A DNA stretch of 64,000 bases from an uncultured Acidimicrobiales bacterium (GTDB taxonomy: Bacteria; Actinomycetota; Acidimicrobiia; Acidimicrobiales; DATKAS01). Within the stretch, counting starts at the first letter, position 1, and each line of letters opens with the position of its first letter. Below the pieces are notes generated by a model. It had not been told where the DNA came from and made no database searches. It saw nothing but the letters and a program-made list of their open reading frames with translations. Position numbers and translations under genes: made by a program. This document shows, one piece after another, positions 1 through 64,000 of this stretch. The stretch covers positions 42,151 through 106,150 of the forward strand of contig CAVZAF010000010.1 in assembly GCA_963773315.1 (NCBI GenBank), read 5' to 3'.

Positions 1-1
1 C

Positions 2-1642
2 GAGCTTCAAGACGGCGTCGACGTGATCGCGTGGCTCGCCGCGCAGGCGTGGTGCAACGGCCGGGTCGGACTGCGCGGACTGTCGTGGGGCGGGTTCAAC
101 GCGCTGCAGATCGCGGCGTTGCGCCCACCCGCGCTCGCTGCGGTCGTCAGCGCGTGCTCGACCGACGATCGCTACTCGGACGACGTCCACTACATGGGCG
201 GCAACGTCCTCGGCTACGACATGCAGCTCTGGGCCACATGGGCTCACCTCTTCTTCGTCGCTCCTCCCGACCCCGAAGTTGTCGGCGAGTCGTGGCGAGC
301 GCGGTGGCTCGAGCGGCTCGAGTCGATCGAGCCCGTCGTCGCGACATGGCTCTCGCATCAGACGCGAGATGAGTACTGGCGGCACGGCTCGGTCGGCGTC
401 GACCCGCACGCGATCAGGGCGCCGGTGCTCATGGTCGGCGGATGGGAGGATGGCTACCGCGACGCGATCATGCGCTTCGTCGCCGCGAGGCCGGTGAACA
501 CGTGGGCCGTGGTCGGGCCATGGGGTCACGGGTGGCCGCATCGCGTGCTGCCCGGTCCGCACGTCGATTGGGTCGCGCGTGAGGTGCGATGGTGGCGGCA
601 CTGGTTGCACGACGACGACAACGGCGTGGAGCACGATCCCGCAGTCGAGGCGTTCGTACAGGACAGTCGGCGTCCCGACGAGCACCTGTTGCATCGCCCC
701 GGGCGATGGATGGTGGTCGATTCGCCCGACCTCGAGGAAGTGGCCCGCGCGTTCGTGGGCCACGGCGACCGTGTGGCGATCCCTCGCCGCTCGGTGCAGG
801 GCATGCACGCGCCCGTGTGGTGCCCGGATGGCGATCCCGCCGACTTCGCTCTGGACCAGCGGTCCGAAGATGCCGCCGCCGCCACGATCGACTGGCCGCT
901 CGTCGAGGACATGCGCATCCTCGGTCGTCCCGTCGCGCATCTGTGCGTGGCCGCTGACGGGGGCGATGCCCAGGTGGTCGTGCGGCTGTGCGACGTCGCG
1001 CCCGACGGCACGTCGACGCTCGTCGCCTTGGGCACGGGACGCGTGACGGGCGCCGCGGATCAAGAGGCGGCCGTGCCGATGCGAGCGACTGGGTACGTCG
1101 TGCCAAAGGGACACACGCTTCGGCTCGCGGTCACGCCCAGCTACTGGCCGATGGTGTGGCCACTGTCCTCGAGAGCGACGCTCACGATCGATCGCGGGCG
1201 CTCTCGGCTCGACCTCCCCGTGGTGCCGCCGAAGGCCACGACGTCGTCGATCGTGGCGCCCGCGCCCGAGCGCCGAGGCGAGCGCGGATCACCGCGGCGA
1301 TGGTCTTCGCAGGTCTTCGGAAGCGACGAGGTACGGATGGAGCGCGTAACCGACTCGGGCGTGGTGACGTTGGACGACGGGTCGTGGTGGCGAGTCGGCG
1401 ATCGCACGTCCTGGTCGACCGGCGACGACCCGCTCGACTCGACGACTACTACGACCGCGACCATGGAACGCGGCCGCGGCGATTGGCGCGTGCGCTGGAA
1501 CGCGACGAGCACGATGACCGCAGACGCAGAGCGCTTCCATGTCGCCATCACGGTGTCGGCGTTCGCAGCCAGGGCCGAGGCGAACGACGAGATGGTCTTC
1601 GAGAGGAGCTACGGGTATGACATCACCCGCGATGACTGCTGA
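2..1642 (+). CDS. CocE/NonD family hydrolase (5' end outside window)
   Basis: Nucleophile motif GLSWGG, DDRYSDDVHYMGG, GGWEDGY, GPWGH, C-terminal PepX-like domain; frame is open from base 2. Confidence 0.9.
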   Translation, partial: ELQDGVDVIAWLAAQAWCNGRVGLRGLSWGGFNALQIAALRPPALAAVVSACSTDDRYSDDVHYMGGNVLGYDMQLWATWAHLFFVAPPDPEVVGESWRARWLERLESIEPVVATWLSHQTRDEYWRHGSVGVDPHAIRAPVLMVGGWEDGYRDAIMRFVAARPVNTWAVVGPWGHGWPHRVLPGPHVDWVAREVRWWRHWLHDDDNGVEHDPAVEAFVQDSRRPDEHLLHRPGRWMVVDSPDLEEVARAFVGHGDRVAIPRRSVQGMHAPVWCPDGDPADFALDQRSEDAAAATIDWPLVEDMRILGRPVAHLCVAADGGDAQVVVRLCDVAPDGTSTLVALGTGRVTGAADQEAAVPMRATGYVVPKGHTLRLAVTPSYWPMVWPLSSRATLTIDRGRSRLDLPVVPPKATTSSIVAPAPERRGERGSPRRWSSQVFGSDEVRMERVTDSGVVTLDDGSWWRVGDRTSWSTGDDPLDSTTTTTATMERGRGDWRVRWNATSTMTADAERFHVAITVSAFAARAEANDEMVFERSYGYDITRDDC

Positions 1643-2969
1643 GACCGTCGAGCTGCTGCAGACGATGATCCGCAACGGATGCGTCAACGACGGCACTCCG
1701 AGCTCGGGTTTCGAGCACCGCAACGCCGACACGCTCCACGCGTTCCTCGGCGATGCCGGCTTCGACGTGGCCCGCTTCGAGCCGACCGCGGGCCGGGTCT
1801 CGCTCGTCGCACGCATGGAAGGCCGCGAACCAGGCGCGCCGAGCTTGTGCCTGATGGGCCACACCGACGTCGTCCCCGTCAACCCCGAAGGATGGACCCG
1901 CGACCCGTTCGCCGGCGAGCTCGTCGACGGGCCGGCCGGGGCCGAGGTGTGGGGACGGGGCGCCATCGACATGCTGAATCTCACCGCGTCGATGGCCGTG
2001 GCGTTCCGGCACCTCGCCCGCGAGGGCTTCCGACCCCGAGGCGATCTCATCTACTTCGCGGTCGCCGACGAGGAGTCGGGGAGCGCGCACGGCGCGCGGT
2101 GGATGGCCGATCACGAAGCCGACGCGATCCGCGCCAACTACGTGCTCACCGAGAACGGCGGCCTGCACTCCGGACCCGGGGAGGCGCCCTATGTCGGCGT
2201 CAACGTGGGGGAGAAGGGAGTCGCGTGGCGCCGGCTCCGCGTGCGAGGCACGCCCGGGCACGGGTCGGCGCCCTATCGAAGCGACAATGCGCTCGTGAAG
2301 GCCGCGGCCGTCGTGCAGCGCCTTGCCGAGTACCGGCCCGCGCCGAAGTTCCACGAGCTCTGGCGCCAGCGCGTCGAGACGCTCGGAGTCGACGACGAGC
2401 TCGCGGCCATGCTCCTCGATCCGGCGCAGATCGACGCCGTGCTGGCGGCGCTACCCAGCTCGGGGACAGCGGCGCACCTCCACGCCTGCACGCACACCAC
2501 GTTCTCGCCGAACGTGACTCGCGGCCCTGGCAAGACCAACGTCATCCCAGACTGCATCGACATCGAGGTCGACATCCGCACGCTCCCCGGTGAGGGCGCC
2601 GCGGAGGTGCAGTCACACCTCGACGAGGCGCTCGGCGACCTCGCGCAGCAGGTAGAGGTCGAGATCTTGATGAACGATCCCGCGAGCATCAGCGCGGTGA
2701 ACACGCCGTTGTGGGACAGCCTGCAGCGCGCGGTCGCGCGGCCGTTCCCGACCGCGCGGCTCACGCCTCAGCTCATCGTCGGGTTCACCGACGCGAGGGT
2801 GTATCGGCAGATGGGCGCGATCGCCTACGGCGCCGGGCTGATGAGCCCGAGCATCGATCCAGGTGAGTTCGGCAAGCGCTTCCACGGAAACGACGAACGA
2901 GTCGACGTCGAGTCGCTCGCGCTCACGACGAACCTCTGGCTTGATGTCGCCCGTGACCTCCTCGGTTGA
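1632..2969 (+). CDS. M20/M25/M40 family metallo-hydrolase
   Basis: GHTDVVP, WGRGAIDM, ADEE, GHGS and FHGNDER motifs; ATG at 1632 overlaps the upstream stop. Confidence 0.92.
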   Translation: MTAETVELLQTMIRNGCVNDGTPSSGFEHRNADTLHAFLGDAGFDVARFEPTAGRVSLVARMEGREPGAPSLCLMGHTDVVPVNPEGWTRDPFAGELVDGPAGAEVWGRGAIDMLNLTASMAVAFRHLAREGFRPRGDLIYFAVADEESGSAHGARWMADHEADAIRANYVLTENGGLHSGPGEAPYVGVNVGEKGVAWRRLRVRGTPGHGSAPYRSDNALVKAAAVVQRLAEYRPAPKFHELWRQRVETLGVDDELAAMLLDPAQIDAVLAALPSSGTAAHLHACTHTTFSPNVTRGPGKTNVIPDCIDIEVDIRTLPGEGAAEVQSHLDEALGDLAQQVEVEILMNDPASISAVNTPLWDSLQRAVARPFPTARLTPQLIVGFTDARVYRQMGAIAYGAGLMSPSIDPGEFGKRFHGNDERVDVESLALTTNLWLDVARDLLG

Positions 2970-2987
2970 GCCTCGTAGGTTGACGGC

Positions 2988-3824
2988 ATGAGCGACCGCG
3001 AGCGATTCGTCCGTCCGCCGAGCGCGGAGTCTGCCGGCGAGGCGCCGGGACGCGGCCGGCTGACCGACCGCCGCATCCTGGTGGTGGGCGGGGGCCAAAG
3101 GGTCGTCGACGCCGACACCGATCCGGTGGGCAACGGCCGCGCGATTTCGCTGCTCTTCGGGCGGGAGGGCGCGCATGTCGCCGTCGCCGACCGCAACGAG
3201 GACAGCGCCCAGGACACGGTCGACATGATCCGCAAGGAGGGCGGCCGCGCGTTCACGATCAGCGCGGACATCACCGACGAAGAGCACGTCGGGCGCATGA
3301 TGGACGAAGCTCGCATCGGCCTCGGTGGGCTCGACGGCATGGTGCTGAACGTGGGCATAGGGGCGGGCACGCTCGGGCTCGCGAACGTGAAGACGGACGA
3401 CTGGAACATGACGCTCGCGACGAACCTGCGCGGCCCGATGCTCTGCTGCCGCGATGCGCTGCCTGTGCTCGCGGACGGCTCATCGATCGTGTTCATCTCG
3501 TCGATCGCGGGCATCACATCAGGCTCACGCCTGCCCGCGTACGACGCGTCGAAGGCCGCGCTCGGGGGACTCATGCGCCACGTCGCGCGCGAGGGCGCCG
3601 CCCGCGGCATCCGCGCGAACGTCGTCGCGCCCGGGCTCGTCGACACGCCGCTCGGGCGGCTCGCGACCGCGGGACGCCCCTCGCGGGCCGCGACGAATGT
3701 GCCGTTCGGGCGTCAGGCCACGGCGTGGGAGATCGCCTACGCCGTGCTGTTCTTCATGTCAGACGAGAGCGTCTACGTGACGGGGCAGACGCTCGCCGTT
3801 GACAGTGGCCTGACAGGCCTTTGA
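2988..3824 (+). CDS. SDR family oxidoreductase
   Basis: Rossmann-like VGGG...GNGRA, YDASK catalytic motif, NVVAPG. Confidence 0.9.
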   Translation: MSDRERFVRPPSAESAGEAPGRGRLTDRRILVVGGGQRVVDADTDPVGNGRAISLLFGREGAHVAVADRNEDSAQDTVDMIRKEGGRAFTISADITDEEHVGRMMDEARIGLGGLDGMVLNVGIGAGTLGLANVKTDDWNMTLATNLRGPMLCCRDALPVLADGSSIVFISSIAGITSGSRLPAYDASKAALGGLMRHVAREGAARGIRANVVAPGLVDTPLGRLATAGRPSRAATNVPFGRQATAWEIAYAVLFFMSDESVYVTGQTLAVDSGLTGL

Positions 3825-3833
3825 AGCACGGCC

Positions 3834-4806
3834 TCACTGGCCTGTGACGAGATCGCTCGCCGGGATCACGCCCATGCGGCCGGCCTGGTAGTCCTCGAGC
3901 GCTTGCACGATCTCGGCGCGGGTGTTCATGAGGAACGGCCCGTAGTGCGCGATGGGCTCGCGGATCGGGCACGCCTCCGAGCAGCAGCACCTCGAGGTTG
4001 GGCGAGTCGTCCGGCTGCGTGGCGGCGGCCTCGATCGTCAGCACGTCGCCCGGGCCGAACACGATCAGCTCGTGCGCGTCGATCGGCCTGCGCTCGCTTC
4101 CGGCGACGCCATGACCGCTCAGCACGTACGCCATCGCGGTGTACCCCTCGTTCCAAGGCACCTCGACCTGAGCACCGGGGCTCACGGTCGCGTGCGCGTA
4201 CGTGATCGGCGTGTAGGTCACGCCGGGGCCGTCGTGGCCGTCGAGGTCTCCGGCGATCAGTCGGACGAGCGTGCCGCCGTCGGGTGAGGAGAGAAGGGTG
4301 AGCCGATCGCCCGTGATCGCCTGATAGCGGGGCGGCGACATCTTCAAGGCTGCAGGCAGGTTCACCCACAGCTGCACGCCGTGCGTGCGACCGCCCGATC
4401 GCACGAAGGCCTCGGTGGGCACTTCGTCGTGGAGGATGCCCGACCCTGCGGTCATCCACTGCGTGTCGCCCTCGCCGATGACACCGCCGCCGCCGTTCGA
4501 GTCATGGTGTGACACGACACCGTCGATCACATAGGTGACGGTCTCGAACCCGCGGTGCGGGTGCCATGGCGCGCCGACGGCCTCGTTCGGCGCGTAGTCC
4601 ACGGGGCCGAGCTGGTCGAGCAGGAAGAACGGGTCGGCGACGTGGGGATCGATGCCGCCGGGGAAGGGCCGCCAGACGGAGAACCCGGCGCCCTCGACCG
4701 TGTGGTGAGCGGGGACGACGCGCTCGACGGGACGGCGCTGCGACGTCGGGTTGGCCTCGCGCAGGCGGGGGAGGACGAGAGGGTTGTCGACAGTGACTGC
4801 GGGCAT
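3834..4806 (-). CDS. Pirin family protein (one +1 frameshift near 3968, probably a sequence error)
   Basis: [33 protein letters not shown]; the C-terminus [16 protein letters not shown]...EDYQAGRMG continues in another frame to TGA at 3834. Confidence 0.88.
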
Positions 4807-4821
4807 GGTGGTTCGAACATC

Positions 4822-4835
4822 GTTGACGTTTCAAC
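4822..4835. promoter_or_regulatory. Palindromic operator-like site GTTGA-N4-TCAAC between the divergent pirin and methyltransferase genes
   Basis: AT-richer palindrome gttgacgtttcaac in a 58-bp divergent intergenic gap. Confidence 0.5.
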
Positions 4836-4864
4836 TATTCCGTCGGCACTACCCTCGCGGCGGC

Positions 4865-5731
4865 ATGCACGACCACACGCACGCGGTCGACTGGGCGGCG
4901 ATCTCCGACCACATGGCGCGTCGCCAGGAGCTCGAGCTCCCGCAGCTGCGAGAGATCCTGCGATGGCTCGACGTGCCCACGGGAGCCGCCGTGGCTGACG
5001 TCGGCTGCGGTGCCGGCGGCATGGTCGAGCTGCTCGCCGAGCGCGTGGGCGCGACGGGGATGGTGTACGCGGTCGACGGCAACGAGGCGATGCGAGCGGC
5101 GACACAGGCCGTCGTCGAGGCATGCAGCGTCGACGCGTGGGTGCGCGTGCTGCCCGGCGACCTCGAGCAACAAGACCTGCGGTCGATCGTGGGTCGCGAT
5201 CTCGACCTGGTGCACGCGAGTGCGGTGGTCCATCACCTCGCCGACGAGGTCAACGGGCTGCGCCGCCTCGCGACCGCGCTCGCAGTCGGTGGCCGCCTCG
5301 TGGTCGTGGAAGGCGGGCTGCCCACCAGTCATCTTCCGGCCGACTGCGGCGTCGGCCGCCCGGGGCTCGAGGGCCGCATGCGCGAGCTCCAGCAGCAGTG
5401 GTTCTGGAGCAGTGTTCGCCCGCCTGACCTGCAAGTCGCTCCGGGCGGCCCCTCTGGATGGAACGAGAAGCTCCTCGCGGCCGGGCTCGTCGAGGTCGAG
5501 ACAAGGACCTTCCTGCTCGACCTGCCCGCTCCGCTGTCGTTGCGCATGCGGGAGGGGGTGCGTGACCACTACGTCGAATGGCGCGACCGCTTCGGGCATC
5601 TGCTCGACGGGGAAGACATCGAGGCCCTCGAGGTGTTGGTCGACGTGGACGATCCCCGCGGTGTGCTCCATCGGTCCGACGTCTTCGTGCTCGGAGCCCG
5701 CACCGCCTACGTGGCAAGGAGGGACCGCTGA
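4865..5731 (+). CDS. Class I SAM-dependent methyltransferase
   Basis: VADVGCGAG motif I, DLVHASAVVHH, GGRLVVVE. Confidence 0.88.
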   Translation: MHDHTHAVDWAAISDHMARRQELELPQLREILRWLDVPTGAAVADVGCGAGGMVELLAERVGATGMVYAVDGNEAMRAATQAVVEACSVDAWVRVLPGDLEQQDLRSIVGRDLDLVHASAVVHHLADEVNGLRRLATALAVGGRLVVVEGGLPTSHLPADCGVGRPGLEGRMRELQQQWFWSSVRPPDLQVAPGGPSGWNEKLLAAGLVEVETRTFLLDLPAPLSLRMREGVRDHYVEWRDRFGHLLDGEDIEALEVLVDVDDPRGVLHRSDVFVLGARTAYVARRDR

Positions 5732-6480
5732 TGAGCGACCAGCGCGGCCAGGTGCGGGTCGAGCCGAGCCAGAAGCGCGTACGGGCGTACCTCGGAGGTG
5801 AGCTCGTGTTCGACACGACCCACCCCTCGCTTGTCTGGGAGGTGCCGTACTACCCCGCGTATTACATCCCGAACGCCGACGTGCACGCGGGACTCGTGCC
5901 GACAGGGACGGTGACGCACTCGCCGAGCCGCGGCGACGCGCAGCACTTCACCGTGAAGACCGCGACCACAGAGGCGGCCGACGCGGCGTGGACCTACCCC
6001 GACTCACCCCTCGAGGTGATCAGAGACCTCGTGCGCTTCGACTGGGCTGCGATGGACGCGTGGTTCGAAGAGGACGAAGAGATCATCGTGCACCCACGCG
6101 ACCCGTACACCCGAGTCGACACGCTCGCGAGCAGCCGCCACGTGCGCGTCTTCATCGACGGCGACCTCGTCGCCGACTCGACGCGGCCGGTCCTCCTCTT
6201 CGAGACTGGCCTGCCCGTGCGCTACTACCTCCCTCAGACCGACCTTCGCACCGAGCTCTTCACCCCGACGGACAAGCACACGTCGTGCCCGTACAAGGGC
6301 ACCGCGCGGTACTGGTCGGCGACCGTCGGAGGCACCGAGCATCCCGACATCGTGTGGTCGTACCCGACGCCGCTGCCCGAGAGCATCAAGGTCGCGGGGA
6401 TGGTCAGCTTCTACAACGAGAAGGTCGACATCGAGGTCGACGGGGTGATGCAACCGCGCCCGTGGACGAAGTTCAGCTGA
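5731..6480 (+). CDS. DUF427 (tandem domain) protein
   Basis: HPRDPYTRVD, LLFETGLPVRYY, TSCPYKGTARYW; start overlaps the upstream TGA. Confidence 0.9.
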   Translation: MSDQRGQVRVEPSQKRVRAYLGGELVFDTTHPSLVWEVPYYPAYYIPNADVHAGLVPTGTVTHSPSRGDAQHFTVKTATTEAADAAWTYPDSPLEVIRDLVRFDWAAMDAWFEEDEEIIVHPRDPYTRVDTLASSRHVRVFIDGDLVADSTRPVLLFETGLPVRYYLPQTDLRTELFTPTDKHTSCPYKGTARYWSATVGGTEHPDIVWSYPTPLPESIKVAGMVSFYNEKVDIEVDGVMQPRPWTKFS

Positions 6481-6532
6481 GCGATCCCCAGGAAGACCTG
6501 GGCCGACGAGGGCCGTGGGTTAGCGTCGAGAC

Positions 6533-6997
6533 GTGGGGCAGACCCGCGCAGTCGCTTCACCCGCCACCTCTCGTGAACGAGCGATCTACGACGTCATCAG
6601 GCAGCGCGGTGGGCGGGTCACCGCGCCGACGCGGCTCGTGGTCGGCGTGCTGCTCGAGACCGACGCCCATCTCACGGCCGACGACCTCATCGCCACCGTG
6701 GGCAGGCGCAAGAAGGGGATCGCCCCATCGACGGTCTACCGAGTGCTGCAGCGCCTCGGAGAGGTCGGGGTCGTCGAGCACGTGCACCCGGGCGACGGGC
6801 CCGCCTTCTACCACCTCCGTGAAGGCGGTCATGCCCATCTCGTGTGCCATCGCTGCAATGCGGTGATCGACATCGCGGACGGCGCACTCGCAGGGCTCGC
6901 GAGGAAGGTGGACGAAGCGCACGGGTTCGCTCTCGACACCCACCACGCCGCCTTGCTCGGTCTGTGCGCGCGGTGTCGCGCAGACGCTGGGGTCTGA
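6533..6997 (+). CDS. Fur family transcriptional regulator
   Basis: STVYRVL helix, HAHLVCHRC and C-terminal CARC zinc motifs. Confidence 0.88.
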   Translation: MGQTRAVASPATSRERAIYDVIRQRGGRVTAPTRLVVGVLLETDAHLTADDLIATVGRRKKGIAPSTVYRVLQRLGEVGVVEHVHPGDGPAFYHLREGGHAHLVCHRCNAVIDIADGALAGLARKVDEAHGFALDTHHAALLGLCARCRADAGV

Positions 6998-7002
6998 CCG
7001 AC

Positions 7003-9420
7003 ATGGCGATCGACTCGGAGGCGCCGCCGAGCGCCCAGGAGGAGCACGGGTTCCTGCCGATCCCCGACGTGAAGGCGTGGCGATCGATCTACGCCTCGAG
7101 GGGGGACGAGCCGCGGCATCGACGCGCAGCCGACGCAGTCCTCTTTGTCATTGCGGCACTCGGTCTGCTCATCGCGAGCCTCATCTCCAGCAGCTCCCTT
7201 GCCGGCGAAGCGAACGCGATCTCGGGCCTCCAAGACCTCCTCGATTGGCTCGATCCGATCTGGCGCGTCACGTACACGCTCGCGACCCTCATCTCGGTCG
7301 CGCTGATCGTGATCGCGTTCGCGACGAGGCGACGCGCGCTGGGCTTCATGCTCGTCATCTCGATCGGCCTGGTGGTTGCGGTCGGCGAGCTCGTGGGACA
7401 TCTCGTGACCGACGCGTGGATCGGGCTGAAGCCCATCGTTGCCTACGGCGAGCCGACCTTCCCGCCCATCCGCATCGCGATCTGCTCAGCGGTGATCGCC
7501 ACCGCTCGTCCCGACCTGTCACGACCGATGCGCCGCTTTTGCGTCGGGGTGATCACGCTCGCCGCCCTCGGTGCGGTCGTTCTCGGCGAGAGCACCCTCT
7601 CGGGCGCGCTGGCGGCCTTGTCCGTCGGTGTGCTCGTGACTGCGTTCCTGTACCTCGTGATGGGCTCGCACGCAGGCTTCCCGCCCGAGAGCCGAGTGAG
7701 GGCGAGCCTCGCCGAGCTCGGCCTCGCCGTCGGCGCGCTCGAGCCCACGGCAGCGCAGACGGCAGGGGTTGCGACTTATGAGACGACCGACACCGCCGGG
7801 CGCCCTCTGCTGGTGAAGGTCTACGGCCGCGACGCCCGCGACTCGCAGCTCGTCGCTCGGCTGTGGCGCACCGCGTGGTACCGCGAGGCCGGCCCGCAGA
7901 TGGCGACGAGCCGGCTTCGCCAGGTCGAGCACGAGGCGCTGTGCACGCTCGCAGCCGAACGCGCTGGCGTCGTAACGCAAGACGTCGTTGCTGTCGGGGA
8001 AGTCAGCAACGGCGATGCCGTGATCGTGCTCGATCGCGCGGTCGGCCCGACCTTCGCCGACCTGCGCGATGAGGCCCTCACGGACGACATGCTCGAGGAC
8101 GCGTGGACCTCGCTCTCGCGTCTGCACGGGGCTCGCATCGCGCACGGCCGCATCGAGCCCGACGAGCTCGCCGTGAGCGAGGGGCGGGTGGTGATCACTG
8201 ATCTGGCGACCGCTCGGCTCGCGGCGCGAGAGAGCGACCTCGCTGTCGACCTCGCCGAGATGCTCGTCGCGACCGCACTGCTGGTCGGCCCCGAACGTGC
8301 ACTCACCGCGGCCCGCACGACGATCGGTGACGAGGCCCTCGCGGAGGCGCTGCCCTTCGTGCAGCCGGCCGCGCTCACACCCGACCTGCGTGACGAGGCC
8401 CACGACGCCGGTCTGAAGGTCGGCGACTTCCGCAGCCAGGTCGCCGAGGCGCTCGGAGTGCCGCTGACGCCGATCGCCGAGCTCCGCCGGGTGACGCTGA
8501 AAGGCCTCTTCTTCGTCGGCATCACCGCGTTCGGGGCGTGGCTGATCATCTCGCAGCTCGCCGACGTTGGGCTCTCGACGATCGTCGACGAGCTCAAGGG
8601 AGCGTCGTGGGAGTGGCTCCTCGTCGTGCTCATCCTCGGACAGCTCCCGCTCCTCAGCCAGGCGCTCTCGCTGACCGGCGCGGTGCCGAACTCCATCCCC
8701 TACGCGCCGACGGTGGCGCTCGAGTCGGGCATCAAGTTCGTGAACCTCACAGTGCCGAGCTCGGCGGGACGCATCGCCGTGAACATCCGCTACTTGCAGA
8801 AGCAAGGGTTGAGCTCGACATCCGCGGTCGCCGCCGGCTCGCTCGACGGTGTCGCAGGCACGATCGTCGAGGTCGTGCTTCTCCTCCTGATCTTGCCGTT
8901 CGTGAACCTCGACCTGAGCGTCGACGCCGGCTCCGATCTGTCTGCGCTCGGGTGGATCATCCTCGCGTTCGTCATCGCGGTGGTCGCGGCGGTGATCGTG
9001 CTGATCGTGAAGCGCGCATGGCGGGAGCGGCTCGTGCACCTCATGAAGGAGGCGTTCGAGACCCTGAAGGTCGTGCTCGTCGCGCCCGCGAAGCTCGTGC
9101 GGCTCTTCGGCGGCAACGTGCTCACCGAGATCGGCTGGGCGCTGACGTTGTGCGCCTCCGCGCACGCGTACGGCGCGGACCTCGGCCTCGCGCAGGCGCT
9201 CGTCGTGAACATGTGCGCGAGCGTCTTCGCGTCGGTCATGCCGGTGCCGGGTGGCATCGGTGTCGCAGAAGCGAGCCTCGCCGCGGGGATGATGGCGTTC
9301 GGTGTGCCGTCGAGCGAGGCCTACGCCGCCGCGCTGACACATCGACTTGCGACGTTCTACCTCCCGCCGATCTGGGGTTGGTTCTCGCTGCGCTACCTCA
9401 CGCGCAAGGGCTACCTGTGA
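7003..9420 (+). CDS. Membrane protein with kinase-like middle domain and lysylphosphatidylglycerol-synthase-like (flippase) TM domain
   Basis: Multiple TMs, VKVYGRDARD, LHGARIAHG, C-terminal PVPGGIGVAEA...HRLATFYLPP. Confidence 0.82.
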   Translation: MAIDSEAPPSAQEEHGFLPIPDVKAWRSIYASRGDEPRHRRAADAVLFVIAALGLLIASLISSSSLAGEANAISGLQDLLDWLDPIWRVTYTLATLISVALIVIAFATRRRALGFMLVISIGLVVAVGELVGHLVTDAWIGLKPIVAYGEPTFPPIRIAICSAVIATARPDLSRPMRRFCVGVITLAALGAVVLGESTLSGALAALSVGVLVTAFLYLVMGSHAGFPPESRVRASLAELGLAVGALEPTAAQTAGVATYETTDTAGRPLLVKVYGRDARDSQLVARLWRTAWYREAGPQMATSRLRQVEHEALCTLAAERAGVVTQDVVAVGEVSNGDAVIVLDRAVGPTFADLRDEALTDDMLEDAWTSLSRLHGARIAHGRIEPDELAVSEGRVVITDLATARLAARESDLAVDLAEMLVATALLVGPERALTAARTTIGDEALAEALPFVQPAALTPDLRDEAHDAGLKVGDFRSQVAEALGVPLTPIAELRRVTLKGLFFVGITAFGAWLIISQLADVGLSTIVDELKGASWEWLLVVLILGQLPLLSQALSLTGAVPNSIPYAPTVALESGIKFVNLTVPSSAGRIAVNIRYLQKQGLSSTSAVAAGSLDGVAGTIVEVVLLLLILPFVNLDLSVDAGSDLSALGWIILAFVIAVVAAVIVLIVKRAWRERLVHLMKEAFETLKVVLVAPAKLVRLFGGNVLTEIGWALTLCASAHAYGADLGLAQALVVNMCASVFASVMPVPGGIGVAEASLAAGMMAFGVPSSEAYAAALTHRLATFYLPPIWGWFSLRYLTRKGYL

Positions 9421-10379
9421 CCCCGACCGATGCTCGCCTCAAGGGGATGGTGCACGTCCCCGGCGGCGAGTTCCGCATGGGCTCTGCCGCGTTCTACCCC
9501 GAGGAAGCGCCGGTGCATCGCGTGACCGTCGACGACCTCTGGGTGGACGAGCACCCGGTCACGGTCGCTCAGTTCCGACGCTTCGTGAAGGACACGGGCC
9601 ATGTCACCGAGGCCGAGAAGGCGCCGAACCCGGCCGACTACCCCGATGCCGATCCTGCGCTGCTCGTGCCGGGCTCGCTCGTGTTCTCGAACCCCGGGAA
9701 ACCTGTCCCCCTCAACGACTGGACGCTCTGGTGGGCGTGGACGCCGGGAGCGTCATGGCGTCATCCCGAAGGACCCGGCAGCACGCTCAACGGCCGCGAT
9801 CGCCATCCAGTCGTGCACATCGCCCACACGGACGCCGAGGCGTACGCGGCCTGGGCGGGCAAAGAGCTCCCGACCGAAGCGGAGTGGGAGCGAGCCGCGC
9901 GCGGCGGGCTCGACGGTGCGACATTCCCGTGGGGGAATGATCCGATGCCGAAGGGCAAGCACATGGCGAACACCTGGCAGGGCGAGTTCCCATGGCAGAA
10001 CCTCGCGCTCGACGGGTACACGGGCACGTCACCGGTCAAGACCTACCCGCCGAACGGCTACGGCCTCTACGACGTCGTCGGCAACGTTTGGGAGTGGACC
10101 GCCGACTGGTTCACACCGCAGCACACCAGTGACACCGAGAAGGCATGTTGTGTGCCGCACAACCCGCGGGTCACCTCGCAGGACGAGAGCTTCGCCCCCG
10201 ACCAGACCGCGCCTCATCACGCGCGTCGAGTCATCAAGGGCGGCTCGCACCTCTGCGCACCGAGCTACTGCTTTCGTTACCGCCCCGCCGCCCGTCAGGG
10301 CGAGACGATCGACACATCGACCTCGCACATCGGGTTCCGATGCGTGTTTCACCCGGAGGGGGCGACGCGGACGACGTGA
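9417..10379 (+). CDS. Formylglycine-generating enzyme family protein (SUMF1-like)
   Basis: LPTEAEWE, ANTWQGEFP, GNVWEW, KGGSHLCAPSYCFRYRPAAR, HIGFRC; GTGA overlap. Confidence 0.92.
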   Translation: MTPTDARLKGMVHVPGGEFRMGSAAFYPEEAPVHRVTVDDLWVDEHPVTVAQFRRFVKDTGHVTEAEKAPNPADYPDADPALLVPGSLVFSNPGKPVPLNDWTLWWAWTPGASWRHPEGPGSTLNGRDRHPVVHIAHTDAEAYAAWAGKELPTEAEWERAARGGLDGATFPWGNDPMPKGKHMANTWQGEFPWQNLALDGYTGTSPVKTYPPNGYGLYDVVGNVWEWTADWFTPQHTSDTEKACCVPHNPRVTSQDESFAPDQTAPHHARRVIKGGSHLCAPSYCFRYRPAARQGETIDTSTSHIGFRCVFHPEGATRTT

Positions 10380-10424
10380 CGGAGGGGCTATGTTCCGCTT
10401 CTCATCCCCGACTGAGGAGAGGCC

Positions 10425-10859
10425 ATGGGAACTGTCTCCAAGCCGATCGGCCCGGTGTCATGCGCAGTCTTTGGCTTCCCCGGAAGCAACTTCAGCGGCG
10501 AGATCGCGCCGGCGCTCGCCGAGCTCGTCGACAACGGGACCATCCGGGTGCTCGACCTGGTGTTCGCGATGAAGGACGAGGATGGCAACGTCGCGGTGCT
10601 CGAGCTCGAAGAGCTCGACGCTGAGAAGAAGGCCCCATGGCAGGGGGTCGGTCAAGCGCAGGCGGGACTCCTCAACGACGACGACGTCGACTCCATCGCC
10701 GACGCGCTCGAGCCCGGCGACGCGGCAGCGCTGCTCGTCTGGGAGGACCTTTGGGCCGCCCGCTTCGCGCAGGCCGTGCGCAACGCGGACGGCGAGCTGA
10801 TCTTGTACGAGCGGATCCCCTACGACCTCGTGGTCGCCGCCATCGAAGAAGCAGACTGA
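10425..10859 (+). CDS. DUF6325-like hypothetical protein
   Basis: GPV...FPG..FSGEIAPALAELVDNGTIRVLDL...WEDLWA pattern; GAGGAG RBS. Confidence 0.75.
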   Translation: MGTVSKPIGPVSCAVFGFPGSNFSGEIAPALAELVDNGTIRVLDLVFAMKDEDGNVAVLELEELDAEKKAPWQGVGQAQAGLLNDDDVDSIADALEPGDAAALLVWEDLWAARFAQAVRNADGELILYERIPYDLVVAAIEEAD

Positions 10860-10889
10860 CACCCCCCACCGGAGAGAGGACCAAGCAAG

Positions 10890-11252
10890 ATGATGAGACG
10901 TATGGGCCGACCGGGTCTAGTCGGCACGATGGCCCGCACCGCGGTGGTCGCCGGCACGGCGACCGCAGTCGTTGGTGGCATGTCGAAGCACTCGGCGGGC
11001 AAGCAGCAGCAAGCCGCTGATGCAGCCGCGTACCAGCAGGAGCAGCAGCAAGCCCAGATGCAGGCGATGGCGCAGCAGGCCGCGGCAGAGCAAGCCGCCG
11101 CGCAGGCCGCCGCGGCACCTCCGCCTCCGCCCGCGGCTCCCGCGAATGACCTCACCTCGCAGCTGCAGCAGCTCGCGACGCTCAAGGAGCAAGGCATCTT
11201 GAGCGACGAGGAGTTCGCCGCCGCCAAGGCGAAGCTCCTCTCCGGCGGCTGA
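10890..11252 (+). CDS. SHOCT domain-containing protein
   Basis: ARTAVVAGTATAV N-terminus, Q/A/P-rich linker, QLQQLATLKEQGILSDEEFAAAKAKLL. Confidence 0.88.
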   Translation: MMRRMGRPGLVGTMARTAVVAGTATAVVGGMSKHSAGKQQQAADAAAYQQEQQQAQMQAMAQQAAAEQAAAQAAAAPPPPPAAPANDLTSQLQQLATLKEQGILSDEEFAAAKAKLLSGG

Positions 11253-11307
11253 TCACTCGCAGACGTCGCGGGCGTCGGTGACATCACTGAGCTGAAAGGC
11301 GGCACCG

Positions 11308-12549
11308 ATGCCCTGGAGGAAGATCGGCACCATCGCCCTCGTCATCATCACGAGCCTCTTCGTGTTGGTGGCGTCCGTCGCGGTCTGGGGCAAGCGCACC
11401 CTCTTCGACACGAAGCGCTTCACCGCGGTCGTCGCGTCCGTCGTTGCGGATCCTGCCGTCACGAACGCGATGGCGACCCGGCTGACAGACAGCGTGTTCG
11501 ACGCCGCGCAAAGCAGCGGTGTGGTCGCCGACAACACACCCCAGCAGCTGCAGCCTCTTCTGCCCGTGCTGCGGGGCGCGTTGCGAGGGGTCGTGAGCGA
11601 CCAGGTCGAGAAGTTCCTGGCCTCCGACACTGGCCAGCAGATCATGGTGCGCGCGGTCAGCCGTTCCCACGCTGCCGCGATGCGCGTGCTCGCGGGTGAG
11701 AAGCCGGGCAATGCGGTCAACATCGAGAACGGCTCCGTGGTGCTCAACCTCGTGCCCGCCGTCAACGCGGTGCTCGGACGGCTGCAGGATCGCGGTGTCC
11801 TGACCAACAAGAACCTGCCCACTCTCAACGACTCACAGAGCCCGCAACAGCAGATCAGCGCGCTCAGCACCGCGCTCGGCGTCGACCTGAAGCCGACATT
11901 CGGGCAGATCACGGTGTACCAGAACGCGAAGATCGACCACGCCGAGAGCTACGTGGCGCTGGCGCAGAAGGTCGCGAAGCAGTTCAAGCGGCTGGTCGTG
12001 CTGATCGTGCTCGTCGCGCTCGTGCTGATCGCCGTCACGATCCTCGTGGCCTACGACCGGCGCCGCGCCGTGATCATGTTGGGCATCGGCGTCGCTTTCG
12101 CGGTGGTGCTCTCGCAGATCGTGGAGAAACGGCTCGTCCAACGAATCCCGTTGCTGCTCACCGACGCGGACTCGCGGGCTGCCGCCCAGAGCGTGATCTC
12201 GGCGTTCACGCACAGCCTGGGCAATGTGAACGTCGCCCTCTTCGTCGTCGGCCTTCTCGCGGCGCTGATCGGCTTCATGGCGAGGCCAGGAGGGGTCGAC
12301 CTCAAGGGCCACCCGGAGGCCGCCCGCATCGCCATCGGCGCTCTCGCGCTCGGCGCGCTCTGGATCGCCGGTCTGCACTTCTGGTCGGTGATCTTGGTCG
12401 TCGCGTTCGTCATCGTCGGCTTCGGGGCGGTGGCCCGCGCCGAGCAGCTCGACAAGGGGGAGCCCCCCTCGGAGCCGCCCTCGCCGCCCGAGCCGCTGTC
12501 GCCGCCCGAGCCGCCGGTCAGCTCGACTTCGGCGCCGACTTCTTCTTGA
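11308..12549 (+). CDS. Hypothetical integral membrane protein
   Basis: N-terminal TM, extracytoplasmic domain, about 5 C-terminal TMs, Pro-rich tail; coding-like codon usage. Confidence 0.75.
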   Translation: MPWRKIGTIALVIITSLFVLVASVAVWGKRTLFDTKRFTAVVASVVADPAVTNAMATRLTDSVFDAAQSSGVVADNTPQQLQPLLPVLRGALRGVVSDQVEKFLASDTGQQIMVRAVSRSHAAAMRVLAGEKPGNAVNIENGSVVLNLVPAVNAVLGRLQDRGVLTNKNLPTLNDSQSPQQQISALSTALGVDLKPTFGQITVYQNAKIDHAESYVALAQKVAKQFKRLVVLIVLVALVLIAVTILVAYDRRRAVIMLGIGVAFAVVLSQIVEKRLVQRIPLLLTDADSRAAAQSVISAFTHSLGNVNVALFVVGLLAALIGFMARPGGVDLKGHPEAARIAIGALALGALWIAGLHFWSVILVVAFVIVGFGAVARAEQLDKGEPPSEPPSPPEPLSPPEPPVSSTSAPTSS

Positions 12550-12769
12550 GCGGAGCGATCTGCGAGCCGTCGAGCTGGCCGATGTCGACACCGTTCTCGA
12601 AGTGCACCCAGTAGCGCAGGCGGTTGAACCCGTTGACGAGCATCACCTTGCCCTTGGTGCCCGTCGGCACGTTCGGCAGGTCGACGATCGCCTCGCACTT
12701 CGCGCCCACCTTGAGCTCGATCTGACCGGTGAGCGGGTTCGCGAGCTTGTGGGGAGTCCAGCTGGGCAC
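12518..12769 (-). CDS. Small hypothetical protein (SH3-like beta pattern)
   Basis: KVGAKCEAIVDLPNVPTGTKGKV...RYWVHFENG; start uncertain (GTG 12769). Confidence 0.6.
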   Translation of the reverse strand: MPSWTPHKLANPLTGQIELKVGAKCEAIVDLPNVPTGTKGKVMLVNGFNRLRYWVHFENGVDIGQLDGSQIAPLKKKSAPKSS

Positions 12770-12780
12770 GGGAGGCGACG

Positions 12781-13851
12781 CTAGTCGGCTGCCAGCGTCG
12801 CCTCCGCGGTGCGTTGCATGCGGGCGACGGCCTGGGTGGGGGACAGCTCGCCCTTCAGCGCGGCGTTGATCGACGACCACCCGGCGTCCTCGATCTCCGG
12901 GAACCGCGGAAGTGGCGGATAGGTGATCATCCCGTCAGCGATGGTCGCGCGGATGATGTCGAGGCGGGCAGCGTCGACGGCATCGAGCGGCGTGACCGAA
13001 GCGAACGCATCGACATGGGCGCACACGGTGCCGCTCTCCGCGTCGAGCGCATGCGCCTCGAACGAGGACAGGCGCCGGATCGCGTCGAGCGCCGCGGGCA
13101 CGTCTCCGCAGGTGCGCGGCATCGCCCACGCGTGACACCCCGAGTACGAGCGAAGGCCGGCCGGCCCGGAGAGGTACGGATGGGGCGACAGGTGAGGAGC
13201 GGCCCACGATCCGCGGAGTGCCGCAAAGCCGCCCGGCCAGGTCGCGGCCATGTCGACGATGCCGGCACCGAGCGCGGCGTCGACGTCGTCGTAGTGCCAC
13301 GACGGCAACGCGTTCGGGCCGCGGTGGGCGATGCGGCAGAGCGCGTCAACAGCCTCGACCGCGTGCGTGGTCTCGAGCGTGGGCTGCTGGTCGGAGTCGA
13401 AGAGCGCACCGCCGTGCGATGCGACATGTTCGAAGAACGTGCCGAAGAGGCCCGATTCGCGTCCCGTGAAGCCGAAGACCGCGTCGGCACGAAGCAGCGC
13501 CTCCCACGTGAGCGGGGGATCGTCGAGGCGGTCGTGCGCCCACATCACGCGCACGTCGACGTTGCGGGGCACGCACAGCAGCGCACCGTCGTAGGTGCAC
13601 AGGTCGACGGCTCGCGGAGCGAGGCCGCGCCCGAGCTCGGGATCGAGTCGGGTGAGCCACTGCGCCTGTGACGGCGCGTACTTCGAGTGCGTCGACAGGA
13701 CATCGATGCGCTCCCCGGCCGCCAGCAGCTCGGCGACTGCTCGGTTCAACGTCGGATGGTCCGCATGCACGACGACGTCGGCGTCGGCGGGAAGCAGCGA
13801 GTAGAGCCCGTCGTACATCGGCCCGCCCACGAGTGCGACGCGCAACGCCAT
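12781..13851 (-). CDS. ABC-type extracellular solute-binding family protein (sugar-binding-like, no evident signal peptide)
   Basis: DVLSTHSKY, LLCVPRNVDVR, PPLTWEAL, MAATWPG, A-LKGELSPTQA C-terminus. Confidence 0.7.
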   Translation of the reverse strand: MALRVALVGGPMYDGLYSLLPADADVVVHADHPTLNRAVAELLAAGERIDVLSTHSKYAPSQAQWLTRLDPELGRGLAPRAVDLCTYDGALLCVPRNVDVRVMWAHDRLDDPPLTWEALLRADAVFGFTGRESGLFGTFFEHVASHGGALFDSDQQPTLETTHAVEAVDALCRIAHRGPNALPSWHYDDVDAALGAGIVDMAATWPGGFAALRGSWAAPHLSPHPYLSGPAGLRSYSGCHAWAMPRTCGDVPAALDAIRRLSSFEAHALDAESGTVCAHVDAFASVTPLDAVDAARLDIIRATIADGMITYPPLPRFPEIEDAGWSSINAALKGELSPTQAVARMQRTAEATLAAD

Positions 13852-13937
13852 GTCGACGCTCCCTTCATTTCCGTCCGGCCGTCGCGGATAGCCTCGCCGC
13901 AGTCCAGCACCGAGCCAGCATCTAGGGGGAGAGAGCC

Positions 13938-14981
13938 ATGAAGCTCAGCATGCAGCTCAGCTACGCGGGTGGGTTCAAAGAGGCAGCGAAGCAGGTCGTC
14001 GACCTCGAGAAGGCGGGCCTCGACGTCGTGTGGGTCGCGGAGGCGTACACGTTCGACGCGATCAGCCAGATGGGATACCTCGCTGCGATCACCGACCGCG
14101 TCGAGATCGGGTCGGGGATCGTGAACGTATTCTCCCGCACGCCGACGTTGCTCGGCATGACTGCGGCGGGCCTCGACTTCGTGAGCGACGGACGCTGCAT
14201 CCTCGGTCTCGGCGCCTCGGGACCGCAGGTCGTCGAGGGCTTCCACGGTGTCCCCTACGAGAAGCCGCTCATGCGCATCAAAGAGACGATCGAGGTCGTC
14301 CGGCGAGTCCTCCGTCGCGAGGTCATCGACTTCCACGGCCAGACGATCGACATCCCGCTGCCCGAGGGTCAGGGCACGGGCCTCGGCAAGCCGCTGAAGC
14401 TGATCAACCGTCCGGTGCGTCCCGCGGTCCCGATCTGGTGGGCGTCGCTGATGGGCAATGCGGTCGCCGCGACGGCTGAAGTGGCCGACGGCTGGCTGCC
14501 GATCATGTTCATCCCCGAGAAGGCGATGAGCGTCTGGGGTGACGACCTGAAGCGCGGCCTCGCGAAGCGCTCGCCTGACTTGCCGCCGCTCGACGTCTCC
14601 GCGGGCGGCATGCTCGCGATCGGCGACGACCTTCCCGTCGAGAAGATCCGTGACATGGGGCGGCCCGGCACGGCGCTGTACGTCGGCGGCATGGGGGCGC
14701 GTGGCAAGAACTTCTACAACGACCTCGCCGTGCGCTATGGCTTCGATCAAGCCGCGAAGGAGATCCAGGACCTCTACCTCGACGGCAAGAAGGAAGAGGC
14801 GGCGGCGAAGGTGCCCGAGGAGTGGCTCGAGAAGACCTCGCTGGTCGGCCCCGCCTCCTACATCGCTGAACGAGTCGCGGCGTACAAGGAGGCTGGTGTC
14901 ACAGTGCTCAACGTGAACCCCGTCGGCTCAGATCCGGTCAAGGCCATCGATCAGATCCGCGAGATCGTCGACGCGGCATGA
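13938..14981 (+). CDS. LLM class F420-dependent oxidoreductase
   Basis: VWVAEAY, RTPTLLGMTAAGLD, LGLGASGPQVVEGFHG, ALYVGGMGARGKNFYN. Confidence 0.92.
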   Translation: MKLSMQLSYAGGFKEAAKQVVDLEKAGLDVVWVAEAYTFDAISQMGYLAAITDRVEIGSGIVNVFSRTPTLLGMTAAGLDFVSDGRCILGLGASGPQVVEGFHGVPYEKPLMRIKETIEVVRRVLRREVIDFHGQTIDIPLPEGQGTGLGKPLKLINRPVRPAVPIWWASLMGNAVAATAEVADGWLPIMFIPEKAMSVWGDDLKRGLAKRSPDLPPLDVSAGGMLAIGDDLPVEKIRDMGRPGTALYVGGMGARGKNFYNDLAVRYGFDQAAKEIQDLYLDGKKEEAAAKVPEEWLEKTSLVGPASYIAERVAAYKEAGVTVLNVNPVGSDPVKAIDQIREIVDAA

Positions 14982-16147
14982 CCGACGTCGCGACTCCCAC
15001 CATCGGCGGCACTGTCGAGCCCGGCTTCGAGGCCGTGCGCGACGCGTTCGTCCGCAACTTCACCCAACACGGCGAGCTCGGCGCGCAGGTCGCGGTGCAC
15101 GTCAACGGCAAGAAGGTGGTCGACCTCTGGGGCGGCGTCGCCGATCCGGCGACCGGTCGGGCCTACGACGACCGCACGCTGCAGCTCGTGTTCTCGACCA
15201 CGAAAGGCGCCACGGCGGTCTGCGTCGCGCTGCTCGCGCAGCGGGGCGAGATCGACTACGACGCGAAGGTCGCCGACTACTGGCCCGAGTTCGCGGCCGA
15301 GGGAAAGGGTGAGATCCCCGTGCGCGTGCTCATGTCGCACCGCGCCGGCCTCCCGGTGATCGACCGCACGCTCACGGCCGACGAGGTCTTCGCATGGACG
15401 CCGGTCATCGAAGCGCTGGCCGCGCAGGCGCCCGTGTGGGAGCCCGGCACGAAGCACGGGTACCACGCCGTCACGTACGGCCATCTCGCCGGAGAGCTCG
15501 TGCGCCGTGTCAGTGGCAAGAGCCTCGGCACCTTCTTCGCCGACGAGGTCGCGAAGCCGCTGGGGCTCGACTTCTGGATCGGGCTGCCGGCGTCGCAAGA
15601 GTCGCGCGTTGCTCCGCTCGTGCCGTCACCACCGCCGCCGCCCGAGATAGAGGCGATGATGTCCCAGTTCATGGGCCCCGACAGCTTGGCGGGCCGCGCT
15701 CTGTCGCTCGGGGGTGCACTCGGCGCGAGCGCAGGAAACATGGTCTTCAACACGCCTGCGCTGCACGCGGCAGAGATCCCGGCCGCGAACGGCATCACCA
15801 ACGCAATGTCGCTCTCTCGCATGTACGCGGCCTGCGTGTCCGAGGTCGACGGCACCCGCTTGCTGACCCCCGAGACAGTGGCCAAGGTGAGCGAGACGCA
15901 GACAAGTGGACCCGACCAGGTGCTCATGCTCGAGTCGACGTTCGGCCTCGGCTTCATGACGTCGGGGATCATGACGCCGATGCTCGGCTCGTCGTCGTTC
16001 GGCCACGCCGGCGCCGGCGGCTCACTCGGCTTCGGCGATGCCGACAGCGGAGTCGCGTTCGGCTACGTCATGAACCAGATGCAGATGAACCTCGCGGGCG
16101 ACCCGCGCCCCGCGGGCCTCATCGACGCTGTGAAGGCGAGCCTCTAG
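14978..16147 (+). CDS. Serine hydrolase (beta-lactamase-family esterase)
   Basis: FSTTK (SxxK), HGYHAVTYG, FGHAGAGGS. Confidence 0.92.
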   Translation: MTDVATPTIGGTVEPGFEAVRDAFVRNFTQHGELGAQVAVHVNGKKVVDLWGGVADPATGRAYDDRTLQLVFSTTKGATAVCVALLAQRGEIDYDAKVADYWPEFAAEGKGEIPVRVLMSHRAGLPVIDRTLTADEVFAWTPVIEALAAQAPVWEPGTKHGYHAVTYGHLAGELVRRVSGKSLGTFFADEVAKPLGLDFWIGLPASQESRVAPLVPSPPPPPEIEAMMSQFMGPDSLAGRALSLGGALGASAGNMVFNTPALHAAEIPAANGITNAMSLSRMYAACVSEVDGTRLLTPETVAKVSETQTSGPDQVLMLESTFGLGFMTSGIMTPMLGSSSFGHAGAGGSLGFGDADSGVAFGYVMNQMQMNLAGDPRPAGLIDAVKASL

Positions 16148-17112
16148 CGCGAGCGGACGCCGCTCAGCCGGTCGATCACCGTTTCGGCCTCGGCCACGAG
16201 CTGACGCACGAGCTCGCCCGCTGGGACGAGCTCGTCGATCGCGCCCGCGCCCTGTCCGCAGGGAAAGAACTCGCGGGTGGGGTCGACCTTCGTGTGCTCG
16301 TCGCCGCCGAGATGGGCGACACCCGCCTGCGTGGACGCGACCATCTGCTGCGGGAACGGCTTGAGCTCGTCGGGATGCTCCTCGAAGTGCTGTGTCCACT
16401 CGTTGCGCACGACGCGGCACGTCTTGCCCGTGTACGACCGTGAGATCACGGTGCCGTCCTCGGCGAGCCCGAGGAGCACGTCCTTGTAGCCGGGAACCGC
16501 ACGCGCCTCGGGAGTCGCGATGAACCTCGTGCCGATCCACACGCCGTCAGCGCCGAGCGCGAGCGATGCCGCGAGCCCGCGGCCGTCGAACAACCCGCCC
16601 GCGGCGACGACCGGCACACGCTCGCCGACCGCGTCGACGACCTGGGGGACGAGCGCCATGGTCGCGACGAGCCCGGTGTGCCCCCCGGCTTCGGTGCCCT
16701 GGGCGACGACGATGTCGCAGCCCGCCTCGACGGCAGCGGTCGCGTGTCGCACCTTCCCGCACATGCTCGCGACGAGGACGTTGCTCTGATGGCAGAGGTC
16801 GATGACGTCGCGCGGGATGCCGAGGCCGGCGACGAAGACCCGTGCCCCGCCGTCGATCACCGACTGCACCTGGCTCTCGACCTGGCCCGCGACGGCGGTG
16901 AGCAGGTCGACGCCGAACGGCTTGCTCGTCAGCGATCGGGTCTTCGCGATCTCTTCGATCATCCCCTCGTGGCCCATCGTCGAGGCGCCGAGGCAGCCGA
17001 AGCCGCCGGCCTCTGAGACAGCCGAGGCGAGGCGGTGGTACGAGACCCCTCCCATGCCGGCGAGCATCACGGGGTGCTCGATCTCGAGCACGTCGGTCAG
17101 GCGGGTGCGCAT
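16144..17112 (-). CDS. Nitronate monooxygenase / FabK-like flavoprotein
   Basis: PVMLAGMGGV, AQGTEAGGHTG, VVAAGG, GVWIGTRF. Confidence 0.9.
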   Translation of the reverse strand: MRTRLTDVLEIEHPVMLAGMGGVSYHRLASAVSEAGGFGCLGASTMGHEGMIEEIAKTRSLTSKPFGVDLLTAVAGQVESQVQSVIDGGARVFVAGLGIPRDVIDLCHQSNVLVASMCGKVRHATAAVEAGCDIVVAQGTEAGGHTGLVATMALVPQVVDAVGERVPVVAAGGLFDGRGLAASLALGADGVWIGTRFIATPEARAVPGYKDVLLGLAEDGTVISRSYTGKTCRVVRNEWTQHFEEHPDELKPFPQQMVASTQAGVAHLGGDEHTKVDPTREFFPCGQGAGAIDELVPAGELVRQLVAEAETVIDRLSGVRSR

Positions 17113-17147
17113 GGCGCGCATCGTATTGGCCCTGTTGGCGCACGCGG

Positions 17148-17194
17148 CGAGGCCCGTCACCTCCCCGGGGGGACGAGAGAGGTGACGGGCCTCG
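17148..17194 (-). terminator. Perfect 16-bp inverted repeat, probable intrinsic terminator or RNA-stabilising hairpin
   Basis: cgaggcccgtcacctc-N15-gaggtgacgggcctcg downstream of the FAD reductase gene; no U-tract. Confidence 0.65.
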
Positions 17195-17241
17195 ACCAGG
17201 TGAGGTCACGCCGCGCGACCGGCGTGGCTCGGTTGTTGGGC

Positions 17242-18528
17242 TCAGGGTACGGAAGGCGCGTTTCCGCTTTGTGTCGTCGCAGTGAATGCCGCGGGTCCGT
17301 CGTCTGCCGCCGCGAAGGCTCCGTCGCGGTCAAGGAAGTGGCGGTGCCATCGCCCCGGTGTGAGCACCACGGCTCGGGGCTCGTCCTCGAAGAGCCAGCG
17401 GGCGAAGTTGCGCCGCGTCCAATGGGACGAGCCTGCGATGCGGATGGCGCCGCGAGCGCCGCTGCGACTCGCGAGGACCTTGCCGAGCGCGACCGACATG
17501 TGGTGATCGGCGACGAGCTCACGGTGCACCGCTCGCTCGTAGCCCGCGGCGACGACGGCGGAGTCGGCGCTTCCCGTCTCGAGGATCGCCTCCGCGGCGA
17601 GGACGCCGGTGAGCAGTGCTTGCCCGATTCCTTCACCGGTGAGCCGATCAGTCGCCCCCGCGGCGTCGCCGACGAACAGCGCGCGGCCTGATGACAGTGG
17701 GAGCGTCCCGATCCGCGCGGGGATCGGCCACGCCTTGTGCGGCGCTTCGGCGACCGCGTCGGGGCCGAGCACCGATCGGATGTGGGGCCGGGCGAGCAAG
17801 TCGGGCCACAGCTGCTTCATCGCTTGCGTCGAGATCGCCCCACCGCGCGGGATTCCGAACCCGACGTTCGCGCGTCCGCCACCGAGGGGGAACGACCAGG
17901 CGTAGCCCGGCAGCAGGTCGGTCTCGAACCACACCCACAGCTGTGTCGCCGTCTCCGGGCCGACGTGCGCGAAGTACTGGCGGAACGCGTGCCACTCGCC
18001 GAGGTAGCCGGCCTCCCCGGAGCCCAGCATCTTTCGCAGCGACGACCACATGCCGTCAGCACCGATCGCCATGTCGGCGTGCACGATGCCGAGGCCTTCG
18101 ACCTCGATCTCGATCGCGTCGGCGTGCTGGTGCACCCCGGTCAGCGCGGCGCCTTCGTGCACCTCGGCGCCGGCATCGCGAGCACGATCCAGGAGCAGCG
18201 CGTCGAGCTCGGAGCGACGGACGACGGCCGCGTAGACCCCGCGCCCTCGTGGCAGCGGCAGCTCGACGACGCGTCCCGATGGCGATCGCACCCACGCGGC
18301 ATCGACGGCCTGCCATGACGGCAAGTGGAGGGGCGACACACCGAGCTGCTCGAGCAACCGAAGCGCGCCGGTCGTGAGCCCGTCGCCACAGCACTTGTCA
18401 CGCGGGAAAGTGGCCTTGTCGATCAGCGCGACGCGCGCGCCCGCCTTCGCGAGGGTGATCGCGGCGGCACTGCCCGCCGGGCCCGCGCCGACGACAGCAA
18501 CGTCGACTTCGGTTACGGACACGGCCAC
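17242..18528 (-). CDS. Geranylgeranyl-reductase family FAD oxidoreductase (MenJ-like)
   Basis: VVGAGPAGS, FPRDKCCGDG, GYAWSFP, VGDAAG...GEGIGQA. Confidence 0.88.
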   Translation of the reverse strand: MAVSVTEVDVAVVGAGPAGSAAAITLAKAGARVALIDKATFPRDKCCGDGLTTGALRLLEQLGVSPLHLPSWQAVDAAWVRSPSGRVVELPLPRGRGVYAAVVRRSELDALLLDRARDAGAEVHEGAALTGVHQHADAIEIEVEGLGIVHADMAIGADGMWSSLRKMLGSGEAGYLGEWHAFRQYFAHVGPETATQLWVWFETDLLPGYAWSFPLGGGRANVGFGIPRGGAISTQAMKQLWPDLLARPHIRSVLGPDAVAEAPHKAWPIPARIGTLPLSSGRALFVGDAAGATDRLTGEGIGQALLTGVLAAEAILETGSADSAVVAAGYERAVHRELVADHHMSVALGKVLASRSGARGAIRIAGSSHWTRRNFARWLFEDEPRAVVLTPGRWHRHFLDRDGAFAAADDGPAAFTATTQSGNAPSVP

Positions 18529-18537
18529 CCGCTGAGA

Positions 18538-21477
18538 CTATGAGTTCGGCGGGTCGTCCTCTACGAGCACCCGCTTCGCGAGACGGGCGGCGTCGGCGCG
18601 ACGCTTCACCCCGAGCTTTCGCATGACGCTGCTCACGTGCACACCCGCGGTCTTCCGCGAGATGAACAATGTCTCTCCGATCTCGCGATCGGTGCGGGCC
18701 TCGGCCATGAGGCGGAGGACCTCGAGCTCACGCGGCGTCAGGCCGAAGTGCTGGTCGCTCGGCGGAGGCAGGGCTTCAGCTTCGACCGTCAGTCGTAGCC
18801 GGGCACGCCGGCCGATCTGCTCCGCGAGCAATCGGATCGGAGCTTTGGGGAGGTCGGTGAAGAGGGCGACGGCCTCGTTCAGCGCTGCCGTAGCTTCGGC
18901 TCGGTCGGCTCCCTCGCCCAGCAACGCCTCGGCGTACCGCGCCCGGGCGTAGGCGCGTTGCGCGACGGCGCCGAGCGCGTCGGTCTCGACGACGGCACGG
19001 CGCCAGTCGCTGCTCGACATCATCCCGTCGACGCGTGACCGCTCGGCGTCACAGAGAGCGAGCAGCGCGCGATACCTCACGGGCCTCCGGTCGGCAGGAC
19101 GCATCGCAGCCGAGGCGAGCAGGGCGTCGAAGTCGGCGAGGAATGGTCCGAGCCAGGACGCGCCGGCCGCTCCTCGTTCCGAGGTGATCTCGGCGGCAGC
19201 CCACAGGCCGAGCCACATCGCGGTGAGCGCCTCCGTATGGGGCATTGGGTGGCCCGACTCGCGCGGAAGAGAACGCACCGCCTCAGCTGCCGCCCCGACC
19301 GCGGTCTCCCAGTGCCGCGTCTCGATCGCGACGCAGGCGACCCCCTGCGCCTGGTAGGTGTCGTCAGACCGGGTGAGGTCGAGCATCGCGAGGTCCTGCT
19401 CCGCGCCCGGCAGGTCGCCGGTCACCCAGTTGAGCCATACCCGCGCCTGCAGGATGTTGTCACGCCCTGGCTCGAGGCTCTCGATGTAGACGTCGGCGTC
19501 GAGCAAGAGTCGCGCTTCGTCCCACCGTCCCAGGTCTATGAGCGGGAGGGCCTCATTGCCGATCCAGATTGCACTGCGCTCCAGACCGACCTCACGCATC
19601 GCCGCCCGTGCCTCGGGAGGGACCGCGGCCGCGTCCTCGATGAGCCCGAGGCCGAACAACGCGTAGGTCCGATTGACCCAAAGCCGCGACGTGTTCTCGA
19701 CGTCGCCCTCGACCTCAGTAAGGCGCGCCGCGTCTCCGAATGCAGTGAGCGCGGCCGCCTCGTCGCCGAGGCTCGCCTCGGCGTCTGCAAGCGTTGTCAG
19801 CGCGTTCGCCTCGACGGTGATCGCGCCGACCTGGCGTGCCACGTCGATGGCCTCGCGGGCTCGCTCCGCGGCACCGGGCAGCCGGAGCACGTTCAGGATG
19901 GTCGCGTGCCCGGCGAGGACACGCGCGCGCTCCGGTGTGGGCGGGTGCTCCGGCGCGAGGGCCACCCCGCGCTCGTAGTAGGTCAGCGCGTCCGCCTCTC
20001 GACCCGACAAGTACGCGTAGCGCCCTAGCCGTTCGAGGAGGACGGCTGCTCTGAGCACATCTGCTCTCTCGTCGACCAGGGAGAGTGCTTGCTGGCCCAG
20101 CGCCAATGCCCGTGTCGGCGCTCCCGCCCAGTTCGCGGTTTCTGCCGTGCGCCAGAGAAGCTCGACCTCGTCCATCCCGGCGAGGTCGCTGGCGCCCTCC
20201 ACCGATGGCCAGAGCTGCAGGGCGCTCTCATACGCCCCGAGCGCCTCGGGATGCGCATGAACCAGTTCCGCGGCGGCCGCCGCCTCGATCCACGCGGGCA
20301 GAGCCTCGACGATGTTGCGTGCGTGATGCCAGTGCCCCGCTCGCTCGAGCGCCGCAAGCGCGGGGCCGACGTGGGCGAGGCTGGGATCCTTCTCGAGTGC
20401 GTGAGCGAATGTCGCGTGGAGCCGTGAGCGCTCTCCGGGGAGCGACTCCTCGTAGACGGCCTCGGCCGTGAGCGTGTGGCGAAACACGTAGCCGGTGCCA
20501 TCGACGTCGGGTTCGAGGAGGTGGTGATCGAGGAGCTCACGCAGCGCCGCCTCGAACCCCGGCGATGGCCACGCGAGCACCGTCCGCAACAGGCGCTCGT
20601 CGACGTGGACGCCACCGACCGCGGCGACTCTCAGCACCTCGGAGGCTTCGACACTGAGAGAGCTCGTCCGCGCGAGCAGCACGTCCTGCAATCGGGGAGG
20701 GATGCGGCTTGTGGATCCGAGCTTGACCGAGGCGGCAACCTCTTCGGCCAGGAACGGGTTGCCACTGCATCGCTCATGCATCTCATCGGCCGTGGCCGCG
20801 CTCGGCTCCTGGCCGAGGATCTCGGTGAGCATCTGCCTCACGCCGTCGCGGTCCAGCCGGTCGAGCTCGATGACCTCGGTGAGCGGGAGCCGTTCGATCT
20901 CCGCGAGGAAGGGGAGGACCGGGTGTCGACGTGTGAGCTCGTCTGTGCGGTACGTGCCCACGACGAGGAGCGGGATGTCGCGCGCTGCGCGGATGACATA
21001 GCTCAGGAGGTTTCGAGTCGAGGTATCTGACCAGTGCAGATCCTCGATGGCGAGGACCACGGGTCGCTCGCGTCCGAGTGACTCGAGCGTCCGCAGGAAC
21101 GCTCGGTGCAGCCGGCCGGCCGGATCACCCCCGAGAGGACCCCGCTCGGTGTCCCCGATGAGCTCGGGCACCAGGTCGGCCAGGTCTGCCCCCGCACCGC
21201 CGTCGGGGTGCCATCCCGCTCGCTGGAGCGAGCGGAGGCAATCGGATATCGGGAGATACGGAATGTGCTCATCGACGCATCCGCCGGTGAGCACCACGCT
21301 GTCCGTCTCCGCGTGGGACAGGAATTCTCGGAGGAGTCGGGTCTTGCCGATGCCCGCTTCGCCCGTGACGAGCACCGTGACCGGCGAGCCCGCGCGAGCG
21401 GTCACAAGCGCGGCATCGAGGCGTGCTCGCTCGCCCTCCCGCCCGATCAACGTGCGGCTCGTCGTCCGCCCCACCAC
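18538..21477 (-). CDS. STAND AAA-ATPase / TPR / LuxR-HTH transcriptional regulator
   Basis: LIGRE start region, Walker A GEAGIGKT, Walker B IEDLHW, GNPF, C-terminal LTPRELEVL...ISRKTAGVHVS; true start about 21477. Confidence 0.9.
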   Translation of the reverse strand: MVGRTTSRTLIGREGERARLDAALVTARAGSPVTVLVTGEAGIGKTRLLREFLSHAETDSVVLTGGCVDEHIPYLPISDCLRSLQRAGWHPDGGAGADLADLVPELIGDTERGPLGGDPAGRLHRAFLRTLESLGRERPVVLAIEDLHWSDTSTRNLLSYVIRAARDIPLLVVGTYRTDELTRRHPVLPFLAEIERLPLTEVIELDRLDRDGVRQMLTEILGQEPSAATADEMHERCSGNPFLAEEVAASVKLGSTSRIPPRLQDVLLARTSSLSVEASEVLRVAAVGGVHVDERLLRTVLAWPSPGFEAALRELLDHHLLEPDVDGTGYVFRHTLTAEAVYEESLPGERSRLHATFAHALEKDPSLAHVGPALAALERAGHWHHARNIVEALPAWIEAAAAAELVHAHPEALGAYESALQLWPSVEGASDLAGMDEVELLWRTAETANWAGAPTRALALGQQALSLVDERADVLRAAVLLERLGRYAYLSGREADALTYYERGVALAPEHPPTPERARVLAGHATILNVLRLPGAAERAREAIDVARQVGAITVEANALTTLADAEASLGDEAAALTAFGDAARLTEVEGDVENTSRLWVNRTYALFGLGLIEDAAAVPPEARAAMREVGLERSAIWIGNEALPLIDLGRWDEARLLLDADVYIESLEPGRDNILQARVWLNWVTGDLPGAEQDLAMLDLTRSDDTYQAQGVACVAIETRHWETAVGAAAEAVRSLPRESGHPMPHTEALTAMWLGLWAAAEITSERGAAGASWLGPFLADFDALLASAAMRPADRRPVRYRALLALCDAERSRVDGMMSSSDWRRAVVETDALGAVAQRAYARARYAEALLGEGADRAEATAALNEAVALFTDLPKAPIRLLAEQIGRRARLRLTVEAEALPPPSDQHFGLTPRELEVLRLMAEARTDREIGETLFISRKTAGVHVSSVMRKLGVKRRADAARLAKRVLVEDDPPNS

Positions 21478-21587
21478 ACCGGCATCTTCGCATCGCACCG
21501 CCGGTGACGCTGCGGGACGCGCGGCGCGGCCCCCACGGGCTGGAGGTCCACTCCTCCCGTCGGGGCCGTGCGTCGCTGTTGACTCGT

Positions 21588-22094
21588 TCAGCACGGGCCG
21601 GTCAGGCGACATTCGGCGGCGTTCACCGAACCGGGGACTGCGTCTGCGTGAAGCGGGGTCGTGGAGACGTCGACCGACTGCAGCTCCGGGCTGAGTGCGT
21701 TGACGCTCTGCGGGGACTGCGGGGCCGGCGAGACGTTGACTGATTGATGGAGCGACGCCGGGGAGAGGCCTGTCAGCCCCTCTGCCTGGGACCAATGGGC
21801 GATCGCGGAAGCTGGCAGCTCCGGGCTGAGTGCGTTGACGCTCTGGGGGGACTGCGGGGCCGGCGAGACGTCGACTGACTGCAGCTCCGGGCTGAGTGCG
21901 TTGAGGCTCTGGACAGGCTGCTGGGTGGAGACGACGTTCCCACGCGTTGGCGTCGTGCTCCCGCCTCCGTCGCCCGTCGCCCACGCGCCGATCGCCAGGG
22001 CGATCATGACGACGAATGCGGCGACGGACACCGCGGCGACGATGTAGATGGGCTTTGCCGAGCTTTTGGCGGTGGGGGTGACGATTGCGTTCAT
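21588..22094 (-). CDS. Exported/membrane-anchored repeat protein
   Basis: N-terminal hydrophobic helix, three QS(V/L)NALSPEL repeats, AGGAG RBS upstream of ATG 22094. Confidence 0.75.
   Translation of the reverse strand: MNAIVTPTAKSSAKPIYIVAAVSVAAFVVMIALAIGAWATGDGGGSTTPTRGNVVSTQQPVQSLNALSPELQSVDVSPAPQSPQSVNALSPELPASAIAHWSQAEGLTGLSPASLHQSVNVSPAPQSPQSVNALSPELQSVDVSTTPLHADAVPGSVNAAECRLTGPC
21664..21911. repeat. Intragenic ~66-bp repeat family (3 core copies)
   Basis: gcagctccgggctgagtgcgttga(c/g)gctctg at 21680, 21815 and 21881. Confidence 0.9.
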
Positions 22095-22229
22095 GGGACT
22101 CTCCTGTGTCTCGGGCGGCTCCCTCGAACCGCTGAACGAGTCCCATGGTCTGATTTCACGCCTCGTGCCACATCGGGCACCGCGCCCCGTTCTCGTCGGC
22201 GCGCGCCTTAGTGCATCGGGTGCGCTCGC

Positions 22230-22916
22230 CTAGGCAGCTCGACGCCTCGGGGTTCGCTGGTCCTTCGCGAGCAGCGGGAGCGCCGCGAGGTCGGCGTGCT
22301 CCGGGTGGTCGGCGATGAAGTCGCGCACCCGATCGCGCGTGCGCTGCGCCCGCTTGCGGGCGGCGTCAGGCGAGAGCCCGTAGCGGGGCGCGACGGTGTG
22401 CGACGGGGAGGGATCGCCGGCGTGGCGCTGCTCGGCAAGGTCGAACAGAAGGGCGATGTCGTCGCCGCGGGTGCCGGTCGCTTCGAGGACCGAGAGCAGG
22501 GCAGCGACCCGGGGCTCGTCGGCTGCGAGCCGCGTGACCGTGTCGAGCAGATCGCCGTCGACGGCGGCCACGACCGCCTCCGGCGCGACGTCGTCGCACG
22601 GATCGGCCGCGGCCAGCGGCCAGTAGCCCTGGTTCTTGCGCACCTCGGTCGTGAGGTGCGCCCAGGCCCACCGCCACGGGAGCGCGCCATCGGGACGCCA
22701 CGCGGCCGCGTGAGGGATGAGCCAGGTGCAGAAGTCGGTGGCGACCGCCTCGACCTCGTCACTCGGCAACGCCCGGCCGACCTCGACCGCGGCCCGCCGC
22801 ACGGCGGCCTTGAGCTCGGCGTCGAACCGATGCCGCAGCACAAACGCCGCGGTGTGGTCGCCGGCCGCCATCGCCGCCATCAGCTTCTTCAGCATGTTCC
22901 GCCTACCAGACTCCAC
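22230..22916 (-). CDS. Hypothetical protein, degenerate sigma-70/ECF-like
   Basis: C-terminal HTH-like SHTVAPRYGLSPDAARKRAQRTR; region-2-like DEVEAVATDF...PWRWA. Confidence 0.55.
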   Translation of the reverse strand: MESGRRNMLKKLMAAMAAGDHTAAFVLRHRFDAELKAAVRRAAVEVGRALPSDEVEAVATDFCTWLIPHAAAWRPDGALPWRWAWAHLTTEVRKNQGYWPLAAADPCDDVAPEAVVAAVDGDLLDTVTRLAADEPRVAALLSVLEATGTRGDDIALLFDLAEQRHAGDPSPSHTVAPRYGLSPDAARKRAQRTRDRVRDFIADHPEHADLAALPLLAKDQRTPRRRAA

Positions 22917-23046
22917 CTGTCCTCCTCCTGCCTTCAGAGGACATTGTGAAGAGGGGGTGGGACATTAAGCCGCGGGCCCCTTCTCTCAGGCGTGTCGACG
23001 CCCGCTAGAAATAGGGACCTCATCTGACGACAGGGGGGGCATCGGG

Positions 23047-23952
23047 ATGCCTGGGTTGTGTGAGGGACGAGTCGCGATCGTCACGGGCGCCGGCCGGGGC
23101 ATCGGCCGCGAGCACGCGCTGATGCTGGCGTCGCACGGTGCGAAGGTCGTCGTGAACGACCTCGGCGGCGAGATGGACGGCACCGGGCAGTCGACCGGTC
23201 CCGCGCACGACGTCGTCGACGAGATCAAGGCGATGGGCGGCGAGGCCGTCGCGAACGGCGACAGCGTCGCCGACTGGGAGGGTGCGCAGCGCCTCGTGAA
23301 CACCGCGGTCGAGACGTTCGGAGGGCTCGACGTCCTCATCAACAACGCGGGCATCCTCCGCGACCGAATGCTCGTGAACATGACGGCCGAGGAGTGGGAC
23401 GCGGTCATCAACGTCCACTTGCGCGGCACGTTTGCTCCTTCGCGGTGGGCGGCGGCCTACTGGCGAGACCGCGCCAAGGCGGGCGAAGCCAACGACGCCC
23501 GCATCATCAACACCACCTCGGTGTCGGGCATCTACGGCAACCCCGGTCAGACGAACTACGGCGCCGCGAAGATGGGCATCGCTGCCTTCACGATCATCGC
23601 GTCACGCGAGCTCGGACGGTACGGCGTGACGGTGAACGCGGTGGCGCCCGGGGCGCTCACCCGCATGACCGAGGGCCTCGGCATGGGTCAGGCCAGCGAA
23701 GAAGACCGCGAGCGCATGTCGCCGCGATGGATCGCACCGATCGTCACGTGGCTCGCGAGCGATCAATCGGCGGGCGTCACCGGGCGCGTCTTCGAGGCGT
23801 CGGGTCGGGTGCTCGCGATCGCAGAGGGCTGGCACCGAGGCCCGCGTGTCGAGCCGGTCGACGACCCCACGCAGATGGGTCCCGTCGTCGCCGACCTCCT
23901 CGCCAAAGCTCGCTCGAACGCCGGCATGGACGGCGAAGACGCCCGCAACTGA
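23047..23952 (+). CDS. SDR oxidoreductase (3-hydroxyacyl-CoA dehydrogenase, MFE-2-like)
   Basis: TGAGRGIG, VVNDLGG, NNAGILRD, GQTNYGAAK. Confidence 0.93.
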   Translation: MPGLCEGRVAIVTGAGRGIGREHALMLASHGAKVVVNDLGGEMDGTGQSTGPAHDVVDEIKAMGGEAVANGDSVADWEGAQRLVNTAVETFGGLDVLINNAGILRDRMLVNMTAEEWDAVINVHLRGTFAPSRWAAAYWRDRAKAGEANDARIINTTSVSGIYGNPGQTNYGAAKMGIAAFTIIASRELGRYGVTVNAVAPGALTRMTEGLGMGQASEEDRERMSPRWIAPIVTWLASDQSAGVTGRVFEASGRVLAIAEGWHRGPRVEPVDDPTQMGPVVADLLAKARSNAGMDGEDARN

Positions 23953-23967
23953 GACAGGAGACCAGCG

Positions 23968-24825
23968 ATGCCCATCAACCCCGACGCCGTCGGAACCGAG
24001 TCCGAGCCCGTCGAGACCTCGTGGACCTCGAAGGACTGCCTGCTCTACGCCGTGGGCGTGGGTGCCGGCGTCGATGAGCTCCCGTTCACGACCGAGAACA
24101 CCTCTGGCGTGCCGCAGCAGGTGCTCCCGACCTTCGCCGTGATCGTCGGCATGGGCGGCGGAGCGTTCGGCAAGATCGGCACGTTCAACCCGGCGATGCT
24201 CGTGCACGGGCAAGAGGCCATCGAGTTGCACCAGCCGATCCCGCCCGAGGGAACGATCAGGACCACCAGCAAGATCACCGGCATCTACGACAAGGGCAAG
24301 GCCGCGCTCGTCGTGAGCGAGTCGAAGTCAGTCGACGCGAAGACGGGGGAGCCGATGATGACGACGCGCATGTCGGCGTTCATCCGCGGTGAAGGGGGAT
24401 GGGGCGGCGATCGTGGTCCCGGCGGCGCGGTGAACGTGCCGCCCGAGCGCGCCCCCGATCATTCCGTCACCTATCAGACGTCGCCCGACCAGGCCCTCGT
24501 GTATCGGCTGTCGGGTGATCGCAACCCGTTGCACTCCGATCCCTCGTTCGCGGCGATGGGCGGCTTCGACACGCCGATCCTCCACGGTCTCTGCACCTAT
24601 GGGTTCACGGGCCGCGCTCTGCTGCACTCACTGTGCGATGGCGATCCCACGCGCTTCACGGCGATGGAGGGCCGGTTCTCGTCGCCGGTCTTCCCGGGCG
24701 ACAGCCTCACGATCGACATCTGGACGATCGGTGACGGCCAAGCCGTCTACGAGACGAAGCGCAGCGGCTACGGCGGGGCCAAGGACCTGAAGGTCATCGA
24801 TCAAGGCGCGTGCACGTTCAGCTGA
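23968..24825 (+). CDS. MaoC-type (R)-enoyl-CoA hydratase, double hotdog
   Basis: LLYAVGVG, YRLSGDRNPLHSDP, PILHGLCTYG. Confidence 0.93.
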   Translation: MPINPDAVGTESEPVETSWTSKDCLLYAVGVGAGVDELPFTTENTSGVPQQVLPTFAVIVGMGGGAFGKIGTFNPAMLVHGQEAIELHQPIPPEGTIRTTSKITGIYDKGKAALVVSESKSVDAKTGEPMMTTRMSAFIRGEGGWGGDRGPGGAVNVPPERAPDHSVTYQTSPDQALVYRLSGDRNPLHSDPSFAAMGGFDTPILHGLCTYGFTGRALLHSLCDGDPTRFTAMEGRFSSPVFPGDSLTIDIWTIGDGQAVYETKRSGYGGAKDLKVIDQGACTFS

Positions 24826-24829
24826 CGCG

Positions 24830-25504
24830 TCAGAACAGTCTGAGGTCTTCGGGGCGCATCCCCTTCAGCACCTCGTAGTCGATCTCGACACAGCGGAAGC
24901 CGCGATCACCCGCGAGCACCTTTGCTTGCGGTGTGATCGACTGCGCGACGAACACGCCACGCACCGGCCGCAGGCCCGGATCGCGCTCGAGCCGCGCGAT
25001 GTAGCGCGTCAGCTGCTCGACGCCGTCGATCTCACCGCGCCGCTTCACCTCGATGGCGACCGTCGCCCCGGAGCCGTCACGGCAGAGCAAGTCGATCGGC
25101 CCGATGTCGGTGGGGTATTCGCGCCGCACGAGCACCAGGTCGTCGCCGATCACGTCGGGACGAGCAGCGAGCAGCGCCTGCAGCTCGGCCTCGACGCCGT
25201 CCTTCTCGAGCCCGGGATCCGAGCCGAGCTCGTGGGAGCTGTCCGAGAGCACCTCGTCGAACCGGATCAAGAGACGTTCGCCCTTCCCGTTCGTCACGGT
25301 CCAGGTGGGTGCGCCGTCGTCGCCGAGTGCTTCGACGAGCACGTTCGGCGCCACCATCCAGTTCAGGGGCTTGTACGCGCCGCCGTCGGCGTGGATCGCC
25401 ACGCACCCGTCGGCCTTCACCATCACGAGGCGGACGGCGCTCGGCAGCCGTGCGGTGAGCCTTCCCTCGTAGTCGACCGTGCAGCGGGCGATCACGAGAC
25501 GCAT
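24830..25504 (-). CDS. nucS: Mismatch-specific endonuclease NucS/EndoMS
   Basis: [49 protein letters not shown]-terminal clamp-binding LRLF. Confidence 0.96.
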
Positions 25505-25571
25505 CGAGAGGACGCTATGCGACCGTCACATGCAGCCCTCACATCGGGCGCGGCCCCGCCGATGGGCATGA

Positions 25572-26294
25572 GTGGCCGGACCCCGATCCTGGACTGACGT
25601 GCCGAGGCCGGCGCGCCCGAAGGTCGGCCGCCTCATGATGGAGGCGAGGCTCGACGCCGGGCTGAGCCGTCGAGACCTCGCTCGGACTGTCGGAGTCGAG
25701 ACGGGGCGGGTGCGCACCTGGGAGCGCAGCGACAAGGTTCCCAGCGATGTCTCGCTCGAAGCGATCGCGGATGCCTGTGGCGTCAGCGTCGAGGTCCTCG
25801 TGCCTCCGCGTCAGCCCCTCTGGTTCGACCCCGTCCTCGGGCGCCTCGTCGTCGGCGAGCAAGAGGTGCGCATCGATCAGGTCGTGCTCGGGAACGAAGG
25901 CGTGCTGCGGTGCTACCTCTCGATGGTCCGCTACGAGCGCGGCCTCGACGACGACGCGCCGGTGACGTTGCGGCTCGACGACCTCGAGGTGCTCGCGCTC
26001 GCGCTCGACGTGACCGACCGAGAGCTGGAGGACCAGCTCGTCAGGTTGGCCGGCGTCTCCGAGCGCACGGCAGCCGACATCCGCAGGCGTCTCGTGCGTC
26101 GCCGCGCGCCGACGCGCGTCGCAGCGCTCGCGTTGGGGGTGCTCGCCGCGGTTCCGGTGGTGCACGTCCGTGGCCAGCACAACGGATTGCCGCTCAACGG
26201 CGGCCCGCAGCCGACGACGACCATCGCGGCGCCCGACGTGCCCGTCGAGATCGGCGACGCGCTCACGATCGAGCGGGACGGCACCCAGCCCTGA
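25572..26294 (+). CDS. XRE-type HTH protein with C-terminal hydrophobic segment
   Basis: ARLDAGLSRRDLA...VRTWERSDKVP HTH; start uncertain. Confidence 0.7.
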   Translation: MAGPRSWTDVPRPARPKVGRLMMEARLDAGLSRRDLARTVGVETGRVRTWERSDKVPSDVSLEAIADACGVSVEVLVPPRQPLWFDPVLGRLVVGEQEVRIDQVVLGNEGVLRCYLSMVRYERGLDDDAPVTLRLDDLEVLALALDVTDRELEDQLVRLAGVSERTAADIRRRLVRRRAPTRVAALALGVLAAVPVVHVRGQHNGLPLNGGPQPTTTIAAPDVPVEIGDALTIERDGTQP

Positions 26295-26343
26295 TCCGGG
26301 GCGCGGCTGGACTCCGCTCAGCCGACTCCAGCATGCTCTCGCA

Positions 26344-27012
26344 GTGCCCGTTCGCCGCCGTCGCCTTCTCGCGCCCCTCCTCGTCGTGGGTGCGCTGATC
26401 TTCGGATTGACCGTGTGCGGCGACGACAGCTCGAAGTCGACAGTGCCCGAGCCGACCGCCGCCGACCTCGCCAGCGCATCCGTCACAGGACCGTGGGCCG
26501 TGACGTTGAAGGTCGACTCGCAGTCGCCTCCGGTGCTCGACAACAGCCTCAAGGTCGGCGACGAGGTGACACGCCAGTACCTGATCGCGGGTGGCTGCAA
26601 CGTCAACACGGTCGACTGCAAAGTGGTCCGGCAAACGAGCGCGGGAAACTCGACCGAGGTGTGGACCCGTGAGGGATCGAAGCTGACGTACCACGTCGAC
26701 GCACCGGTCACGCTGCCGTGCACGATCGACGGCAAGGAGACGCCGGTCGACTACGACGTGAGTGCCACGTTCACGCTCGAAGTCACCGACGCGCAACAGG
26801 TCGGCGAGACATGGCTGGCGACCGAGCTCGCCTATGCGCGCGATGCGACCCTGACGCCCAGCGCGACCGCGGCGCCGAAGGGGTGCCCCACCGGCACGCA
26901 GACCGAGAGCGGCACCGGCGTGCCCGCGCAGTCGAGTCCGGCCACGACCGCGGCGACCGAGACGACCGCGGCGACCGAGACGACTGGCGCTACTGGGACG
27001 ACCGGTCCCTGA
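26344..27012 (+). CDS. Putative secreted lipoprotein
   Basis: RRRR + hydrophobic stretch + LTVC lipobox-like site, Cys pairs, Thr-rich TTAATE tail. Confidence 0.65.
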   Translation: MPVRRRRLLAPLLVVGALIFGLTVCGDDSSKSTVPEPTAADLASASVTGPWAVTLKVDSQSPPVLDNSLKVGDEVTRQYLIAGGCNVNTVDCKVVRQTSAGNSTEVWTREGSKLTYHVDAPVTLPCTIDGKETPVDYDVSATFTLEVTDAQQVGETWLATELAYARDATLTPSATAAPKGCPTGTQTESGTGVPAQSSPATTAATETTAATETTGATGTTGP

Positions 27013-28609
27013 GCCGCTTCCCGATCAGCTCGCGTCGCTTCTGCAGGTCGCGGTAGGTCAGCGTCTCGGTGGCCGAGTCGACTCCGAACGACGCCTTCAC
27101 GCCCTCGAGGTCGATGGGGACGTCCATCGGGTGGATGCCGATGTCGGCCGCGAGGCGATCACCGTGGTGGGTGGCGAAGTACGCGGAGATCGTCGTGATC
27201 TCGGCGAGGAGGTCGAGATCGGGAGCCAGCCGCGCGATCGCACCGTCGAGGAAGACCATGTTCTTCACGTAGAGCATGAGCTCCTTCGGAAGGCTGGCCC
27301 CGTACCCGAGCAACGCCTTCACCGTCCGCTGGATCTCGTGCACGAGCTCTTCGCCCGAGAGCGTCGTAGGGTCGACGGGAGGCTGGTCGAGGCGAAGGTC
27401 GCGGATGACTGCATCGAGATCGGTGTCGGGCGGCAGCGCGCCGAGGTCACGGAGCGCAGCGAGCTGGCCCTTCACGTCATTCGTCGTCGCGCCCATCATC
27501 AACCGCAGGAACGCGAGGCGCCGAGGCTCGCTGAGCCGTCCGACGATGCCGAAGTCGAGAAGCGCCGTGCGTCCGTCCGGGAGGACGAAGAGGTTCCCCG
27601 CGTGCAGGTCGCCGTGGAAGACGCCGTAGATCATCGCCCCTTCCATGAAGGCGATCATCCCGGTGCGAATCACGGCAGTCGTGTCGATGCCGGCGCGCTG
27701 CATGCTCTCGACGTCGTCGAACGCGAAGCCCGACAGCCGTTCCATCACGAGCACGCGGCGCGTGACGAGCGTGGGATGGGGTCGAGGCACGACATAGCCC
27801 CGCTGCCCGAGCTCCGCGAGCACGCGGGCCACATCGAGCATGTTCTGCGCCTCGAGCCGGAAGTCGAGCTCTTCGGAGATCGTCTCGGCGAAGAGCTCGA
27901 CGAGCGCAGGCGGGTTCGCGAGCGCCGCGATCGGGATGCGACCTACGAGTAGAGGGGCCAGCCATGACATCACCGCGAGGTCCTGGCGGACGAGCTTCGC
28001 GACCTGTGGTCGTTGCACCTTCACGACGACGCGCTCGCCGGTGTGCAGCGTCGCGGCGTGCACCTGTGCGATAGAGGCGGCGGCGAGCGGCACGGTGTCG
28101 AACGTCTCGAACACCGACTCCAACGACCGGTGGAGGTCCTGCTCGACGACCGTCCTCACGCTGTCGAAGCTCTCGGCGGGCACGCGGTCGCGGCACAGCT
28201 TGAACTCGCTCACGAGCTCCTCGGGAAACAAGCCCTCCCCGGCCGAGATGATCTGACCCAGCTTGATGTAGGTCGAGCCCAGGTCGGTTGCCGCGACTCG
28301 GAGTCGCCGTGAGATGCCCGCGCGAGAGATGTGCTCGCCCTTGCGCCTCTCGAGCAGCGCCCATCCGCCGACGGCGGTCGCGAGGCGAGCCGTCACGTGC
28401 GCCATGCGGAGGCCCGGAGGCAGGCGACGACGCTGTGTGAGCGCCGGGACTTCGCCGCGGCAGGCCGCACGCACCGCGTCGAGCCCCGGCGCCCACGTGA
28501 TCGCGGCGAGGTCGAGCACCCACGGCGGGTCGTCGCTGAACGCGCCGAACGCGAGATCGGACGGCGCGTCAGCAGGCAGGTCAGCCGACGGGTCGACGGT
28601 GTCTGGCAC
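26990..28609 (-). CDS. ABC1/UbiB (AarF) family kinase
   Basis: YIKLGQ, AAASIAQVH, VVKVQRP, ELDFRLEA, FHGDLHAGN, LLDFG. Confidence 0.93.
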   Translation of the reverse strand: MPDTVDPSADLPADAPSDLAFGAFSDDPPWVLDLAAITWAPGLDAVRAACRGEVPALTQRRRLPPGLRMAHVTARLATAVGGWALLERRKGEHISRAGISRRLRVAATDLGSTYIKLGQIISAGEGLFPEELVSEFKLCRDRVPAESFDSVRTVVEQDLHRSLESVFETFDTVPLAAASIAQVHAATLHTGERVVVKVQRPQVAKLVRQDLAVMSWLAPLLVGRIPIAALANPPALVELFAETISEELDFRLEAQNMLDVARVLAELGQRGYVVPRPHPTLVTRRVLVMERLSGFAFDDVESMQRAGIDTTAVIRTGMIAFMEGAMIYGVFHGDLHAGNLFVLPDGRTALLDFGIVGRLSEPRRLAFLRLMMGATTNDVKGQLAALRDLGALPPDTDLDAVIRDLRLDQPPVDPTTLSGEELVHEIQRTVKALLGYGASLPKELMLYVKNMVFLDGAIARLAPDLDLLAEITTISAYFATHHGDRLAADIGIHPMDVPIDLEGVKASFGVDSATETLTYRDLQKRRELIGKRLRDRSSQ

Positions 28610-28705
28610 GTGTGCAGTCTCGCAGTTCCCTTCTGACGCCCTGACAGCGGGGACTACTCTGCGCGGACGCCGCGGGGGCGCGGGCCGAGTCAGGGGGATT
28701 TGTTG

Positions 28706-30432
28706 ATGGTCGAGCGCTGGATCGCCGACAGCGAGCTCAGCTCCAAGTGGCCGATCTACACACGGGCAAACGTCGGGGAGGTGTTCCCCGACCCGGTCAC
28801 GCCACTGACCCGCGACACCGGCATCTGGCTCGCGGAGCTCGGGTGGCGCGACGCGTGGAGCGCGTCGGCGCGTTCGACCAGGACGAGTTCGATCCCGACA
28901 ACATCGAGCAGCTCGGCATCACGGGCGGCTACTGCTACCTGAACGCGTCGCTTATCCGCCTGTTCGGCGAGCGCGCTCCCGGCCTCTCGGCGGCCGCGAT
29001 GGACGAGCAGTTCTTCGGGGCGCAGCCGGGCATCCCGCCGTACGAGGAGCAGCCGGGCGACGTCGATCTCGCGAAGACCGAGAAGATCGGCCAGACGTTC
29101 GGATGGACGCTCACGACCGAAGACCTTCCTGAGCTCATCGACGACCAGGTCGCCACGAGGCGGCTGCGCGATCAGCGCCCCGATCTCGGCGCCCTCAGCG
29201 ACCGTGAGCTCTCCGACCGGTACTTCGCGCTCATGGACGCGCACTTCCGCGACCTGTTCGCCCACCACATCTTCATGTCGTACATGGCGACGCTGCCGGT
29301 CGGCATCCTCACCGCGATGGCCGCCGCGGTCGGCGACCCGTCGCTCATGATGCGGCTCATCGGTGGCCTCGGCGACGTCGACTCCGCAGCGCCGTCGATG
29401 GCGATGTGGGACATGGGCCGCGTCGTCGCCGACTCGCCCACGCTCATGGCTGAGTTCGACAAGGGGCTCGTCGGCCTGCACGACCGTCTCCGAGCCTCGC
29501 CCGACGAAGGCGCCGCGAAGCTGTGCTCGATGATGGACGACTTCGTCCACAGCTTCGGATCTCGAGGACCGAACGAGTGGGAGATGCGGTCGCCGACGTG
29601 GGAGACGCAGCCTGACCTCGCCCTCGCCGCTGTCGATCGCATGCGCCTCTCGCCGGAGGGCGCTGCGCCGTTGAGTCAGAACTCGCGGATGGCGACCGAT
29701 CGCGAAGAGCTCGCAGCGCAGCTCACCGAGGCCTTGAAGGACGACCCGGAGACACAGGGCACGTTCCTCGCGGCAGTGCGGGCGGCCCGAGTGTTCCTGC
29801 CGGGGCGGGAGCGTTCGAAGACGAACGCGATCCGCATGCTCCACGAGTGCCGCATGACGCTCCGGGAGCTGGGCCGGCGCATGGTCGAACGAGGAGCGTT
29901 CGACGAGATAGAGGACTTCGGCATGCTGCGAAAGTCCGAGTTCGATGACTTCCTGGCCGATCCGAACGCGTTCACGAACACGATTCGCGCGCGCCGCAAG
30001 CAGTACGCGGAGCTTCAGGCGCTCGAGCCGCAGTTCGTGTTCGTGGGCGAGCCCGACTTCCCGGCTGCCTGGACGCGTCGAGACGCCGTGAACGTGGCGA
30101 AGCTCGCTTCGGGTGAGTCGCTCACCGGGCTCTCCGGTTGCCCCGGCGTCGCGGAGGGCCGCGCTCGCGTCATCCTCGACTCACACGATCCCACCGCTCT
30201 CGAGCCCGGCGATGTCCTGGTCGCGCCCATCACCGATCCGTCGTGGACCCCGCTGTTCGTGCCGGCCTGCGCGGTCGTCGTCGATGTCGGCGCGCTCCAG
30301 AGCCACGCGATCATCGTGAGCCGCGAGCTCGGCATCCCGTGTGTGGTGTCAGCGACGGGTGCCACGAAGGCGATCCCCGACGGCGCGATGGTGCGGGTCG
30401 ACGGCTCGGCCGGAACGGTCACGGTGCTCTGA
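28706..30432 (+). CDS. PEP-utilising enzyme (RPH/PpsA-like substrate + His-swivel domains), copy 1; -1 frameshift near 28857
   Basis: YTRANVGEVFPDPVTPL N-terminus, FGSRGPNEWE, TDPSWTPLF, SHAIIVSRELGIPCVV; adding one G restores WERVGAF. Confidence 0.85.
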
Positions 30433-32177
30433 TGGCCGAGCGATGGGCGGCCGACACGCTCGCGAGCGAGAAGTACACGATCTACACACGGGCGAACGCC
30501 GGCGAGGTCATGCCCGATCCCGTCTCTCCGTTGTCGTCGACGATGGGCCTCGCATCGGCCGGCGACCTCGGTTGGCGTGACGCGTACGTGAAGGCAGGGT
30601 CGTTCACCTACGACGAGTTCGATCCCGATCGGCCGGACACCGTCGGTGTCTTCGGCGGCTACCTCTACCTCAACATGTCGATGACGCGCATCTACGGCGT
30701 CCGGATGCCCGGACTGACACCTCAGATGGTCGACTTCCAGTACTTCGGCGACATGCCCGGCATCACTCCGTATGAGGACGAGGCCCGTGCTGACGACGAG
30801 AACGAAGAGCTCACCGCGAAGCTGCAGAGCTACCTCGACGATCTCTTCACCCGCGACGACCTGACTGAGCTGCGAGCAGACCGCGATCAAGTGGATCGGC
30901 TCATCGCGCGCCGCCCCGAGCTCGGCGAGCTCACCGATCAGGAGCTCGTCGACCATGCGCGCAGCTTCCTCCCGCTCTACCGGCGACTGTTCTGCCGGCA
31001 CATCCTCGTGTCCGGAGCTTCCGGCATCGGCATCGGCACGGTCGCGGGGGTGCTCGCCGCGATCGAGCAGCCCGAGCTGATCATGACCCTCGTCGCCGGT
31101 CTCGGCGACGTCGACTCGGCCGCGCCGAGCTGGGCGATGTGGGACATGTCCCGGATCGTGAGGGGTTCACCCGATCTCACCGCCGCGTTCGAGATGGGCG
31201 CGCCGGGGCTGCACGAGCGCCTCACTGCGCTCGCCGAATCGGGAAGCCCCTCCGCAGAAGACTTCGGAAAGCTGTTCGACAGCTTCATCGAGCGGTTTGG
31301 CGCGCGCGGTCCGAACGAATGGGAGCTGCGCAGCCGCACCTGGGGCATCGACCCCGATGTGCCCCTCGCCGCGATCGACCGCATGCGCCTCGCCGCCGAC
31401 GACGAGTCCCCGCAGACGCGCACCGAGCTGCGCATCGTCGAGCGTGAGGCCGCCACCGACTTCGTGCGGGAGGTCGTCGCCGGCGATCCTCAGGCCGCCG
31501 GCACGTTCGAGGTCGGCCTTCGGTGCGCGCACCTCTACAACGCCGGCCGCGAGCGCACGAAGACCAACAACATCAAGCTCGTGCACGAGATGCGGCTGCC
31601 GCTGCGCGAGCTCGGCCGTCGAGCGGTCGAGCGGGGCGACCTCGCCACCGTCGAGCAGATCTTCATGCTCACTGAGCTCGAGCTCGACGACTTCGTCGAG
31701 CGTCCCGCCGAGTTCACCGAGCTCGTGAAGGAGCGCGAGACCTACTACCTGTCGCTGTGGGACCTCGAGCCGCCGTTCGTGTCGAGAGGCGCACCGCCGC
31801 CGACATCCGAGTGGCGCCATCGCGCCGCGGCGAGCGGCGCCGACCACGCGGTGTCCGGGGAAGTGCTGACTGGCATCCCCGGCTGTCCGGGCGTGGCTCG
31901 GGGGCGGGCGCGGGTCGTGCTCGATCCGACCGACCCGCGCGGGCTCGAACCCGGTGATGTGCTCGTCGCCCCCCTGACCGATCCGTCGTGGACACCGCTG
32001 TTCGTCCCCGCGGCGGCGGTCGTCGTCGACGTCGGCGCGCAGATCACGCACGCGGTGATCGTCAGTCGTGAGCTCGGGCTGCCCTGCGTCGTGTCGGTCA
32101 CCGACGCGACGAGGCGGATCGCCGACGGCGCCATGATCGAGGTCGACGGCAAGGCCGGCACGGTGACGGTGCTCTGA
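30432..32177 (+). CDS. PEP-utilising enzyme (RPH/PpsA-like), copy 2
   Basis: YTRANAGEVMPDPVSPL, FGARGPNEWE, THAVIVSRELGLPCVV; TGATG coupling. Confidence 0.9.
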   Translation: MAERWAADTLASEKYTIYTRANAGEVMPDPVSPLSSTMGLASAGDLGWRDAYVKAGSFTYDEFDPDRPDTVGVFGGYLYLNMSMTRIYGVRMPGLTPQMVDFQYFGDMPGITPYEDEARADDENEELTAKLQSYLDDLFTRDDLTELRADRDQVDRLIARRPELGELTDQELVDHARSFLPLYRRLFCRHILVSGASGIGIGTVAGVLAAIEQPELIMTLVAGLGDVDSAAPSWAMWDMSRIVRGSPDLTAAFEMGAPGLHERLTALAESGSPSAEDFGKLFDSFIERFGARGPNEWELRSRTWGIDPDVPLAAIDRMRLAADDESPQTRTELRIVEREAATDFVREVVAGDPQAAGTFEVGLRCAHLYNAGRERTKTNNIKLVHEMRLPLRELGRRAVERGDLATVEQIFMLTELELDDFVERPAEFTELVKERETYYLSLWDLEPPFVSRGAPPPTSEWRHRAAASGADHAVSGEVLTGIPGCPGVARGRARVVLDPTDPRGLEPGDVLVAPLTDPSWTPLFVPAAAVVVDVGAQITHAVIVSRELGLPCVVSVTDATRRIADGAMIEVDGKAGTVTVL

Positions 32178-33334
32178 TGCTCGATCACCTGCGCGTCGTC
32201 GAGCTGTCGGTCTGGGTGGCAGGGCCTGCAGCGGGTGGCGTGCTCGCCGACTGGGGCGCCGACGTGATCAAGGTCGAGCCTCCCGAAGGCGATCCGATGC
32301 GCAGGCTCTTCGGAGCGATCGGCGTCAAGCAGACGAAGGTGCCGCCGTTCGAGCTCGACAACCGCGGCAAGCGCTCAGTGGTCCTCGATCTGCGGTCCGA
32401 AGAGGACATCGCGGCCATGTGGAAGCTGCTCGAGACCGCCGACGTCTTCCTCACCAACCTTCGCGTCGACGCGCTCGAGCGCCTCGGCCTCGACGCGACG
32501 ACCGTACGAGCCCGGCTGCCGCGCATCGTCTACGCGAGCGTGACCGGATACGGGCTCGAGGGTCCCGAGCGCGACCGTGCCGGCTACGACATCGGAGCGT
32601 TCTGGGCTCGCAGTGGCGCCGCCGCGACGCTCGTGCCGTCCTCCGAAGACCCGCCGACGATCCGAAGCGGATATGGCGACCACACGACGGGTCTCACCGT
32701 GCTGGCCGGCTTGCTCGGTGCGCTGCTCGAGCGCGAGCGCACTGGTGAGGGACGGCTCGTCGAGGTGTCGCTGCTCGGCACGGGCATCTACTGCATGGGA
32801 TGGGACCTCTCGATCCTGTCGGGCTTCGGCAAGATCTCGTCGACGAAGTCGCGCGCGCTCGCGCCTGCTCCGCTCGTGAACTGCTACAAGGCGGCAGACG
32901 GCCACTGGTTCTGGCTGCTCGGCCTCGAAGGCGATCGGCATTGGCCGGGCCTCCTCCACGCGATCGATCGCGTCGACCTCGGCGACGACGAGCGCTTCAA
33001 AACGTCGGTTGGCCGGCGTGAGCACTGCGCCGCACTCATCTCCGAGCTCGATGACACCTTCGCGGCCCGCGACTACGCCGACTGGATCGAGCGGTTCGAC
33101 GCGCACGACGTGTGGTGGGCACCGGTCAACACCCTGCGCGACGTGCTCGCCGATCCGCAGGCGAACGCGGCCGGGATGTTCGTCGACATGGCCGGCATCG
33201 ACGGCGAGCGCTATCGCTCAGTCGCCACTCCGGTCCGTTTCCATCCGTCTACCGATCACGTCGCCGAGCCGGGCCGAGTGCCGATGCTCGGCGAGCACAC
33301 CACCGAAGTCCTGTCCGAGCTCGGCCTCTCCTGA
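32177..33334 (+). CDS. CaiB/BaiF family (class III) CoA-transferase
   Basis: VAGP...LADWGADVIKVEPPEGDPMR, NRGKRS, GYD, PMLGEHT. Confidence 0.93.
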   Translation: MLDHLRVVELSVWVAGPAAGGVLADWGADVIKVEPPEGDPMRRLFGAIGVKQTKVPPFELDNRGKRSVVLDLRSEEDIAAMWKLLETADVFLTNLRVDALERLGLDATTVRARLPRIVYASVTGYGLEGPERDRAGYDIGAFWARSGAAATLVPSSEDPPTIRSGYGDHTTGLTVLAGLLGALLERERTGEGRLVEVSLLGTGIYCMGWDLSILSGFGKISSTKSRALAPAPLVNCYKAADGHWFWLLGLEGDRHWPGLLHAIDRVDLGDDERFKTSVGRREHCAALISELDDTFAARDYADWIERFDAHDVWWAPVNTLRDVLADPQANAAGMFVDMAGIDGERYRSVATPVRFHPSTDHVAEPGRVPMLGEHTTEVLSELGLS

Positions 33335-33337
33335 CCG

Positions 33338-34093
33338 CTAGCCCCAGAGGGCGGTGAGCACGTCGTCGCGCAGCTCCTTGCGGCAGATGAGGAGGTCGGG
33401 GAGCCACGGGTCAGGCCGGTTGTAGATGAGCGGCGATCCGTCGAGTCGGCTGACGTGGAGGCCGGCGGAGATCGCGACCGCCGCGGGGGCGGCGTTGTCC
33501 CATTCGTATTGCCCGCCCGAATGGGCATAGATGTCGGCGTCCCCCGCGACGATCGCCATCGCCTTGGCCCCGGCGGACCCGAGTGTCACGATCTCCGCGT
33601 CGAGCGCGTGGGCGACGACGGCCGCGGCATGCGACGAGCGGCTTCGGCTGGTGATGACGCGGAGCCGGCGTCCATCGACGGGCGGGGGATAGGGCGGAGG
33701 ATCACCGGTTCCGTACACGACACCGAGAGCCGGGAGCGCCACCGCGCCGACGAGGGGCTCGCCGCGGACCGCGAGCGCGATGTGCACCGCCCAGTCGCTG
33801 CGGCCGGGCTGCCCGTACTCGTTCGTGCCGTCGAGCGGATCGACGACCCACACGCGGTCAGCCGAGAGTCGCGCGGGTCCATCCCGGCCCTCTTCCGAAA
33901 GGATCGCGTCGCCCGGACGGAGCGCGCTGAGGCGCTCGACGATGAAGTGGTGGGCGCGCATGTCGCCTTCGTCCATCACGCGCCACGACGCGACTCCGGC
34001 CGCCACGAGCTCGGCGCGCAGCTGCACCAACATCACACCGGTCGCCTCCGCGATCTCGGCCGCGATGCGATGGTCGTCGGCGTCGGGGGTCAC
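33338..34093 (-). CDS. cysQ: 3'(2'),5'-bisphosphate nucleotidase CysQ
   Basis: ILSEEG, WVVDPLDGT, GSAGAK, GGQYEWDNAAP. Confidence 0.9.
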   Translation of the reverse strand: MTPDADDHRIAAEIAEATGVMLVQLRAELVAAGVASWRVMDEGDMRAHHFIVERLSALRPGDAILSEEGRDGPARLSADRVWVVDPLDGTNEYGQPGRSDWAVHIALAVRGEPLVGAVALPALGVVYGTGDPPPYPPPVDGRRLRVITSRSRSSHAAAVVAHALDAEIVTLGSAGAKAMAIVAGDADIYAHSGGQYEWDNAAPAAVAISAGLHVSRLDGSPLIYNRPDPWLPDLLICRKELRDDVLTALWG

Positions 34094-34141
34094 CCGCGCA
34101 GGCTATGCGTAGTGTGCGTCGACACCCAGTGGAGGATTCGC

Positions 34142-34537
34142 ATGGAGCGCACCGCAGTCAACCCATGGCAATGGTCCATGAATTTCGGGTTCAACCAAGG
34201 AGAGCTCATCGAGGGCGCGAGCAGGACGTTGTTCTGCAGCGGTCAGACCTCGGTCGACGCTGACGGCGCGCCGCAACATCCCGGTGACATGGCCGCCCAG
34301 CTCTCGCTCGCGCTCGACAACCTCGAGGCCGTGCTGCACGACGCGGGCATGGGCCTCGGGAACCTCGTGCGCCTGAACTTCTACACGACCGACGTCGACG
34401 CCTACCTGGCCAGCTCCGCCGTGCTCGGGCAGCGGCTCGGCGCGGCCGGCGTGATGCCGGCCGGCACGTTGCTGGGCGTCGCCCGCCTCGCGTTCCCCGA
34501 GCTCATGGTCGAGATCGAGGGCACGGCCGTCGGCTGA
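34142..34537 (+). CDS. RidA/YjgF family protein
   Basis: LFCSGQ, NLEAVL, TLLGVARLAFPELMVEIE; GGAGG RBS. Confidence 0.9.
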   Translation: MERTAVNPWQWSMNFGFNQGELIEGASRTLFCSGQTSVDADGAPQHPGDMAAQLSLALDNLEAVLHDAGMGLGNLVRLNFYTTDVDAYLASSAVLGQRLGAAGVMPAGTLLGVARLAFPELMVEIEGTAVG

Positions 34538-34634
34538 CGCGTCCGCCGGGCGGCGCAGTGCGCCGCCGGGTGCGCGAAGCAGCGATTGTCGAGCGAAGCG
34601 AGCAGGAGCCGGCCACAGGCCGGTGACGAGGAGC

Positions 34635-35523
34635 TCAGGGGGGCGGGATGTTGCCCGCTTCGATCTGCGCCTGGTAGTCGAGCTCGAGGCGCGCGGCTTG
34701 TAAGAGGTTGATCGCGTACCGCATCGCGCCGGACGAGTAGGTCTTGCAGTCGAGGCTCGTCGTCGACGGCACGGGACAGAAGTGACCGTCGGAGCCGCGG
34801 ACGGTGATCGTGCCGTCGGCCGCGCACGCGTCGCGCGCTTGCGGGATGCGCTGCTCGAACGGAAGGCAGCGCTGCGTGTCGACGAACTGGCCCTCGGGTG
34901 AGATGGCGACACCTGCATCGGCGTACTGGATGGTCGGGTGCGCACCCGCGAGCCCCCGGTACACCGTGTCGAGCTGCTCCCACACGTCGCCGGGCAGGTG
35001 GGGCGCCGGCGGCGACGCGAGCACGAACGGCACCCCAGCTGCGTCAGCGGCGTCGATGGCCCGCTCCGTGTCGGCGCGGTACTTGTCGAACAGCGCCTGG
35101 CCGCCGATCGGCTTGCCGTCCGCGCCGTCCATGCAGCCGCCGATGCTGTTGCCGCTGAACGCCCACACGACGAGGTCGACCTTGTGCGCGTCGAGGTCGT
35201 CTTGAAGCGGCTGGAGGAAGTCGCACGGCGCGGTGCCGCCCAAGGCGCGGGCCTCGACCTCGAGCCCGAGCGCGCGAGACACGGCTTGGAGGTAGGGCTC
35301 GGCCTGCGTCACGAGGGAGTCGCCGTAGATGGTCACGTGGGGTGCTTTCGTCGGAGATGCCGCCGGCAGCATCGTGGTCGGAGCCGCCGCCGTCCCAGCC
35401 GCAGTGCTTCCGCGATCCGACGCCGAGCTCCGTCCCGTCACGACGCCGCCGACGAAGATGATCGAGCGCGACGGCGGCGATCGCCGCGATCACGCCGCTC
35501 CGGCGTATCCGACCGTTTTGCAT
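34635..35523 (-). CDS. Secreted SGNH/GDSL-like hydrolase (apparent +1 frameshift near 35463)
   Basis: IYGDSL block I, FSGN, DGHF; signal/TM MQNGRIRRSGVIAAIAAVAL-IIFVGGVV is split across two frames. Confidence 0.65.
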
Positions 35524-35545
35524 CCGAAGTTTCTAGCGGGCCGCG

Positions 35546-36030
35546 TCAGAACAAAGAGATCAGCCTGCCCAGCATGTAGCCGCAGAGTGAGTAGACGGCG
35601 GTGAAGATCAACCCGTACGAGATCGCGGCGACCAGGATCCGGTGGGGCCCGACCGGCCGGCCCGTGATGATCCGAGCGCTGCCGATCACCAGGATCGCGT
35701 TCACGATCGCGGCGGCGAGCGCGTAGCGCCCCGCAGTCCCTTGCTCGATCCAGTCGACCGGCTTCTGCAGCGACCTCTTGCCCCGCATGTTCTGAAGGCG
35801 AGTCTCGACGCGAGCGCCGGAGCCCGCGACCCATTCACCCCAGTGGTTGTCGATCCAGGTGCAGCACGCGACGTTCAGGAGTACGACGGCGAGCGCGGCG
35901 ATCCCGAACACGCGAAGCGAGTCGTACCTCGCCGACAGCACCAGCGTCGGCAGACCGATGATGAGCGTGTCGAAGACCGCGTACACGGCGATCGCCCCGC
36001 CGACGATGGCCGTCGACGTGCGGGATGTCG
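35546..36030 (-). CDS. Hypothetical membrane protein (start not resolved)
   Basis: About four hydrophobic helices; no clean start codon visible. Confidence 0.5.
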
Positions 36031-36033
36031 CGG

Positions 36034-36258
36034 TTACGCCGCTGTCCCGTGCGGGCTGCCGGCTTCCTCGTAGCACTCGTAGTGATAATGCTCGACCCGG
36101 TCCCACCGGTCGCGGACGTACACGTTGCAGATCACCTGCTGTGCGCGCACCTTGGCGCTGAACTTCACACGGTCGCCGCAGCCCGCGCACACGACCTCGC
36201 TGCCCGGCTCGATCGAGCGAACCACGGCACGGGTCCTCAGGGCGGTCTTCGTCGCCAT
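36034..36258 (-). CDS. Small Cys/His-rich hypothetical protein (putative zinc finger)
   Basis: CAGC...HYEC pattern, 74 aa, AGGAAGG RBS. Confidence 0.7.
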   Translation of the reverse strand: MATKTALRTRAVVRSIEPGSEVVCAGCGDRVKFSAKVRAQQVICNVYVRDRWDRVEHYHYECYEEAGSPHGTAA

Positions 36259-36393
36259 GGCCTTCCTGTCGGCAGCGTTGGCCTGCGGGTTAGCCGCATG
36301 GCGCCGTCTCGGGACCTAACAGCTCGCGAAACAAACGCCGCGGGGTGGAGACCGCACCGACCGGCGTCCGTATGGTCGTCCAGGATGTTGCCG

Positions 36394-37110
36394 ATGACCG
36401 CAGACGCAACGGAACGGGGACAGGGACCAGTCGCTCGAGTGCTCGTGATCGAGGACGACCTCATCCTTGGTGATGTCATCGCGAGGTACCTCGCACACGA
36501 GGGCATGGCCGTCGACGTCGTCGCCAACGGGCGCGAGGGACTCGAGCGAGCCCTCACGACTCTCCCTGATCTCGTCGTCCTCGACCTGATGCTTCCGGGC
36601 CTCAATGGCATCGAAGTGATCAAGAGGCTCCGGCAGGCGGTGCCGATCCCTGTCGTGATGTTGACGGCGCGCGGCTCGGAAGAGGACCGGGTCGCCGGGC
36701 TCGAGCTCGGCGCCGACGACTATCTCGCGAAGCCCTTCTCGCCTCGGGAGCTCGCGGCGCGCGTCAAGGCAGTGCTACGGCGCGCGGCGGGCGGAGTCAG
36801 GACGAGTGTCGGAGCCGTGATGGCGTCCGGCGGGCTGACGGTCGACCTCGTGGCGCACGAGGCGGTCATCGACGGCAAAGTCCTCGCCTTGACCGCCAAG
36901 GAGTTCGACCTGCTCGCACACTTCATCGCGAACCCCGGCCGAGCGTTTCGGCGTGAGGAGCTGCTCCAAGCGGTGTGGGGCTATTCCGTCGGTGACACCG
37001 CGACGATCACAGTGCACGTCCGAAGGCTGCGCGAGAAGATCGAAGCCGATCCCTCGAACCCGCAGCACCTGTGCACGGTGCGAGGCCTCGGCTACCGGTG
37101 GGCGCAATGA
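36394..37110 (+). CDS. OmpR-family response regulator
   Basis: VIEDD, LDLMLP, GADDYLAKPF, winged-helix TITVHVRRLREKIE. Confidence 0.94.
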   Translation: MTADATERGQGPVARVLVIEDDLILGDVIARYLAHEGMAVDVVANGREGLERALTTLPDLVVLDLMLPGLNGIEVIKRLRQAVPIPVVMLTARGSEEDRVAGLELGADDYLAKPFSPRELAARVKAVLRRAAGGVRTSVGAVMASGGLTVDLVAHEAVIDGKVLALTAKEFDLLAHFIANPGRAFRREELLQAVWGYSVGDTATITVHVRRLREKIEADPSNPQHLCTVRGLGYRWAQ

Positions 37111-38324
37111 AGACGTTCGTGCGCGCCGCGGTCCTGATCGTGGGTGGTGCTCTCGTCGCGGGGCTGCTCGCCCTCGCGAGTGGCACGAGCGTCGGGGATG
37201 CGGCGGTCGTCGTCGCGCTCGCGGCGGGCGGCGCGCTGGCCGCGGCAGTCGCGGGTGCCGCTCTGTTGCGGACGTTGCGGACGCGCTCCCTGCGCGTCCA
37301 AGTGCTGGCGGTTGCTGTCGCCACGATGGTGACGATGGTTGCCGGCGTCCTGCTCGCCGCCGAGTTCATGCTGGTCTCCGACCACGATCTGGCTGTCCTG
37401 GCGGTCGTCCTAGTGGTCGCCGGCTCGGTGGCCGGCGGCGCGGCGTTGTACCTGGGCGACATGTACGAGCGAGATACGAGAGAGGTCGGTGATCTCGCCG
37501 AGCGGCTGGTCGATCCGAACGCAGGTGCGCACGACGTCGGTAGGGAGCCGATCCTGACCGGGGACCTTCAACGCCTCGCCGACCAGCTCTCTGATGTGTC
37601 GGCGCGCTTGGAGGCATCGAGGCAGCGAGAGAGGGCACTCGACACATCTCGCAGGGAGCTCGTGGCGTGGATCTCTCACGATCTGCGATCTCCGATCGCG
37701 TCGATCCGTGCACTCGCCGAGGCCCTCGACGAGGGCGTTGTCTCGGATGCCGTCGGCGTGGCCCGGTACCACCTGGCCATCGTCCACGAGAGTCACCGGC
37801 TCGGCGCCCTTGTCGACGACCTCTTCGAGCTCAGCAGGCTCGCGAGCGGCGCCGAGCCTGTCGATCAACCCTTCGTACCCGTGAGCGAGCTGGTCGGCGA
37901 GGTGCTCGCCGGGATCACGCCGGCGGCCTCGATTCGTGGCGTGATCGTCTCCGCGGCGATCGAAGAGCTCCCTTCGGTGCTCGTGCCGGCGAACGACGTC
38001 CGCCGGGTCATGCGCAACCTTCTCGACAACGCGGTCCGGCACACGCCCTCCGGAGGCAGCGTGACGCTCGAGGTGGCAGGCGACGGCTCCGTGCTGGAGC
38101 TGTCCGTGACCGACCAGTGCGGGGGGATCCCCGATTCCGATTTGGACCATGTCTTCGAGGTCGCATTCCGTGGAGACGAGGCGCGGACACGCGATGAGAG
38201 TGGCGGTGGGCTCGGCCTCGCGATCGCGAAGGGGCTCGTCGAGGGTCGTGCGGGCACGATCAGAGTCGCGAACCGCTCGCACGGATGTCGGTTCACCGTG
38301 CACCTTCCGGTCGTGACGCGATGA
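37107..38324 (+). CDS. Sensor histidine kinase
   Basis: N-terminal TMs, ISHDLRSP, NLLDNA, GGGLGLAIA; ATGA overlap. Confidence 0.93.
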   Translation: MKTFVRAAVLIVGGALVAGLLALASGTSVGDAAVVVALAAGGALAAAVAGAALLRTLRTRSLRVQVLAVAVATMVTMVAGVLLAAEFMLVSDHDLAVLAVVLVVAGSVAGGAALYLGDMYERDTREVGDLAERLVDPNAGAHDVGREPILTGDLQRLADQLSDVSARLEASRQRERALDTSRRELVAWISHDLRSPIASIRALAEALDEGVVSDAVGVARYHLAIVHESHRLGALVDDLFELSRLASGAEPVDQPFVPVSELVGEVLAGITPAASIRGVIVSAAIEELPSVLVPANDVRRVMRNLLDNAVRHTPSGGSVTLEVAGDGSVLELSVTDQCGGIPDSDLDHVFEVAFRGDEARTRDESGGGLGLAIAKGLVEGRAGTIRVANRSHGCRFTVHLPVVTR

Positions 38325-39895
38325 CGACCCTGGAGGCGCCGCGCACGTCGCTGTCCGATCGGGAGACGATCCCGGCCGGGCGAGCAACGATCGCCGGTGT
38401 GCTCGCGGCCGCGGTGGCCCTCGCCGTGACTGACGTCGTGAGCGCTCTGAAGGCCGGTCCGTCGCTGATCGACACGATCGGCACCGAGTTCATCAACCGA
38501 TTCGCGGCGTCGTTGAAGCAGCTCGCCGTGTCGCTCTTCGGTACGAACGACAAGCCCGCGCTCGTCGTCGGCATCGTCGTCGTGTCACTTCTGATCGGCG
38601 GCGTGCTCGGCCGCGCCTCGGTTTCGCGGCCGTGGGTTGGTTCGGTGGGCTTCGCCGGCTTCGGCGTCGTGGGGATCGCGACCGGCGTGACCGATCCGCT
38701 CGCCGACCCCTGGCTGATGGTGGCCGCGGCGGTCCTCGGGACGGTCGCCGGCATCGTGACGTTGCGTCTTCTCCTCCGGGCGGCTGCACCGGTCGAGGCC
38801 AACGGATCGGCCTCCGACACCGATCCCACCGTCCGGGCCGGCTCCCGGCGCTCGTTCCTGGCATGGAGCGCCGGCGCCGTCGCCGCCACCACCGCCGGGG
38901 TCGCGGCAGGTCGCGCGCTGCGGGGCAGGTACGGGTCGGTGACGGAAGGGGTTGAGCTCCCCGCTCCTGTGAAGACGGTGCCACTCCCCGCCTCGCAGCC
39001 CTTCAGCGTGCCCGGCCTGAGCCCGTACGTGACGCCGAACGCGGACTTCTACAGGATCGACACCGCGCTGTTCGTGCCCCGGGTCAGCGCGAACGGTTGG
39101 AGCGTCGCCGTTCACGGGATGGTGGACCACCCCTTCGAGCTCACCTACGACGAGCTCCTCGCGATGCCGATGGTCGAGGAGCCCGTCACGATCTCGTGCG
39201 TCTCGAACGAGGTGGGAGGCGATCTCATCGGCAACGCCGTGTGGCGCGGCGTTCCGCTGCCGACGCTGCTCGAGCGAGCCGGAGTGCAGCCCGGCGCGAC
39301 CCAGATCGTCGGGCGATCCGTCGACGACTTCACCGTCGGCTTCCCCACCGAGCTCGCGCTCGACGGCCGCACCGCGCTCGTCGCAGTCGGGATGAATGGA
39401 GAACCTCTGCCCGCAAAGCACGGCTTCCCCGCGCGATTGATCGTCGCCGGCCTGTACGGATACGTGTCGGCGACGAAGTGGCTGAGCGACATCGTGTTGA
39501 CGCGCCTCGAGGACTTCGATGCCTACTGGGTGCCGCGAGGCTGGGCCAAGGAAGGCCCGATCAAGACAGAGTCGCGCATAGACGTGCCCCGCGGCGGCTC
39601 TTCGGTCGCGACGGGTCGCGTTGCGGTCGCCGGAGTGGCCTGGGCGCCGACGCGCGGGATCAAGGGCGTCGAGGTGCAGGTCGATGACGGCGCCTGGCAA
39701 CCCGCTCGGCTGGGCGAGGTCGCCAACGACAACACCTGGGTGCAGTGGCTGTACGACTGGCAGGCGTCGCCCGGACGCCACCAGCTGTCGGTGCGTGCGA
39801 CCGACGGAACCGGCCAGGTGCAGACCGCGGAGAGCAGCCCCCCGGCGCCTGACGGAGCGTCGGGTTATCACTCGCGGACGGTCACCGTCGCGTGA
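38321..39895 (+). CDS. Membrane-bound molybdopterin-dependent oxidoreductase (sulfite oxidase/MsrP family)
   Basis: N-terminal TMs, internal RRSFL, FYRIDTA, CVSNEVGG, HGFPARL, SATKWL. Confidence 0.92.
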   Translation: MTTLEAPRTSLSDRETIPAGRATIAGVLAAAVALAVTDVVSALKAGPSLIDTIGTEFINRFAASLKQLAVSLFGTNDKPALVVGIVVVSLLIGGVLGRASVSRPWVGSVGFAGFGVVGIATGVTDPLADPWLMVAAAVLGTVAGIVTLRLLLRAAAPVEANGSASDTDPTVRAGSRRSFLAWSAGAVAATTAGVAAGRALRGRYGSVTEGVELPAPVKTVPLPASQPFSVPGLSPYVTPNADFYRIDTALFVPRVSANGWSVAVHGMVDHPFELTYDELLAMPMVEEPVTISCVSNEVGGDLIGNAVWRGVPLPTLLERAGVQPGATQIVGRSVDDFTVGFPTELALDGRTALVAVGMNGEPLPAKHGFPARLIVAGLYGYVSATKWLSDIVLTRLEDFDAYWVPRGWAKEGPIKTESRIDVPRGGSSVATGRVAVAGVAWAPTRGIKGVEVQVDDGAWQPARLGEVANDNTWVQWLYDWQASPGRHQLSVRATDGTGQVQTAESSPPAPDGASGYHSRTVTVA

Positions 39896-40452
39896 TCACG
39901 AAGGTCGTCGTGTCCACCACATCCTTGCTCGCCCTGCTCGCGCTTGCCGGGGTCACGATCGGGATCACTCGCCGTTCCGCCGAACAGCCGAGCGCGCCGC
40001 CAATCGAAGCCACGGGATGGCTCAACACCGCGCCCCTCACCCCGGCTGACGTCGACGGCAAGGTCGTGCTCTACGACTTCTGGACCTACAGCTGCATCAA
40101 CTGCGTGCACACCCTTCCGTACGTGAAGGCGTGGTATGCGCGCTACGCGGCGGACGGGCTCGTGGTGCTCAGCATCCACACTCCCGAGTTCGAGTTCGAA
40201 GCGGACCCGCGCAACGTCGCGAACTTCCTCGCCGAGAACGACATCAGATACCCGGTTGCGCTCGATCCGCATCGTGACACGTGGCGCGCCTGGGACAACC
40301 ACTACTGGCCCGCGTTCTATGTGTACGACCGCACTGGTGCTCGCCGTTACCAGCACTTCGGCGAGGGCAGGTACGACGAGACGGAAGACGTGTTGCGCTC
40401 GCTCCTCGGAGTCGACCCTTCCTCCCCGCGTGCTCTTGTCGCTACCGGGTGA
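39892..40452 (+). CDS. Exported redoxin (DipZ-like thioredoxin domain)
   Basis: DFWTYSCINC, HTPEFEFE, NHYWPA, HFGEG. Confidence 0.9.
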   Translation: MITKVVVSTTSLLALLALAGVTIGITRRSAEQPSAPPIEATGWLNTAPLTPADVDGKVVLYDFWTYSCINCVHTLPYVKAWYARYAADGLVVLSIHTPEFEFEADPRNVANFLAENDIRYPVALDPHRDTWRAWDNHYWPAFYVYDRTGARRYQHFGEGRYDETEDVLRSLLGVDPSSPRALVATG

Positions 40453-40491
40453 CCTGCGCCGCCTCCGTTCCCCAACCAAGGAGAAGCCCTG

Positions 40492-40725
40492 ATGAACCAG
40501 CCTTCGAAGATGGTGGCCGGCGTGTTGCTCGCGGGAGCGCTCGTGTTCAGTGTCGCCGCGTGCGGCGACGACAGCGGGAACACGAACAACCCGCCGGCTC
40601 AAGCGCCGACCACCTCGGTGACTCAGTCGACCGAGGCGATGACCGACTCGACCTCGGCCATGACCGAGACGACCGAGGCCATGACCGATTCGACGACGGC
40701 CATGACTGACACGACGACGCCCTGA
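40492..40725 (+). CDS. Small Met/Thr-repeat lipoprotein
   Basis: AAGGAG RBS, lipobox VAAC, four (S/T)T(E/S/T)AMT(D/E) heptads. Confidence 0.8.
   Translation: MNQPSKMVAGVLLAGALVFSVAACGDDSGNTNNPPAQAPTTSVTQSTEAMTDSTSAMTETTEAMTDSTTAMTDTTTP
40627..40710 (+). repeat. 4 x 21-bp coding tandem repeat
   Basis: tcgaccgaggcgatgaccgac-like units. Confidence 0.85.
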
Positions 40726-40741
40726 CGCTTGCCCGGGAGCT

Positions 40742-41065
40742 TCAGCGCCCTCTGCCGAGCCGCACGGCCTTGCCGACGAGGTCTCGCACCGAGGCCTCGT
40801 CGGCGCCGGCAGAGACGAGGTTCTGCACCTTCGCTTCGATCTCCTCCGCGAGAGCCTCGTCGACTCCGGCCGCGGCCGCTTGCTTGGCCTCCAACGATCG
40901 TGCGGTCGTCGCAACGGCCATCAGCACGATGATCGACACCGCGGTGATGAGCCCGAACGTGACCACGACACCGTTGTTGTTGTCGGCGATCGACCCGATG
41001 ATCATCCCCGCGATGCCGACGACGCAGATGGCGATGACCGCCCAGCGCAGCACGCGCAGTGTCAT
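40742..41065 (-). CDS. Small two-TM hypothetical protein
   Basis: Two hydrophobic helices then a soluble helical tail. Confidence 0.75.
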   Translation of the reverse strand: MTLRVLRWAVIAICVVGIAGMIIGSIADNNNGVVVTFGLITAVSIIVLMAVATTARSLEAKQAAAAGVDEALAEEIEAKVQNLVSAGADEASVRDLVGKAVRLGRGR

Positions 41066-41095
41066 CGAACCCGCAGTGTCATCGAACCCGCAGTG

Positions 41096-41101
<6 letters not shown>
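41055..41101. repeat. 17-bp tandem repeat (about 2.7 copies) at the ettA stop / next-gene start
   Basis: cgcagtgtcatcgaacc x2 + cgcagtgtcatcg. Confidence 0.9.
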
Positions 41102-42772
<1,671 letters not shown>

Positions 42773-42873
42773 GACGGCCCGACCCTACCGATGCGTGGCC
42801 GCTGATTCGCCGTCGACGTCGACACCGGTGCTACGTTCCGCCCGTCCGGCCTTGGAAAGTCTGGGGGGCGCAC

Positions 42874-43626
42874 ATGTACGCACTACAGCTGCTCGATCGA
42901 GCAGGACTCGCTTTCACTTCGCGGTGGCTCCACATCGTCGTGGGCATCACCTGGATCGGGTTGCTCTACTACTTCAACCTCGTGCAGGTGCCGGCGTTCG
43001 CGGAGATGAGCGCGAGCTCGCGCACCGAGGCCATCGAGGTGCTCGCGAAGCGAGCGTTGTGGTGGTTCCGCTGGGCGGCCGTCGCGACAGTTCTCACCGG
43101 GCTGCTCATCATGGGCTTCACGAAGGACTACTTCGCCGACAACTTCGGTCAGCGCGCAAACGGCATCTCGATCTCCACCGGTGTCCTCATCGCCCTCATC
43201 ATGTTCGTCAACGTGTGGGGCGTCATCTGGCGCAACCAGAAGGTGGTCATCGCGTCGGCTGCACAGGTGCGTGCCGGTGGTGAGCCGCTCCCCGAGGCGG
43301 CGGTGGCGGGCCGCCGAGCCGGCATGGCCTCGCGTCAGAACGTCCTCATCTCGTTCGCCATGATCTGGTTCATGACCTTCACGACCCACTACTCGGGGTT
43401 CTACGACACGAGCAGCGGGGGCGCCCGTGGCGCCTACTGGGCCATCACCGTGATCATCCTCGCGGTGCTCGAGCTGAACGCACTCGGCATCATCGGTGGC
43501 GGGCTGAAGCCGGCGAAGGAGTCGCCCTTCAACTGGCCCTACGAGACAGTGCGCAACGTGCTGATCTCGGGCTTCGTGCTCTGGGCGATCTTCTGGCTGA
43601 TGTGGGAGATCCTCTTCGCCCCGTGA
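42874..43626 (+). CDS. Urate-oxidase N-terminal (PuuD-like) membrane protein
   Basis: RWLHIVVGITWIGLLYYFN, WWFRWAA, MFVNVWGVIWRNQK, SRQN. Confidence 0.75.
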   Translation: MYALQLLDRAGLAFTSRWLHIVVGITWIGLLYYFNLVQVPAFAEMSASSRTEAIEVLAKRALWWFRWAAVATVLTGLLIMGFTKDYFADNFGQRANGISISTGVLIALIMFVNVWGVIWRNQKVVIASAAQVRAGGEPLPEAAVAGRRAGMASRQNVLISFAMIWFMTFTTHYSGFYDTSSGGARGAYWAITVIILAVLELNALGIIGGGLKPAKESPFNWPYETVRNVLISGFVLWAIFWLMWEILFAP

Positions 43627-43638
43627 GCCAGGCGCTCG

Positions 43639-44040
43639 CTAGCCGAGCGACTTGATGTAGGCGACGATCTGATCCTGCTCGTCGGGCGTGAGGTTGAACT
43701 GCGGCATCACGTTGGGGAAGCCCTTCACGATCTTCGCGCTCGGGTCGGTGATCGACTCCTTGATGTAGAGGTCGTCGGCCGTCACCTTCGTGCCATCCGA
43801 CAGCTCGACCTCGCTGCCGTAGAGCCCCTTCCACGTCGGGCCCGTACCGGACGCGCCGCTCGTGCTGTGGCAGGTCGGGCACCCGCGATCGTGGACGAGC
43901 GCCTTGCCCGCTGCCACTTGGTCGGCGGAGGCGCCGCCGCCTGTCGTCGCCGCCGAGCCGCCGGAGTCGTTCCCGCCGCACGCGGCGAGCGCGCCGGTGA
44001 GGATGAGAGCGGGGACGAGGGCGAGCAACGCGCGTTTCAC
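43639..44040 (-). CDS. Monoheme cytochrome c lipoprotein
   Basis: Lipobox LAAC, CPTCH, GPTWKGLYG, YIKESITDP...VMP. Confidence 0.88.
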   Translation of the reverse strand: MKRALLALVPALILTGALAACGGNDSGGSAATTGGGASADQVAAGKALVHDRGCPTCHSTSGASGTGPTWKGLYGSEVELSDGTKVTADDLYIKESITDPSAKIVKGFPNVMPQFNLTPDEQDQIVAYIKSLG

Positions 44041-44097
44041 GGCGGGGAAACCTACCGGCCACTCCGGCTGCTCAGGGCCCACCGGTAGCATCGAAAC

Positions 44098-47000
44098 GTG
44101 GTTGACGCGCGCCCGCAACAGCCGAGCCCTGACGAATTCGGAACGAACGCGTGGCTCGTCGACGAGATGTACGAGCAGTACCGCTCGGACCCGTCGTCGG
44201 TGAGTGAGTCGTGGCGTGAGTTCTTCGCGGACTACCGACCCGGAGCGGTCATCGTGGCGCCGACGCCCACACCCACGCCTGCTCCCGCCCCGACTCCCGC
44301 GCCCGCCGCGACGCCCGCTCCGGCCGCAGCACCCGCGCCGGCCGGTGGCGCCGCTGGCGAGATCGGCGACCCGATCCGCGGGGCGGGCGCCGTGATCGTG
44401 TCGAACATGGAGGCGAGCCTCGGCGTCCCGACGGCGACCAGCTTCCGCGTCGTCCCCGCCAAGCTGCTCGAGGTCAACCGCAGCGTGATCAACGGGTACC
44501 TCGCGCGCACCCGCGGCGGAAAGGTGAGCTTCACGCATCTCATCGGCTACGCGGTCGTCCGCGCGATCGCGGACGACGTGCGGGTGATGAACTCGACCTT
44601 CGTCGAAGGGCCCGATGGCAAGCCGCGGGTCGTGCACCACGACCACGTCAACCTCGGGCTCGCAGTCGACCTCGAGAAGTCCGACGGCAGCCGCACGCTG
44701 GTCGTCCCGGTCGTGAAGTCGGCCGAGGAGATGTCGTTCGCCGAGTTCGTCGCCGCGTACGAAGATCTCATCCGCAAGGTGCGCACGAACAAGCTGAGCC
44801 CTGACGACTTCAAGGGCGCCACGATCACGTTGACCAACCCGGGCACGATCGGCACGGTGCAGTCCGTGCCGCGGCTGATGCCGGGGCAGGGCGTGATCAT
44901 CGGGGTCGGCGCGATCGACTTCCCGGCGGAGTACCAGGCGGCCGACGAGCGCACGCTCGCCGATCTGGGCGTGTCGAAGGTCGTCACGATCACGTCGACC
45001 TACGACCACCGCATCATCCAAGGCGCCGAGTCGGGTCTGTTCCTCAAGCGCGTGCACGAGCTGCTGATGGGGGAGGGCGGCTTCTACGACGCCTCGTTCA
45101 CCTCGCTCGGCGTGCCCTACGAAGCGGTGCGCTGGCGGCGCGACGTCAACCCCGCCGACCATGACGACGCCCGGCTGCAGAAGCAGATGGTGATCGCGAC
45201 GCTCATCCGCGTGTACCGGGTGCGCGGGCACCTCATCGCCGACCTCGACCCGCTCAAGTGGACGCCGCCGCGGATGGAGCCCGAGCTCGATCCCGCGACG
45301 TACGGCCTGACGATCTGGGACCTCGAGCGCGAGTTCCTCACCGGCGGGCTCGGTGGCGTCGAGCAGCTCGAGCTCGGTGAGATCCTCCGGATCCTGCGCG
45401 ACGCGTACTGCCGCACGATCGGCATCGAGTACATGCACATCCAGGACACCGCCGAGCAGAAGTGGATCCAGCAGCAGGTCGAGGGCGTGCGATTCGCGCT
45501 CAGCCACGACGAGCAGCTGCATCTCCTCTCGCGCCTGAACGCGGCCGAGGCGTTCGAGAAGTTCCTCGCCACGAAGTACGTGGGCCAGAAGCGGTTCGGC
45601 CTCGAAGGCGCGGAGTCCGCGATCGCGATCCTCGACTCGGTCCTCTCATTGGCCGCGGACGAGGGCCTCGACGGAGTCGTGCTCGGCATGCCTCACCGCG
45701 GGCGCCTGAGCGTCCTCGCCAACATCGTGGGCAAGTCGTACGACCAGATCTTCAAGGAGTTCGAGGGCTACGTCGACCCGTCGTCCACGCAGGGCTCGGG
45801 CGACGTGAAGTACCACCTCGGGGCGTCGGGCAAGTTCGTCAGCCCCGGCGGCGCCGACATCAAGGTCGAGCTCGCCGCGAACCCGTCGCACCTCGAAGCA
45901 GTCGACCCGGTCGTCGGCGGCATGGCCCGCGCTCGACAGGACCTCATCGACCGGCCCGGCTCGTATTCGGTCCTGCCGATCCTGATGCACGGCGATGCCG
46001 CGTTCGCCGGCCAGGGCGTCGTCGCCGAGTGCCTCAACATGAGCGACATCACGGGTTACCGCGTCGGCGGCACGATCCACCTCGTCGTGAACAACCAGCT
46101 CGGGTTCACGACTGCGCCCGAGCACGCGCGCAGCTCGCAGTACGCGACCGACGTCGCGAAGATGATCCAGGCGCCGATCTTCCATGTGAACGGCGACGAT
46201 CCTGAGGCGTGCATCCGCGTGGCGCGGCTGTCCTATGCGTTCCGGCAGACGTTCCACAAGGACGTCGTGATCGACATGGTCTGCTACCGGCGCCACGGTC
46301 ACAACGAGGGCGACGATCCGAGCTACACGCAGCCGCTGATGTACAAGCTCATCGACGAGCGGCGCTCGGTGCGCAAGCTCTATACCGAGGCACTCGTGAA
46401 GCGCGGCGAGCTGACGCTCGACGAGGCCGAGCAGGCGCTCGACGACTTCCAGCGTCGCTTGCAGGTCGCGCTCGACGAGACTCGCCAGTCCGCTCCGGCG
46501 GCCGTGAAGGCAGCGAGGCCGCCCGCGCCGATGGGCGTGCTTCCCCACGTCGCGACAGGCGTCGACCGCGCGACGCTCGACCGCGTCTTCGCCGGGCTCA
46601 CGAAGGTGCCCGAGGGCTTCACGTTCCACCCGAAGCTGGCCAAGCAGTTCGAGACCCGTACCAAGCTCTACGACGACGGTCAGGTCGAGTGGGCAACTGC
46701 CGAGGCACTCTCGATCGGCACGTTGCTGCTCGAGGGCACTGACGTGCGGCTGACCGGCGAGGACACGCGGCGGGGCACGTTCAGCCAGCGGCACGCCGCG
46801 CTCGTCGACTTCTACACCGGCTGGACGTATGTCCCGCTCGCGTCGCTCGACGAGAGCCAAGGCAAGCTTTGGGTCTACGACTCGCTGCTGTCCGAGTACG
46901 CCGCGGTCGGATTCGAGTACGGGTACTCCGTCGTGCACAAGGACGCGCTCGTCGCCTGGGAGGCGCAGTTCGGCGACTTCGTGAACGGCGCGCAGATCAT

Positions 47001-47713
47001 CATCGACCAGTTCCTCGTGGCCGCCGAAGACAAGTGGCAGCAGACCTCGGGCCTCGTGATGCTCCTGCCCCACGGGTACGAGGGCCAGGGACCCGAGCAC
47101 TCGTCTGCTCGCATCGAGCGCTTCCTCACGATGTGCGCCGAGGACAACATCCAGGTCGTCAACGCCACGACGCCGGCGCAGTACTTCCACCTGTTGCGGC
47201 GTCAGGTGCGCCGCGAGATCCGCAAGCCGCTCGTCGTGTTCACCCCGAAGTCGTTGCTGCGGGCGAAACAGGCGCACTCGCCGGTCGACGAGCTCACGAA
47301 CGGGTCCTTCCAAGAGGTGCTCGACGACCGGTCGGTCAGCGACCCGGCGGCCGTCGCGCGGATCATCTTCTGCTCCGGCAAGGTCGCATACGACGCCATC
47401 GCTCGGCGTGATGAGGTCGAGCGCGCCGGTCGCGATCGTGCGGGTCGAGCAGCTGTACCCGTTCCCCCGCGAGCAGCTGATCGACATCCTTCGTCGCTAC
47501 GAGAACGCTCGCGAGGTCGTCTGGCTGCAGGAGGAGCCCGAGAACATGGGCCCGTGGCGGTTCATGTACGACCGCAGCCACGAGATCGAGAACGCCGGGT
47601 ACAAGGTGCGTCAGGTGTGCCGTGTCGAGTCGGGAAGCCCGGCGACCGGCTCAGGAGTCATCCACGCGCAAGAGCTGAACGACCTCCTCGATGAGGCGTT
47701 CGCAGGGCTCTAG
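44098..47713 (+). CDS. kgd: Multifunctional 2-oxoglutarate decarboxylase/dehydrogenase Kgd (+1 frameshift near 47415)
   Basis: FGTNAWLVDEMY, acyltransferase domain TYDHRIIQGA, GQKRFGLEG, HGDAAF, PHGYEGQGPEHSS; C-terminus RVEQLYPFP...QEEPENMG lies in the next frame. Confidence 0.95.
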
Positions 47714-47717
47714 ACGA

Positions 47718-48344
47718 TCAGGTCAGCGGGAACCCGACGACCGCCTCGAGGTCTTCGAGCGCCTGGGCCGCGTTCAGCACCTTGATCGTCGTCATGCCCA
47801 TGGCCTTCGCAGGCTTGAGGTTGATGCCGAGGTCGTCGAGGAAGACGCACATCTCGGGCTTCACGTCGAGCAGCTCGCACGCCATCTCGTAGAAGCGCGG
47901 GTCGGGCTTGCGCACGCCGACCTTGCTCGACTCGACGATGACGTGGAACAGCGCCATCACCTCGGCCATCTGCCGCTCACGGTCGACGTGCCCTGGTGAC
48001 GTGACGAAGTTGTTGGTCAGGCACGCGGTCTTCAGTCGGGACGAGCAGCGCCGCACCGCCTCGACCATCTCGGGCCGGAGCTCGCCCTGCAGCGCTTCGA
48101 GCACGCGCCGAGCGTCGATCGTGTGCCCGGCCGCGGCGGCCTCTGCCTCATACAGCGAGCAGAACTCGTCGATCGTCACCTCGCTGCGCTCGAGCAGCGC
48201 CCACGCGTTCGTATCGGGGTTCGTCGCGTTGAGGCCCCGCAGCAACCCGTCGGGCACACCGACTTCGGCCTCGTACTTCGAGAACGCCTCGAACGGGCTC
48301 GAGAGCACGACCCCGCCGAAGTCGAACAGCGCTGCTTCGATCAC
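47718..48344 (-). CDS. HAD-IA family phosphatase/hydrolase
   Basis: LFDFGGV, LTNN, RKPDPRFY, FLDDLGINL. Confidence 0.9.
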   Translation of the reverse strand: MIEAALFDFGGVVLSSPFEAFSKYEAEVGVPDGLLRGLNATNPDTNAWALLERSEVTIDEFCSLYEAEAAAAGHTIDARRVLEALQGELRPEMVEAVRRCSSRLKTACLTNNFVTSPGHVDRERQMAEVMALFHVIVESSKVGVRKPDPRFYEMACELLDVKPEMCVFLDDLGINLKPAKAMGMTTIKVLNAAQALEDLEAVVGFPLT

Positions 48345-48348
48345 GAGA

Positions 48349-49680
48349 TCAACCCAGGAAGTCGTGTGCGAGGGCGTGCCACATCTCGGTCGAGAGCCGC
48401 AGCGACTCTTGGTCCACGCGTTCGTCGTCACCGTGGAACATCACGCCGTAGTCCTCGAAGGTCATGTTCCGGCTGAAAAGACCGAAGCCATACGCGGCTG
48501 AACCGGCGCGTCGGAAGAAGCGCGCGTCGGTGCCTCCGACGGTCAGGAACGGGACGAGCTTCGCGTCGGGGTAGAAGCCCCGGCTCACACGATCCATTGC
48601 GTCCCACATGGGTGTGTCGAACGGTGACGCCGTCGGTCCGTCGTCGTTGAACGACACGAGCTGCACCGAGCCGGCGATGTCGCCGAGCGCCTCGTCGAGC
48701 ATCGCTCGCACCTCGGGCTCGCCCTGCCCGGGCAACGTACGGATGTCGACGGTCAGGTCGATCGTGTCGGGGATGACGTTCGTCTTCGTGCCGCCGTGGA
48801 TGATCGTCGGCGCGAAGGTCGTGTGGGTGCACGCGTGGAACTCGCGCGCCATCGCGAGCGGCAGTTCGTCGCACAGCGCCACGAGCTGATCGGGATCGAG
48901 CAGCTGCGCGACGACCTCCTGAGGGAGGCCGATGTCCTCGACGAACCGACGCCACGTGTCGTGGATCTGCGTCTCGGGCTTGTACTCCGCGAGGCGTCGC
49001 ACGACCTCGGCCGCCTTGACGAGCGCGTTGTCAGTCCGCAGCGGCATCGAGGCGTGCCCCGGAGTGCCGGTCACGCGCAGCGTGCTCCAGAAGGTTCCCT
49101 TCTCACCGACGATGACGGGGAGGCGCACGCCCGCGCCGAGATCCATCGGGAAGCCGCCCGCTTCGGTGAGCACGTAGTCCGCGACGACGGCGTCTCGTTC
49201 GTGCTCGACGAGGTAGTCGGCGCCGTACGTGCCGAGCGCCTCTTCGTCGGCGACGCCGAGGTAGATGAGCGTGCCTTTCGGCTTGAACCCCGAGGTCGCG
49301 AGTTGCTTGAACGCCACCGCCATCGACGCGGTGAGGTTGAGCATGTCGACGGCGCCCCGGCCCCACACCTCACCATCGATGACCTCGCCCCCGAACGGAT
49401 CGTGACGCCACCGGTCGGCGTTCACCGGCACCACGTCGGTGTGCCCCATGAGGAGCAGGCTCGGCGCCGAGGCGTCGGTGCCCTCGATGCGGGCGACCAG
49501 GTTCGCTCGGCCCGACACGGCCTCGAACCGCTCGAGGTCGAGCCCGCTGCCCTCGAGGTACGTGGCCAGCACATCGGCGCTGGCGGTCTCGCCCCCGGAC
49601 TCCTCGGTGCCGTCGTTGACGCACGCGTTTCGGATCAGCTGCTGGAGGAGCTCGGTCACTTCCCCCGTGGGGTCGTCCAT
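48349..49680 (-). CDS. M20/M25/M40 family metallo-hydrolase (paralog of 1632-2969)
   Basis: GHTDVVP, WGRGAVDM, ADEE, FHGDDER. Confidence 0.92.
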   Translation of the reverse strand: MDDPTGEVTELLQQLIRNACVNDGTEESGGETASADVLATYLEGSGLDLERFEAVSGRANLVARIEGTDASAPSLLLMGHTDVVPVNADRWRHDPFGGEVIDGEVWGRGAVDMLNLTASMAVAFKQLATSGFKPKGTLIYLGVADEEALGTYGADYLVEHERDAVVADYVLTEAGGFPMDLGAGVRLPVIVGEKGTFWSTLRVTGTPGHASMPLRTDNALVKAAEVVRRLAEYKPETQIHDTWRRFVEDIGLPQEVVAQLLDPDQLVALCDELPLAMAREFHACTHTTFAPTIIHGGTKTNVIPDTIDLTVDIRTLPGQGEPEVRAMLDEALGDIAGSVQLVSFNDDGPTASPFDTPMWDAMDRVSRGFYPDAKLVPFLTVGGTDARFFRRAGSAAYGFGLFSRNMTFEDYGVMFHGDDERVDQESLRLSTEMWHALAHDFLG

Positions 49681-49745
49681 GGCGGCACTGTAGGCGGGGC
49701 TGATGACGGGCCTTCCCTCCGAGGGATGGTTGACTGAGGCCCACC

Positions 49746-50978
49746 ATGCCCCGCAACCTGCCCCGGCACGTCATCGTCGACGGTTCGAACATCGCCACCG
49801 AAGGCCGGTCTCATCCGAGCCTCAAGCAGCTCGATGAGGCGGTGTCGGCCTTCATGGCCGAGAACCCCGACCACACGGTGACCGTCGTGGTCGACGCGAC
49901 TTTCGGGCATCGCATCGACAAGGCCGAGGTCGCGGCGTTCGACGCTGCGATCGACGAGAACGAGCTCGTGTCGCCGCCCGCAGGAGCCATCGGCCGCGGC
50001 GATGCGTTCGTGCTGCAGATCGCCGACAAGGCCGATGCGATGGTGCTGTCGAACGACAGCTTCCAGGAGTTCCACGGCGAGTACGACTGGCTGTTCGACG
50101 AGGGCCGGCTGATGGGCGGCAAGCCGGTCCCGCACATCGGATGGGTGTTCGTGCTCCGCAGCCCGGTCCGAGGTCCCACCAGCCGCCGCGCGCTCCGCTC
50201 CGCGAAGAAGGGCGACGGCGCGCGGCCTGCGAAGAAGCTGGCGGGCCGGCCCTCGGCGGCGGCGTCGGCACCGATGCCCGTCCCGAAGTCACCGCCGCCG
50301 ACGAAGCGCAAGGCGGCCGAAGCTCCCGTGGTCGCGGCCGCGAAGCCGTCCGCGCCTGTCGATCAGAAGCGCAAGGCCGCCGACGCGCTCAATCCGCTGC
50401 TCCCGTTCGTCGAGTTCGTCGCTCACCACCCCATCGGCTCGTCCGTCGAGGCGACGATCGAGTCGTTCTCCTCGCACGGCGCCTACGCGACATCCGAGTC
50501 GGTGCGCTGCTACATCCCGCTTCGGTATCTCGGGAAGCCCGCGCCTCGCAGCGCGCGCGAGGTGCTGACCCTGGGGAACACGATGCCGTTCACCGTGGTC
50601 TCGATCGCCGCAGGTCGTCGCGGCGTCGACCTCGCCATGCCCGGCTTCGAGCCCGATGGAGTGGTGCCCACCGAGGCCATTCCCGCGACCGGGAAGAAGA
50701 CTGCCAAGAAGGCGGCTCCGAAGAAGGCCGCTGCGCCGAAGAAGGCCGCAGCCGCGAAGAAAGCGGCGCCCAAGCCCGAGAAGGTCGAGAGGGTCGAGAA
50801 GGTCGCGGAGAAGGTCGACGACGGATCCGAGAAGGTCGCTCCCTCGAAGAAGGTGGCCGGGAAGAAGGCCCCCGCAGCGAAGAAGACGGCGCCCAAGAAA
50901 GCTGCGACGAAGAAGGTGGCCGCCAAGAAGGTGGCCGCCAAGAAGGTGGCCGCGAAGGCTGCTGCGCCCTCAGCCTGA
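49746..50978 (+). CDS. NYN/PIN-like RNase domain + S1-like domain + Lys/Ala-rich tail protein
   Basis: VIVDGSNIA, VVVDA, GDAFVL, VLSNDSFQEF; S1-like HPIGSSVEATIESFSSHGAY; PKKAA repeats. Confidence 0.8.
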   Translation: MPRNLPRHVIVDGSNIATEGRSHPSLKQLDEAVSAFMAENPDHTVTVVVDATFGHRIDKAEVAAFDAAIDENELVSPPAGAIGRGDAFVLQIADKADAMVLSNDSFQEFHGEYDWLFDEGRLMGGKPVPHIGWVFVLRSPVRGPTSRRALRSAKKGDGARPAKKLAGRPSAAASAPMPVPKSPPPTKRKAAEAPVVAAAKPSAPVDQKRKAADALNPLLPFVEFVAHHPIGSSVEATIESFSSHGAYATSESVRCYIPLRYLGKPAPRSAREVLTLGNTMPFTVVSIAAGRRGVDLAMPGFEPDGVVPTEAIPATGKKTAKKAAPKKAAAPKKAAAAKKAAPKPEKVERVEKVAEKVDDGSEKVAPSKKVAGKKAPAAKKTAPKKAATKKVAAKKVAAKKVAAKAAAPSA

Positions 50979-51587
50979 GGCGGGCCGCGCTGTCAGCCGC
51001 GCGACCCAACGCTCGATCGTCTCGCGGTCCTGCACACCGGGGATCAGGAGGCGGCCATCGAGCAGCCACGCGGGCGTGCCTGTGACACCGACTTCGTGCG
51101 CGGCGTCGATCGACGCGCGCACCTCGTCGGCCCCTTCGCCACGAGCGACCGCGTCGACGACTTCACCGCCGTCGACGCCGACGCGCGACACGACCTCGGC
51201 GAGCACGTCCGGGTCACCGATGTCCTCACCGGTCACGAAGACCGCGTGGAAGAGCGCCGCGTCGAGCGCAGCGAACGCCTCGGGCCGCCGACGGCGCACG
51301 ACCTCGCCCGCGCTGAGCGCGAGCCGCGTGCTCGGGATGTGCTCAGGGGGAGTGAACGGAAGCCCGACCGCCGCGCACTCCGCGCCGATGCGCGCGTGCA
51401 CCTCGGCCAGGCGGCCATTCGGTGAGACGCGACGGCCGACCGGCGCGAGCTCGGGATGGAGGTCGTAGGGCAGAGGAGTGACGGTGACCCCGAGGCTTTC
51501 GAGCAGCGTGGTGCGGTCGCGTCCGAGGTAGCACCACGGGCAGAGGTAGTCGCTCCACACGACTGCCTGTATCGCGCGGGCCTGCAC
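50970..51587 (-). CDS. DsbA/FrnE family oxidoreductase
   Basis: WSDYLCPWCY, GVTGTPAW, IPGVQ. Confidence 0.88.
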   Translation of the reverse strand: MQARAIQAVVWSDYLCPWCYLGRDRTTLLESLGVTVTPLPYDLHPELAPVGRRVSPNGRLAEVHARIGAECAAVGLPFTPPEHIPSTRLALSAGEVVRRRRPEAFAALDAALFHAVFVTGEDIGDPDVLAEVVSRVGVDGGEVVDAVARGEGADEVRASIDAAHEVGVTGTPAWLLDGRLLIPGVQDRETIERWVARLTARPASG

Positions 51588-51626
51588 CGGGACGGAGGCT
51601 ACCGGCGCCCCGGTAGGGTCGAGCCC

Positions 51627-52406
51627 GTGCGCGTGGCGACGTGGAACGTGAACTCCCTGAAGGCGCGGCTGCCTCGGGTCGAGGAGTGGCTCTCGATCGG
51701 TGAGCCCGACGTCCTCTGCATGCAAGAGACCAAGCTCGCCGACTCTGCGTTCCCGGCGATGACGTTCCAGGCGCTGGGGTACGAGGCTGTCCACGTGGGT
51801 GAGGGGCGCTGGAACGGGGTCGCGATCCTCAGCCGCGTCGGCCTCGACGACGTCGTCGCCGGCTTCCACGATGGCGCGCCCGCCGATGCCGAGGCACGTC
51901 TCGTCACCGCCACGTGCGGCGGCGTGCGCGTCACCTCGGTGTACGTGCCGAACGGACGCTCGATCGACCACGAGCAGTACACCTACAAGCTCGAGTGGCT
52001 GGCGCGCCTTCGTGCTCACGTCGCCGCGACCGCAGTCCCCGACGACGACGTCATCGTCTGTGGCGACTTCAACATCGCGCCCCAAGATCGTGACGTGTAC
52101 GACGCGGCGAAGTACATCGACACGACCCACACGAGCCCCGCCGAGCGCGCCGCCCTCGCCGAGATCGAGCAGTGGGGCCTTGTCGACGTCTTCCGCGAGG
52201 TCTACGAAGAGGACCGCCTCTTCTCCTGGTGGGACTACCGGGCCGGCGACTTCCACGAGGGTCGCGGCATGCGCATCGACCTCGTGCTGGCGAGCCAGCC
52301 GATGGCGAAGCGGGTGCGATGGGCGCTCATCGACCGCAACGCCCGCAAGGGCTCCCAACCGTCCGACCACGCTCCCGTGATCGTGGACTTCGACGACCGT
52401 GGCTGA
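51627..52406 (+). CDS. xth: Exodeoxyribonuclease III
   Basis: ATWNVNS, CMQETK, YVPNG, GDFN, WWDYR, RIDL, SDHAP. Confidence 0.95.
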   Translation: MRVATWNVNSLKARLPRVEEWLSIGEPDVLCMQETKLADSAFPAMTFQALGYEAVHVGEGRWNGVAILSRVGLDDVVAGFHDGAPADAEARLVTATCGGVRVTSVYVPNGRSIDHEQYTYKLEWLARLRAHVAATAVPDDDVIVCGDFNIAPQDRDVYDAAKYIDTTHTSPAERAALAEIEQWGLVDVFREVYEEDRLFSWWDYRAGDFHEGRGMRIDLVLASQPMAKRVRWALIDRNARKGSQPSDHAPVIVDFDDRG

Positions 52407-53118
52407 TCTCACCGACCCATCGGCCTTCCACGAGCGCTTCGTCGCGTCCGCCGAGGCGGCAGTCACGCCTCGGCGGGCCGAGCTCCACCGGCTCGCCGAC
52501 GCGCTGCGCGTCGCGATCGAGTGCCTGATGGACACCCAGGCCCCCGAGGAAGCGCTCGCCGACGCGGCCGCGCAGGCCGAGGCGCTCGCAATCTTGTTGC
52601 AGTCGCAACCTCGTGGCCGCACGGTCGAGGGCTGGGCCGAGGTCGCGAACGCCGGCGACACCTTCGGGTTCTTCGACTTCTCGCCGGTCTTCGGTCGCGC
52701 GAACCCGCTCGCCCCTCCTGTGCGCATGGGGGTCGCCGAGGACGAGGTGCGCGGCACCGTGCGGTGGGGCGCCGCGTACGAAGGGCCTCCTGGATGCGTC
52801 CACGGCGGCCACATCGCAGCGGCGTTCGACGAGGTGCTCGGCATGACGCAGTCGCTTTCCGGCGCGCCGGGGATGACCGGCATCCTGACCATCAAGTACC
52901 GCAGCCCCACGCCGCTGCACACCGACCTCGATTTCGCGGCGCGAGTCAGCCGGGTCGACGGGCGCAAGATCTACACCGAGGGCACGTTGAGGAACGGTGA
53001 CCTCGTGTGCGCGGAGGGCGAGGCGCTGTTCATCTCGGTCGATTTCGCGAAGTTCGAGGCGATGCGCGCGCAGGTGAACCGTGACACAGCAGATCCCGAC
53101 ACGGCGACCGGCGGCTAG
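52399..53118 (+). CDS. PaaI family thioesterase
   Basis: YEGPPGCVHGG, FDEVLG, MTGILTIKYRSPTP. Confidence 0.9.
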   Translation: MADLTDPSAFHERFVASAEAAVTPRRAELHRLADALRVAIECLMDTQAPEEALADAAAQAEALAILLQSQPRGRTVEGWAEVANAGDTFGFFDFSPVFGRANPLAPPVRMGVAEDEVRGTVRWGAAYEGPPGCVHGGHIAAAFDEVLGMTQSLSGAPGMTGILTIKYRSPTPLHTDLDFAARVSRVDGRKIYTEGTLRNGDLVCAEGEALFISVDFAKFEAMRAQVNRDTADPDTATGG

Positions 53119-55115
53119 GTGAACGCCGACACGAGGTCGAGCACCTCGTCTCCGTAGCGTTCGAGCTTCACCGGCCCGATGCCCGGAACCGCGCGGAGGG
53201 CGGTCTTCGTGCGAGGGCGGTTCTCGACGATCGCGGCGAGCGTCTTGTCGTCGAAGATCGTGTACGCGGGAGTGTCGGCCGCGCGTGCACGTGTCAGCCG
53301 CCACTCCTTGAGCGCCTTGAAGAGCGGGTCGCTCCCTTCGGTCGGGGCGCGCCGAGCGGCTTCGAGCGTGCGCTTGGCGTTGCGCACCGACGCTCGGTTG
53401 TCACCCTCGGGCAAGCCCGCGCGCAGCTCCTCGCACGTGTCCTCGATCGGCGCCAGCAACGGCGATGGGGAGCGGTTCATCGAGCGCGTGCCGAACGTGC
53501 GTTGCTCGGCCCACATCAAGTGCAGCTCGCGTTCGGCGCGTGTGAGTGCGACGTAGAGCAGGCGCGCCTCTTCTTCGAGCGCCTCGGGCGTCGTCGCCTG
53601 GCCGATAGGCACGAGACCACGCTCGAGGCCGGTCACGATGACGACGGGCCACTCGAGCCCTTTCGCTCGGTGGAACGTGACGAGGTCGACCGCATCGGTG
53701 TCGGCGGCGATGTCATCCGTGCGCATCGTCGCGGCGAGCCAGTCCGCGAAGCCGGTCGTGGTGCCGGCGGGGTCGAGGGCGAGGTACTCGTGACCGAGCC
53801 GCACGAGAGCCTCGAGGTTGCGCCGACGCTCGTCGGTGAGGCCTGTTCCGTCGTCGCCATCGCCGTCGACGTCGTCCGCCTCGCCCACGATTGCCTCGAG
53901 GTCGGCGAGCCGCGGAGCGAGAGGGATCGTGCCGCGGTGGCGGGGGTCGCGCAGCCACGCCCGGACCTCGGGCTGTTCGAGGAGCCTGCCGCCACCACGG
54001 ACCCGGCACGGCACGTTCGCCGCCCGCAGCGCTTCTTCGAGCAGCGCGAGCTGCGCGTTGGTGCGCGCGAGCACGGCGAGGTGGCGCCATCCCATCGTGG
54101 GCCCGCGCCGGTCACGCACGCGCCGCGCTGCGGCGGCGGCCTCGACCACGTCGGTCGGGTAGGACGAGATCGACGGCACGGGCCCGTCGGCCTGAGTCGT
54201 GTGGCGGCCGCGAACGTCGAGGACGCTCGATGCGACACGAACGATCTGCGGGCTCGATCGATAGTTCGTCTCGAGCCGCACGATCGTCGAGCCGGGGTAG
54301 CGCTCGGGAAACTCGGCCAGCACCGCCGACTCGGCTCCGTTCCAGCCGTAGATCGCCTGGTCGGGGTCGCCCACGACGCACAGATCGGGACGGCCCGCGC
54401 GCCACGCCTCGAGCAGGTAGAGCTGTAGAGGGTTGATGTCCTGGAACTCGTCGACGTACAGGTGGCGGAACTTCCAGTGCTGGACCGCGGCGAAGTCGCG
54501 GTCGTCGCGGACCGCGCGAGCACACTGGATGAGCACGTCGTCGAAGTCGATGAGCGCGCGCTTCCGTTCGACGCGCTCGTAGCGCTCGTAGATGGAGGCG
54601 ACGACCGTCGCCGGCAGCGGCGGCCGGCGGCCCACCTCGTCGCACGCGCCCGTGTACGCGGCGGGGTTGATCATCCGTGCCTTGGCCCACTCGATCTCGG
54701 CCGCGATGTCGGCGGGCTGCACGAGCTGGCTGGTGCCGCCCCGCTTGCTGGCTTGGCTGACGAGCGGGGCGAGGATGCCGGCCTTGCGGTCGAGCAGCGA
54801 CGGCGGCGCGACGCCGGCGTCGGCCCATCGCTGCCGGAGCTGTGCGAGCGCGACGGCATGGAAGGTGCCGGCGTGGGCATGGCCCCGCAGGCCGAGCGCG
54901 CCGAGCCGGGCGCCGAGCTCGCTCGCTGCCTTGCGTGTGAACGTGATGACGAGGACGTGGCCGGGATCGGCGGACCCCGTGGAGAGCCGGTGCGCGACGC
55001 GGCGCGTGAGCACTCGGGTCTTGCCGGCGCCGGGCCCGGCGATGATGCAGAGAGGCGCGCCCGCGCTCGTGACCGCGGCGCGCTGCGCGTCGTCGAGGTC
55101 GGCCAGCAGGTCCAT
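53115..55115 (-). CDS. uvrD2: ATP-dependent DNA helicase UvrD2 (with HRDC domain)
   Basis: AGPGAGKT, VDEFQD, VGDPDQAIY, NYRS, TFHRAKGLEW, YVALTRA, HRDC LKEWR...PAYTIF. Confidence 0.92.
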   Translation of the reverse strand: MDLLADLDDAQRAAVTSAGAPLCIIAGPGAGKTRVLTRRVAHRLSTGSADPGHVLVITFTRKAASELGARLGALGLRGHAHAGTFHAVALAQLRQRWADAGVAPPSLLDRKAGILAPLVSQASKRGGTSQLVQPADIAAEIEWAKARMINPAAYTGACDEVGRRPPLPATVVASIYERYERVERKRALIDFDDVLIQCARAVRDDRDFAAVQHWKFRHLYVDEFQDINPLQLYLLEAWRAGRPDLCVVGDPDQAIYGWNGAESAVLAEFPERYPGSTIVRLETNYRSSPQIVRVASSVLDVRGRHTTQADGPVPSISSYPTDVVEAAAAARRVRDRRGPTMGWRHLAVLARTNAQLALLEEALRAANVPCRVRGGGRLLEQPEVRAWLRDPRHRGTIPLAPRLADLEAIVGEADDVDGDGDDGTGLTDERRRNLEALVRLGHEYLALDPAGTTTGFADWLAATMRTDDIAADTDAVDLVTFHRAKGLEWPVVIVTGLERGLVPIGQATTPEALEEEARLLYVALTRAERELHLMWAEQRTFGTRSMNRSPSPLLAPIEDTCEELRAGLPEGDNRASVRNAKRTLEAARRAPTEGSDPLFKALKEWRLTRARAADTPAYTIFDDKTLAAIVENRPRTKTALRAVPGIGPVKLERYGDEVLDLVSAFT

Positions 55116-55164
55116 CGAGGTCACCTTAGGGAGGGGGTGGGGCACTGCCGGTGACCGCCCATAG

Positions 55165-55187
55165 CTATCCCCAGGGCCTGTGGAGAA
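55165..55187. promoter_or_regulatory. Inverted pair of DnaA-box-like 9-mers upstream of uvrD2
   Basis: ctatcccca (55165) and tgtggagaa (55179) versus the TTATCCACA/TGTGGATAA consensus. Confidence 0.45.
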
Positions 55188-55224
55188 CGCCGGTGGGGCA
55201 AGCGCTATGGGCGAAAGCCTGGGC

Positions 55225-55589
55225 AAAACGCGGTTCGACCCCGAGTAGCCTTCGGGCCGAAGCCTTCCGCACTCCTCGGGGCCGCACCCCGTTCCACGCC
55301 TCGTCGCTTCCCTCGCACCTTTCGGCACTCCGGCGCTCCGGGCGCCCCCTGGCCTCCGTGCGTGCCCACTTGCGTGGACCCACCCGGCGGTGGACGGCGC
55401 CTTCGACGTGACTCGTCCCGCAGACCCTCCGCACCACCCCGCCCGTTGGCTCCGATCACTGCGTGGCTTTCACCCCACAGCTCCCGGTTCCCCCGAGCCG
55501 GGCGCTCACTGCTGGGCTCAACACCCTGCCGCGTGCTGCTCGCTGCGGGGCTCAACACCCTGCGGCGTGCGGTGCATTGCGCATCCGGT
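55225..55589 (-). ncRNA. Candidate large structured ncRNA or 5' leader (about 360 nt), family unassigned
   Basis: Non-coding, G/A-rich minus strand, many hairpins with GCAA, GAAA and cUUCGg loops, upstream promoter, terminal stem followed by a short U-run. Confidence 0.55.
55504..55571. repeat. Imperfect 34-bp tandem duplication
   Basis: gctc(a/g)ctgc(t/g)gggctcaacaccctgc(c/g)gcgtgc at 55504 and 55538. Confidence 0.88.
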
Positions 55590-55595
55590 GGCGTC

Positions 55596-55624
55596 ACTTT
55601 GCCGATTCGCAACACAACCGTCAA
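55596..55624 (-). promoter_or_regulatory. Putative sigma70-type promoter (TTGACG-17 bp-CAAAGT)
   Basis: -35 at 55624-55619, 17-nt spacer, imperfect -10 at 55601-55596. Confidence 0.5.
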
Positions 55625-55649
55625 GAGAATTTCGGCAACTTTCGACATC

Positions 55650-55724
55650 TCTGGATAACTTGTGGACACTCCTGTGGAGACACTGTGGATGGGGTGTGGG
55701 TGACGGCCGTCACATTGTGGACAG
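55650..55724. promoter_or_regulatory. Cluster of six co-oriented DnaA-box-like 9-mers
   Basis: tctggataa 55650, tgtggacac 55661, tgtggagac 55673, tgtggatgg 55684, tgtgggtga 55695, tgtggacag 55716. Confidence 0.6.
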
Positions 55725-55806
55725 CGCGTCAGCAACGGCCGCGGGGTCGCGCACCGCCGCGCAGGGCTGGTCCGTCGTCACGAGTCACCCTCGGTAGCGT
55801 CCGGGC

Positions 55807-56151
55807 GTGCTCGTCTCGCCGGAGCGTTTCGAAGAGCTCGTGGCCGAGGCGCTCGACGGCATCCCGCCGGAGCTCGGGGCGCGCATGGACAACGTCGCGG
55901 TGTTCGTCGAGGACCGGCCACGCCAATCCGGCCTCTTGGGTCTCTACCAAGGAGTGCCGTTGACCGCGCGCGATGCCGGGTACGCGGGGATGGTGATGCC
56001 CGATCGGATCACCATCTACCGGCTCCCGATCTGCGCGATCTCCGCGACGGAAGGCGACGTCGTGCACCAGGTGCGCGTGACCGTCGTGCACGAGGTCGCA
56101 CACCACTTCGGGATCGACGACAACCGCTTGTCCGAGCTCGGCTGGGCATAA
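55807..56151 (+). CDS. Zincin-like metallopeptidase family protein
   Basis: LLGLYQGVPL, PDRITIYR, VVHEVAHHFG. Confidence 0.9.
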   Translation: MLVSPERFEELVAEALDGIPPELGARMDNVAVFVEDRPRQSGLLGLYQGVPLTARDAGYAGMVMPDRITIYRLPICAISATEGDVVHQVRVTVVHEVAHHFGIDDNRLSELGWA

Positions 56152-56161
56152 AGTCCGGATC

Positions 56162-56872
56162 GTGGGTTACCCCAAGCAGCTGTTGAACGACGGCGAGGAG
56201 ATCATCCTCGACCTGAAGCCCCATTGGATGTACGTCGTGCCGACGATCATCGTGTGGCTCGGAGCGACGGTCCTGTGCCTGTTGCTGTGGAATGTCAGCG
56301 GTCAAAACTGGATGAGCTGGGTGACCCTCGTCGTGTTCCTCGGCCTCGGTGTCAACGCCGCGGTGCGTTACTCGAAGTGGACGACGACGAGCTTCACGGT
56401 CACCAACGATCGCGTCATCTTCCGGCAAGGGATGCTCGCGAAGTCGGGCGTCGAGATCCCGCTCGAGCGGATCATGAACGTGAACTTCAAGCAGTCGATC
56501 TGGGAGCGCATGATCGGCGCCGGCGATCTGCTGATCGAGTCGGGCGGCAAAGACGGCCAGAGCCGTTTCAGCGACGTCCGCAAGCCCGAGCTCGTCGCGA
56601 AGGAGATCCACGAGCAGGCGAACCAGTACGAGGAGAAGCCCGCTCGACGCGCGGCAGCCGCAGCGGGTGCCGGAGCGGCCGCAGCAGTGAACGCGAACCT
56701 GCCGCCGCCTCCGCCGCCCCCGGCACCGAGCCAGGTGCCCGGCGGCACGGGCGCGCCGGCGTCGGCCGACGCTGCCGAGCAGCTCGAGAAGCTGCACGAC
56801 CTGCTCACCAAGGGTGCGATCACGCAGGCCGAGTACGACTCGAAGAAGGCCGAGCTGCTCAACCGGCTCTAG
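56162..56872 (+). CDS. Bacterial PH-domain membrane protein with C-terminal SHOCT
   Basis: Two TMs, TNDRVIFRQG...EIPLERI...GAGDLLIES, LEKLHDLLTKGAITQAEY. Confidence 0.88.
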   Translation: MGYPKQLLNDGEEIILDLKPHWMYVVPTIIVWLGATVLCLLLWNVSGQNWMSWVTLVVFLGLGVNAAVRYSKWTTTSFTVTNDRVIFRQGMLAKSGVEIPLERIMNVNFKQSIWERMIGAGDLLIESGGKDGQSRFSDVRKPELVAKEIHEQANQYEEKPARRAAAAAGAGAAAAVNANLPPPPPPPAPSQVPGGTGAPASADAAEQLEKLHDLLTKGAITQAEYDSKKAELLNRL

Positions 56873-57540
56873 TGCGGGTCGTCAGCCTCGTCCCTTCCGT
56901 CACCGAGACCTTGCTCGCGTGGGACGTCGTGCCCATCGCGGTGACGCGCTTCTGCGAACATCCCGAGCTGCCCCACGTCGGAGGCACGAAGGACCCGGAC
57001 ATCGAGCAGATCGCGTCGCTGGCGCCCGACCTCGTGGTGGTGAACGACGAGGAGAACCGCAAGGAGGACTTCGACGCGCTCGAGGCGCATGGGCTGCGAG
57101 TGCACGTCGTGCGCGTGACGACCGTCGCTCACGTCGCACCGGAGATGCAGGCGCTCGCAGAGCTGGTCGAGCGCACGTACGAGCCCGTGCCGCTGCCGTC
57201 GCTGGCGTCGATCCAAACGCGAGCGTTCATCCCGATCTGGCGACGACCTTGGATGACCATGAACGGCGACACCTACGGCTCGTCCGTGCTCGCACACCTC
57301 GGCGTCGCGAACGCGTTCGACAGCGCGAGCGAGCGCTATCCCGAAGTCGCTCTCGACACCGTGCCCGAGGTCGACGTCGTCCTCGCGCCGTCCGAGCCTT
57401 ACCCCTTCGGCCCGCGGCACGCCGACGAGCTCGGCGCCATCGCGCCGGTGACGTTCGTCGACGGCAAAGACCTCTTCTGGTGGGGCGTGCGCACGCCGAG
57501 TGCGCTCGAGCGGCTGGGGGCGCTGCTCACTCCTCGGTGA
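56872..57540 (+). CDS. Helical-backbone metal receptor (BtuF-like periplasmic-binding fold)
   Basis: RVVSLVPSVTE, VGGTKDPD, EENR, SEPYPF. Confidence 0.85.
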   Translation: MRVVSLVPSVTETLLAWDVVPIAVTRFCEHPELPHVGGTKDPDIEQIASLAPDLVVVNDEENRKEDFDALEAHGLRVHVVRVTTVAHVAPEMQALAELVERTYEPVPLPSLASIQTRAFIPIWRRPWMTMNGDTYGSSVLAHLGVANAFDSASERYPEVALDTVPEVDVVLAPSEPYPFGPRHADELGAIAPVTFVDGKDLFWWGVRTPSALERLGALLTPR

Positions 57541-58526
57541 CCGTCGCTCCTCCGACCGGCCGCACGACCCACCCTGTGTCTCGCACCGCGCCCCGTTCGG
57601 CCAGTGCGACGACGCAGCCACCGAAGCCCGCCCCGGTCAGGCGGGCACCGAACACTCCCGGCCGCGCCCGGAGGTCGGCAACACAACGGTCGAGTGCAGG
57701 CGTCGACACCTCGTAGTCGTCGCGCAGGCTCGCGTGGCTGTCGTCCATCATGAGCCCGGCATCACGGAACGCACGCGCCCGGATCGCTCTCGAGAACCAA
57801 TCCACTCGCTCGTTCTCGGAGACCACGTGACGAGCGCACGCCCGCACGTGCGGGTCGGCGAGCTCGTAGACAGCCTCGATCTTCGCGTCGCGCAACGGCC
57901 CGATCTGCTCCTCCGCCCGCGCGCACGCCCGCACGCGGTCCGCGTACACCGATGACGCAAGAGACCGATGCTCGCCCGAGTCGACGACGACGATCTCGAT
58001 CTCCTCGGGCAGATGCACCGGGGTGATCGTGAGCGCGGCGACAGTCGATGAGCAGCGCGGCGCCCTCGACTCCACCGGCCGATGCGAGCTGGTCCATGAT
58101 CCCGCACGGCACACCCGAGGCTTGCCGCTCGGCCGACTGGCAGATCCGCGCGATGTCGAGGGGCGACCCTTCGATGCCGAGCGCCCGCGCGACCGCAACT
58201 TCGAGCGCCGCACTCGAAGACAGGCCCGAGCCGATCGGGATGGTCGTCGACACGTCCCCCTCGAACCCGACCGCCGGGCGCATCTCGGCGACGACCCCCG
58301 CGACATACCGTGCCCACTCCGGCTCGACGTGCCACGGCTCCTCGACATCGAGTGGCACCACCGCCGGCTCGTCGGCGTCGGTCGAGCGAAGCACCACCTG
58401 GCCGTTGCGGCGTTCCCCGCGCACCTCGGTCCACCGATCGATCGCCATCGGAAGCACGAGGCCGCCCGTGTAGTCCGTGTGGTCGCCGATCAGGTTCACG
58501 CGTCCCGGAGCGCGAGAGATGATCAC
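57527..58526 (-). CDS. galK: Galactokinase (+1 frameshift near 58038)
   Basis: APGRVNLIGDHTDY, PIGSGLSSSAA, CGIMDQ; C-terminal SHASLRDDYEVS, GARLTGAGFGGC in another frame. Confidence 0.9.
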
Positions 58527-59362
58527 GCGGACGCAGCCCGCAGCGCGGCCGCGCACGCTTCGGGCGCGACGGGGTTGAAGAAGACCTCGGAGCCGAGCTC
58601 TCCCGCGGCGATGTAACGAGCGACGCCGGCGTCGCGCCAGGGCGACACGAGATGCGCGTGCAACGGAGGACCGTTCCACTCTCGACCGTCGAAGGGACGT
58701 TGGTGGAACCAGAGCATGTAGGGGAGCGGCCGGTCGTACAGGCGGTCGAGTCGCGCGAGCACGTCGACGAGGAGTGCCGCGAGGTCCGTTCGGTTTGCAG
58801 CTGTCAACGACGGCAGGTCCGGCTGTCGACTCCCCGGCGCGAGGCGGAGATCGATCGGCCACGACGACGCACGCGCGGCCCACGCACTCCATCCCCCCGA
58901 CGAGGCCACATGGCGGTCGGCCCCCGGGGGAGCGCGGTCCGCGAACAGGTCGCCCTCGTGCGCGGGAGCGGGTGGCACGAGATCGAACGAGTAGATCTGG
59001 CCGTGCGGGTGCGCGATCGTCGCGCCGACCTCGGCGCCGCGGTTCTCGAACACCAGTACGTACGCGACGTCGTCACGCGCGCCGAGCGCCGCGCTGCGGT
59101 CGGCCCACAAGTCGACGACGCGGCGCGCGCCCTCGACGCCGAGTGTTGCGAACGTTGCGTCGTGGGTTGGCGTGTAGAGCACGACCTCGCACCTGTCGTC
59201 GGGCATCGCAGGAAAGCGGTTCACGAAGGTCCGCACCTCGTACGGCTCCGGCGATTCGATCCCGCCCACGCAGAACGGGCACGCATCCGCGGGAAGGTTG
59301 GGACGTCCCTGACGGGAGCCGACGACGACCGTCGCGGCACCCGTGAGCGGATCGATCAGCAC
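58523..59362 (-). CDS. galT: Galactose-1-phosphate uridylyltransferase
   Basis: CPFC, NRFP, FENRGAEVGATIAHPHGQIY. Confidence 0.88.
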   Translation of the reverse strand: MLIDPLTGAATVVVGSRQGRPNLPADACPFCVGGIESPEPYEVRTFVNRFPAMPDDRCEVVLYTPTHDATFATLGVEGARRVVDLWADRSAALGARDDVAYVLVFENRGAEVGATIAHPHGQIYSFDLVPPAPAHEGDLFADRAPPGADRHVASSGGWSAWAARASSWPIDLRLAPGSRQPDLPSLTAANRTDLAALLVDVLARLDRLYDRPLPYMLWFHQRPFDGREWNGPPLHAHLVSPWRDAGVARYIAAGELGSEVFFNPVAPEACAAALRAASA

Positions 59363-59387
59363 CGGTCGATCAGCACCGATCGATCAG
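59351..59387. repeat. 14-bp tandem repeat at the LLM stop / galT start junction
   Basis: (a/g)tcgatcagcaccg x2 + atcgatcag. Confidence 0.8.
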
Positions 59388-60280
59388 GACAGGGAGAGCG
59401 CTGCGGCGAGCCGCTCGACCGCGTCGGTGTCGAACGGCGCGCGCAGCGCGATGTTCACCTGGTCGACGCCCCCATCGACGTACTCGGCGATGCGGTCGAG
59501 CACCTCCGCGTCGGTGCCGCCGAGCACACCTGGTCGGACGTAGTCGGCGAGCCCGCCGAATTGCGCTCGCAAGCTCTCCTCCGTCCACGCGAGCCCGAGG
59601 TTCACCGACGTGCGGATCTCGGCGGGATCTCGTCCGACGTCGTCGCAGTGCCGGTGCAGCACCGCGCGCTTGTGCGCGTACATCGCAGGATCGACGAACG
59701 GGATGTTCAGCCCGTCGGCCCACTGCGCGGCGATGCGGAGTGTGCGCTTCTCGCCCTGTCCGCCGATCCAGATCGGAAGTGCCCGCTGCACGGGTTTCGG
59801 GTCACAGCGCGCGTCGTGCAGCTCGAACCACTCGCCCTTGAACGTCGTCGTCTCGTCGCGGAGCAGGCCGCGCACGCACTGGATGGCCTCTTCGAGCTGG
59901 TCGAGCCGCACCTTCACCGCCGGGAACGGGATGCCGTAGGCGCGGTACTCGATCTCGCTCCAGCCCGCGCCGAGCCCGATGTCGGCCCGCCCGCCGCTCA
60001 GGTGGTCGATCGTCGAGATGGCGTTCGCGAGCACCGCGGGATGCCGGTATCCGACCGAGTACACGAGCGAGCCGCAGCGCACCTTGCTGGTGTCACAGGC
60101 GAGCGCGGCATGCGTGGCCACCGCTTCGTGGCACTCACCCTCCTCGGTCAACGTCGCCGAGTAGAAGTGGTCCCACACCGAGATCCAGCCGAAGCCCAGG
60201 TCTTCGACCTGTTGCCAGAGCGCCCTGAGCGACGCCATCGAGGTGTTCTGGAGCCCGGCATGCACGCCGAAGACGGTCAC
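59384..60280 (-). CDS. LLM class F420-dependent oxidoreductase
   Basis: SVWDHF, YRHPAVLA, IDHLSGGR..GLGAGW, IWIGGQGEKRTL. Confidence 0.92.
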   Translation of the reverse strand: MTVFGVHAGLQNTSMASLRALWQQVEDLGFGWISVWDHFYSATLTEEGECHEAVATHAALACDTSKVRCGSLVYSVGYRHPAVLANAISTIDHLSGGRADIGLGAGWSEIEYRAYGIPFPAVKVRLDQLEEAIQCVRGLLRDETTTFKGEWFELHDARCDPKPVQRALPIWIGGQGEKRTLRIAAQWADGLNIPFVDPAMYAHKRAVLHRHCDDVGRDPAEIRTSVNLGLAWTEESLRAQFGGLADYVRPGVLGGTDAEVLDRIAEYVDGGVDQVNIALRAPFDTDAVERLAAALSLS

Positions 60281-60311
60281 GCCGTGACCGTACCCCCCGG
60301 GACCGCAGCCC

Positions 60312-60968
60312 TCAGGATCGCGCCATCGCTTCGAGCGCTCGGATGTTCACCACGTGGAGCGAGCGCCGCCCCGGCAGCACGAGCCCGCGCGCCCGCAGCC
60401 GCTTGATCGCTCCGCTCATGCTCTCGGGGTCGACGCGGAGCATGCCGGCGAGCTCCCCTTGCGTGACGTCGAGCATGACGATGGTGCCTTCCTCGACGCC
60501 ACGCGTGATCGCGAGCTCGACGAGGGTCGCGGCGAGACGCCGATCGACGTCGTTCGGTGCGTGCTCGACCGCGAACGTCGTCGTCGCTCGCAGGCGCGTC
60601 GCCATCACGCGCAGCATCGCAGCGGCGAGGGTCGGATGCTGGGTGAGGAGTTGGTTGAACTCGGGGATGCCCACAGCCGCGAGTCGTGTGGGTTCCGTCG
60701 CGATCGCACTCGCCGAACGGGGACGGCCGTCGATCGCGGAGAGCTCCCCGAACAGCGATCCGACGCCGAACACGCCGAGCTCGACTGCGAAGCCCTCGCG
60801 CGTCGCCTCGACGCGGACCTCGCCTTCGATCACCGCGAGCGCGGGGCCGGGCGGGTCGCCCTCGACGAAGATCCACGCACCCCGCCGATACTCCCTCTCC
60901 TCGCCGGCCGCGAGCACGGCGTCCCAGGCGTCTTTCGGGAGCTCGTTGGTCGTCGTCATGTCGGTCAT
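60312..60968 (-). CDS. Crp/Fnr family transcriptional regulator
   Basis: FGELSAIDGRPRSASA cNMP pocket, TQGELAGML HTH. Confidence 0.9.
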   Translation of the reverse strand: MTDMTTTNELPKDAWDAVLAAGEEREYRRGAWIFVEGDPPGPALAVIEGEVRVEATREGFAVELGVFGVGSLFGELSAIDGRPRSASAIATEPTRLAAVGIPEFNQLLTQHPTLAAAMLRVMATRLRATTTFAVEHAPNDVDRRLAATLVELAITRGVEEGTIVMLDVTQGELAGMLRVDPESMSGAIKRLRARGLVLPGRRSLHVVNIRALEAMARS

Positions 60969-62677
60969 TGCGTAGCCGCTCTTCCGCCCAATCGTGCAAC
61001 CAGCCCACCCGCGGGGGCGGCGCCAGCGCTCTGTGGCACACCGCTGACCGCCGCGACGAACCGGTGGCCGGTGATCCGCATGACGACGCTGGGTTCGGTC
61101 GCCACGACGGACGCCGTCCGTGCGACTCGGCGGAGCAGGCCGATCTCCCCGAACCCCGCCCCGGGTTGCAATCGCGCGACGTGGCGCTCGGGCTCACCGG
61201 GCCGGCCCCACCGAAGCACATCGAGTCCACCCGACACCAGCACGAAGAAGTCGTCCGGGGTGCGCCCTTGCTCGATGACCCGCGCGCCCGCAGCGACGCG
61301 CTCGGTCGTCGCCGTCGCCGCGAGGGCCTCGAGCGTGGGACGCAGCGCACCCGTCAGCCAGGGCAGTCCCGCGAGGAGGACGACGTCCGGTTCCAGGAGC
61401 GCGCTCCGCTGCGCCGCGCGTCGAGCCGCACGATGGAGCCATCCGGCGAGGACGATGGCTGTCATCGGCACGACCGCGCCCACTAGGACGAGCGACTCGC
61501 GCAGCCCGATGATGTCGATCAGCGTCGGTGCGATGAGCGACCCGAGCAGGATCGCGCAGACCATCAACGAGTCCAGGATGCCGAACACGCTCGCGATCAC
61601 ACGGCGCGGGGTTGCTCGCTGCAGCATCGTCAGGGCGAGCACCTCGGTGAGCACCGATCCCACTCCGGACACGAGCATCAGGGCTGCGGCGACCTGTGGC
61701 AGGTCGACGAGAGCGAGCAGAGCCACGGGCACGCCGGCGAGAAGGGTCGTGCATGCGATGAGCGGGAGTGGCCGCTGCGACCGCGCGAGCCAGCTCGTGA
61801 GCAGCACGCCGATGAAGGCGCCGACACCGAGCGCAGCATTCAGCGCGGCGAAGCCCGACCGTCCCTTGCCTAGGAGCTCGTCGGCGACGAGCACGAGGCC
61901 GACCAAGGACCCGCCGTAGACGAGGTTCACGGCGACGACGAGCAGGAGTGGCGCGGCGACCTCCCCGGACGAGGTGATCGCCCGGATGCCGGCAGTCAGG
62001 GGCGACCCCCGATCCTGGGCGTCGTCGACCTGAGAGTCGTCGGTGGTCGCACACTCCCCGCGATCCTGGAGCTTCGCGATCGGTGCGAGGGCGACTCCGA
62101 AGATGAGGGCGTTGACGAACATCGCGGTCGCGGGCGATCCGAGGACGAGTGCTGCGGCTCCGGCCGCCGGTCCCGCGATGAACGCGAGCGTCTCGAGGCC
62201 GGTGAGGATCGCATTCGCCGGCGCGAGCTCCTGCTCGGGCACCACCGCGGGGATCGCGGCGGCGAGACACGGGTAGCACGGCGTGCCGCACGCGGTGAAG
62301 CAGAACGCGAGCACCACGATGAGGAGCGGAGGCGCCGCTGCGAAGAGCGCGACCCCGAGGAGGGTCGCCAACGCAGCTCTCGCGGAGATCGACAGAGCGA
62401 GGAGCGTCTTCCGCGGGATGCGATCGGCGAGCACTCCGGCCAGGCCCGAGAGCAAGACGTAGGGCACCAACCGCGCCGCGGCGGCGAACGCAACCCATGT
62501 CGCGGAGCCGGTCTGCTCGAAGATCGCGACGGTGATCGCGACCGTGCCGAAGGTCTGCCCGATCGCCTGCAACGAGTACGCGACCATCAGCCATCGGAAC
62601 TCGCGCGCCCGCAGCGCGGACCGGAAGCTCGGGCGAGCGACGGCCGGCCCGACGACCCGTGCGTCGATCGCAGTCAT
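60965..62677 (-). CDS. MFS transporter with C-terminal cyclic-nucleotide-binding domain
   Basis: About 12 TMs, GVLADR motif A, GFGEIGLLRRVARTASV. Confidence 0.9.
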   Translation of the reverse strand: MTAIDARVVGPAVARPSFRSALRAREFRWLMVAYSLQAIGQTFGTVAITVAIFEQTGSATWVAFAAAARLVPYVLLSGLAGVLADRIPRKTLLALSISARAALATLLGVALFAAAPPLLIVVLAFCFTACGTPCYPCLAAAIPAVVPEQELAPANAILTGLETLAFIAGPAAGAAALVLGSPATAMFVNALIFGVALAPIAKLQDRGECATTDDSQVDDAQDRGSPLTAGIRAITSSGEVAAPLLLVVAVNLVYGGSLVGLVLVADELLGKGRSGFAALNAALGVGAFIGVLLTSWLARSQRPLPLIACTTLLAGVPVALLALVDLPQVAAALMLVSGVGSVLTEVLALTMLQRATPRRVIASVFGILDSLMVCAILLGSLIAPTLIDIIGLRESLVLVGAVVPMTAIVLAGWLHRAARRAAQRSALLEPDVVLLAGLPWLTGALRPTLEALAATATTERVAAGARVIEQGRTPDDFFVLVSGGLDVLRWGRPGEPERHVARLQPGAGFGEIGLLRRVARTASVVATEPSVVMRITGHRFVAAVSGVPQSAGAAPAGGLVARLGGRAATQ

Positions 62678-63843
62678 TCGATGGGGAGGTAGTGCGCGGC
62701 GAGCGGCGCGAACCCGTTGAATCCGACAGTCGAGTAGGTCGTCGTGTACGCGCCCGCGGCCACGATGTCGACGCGATCGCCGTCCTGCAGGGCGAGGGGG
62801 AGGTGGTACGAGTGGCGCTGATAGAGGATGTCAGCGCTGTCGCACGTCGGACCCGCGATCACCACCGGTCCGCACTCGGTGCCGTCCTGCGGCGTGCGCA
62901 TCCGATAGCGAATCGCCTCGCCCATGGCCTCGGCGAGACCGCCGAACATCCCCACGTCGAGGTACACCCAACGCTGCTCGTCGTAGTCGGACTTGCGAGC
63001 GACCAGGACGACCTCGGTCTGCAGCACTCCTGCGTCGGCCACGAGGTAGCGGCCGGGCTCTGCGATCACGAACGGAAGGTCCGGGCCGAGGCGACGCTGT
63101 AGCGCGAGGGTGATCGCGTCGCCGTAAGCCTCGATCGGCGGCGCCGGTTCGAGGTACGAGCCTGGGAAGCCGCCACCGATGTTGACGATGGCGGGCTCGA
63201 TGTCGCGAGCCGCGGAGCATGGAATACAGGTCCGCGACGATCGCGAGCTGGCGGTCCCACGCCTGCACGTCCCGCTGTTGCGACCCGACGTGGAACGACA
63301 CGCCGACTCCGAGCCCGTGGTCCGCGGCGCGCACCATCAACCGGCTGACGAGCTCGGTCTCGCACCCGAACTTGCGGGACAGCGGCCAGTCGGCGCCCAT
63401 GCCGTCGCACAGCATGCGGCAGAAGACCGTCGAGCCCGGTGCGGTCGCGATCACCTTGTCGAGCTCGCGTTCGCAGTCGACAGCGAACAGGCGGACGCCC
63501 TTCGCGTACGCGTGCTCGATGGCCGCGACCTTCTTCACGGTGTTCCCGTACGAGATCCGCGCCGGGTCGGCTCCCGCGGCGAGGCAGGCGTCGACCTCGC
63601 CCGGGCTCGCAACGTCGAACGAGGCGCCGAGGTCGGTGAGGAGCTCGAGCACCTCCGGCGCGGGGTTCGCCTTCACCGCGAAGAAGATCGCGGCGACGGG
63701 AATCGCACAAGCCAGGCTCAGGTAGCGCTCACGGACCACTTCGAGGTCGACGACGACGAAAGGCGTCTCGCAGCGCTCGCTGCTCAAGAACTCCTCGATG
63801 CGAGTGCTCGGGATCGTGGCGCCAGCATGAGCGCAGTGCTCAC
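62674..63843 (-). CDS. Type III PLP-dependent ornithine/lysine decarboxylase (apparent frameshifts near 63818 and 63214)
   Basis: FAVKAN, FDVASPGE, KFGC, SFHVGSQ, NIGGGFP, AEPGRY, GPTCDS, GAYT. Confidence 0.88.
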
Positions 63844-63914
63844 GGGCGTAAAGTCGCCGAGATCACAGACGCCCAGCGACCTGGGACACAGGCGGGGGAC
63901 AGAGGAGGCACACG

Positions 63915-64000
63915 ATGGCCGGACCGCTCGCCGGATATCGCATCATCGAGATCGCGGGGATCGGCCCCGGGCCGTTCTGCGCCATGTTGCTCGCAGACAT
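63915..64000 (+). CDS. CaiB/BaiF family protein (alpha-methylacyl-CoA racemase-like), runs off the window
   Basis: [28 protein letters not shown]; GAGGAGG RBS. Confidence 0.85.

Follow-up and report, generated by a model that had tools for sequence, protein, structure and literature searches.

Ms1, an actinobacterial RNA of mycobacteria and Streptomyces, is 6S-like and binds the RNA polymerase core. It measures ∼304 nt, has a -10/-35 promoter and a rho-independent terminator, and lies near the replication origin in 84% of cases (PMC4191392). It is flanked by genes for a HAD-IB hydrolase/phosphoserine phosphatase and for an oxidoreductase, and the 6C RNA is encoded one gene away (PMC9130861, PMC6582537); according to a paper from 2022, Rfam contains a model of Ms1. 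The raiA motif, OLE, ROOL and GOLLD RNAs, which were discovered by comparative genomics, are long, heavily paired, stand-alone molecules with GNRA loops and variable-length stems, distributed clade-wide and with a core conserved throughout; raiA occurs in Acidimicrobiia too (PMC10861870).

A modular and fast-evolving body with duplicated hairpins, purine-rich GGA-containing linkers and a conserved terminator hairpin characterizes CsrB and RsmZ, which are RNAs that sequester proteins by repeated hairpin modules. DnaA boxes (consensus TTATCCACA; TTGTCCACA in actinobacteria) form clusters also outside oriC, as in datA of E. coli and the clusters of B. subtilis, which bind DnaA or are regulated by it. 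The RNA considered below is of a familiar kind, the stand-alone bacterial non-coding RNA; as a family it is without known relative.

A predicted RNA gene between uvrD2 and Zincin_1

The window, i.e. the whole stretch of DNA that was analyzed, comprises 64,000 nt. It contains, on the minus strand, a uvrD2-like helicase gene (53115..55115; Pfam domains UvrD-helicase, UvrD_C and HRDC) with its ATG at 55115-55113 and, divergently on the plus strand, a Zincin_1 gene (PF06262, 55807..56151; Pfam 6e-28), which leaves an intergenic gap of 691 nt between the uvrD2 ATG (55115) and the Zincin_1 start (55807). A previous sequence-only reading had called this the only large non-coding gap, which was not confirmed: a crude GC3-based ORF scan returned 10 other stretches of at least 250 nt without a high-GC3 frame, at least one of them coding (Peripla_BP_2 Pfam match). 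The main proposal of that reading, an undescribed minus-strand structured RNA of ∼360 nt, is backed by conservation, covariation, non-coding substitutions and the lack of an Rfam match. Our sequence comparisons support the prediction that the gap upstream of uvrD2 holds a stand-alone minus-strand gene for a heavily folded, multi-hairpin non-coding RNA of ∼365 nt with GNRA and UUCG loops (55225..55589), as indicated by promoter, UUUU run, fold and conservation.

The predicted RNA is preceded by a sigma-A-type promoter (55596..55624, minus strand), in which the -35 hexamer TTGACG (55624-55619) and the -10 hexamer CAAAGT (55601-55596) are separated by a 17-nt spacer, as had been pointed out before. 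Both hexamers, like the terminal hairpin, are invariant in 11/11 genus sequences. The promoter is near-consensus and among the best in its surroundings; its -10 hexamer agrees with TATAAT at three of six positions. For 90 of 120 pattern matches, a motif of the form TTGAC-N16-18-NANNNT was found 100-560 nt 5′ of the hairpin, and the spacer measures 17 nt in 61 of 83. Just 5′ of the -35 hexamer are two CGAAA elements (GTCGAAAGTTGCCGAAAT, 55630..55644, minus strand), which by their letters could possibly be UP-like or a factor site; many relatives have, by eye, a counterpart reading CGCGAAA(A/T)-N5-10-CTTGAC. Transcription would start 7 nt past the -10 hexamer and probably end at the UUUU run (55228-55225) after the closing hairpin. 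This run consists of four U, not five, and a U run after the hairpin is missing in most relatives, which counts against our reading. Since a generic scan of 54900-56100 for sigma-70 promoters and intrinsic terminators gave zero sites, the calls of promoter and terminator rest on comparative evidence.

In composition the RNA is G-rich (44%) and U-poor (11% U). A fold of -198.1 kcal/mol (z -3.85) was calculated for the minus strand of 55225-55600, with none of 100 shuffles as stable; for the plus strand of this region z was -1.24, and 12 of 100 shuffles were as good. As for the suggestion that G-U pairing is specific to the minus strand, the consensus has many G-U pairs, and one-sided changes between G-C and G-U are consistent with an RNA from this strand. 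All sequence features named in the sequence-only reading are present where it placed them, but its hairpins fared unevenly against the comparative consensus. The hairpins gtccac-GCAA-gtgggc, gtgcc-GAAA-ggtgc and ggc-TTCG-gcc were retained together with the closing stem, whereas ggcgc/gcgcc, ggacg/cgtcc and cccgg/ccggg give way to alternative longer-range pairings, and gtgg-GGTGAAAG-ccac lies inside an expansion segment found in only 4 of the 11 genus sequences. Near the 5′ end of the RNA, a tandem 34-nt duplication (repeat D2; 55504..55571, minus strand, 88% identical) provides two extended hairpin modules. These duplicated modules represent variable-length stems, because shorter relatives carry minimal CGCC-GNRA-GGCG hairpins at both sites.

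The terminal hairpin (55227..55293, minus strand) is the signature of the family. Its core at 55283-55239 reads CCCCGAGGAG ... GGC-UUCG-GCC ... GGCUACUCGGGG, with an outer stem around it and a CGCGUUUU tail. The closing stem described earlier, ccccgag (55281-55275) with ctcgggg (55245-55239), is present and lies within a longer inverted repeat of 22 nt (55293-55272 with 55248-55227). Family-wide, the core follows the pattern CCCCGAGRAG...CUACUCGGGG, and the form kept across families is CCCCGAGRAG ... apical stem-loop ... GCUACUCGGGG.

Conservation, covariation and distribution

The RNA region was found in 10/10 genus genomes at 77-97% identity. Pairing takes in 98.7% of the cells of the genus consensus, and compensatory change was observed in 5 of 102 pairs (2.0±0.9 in shuffles); most pairs are invariable within the genus, which again counts against our reading. 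In the body of a 13-member subfamily 8 of 50 pairs were compensatory (3.7±1.2 in shuffles), one helix having four such pairs out of six. For the terminal hairpin, compared over 34 sequences, the figure was 10 of 16 pairs as opposed to 2.4±1.0 in shuffles, none of 500 reaching as high. The conservation and covariation that a structured RNA should display in relatives were thus found, with compensatory changes in hairpin, subfamily and genus. Variable columns are flat over the codon positions (36/126, 35/126 and 40/125), and indels are not multiples of three in 9 of 10 relatives; this pattern of substitutions and indels is non-coding.

Outside the genus the hairpin is the sole segment that matches. 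Two covariance models were used, one of a 184-position 3′-domain (R1) and one of the 77-position hairpin (R2). No common body fold has been established across families, because R1 aligned only the terminal hairpin there. At E≤1e-4, R2 matched 61 of the 151 genomes sampled from the order, 44 of the 118 high-quality genomes and 51 of 122 genera, and hairpin matches were obtained in 16 of 151 genomes of a phylum sample. The hairpin core is accordingly kept across many Acidimicrobiales families and some other Actinomycetota. A pattern scan recovered at least 119 public contigs, for the most part from MAGs whose titles name Acidimicrobiia or Acidimicrobiales. Only one or two places per genome carry the RNA, and the genome studied here has a single hairpin match. 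The body between promoter and hairpin spans 230-380 nt and is fast-evolving, G-rich and U-poor; it consists of GNRA-capped hairpins that the individual lineages have duplicated and lengthened. Neither this restriction of conservation to the hairpin beyond the genus nor the row of boxes upstream of the promoter, described below, had figured in the sequence-only reading.

Relation to described RNAs and alternative explanations

A search of the region 55050-55850 with all 4227 families of Rfam 15 gave no relevant match at E≤10, and none was obtained at E≤0.01 in 20 homologous loci. The families that failed to match include raiA, 6S, RNase P, tmRNA and SRP, and the Ms1 model that Rfam is reported to contain gave nothing relevant either; the sequence-only reading had seen no landmarks of RNase P, tmRNA or Ms1. 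Elsewhere in the genome RNase P RNA (C3:366793), tmRNA (C10:214484) and SRP RNA (C4:10174 and C11:414826) score above their cut-offs. A suggested resemblance to the raiA motif RNA found no support: this family (RF03072, gathering score 101.3 bits) has no match in 55050-55850 at E≤10 or in the genome at E≤1. The RNA is not described in the accessible portions of the literature on non-coding RNA of Acidimicrobiia or Acidimicrobiales, Ms1 synteny, uvrD2 sRNAs and the 10-mers of the hairpin, and there is a small residual chance that it has already been named in some paper beyond these.

The likeness to raiA, OLE, ROOL and GOLLD extends to the long paired stand-alone form, the GNRA loops, the variable-length stems and the clade-wide occurrence. 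In contrast to those RNAs, only the 3′ hairpin is common between families. All of the features listed above for CsrB and RsmZ are shared as well, but the loops are GNRA rather than GGA, and a sponge of the Csr type is unlikely since CsrA was not found in the genome.

The alternative that survives best, although we regard it as unlikely, is that the RNA is the acidimicrobial counterpart of 6S or Ms1 and would bind RNA polymerase (holo or core), thereby adjusting transcription with growth state. It is an obvious candidate to examine for that role because neither RNA is recognizable in the order. Canonical 6S RNA (RF00013) was detected neither in the window nor in the genome at E≤1, nor, at E≤1e-3, in any of 151 genomes from the order, so that the role appears unfilled. 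Going by the description of Ms1 in PMC4191392, the two have in common an actinobacterial host, a size of ∼300 nt, a sigma-A-type promoter, an own terminator, a single-gene unit and, as far as can be told here, abundance. Homologues of both evolve fast, and sequence searches reach only close kin (PMC4191392, PMC9130861). Abundance is hinted at by one metatranscriptome contig of 378 letters and word depth 121, which covers 55266-55583, wholly inside the RNA, and whose loose ends read as sequencing adapter; this is a single contig from one run of one study, contigs give neither strand nor level, and DNA may be present in RNA libraries. Contigs of depth 2-5 from two soil metatranscriptome runs, the data of one being filed twice, span RNA, promoter and flanking genes alike and are uninformative on the transcript.

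Several results weaken this parallel. The RNA has no Rfam match at all, and the synteny reported for Ms1 in PMC9130861 and PMC6582537 was not seen, as the neighbors are Zincin_1 and uvrD2 and no 6C RNA in the window attains the gathering score (27.4 bits, E 0.27, for the most 6C-like match anywhere in the genome). Whereas Ms1 is mostly origin-proximal, the RNA lies 34, 37, 48, 48 and 49.5% of the chromosome away from dnaA in five complete chromosomes, four of which belong to one cluster of related RNAs. Both the minimum free energy fold and the consensus fold are predicted as multi-branched rather than as the long hairpin with a central bubble of 6S and Ms1, keeping in mind that predictions for RNAs this long are unreliable, and the conserved part is the 3′ hairpin rather than a central bubble. 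Moreover, 90 of the 151 genomes of the order lack both this RNA and 6S.

The sequence-only reading had left the choice between a stand-alone RNA and a leader of uvrD2. As a long cis-acting leader or attenuator, the RNA would be the first part of a transcript on which the promoter feeds uvrD2 and the terminal hairpin, which is terminator-like, acts as a regulated terminator. The linkage is common, since at 70 of 160 homologous loci, spread over several families, the hairpin is succeeded 100-235 nt further on by a same-strand uvrD2; Zincin_1 is divergent upstream in 34 of the 160. However, among 16 checked relocated copies seven have a Pfam-confirmed convergent gene just downstream of the same promoter and hairpin, and other homologues precede unrelated same-strand genes (MsrA, DUF6027, thiolase, CoA ligase, DnaJ). 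A cis-leader or riboswitch always shares the strand of the gene it regulates and directly precedes it; the seven convergent copies therefore identify a stand-alone gene rather than an obligatory leader of uvrD2. For downstream genes, the strand was called by a GC3 filter plus Pfam, the longest open frame being unreliable in high-GC DNA, where it miscalled seven uvrD2 loci. Some genomes hold a second copy elsewhere, and an alternative antiterminator fold was not found. Furthermore, relatives conserve a promoter-like TTGTCACAC-N8-TACGGT between hairpin and uvrD2. Here this interval contains a box pair, TTCTCCACA and CTGGGGATA (55165..55187, minus strand), which is kept in the genus and probably belongs to the promoter region of uvrD2 itself; its 10-mer CCTGTGGAGA recurs unchanged in the upstream box row (repeat D5). 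We therefore consider the leader improbable and the stand-alone gene the better fit. The same-strand position of uvrD2 at 70 of 160 loci is nevertheless something that a purely trans-acting RNA does not need, and in that respect it speaks against our reading. The same can be said of the neighborhoods, in which no gene besides uvrD2, Zincin_1 and an alpha/beta hydrolase recurs as that of a possible partner.

It could also be argued that the DNA itself matters, i.e. that a cluster of DnaA boxes titrates or positions DnaA as datA or the Bacillus clusters do, the RNA being a by-product or helper. Upstream of the promoter five DnaA-box-like sites (55650..55724, minus strand) read, in RNA sense, TTATCCAGA, GTGTCCACA, GTCTCCACA, CCATCCACA and CTGTCCACA. 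Their plus-strand starts are 55650, 55661, 55673, 55684 and 55716, with spacings of 11, 12, 11 and 32 bp, and the row is invariant within the genus. By its sequence it qualifies as a putative DnaA-box cluster, having several near-consensus sites and the TGTGGA/TCCACA motifs that also flank the dnaA of this genome; in the 4.36-Mb genome it is the second densest window of these motifs, surpassed only by that upstream of dnaA. In relatives, 62 upstream regions contain 96 boxes compared with 10.3±3.2 in shuffles. Yet 30 of the 62 promoters have no box, about half sitting behind box rows, and hairpin and promoter are kept all the same; compensatory change and a conserved hairpin are unexpected of a by-product RNA. 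DnaA binding at the row is unproven, since relatives mostly have TGGGGAY in these boxes but TGTGGAC in their own dnaA regions. Nor is the locus oriC, because the contig that carries the RNA (C10) has no GC-skew turn and dnaA lies with its own boxes on another contig. On balance we find it very improbable that the DNA is the functional element. A location at the origin or the terminus was considered as a separate candidate and rejected, given the flat GC skew of C10 and the fact that the distances of 48-49.5% come from three related genomes only. The predicted array resembles datA and the B. subtilis clusters in being a phased DnaA-box-like row away from the origin that adjoins a promoter, and differs from them in that it precedes a non-coding RNA gene; to our knowledge, a phased DnaA-box-like array on the promoter of a non-coding RNA is undescribed.

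Finally, a protein-coding region (e.g. the 176-codon frame 55735-55205 on the minus strand) or a mobile repeat can be dismissed as extremely improbable, since the long stop-free frames on both strands are expected of a G-rich, U-poor sequence, the overlapping ORFs have no Pfam family, the variable columns and frame-breaking indels described above are not those of a gene for a protein, and the sequence is single-copy in the genome.

A possible trans-acting RNA under replication control

The explanation that we favor, with roughly even confidence, is that the locus encodes a stand-alone structured non-coding RNA of ∼365 nt, from a family outside Rfam 15, which acts in trans by binding protein and whose synthesis is tuned via the boxes. 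Besides the points already named, the promoters without boxes, the deviating boxes of relatives, the empty generic scan, the single contig behind expression and the missing CsrA speak against it. Such an RNA would be stable and abundant. The 3′ hairpin, which is invariant and contains a purine-rich internal loop, would both end transcription and protect the 3′ end, and it may be the docking site for a conserved partner, while the variable multi-hairpin body could serve as a scaffold or decoy part. DnaA, or a protein with the same site preference, might tune RNA synthesis from the helically phased boxes, and a regulator bound there would tie the level of the RNA to replication status. A more far-reaching version, tentative and in our judgment rather unlikely, is a new class of housekeeping RNA whose level is set by DnaA on the boxes and whose 3′ hairpin captures a transcription or DNA-repair protein.

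Soil, freshwater, the sea, sponges and activated sludge all harbor abundant Acidimicrobiia, whose RNA biology is almost unexplored. The RNA occurs in ∼40% of the genomes sampled from the order and also in further lineages of Actinomycetota; it offers a 43-nt invariant hairpin as bait, a promoter to dissect and defined carrier genomes. If the more far-reaching version is true, the RNA would link replication to gene expression in Acidimicrobiia, a clade without recognizable 6S or Ms1.

An RNA gene upstream of uvrD2 and its comparative structure

Our results show that the 691-nt gap between a uvrD2-like helicase gene on the minus strand (ATG at 55115; domains UvrD-helicase, UvrD_C and HRDC) and a divergent Zincin_1 gene on the plus strand (start at 55807) holds an RNA gene that is conserved, structured, non-coding and stand-alone and is preceded by a strong promoter of housekeeping type. 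All features named by the sequence-only reading, which had proposed an RNA here, were located on the minus strand: a -35 hexamer TTGACG (55624-55619), a 17-nt spacer and a -10 hexamer CAAAGT (55601-55596) agreeing with TATAAT at three of six positions; successive hairpins capped by GCAA, GAAA and UUCG loops; and a closing stem ccccgag/ctcgggg, which forms the core of a longer, 22-nt inverted repeat (arms 55293-55272 and 55248-55227), with a run of four U (UUUU, 55228-55225) on its 3' side. A generic promoter and terminator scan made no calls at this locus. For the minus-strand RNA 55225-55600 the predicted folding energy is -198.1 kcal/mol (z -3.85), and none of 100 dinucleotide shuffles is as stable; for the plus strand the same test gave z -1.24, and 12 of 100 shuffles were equally good.

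The RNA region is single-copy in its own genome, and all ten other genomes of the genus have it, with identities of 77-97%. Promoter, 5' end and terminal hairpin are invariant in the 11-sequence genus alignment, and the length of three hairpins differs between sequences. In our genome a tandem duplication of 34 nt (55504-55571, 88% identical) takes the place of the minimal CGCC-GNRA-GGCG hairpins seen in shorter relatives.

Three alignments support the predicted structure by compensatory change in excess of shuffled controls. First, in the terminal hairpin (34 sequences, 96.9% of cells paired) 10 of 16 pairs changed on both sides against 2.4±1.0 in shuffles, a value that none of 500 shuffles reached, and sliding the partner columns left at most two such pairs. 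Pairs of the apical stem covary freely (GGC/GCC, GGGG/CCCC, CGAC/GUCG and others), and sequence constraint lies in the arms GAGRAG and GCUACUC and in an internal loop rich in purines, with CGGRA facing GAA. Secondly, a 13-sequence subfamily of about 260 nt has 8 of 50 pairs compensatory (3.7±1.2 in shuffles; 0/500), including four of the six pairs of one helix that surrounds an invariant GGUUCCCUGGGA hairpin. Thirdly, the genus consensus (98.7% of cells paired) has 5 of 102 compensatory pairs against 2.0±0.9 (1/500), the majority of its pairs being invariant. Four of the hairpins originally proposed are present in this consensus, one is lineage-specific and three give way to longer-range pairings; the segment with the proposed gtgg...ccac hairpin occurs in only 4 of the 11 genus sequences. 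No body fold common to all families was found. In the subfamily alignment A6 (loci L027, L035, L041 and ten others) two invariant hairpins, GGUUC-CCUG-GGAUC and GGGUC-GUCC-GACCC (columns 118-131 and 157-170), lie inside covarying helices; neither motif was found in the RNA of the window.

Distribution within and beyond the order

Outside the genus only the terminal hairpin aligns, both by BLAST and with R1, a 184-position covariance model of the 3' domain, yet the gene layout around the hairpin is common to other families. In these the hairpin is preceded, at a distance of 210-380 nt, by a TTGAC(C/G)-17-NANNNT promoter, and the body in between is G-rich, U-poor and rich in hairpins. Of 151 genomes drawn evenly from the order, 61 have a match at E<=1e-4 to R2, a 77-position model of the terminal hairpin trained on 34 sequences (44 of 118 high-quality genomes; 51 of 122 genera), and 28 have one to the genus-trained R1; nine genomes of this sample have two distinct loci. 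A sample of 151 genomes from across the phylum gave R2 matches in 16. Two of these (L064, L067) were rejected as ordinary terminators, judged by eye from sequence; the others include three families that belong to other orders within its class, whose hairpin is the variant CCCCGAGAGGG...CCCUCGGGG, and one family from a different class (6 of 10 genomes). Genomes flagged as unpublished were counted (G151 in the order sample, G301 and G205 in the phylum sample), and no claim depends solely on them.

Scanning 185,579 species genomes for the exact pattern yielded at least 119 matching stretches. Among the matches listed, nearly all carry the title Acidimicrobiia, Acidimicrobiales, Microthrixaceae, Iamiaceae, Acidimicrobiaceae or Candidatus Poriferisocius, and some are MAGs titled 'Actinomycetes' or 'Actinomycetota'. 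Of 15 stretches inspected, six were chance matches within coding sequence (L095, L096, L131, L137, L141, L143) and one (L127) is doubtful. In 90 of 120 pattern matches a TTGAC-N16-18-NANNNT element precedes the hairpin by 100-560 nt; where the predicted RNA is shorter than 400 nt (n=83), most spacers have 17 nt (61, against 12 of 18 nt and 10 of 16 nt). The entire RNA gene with its promoter is tandemly duplicated in some relatives: hairpin matches lie 518 nt apart at L073 and 412 nt apart at L063/L068 (genome G287), and at L044 a second, degenerate hairpin copy follows immediately downstream.

Neighbouring genes and the DnaA-box-like row

The sequence-only reading had left two possibilities, a stand-alone RNA or a leader of uvrD2. 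The linkage to uvrD2 is real: among 160 oriented loci, which include the six chance matches, uvrD2 lies downstream on the same strand in 70 and Zincin_1 divergently upstream in 34, with both in 29. Yet the promoter-RNA-hairpin unit occurs at other genomic places too, and the nearest downstream ORFs checked against Pfam at 16 loci argue for a stand-alone gene. Seven are convergent genes with a Pfam family (a polysaccharide deacetylase 23 nt away, HhH-GPD, cation efflux, nucleotidyl transferase, XdhC, aconitase C and a methyltransferase), another five lie on the same strand and are unrelated, and four have no family; upstream genes are likewise diverse, except for a recurrent alpha/beta hydrolase. 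Anecdotally, relocated copies frequently adjoin stress or DNA-repair genes (NUDIX, MsrA, superoxide dismutase, Lon, HhH-GPD glycosylase, DnaJ and LigD primase-polymerase; L035, L036, L039, L043, L044, L047, L057). Several families (L015, L017, L034, L045, L050) conserve TTGTCACAC-N8-TACGGT between hairpin and uvrD2, an element that we take to resemble the RecA-independent (PafBC-type) promoter of the DNA-damage response in actinobacteria; uvrD2 would then have a promoter of its own. In the window the same place is occupied by a conserved box pair (TTCTCCACA, CTGGGGATA; 55165-55187), whose 10-mer CCTGTGGAGA is identical to one in a row of boxes upstream of the RNA.

This row comprises five DnaA-box-like sites upstream of the -35 hexamer (55650-55724; spacing 11, 12, 11 and 32 bp), which read TTATCCAGA, GTGTCCACA, GTCTCCACA, CCATCCACA and CTGTCCACA on the RNA-sense strand, each differing by no more than one or two letters from the DnaA-box consensus (TTATCCACA; TTGTCCACA in actinobacteria). 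The densest 300-bp window of TCCACA/TGTGGA in the 4.36-Mb genome lies directly upstream of dnaA (five sites), the second densest at the RNA promoter (four), and the dnaA-dnaN spacer has three. In relatives, 62 upstream regions of 120 nt hold 96 TGKGGA/TCCMCA sites against 10.3±3.2 in 200 dinucleotide shuffles (maximum 19), an enrichment that overstates independence because the loci are related; 30 regions have two or more boxes and 30 have none. In most other families the boxes are in the opposite orientation and read TGGGGAY, and their own dnaA regions have mostly TGTGGAC. Binding of DnaA to the predicted row is plausible. The locus is not the origin, since dnaA and its boxes lie on another contig, contig C10 shows no GC-skew turn, and in five complete chromosomes the RNA is 34-49.5% of the chromosome away from dnaA. 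In three related genomes (L069, L100, L108) it lies 48-49.5% away, roughly opposite the origin, and in two others (L086, L088) 34% and 37%.

Expression, known RNA families and proposed function

Part of the stretch is present in six RNA-library runs, four of which were compared with it; those from soil have only low-depth contigs (2-5), spread over the RNA, its promoter and the neighbouring genes alike. In a small freshwater metatranscriptome one 378-letter contig (word depth 121) covers 55266-55583 with seven differences; its loose ends look like sequencing adapter on both sides, and it thus represents a complete 318-nt insert entirely within the predicted RNA, one end being 6 nt from the predicted start. 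This contig should be interpreted with some caution, as a hint of abundance and nothing more, since it comes from one run of one study, contigs carry neither strand nor level, and RNA libraries may contain DNA.

The main rival to the function proposed below is a 6S/Ms1-like binder of RNA polymerase. 6S was detectable in none of the 151 genomes of the order, and the general make-up of the RNA resembles that of Ms1 as described in the published passages, whereas the neighbours (PMC9130861, PMC6582537) and origin-proximal position (PMC4191392) that these passages give for Ms1 differ from those of our loci. The folds predicted here are multi-branched and do not show the bubble-in-a-rod form of Ms1, although predictions for RNAs of this length are unreliable. 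Neither 6S nor raiA was found in the 88.5% complete genome at E<=1, and the suspected resemblance to the raiA motif RNA was therefore not upheld. With Rfam 15 the whole window (1-64000) gave no match at gathering scores, tRNA included, the RNA region only two chance-level matches at E<=10, and 20 homologous loci only tRNAs and one match overlapping a tRNA at E<=0.01, in keeping with an undescribed RNA; no description of the RNA was found in full-text literature, judged in part from abstracts. RNase P RNA, tmRNA and SRP RNA are all located elsewhere in the genome. The best 6C-like match of the genome lies at 17149-17206 of the window (minus; G000:C10:59299-59356; 27.4 bits against a cut-off of 47, E 0.27), and two SRP RNA matches of equal score and E-value (G000:C4:10174-10272, G000:C11:414826-414924) reflect either gene duplication or redundant contig ends. 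A protein-coding reading of the overlapping 176-codon frame was rejected, its variable columns being even over codon positions (36/126, 35/126, 40/125), its indels not multiples of three in nine of ten relatives, and ORFs overlapping the RNA having no Pfam match.

In conclusion, the RNA is probably abundant, and we propose that it works in trans by binding a protein. The one element constrained in sequence across families, the 3' hairpin and the purine-rich loop inside it, would suit a docking site for this protein and would also end and protect the transcript. The body, being modular, duplicated and fast-evolving, may serve as a scaffold or decoy.
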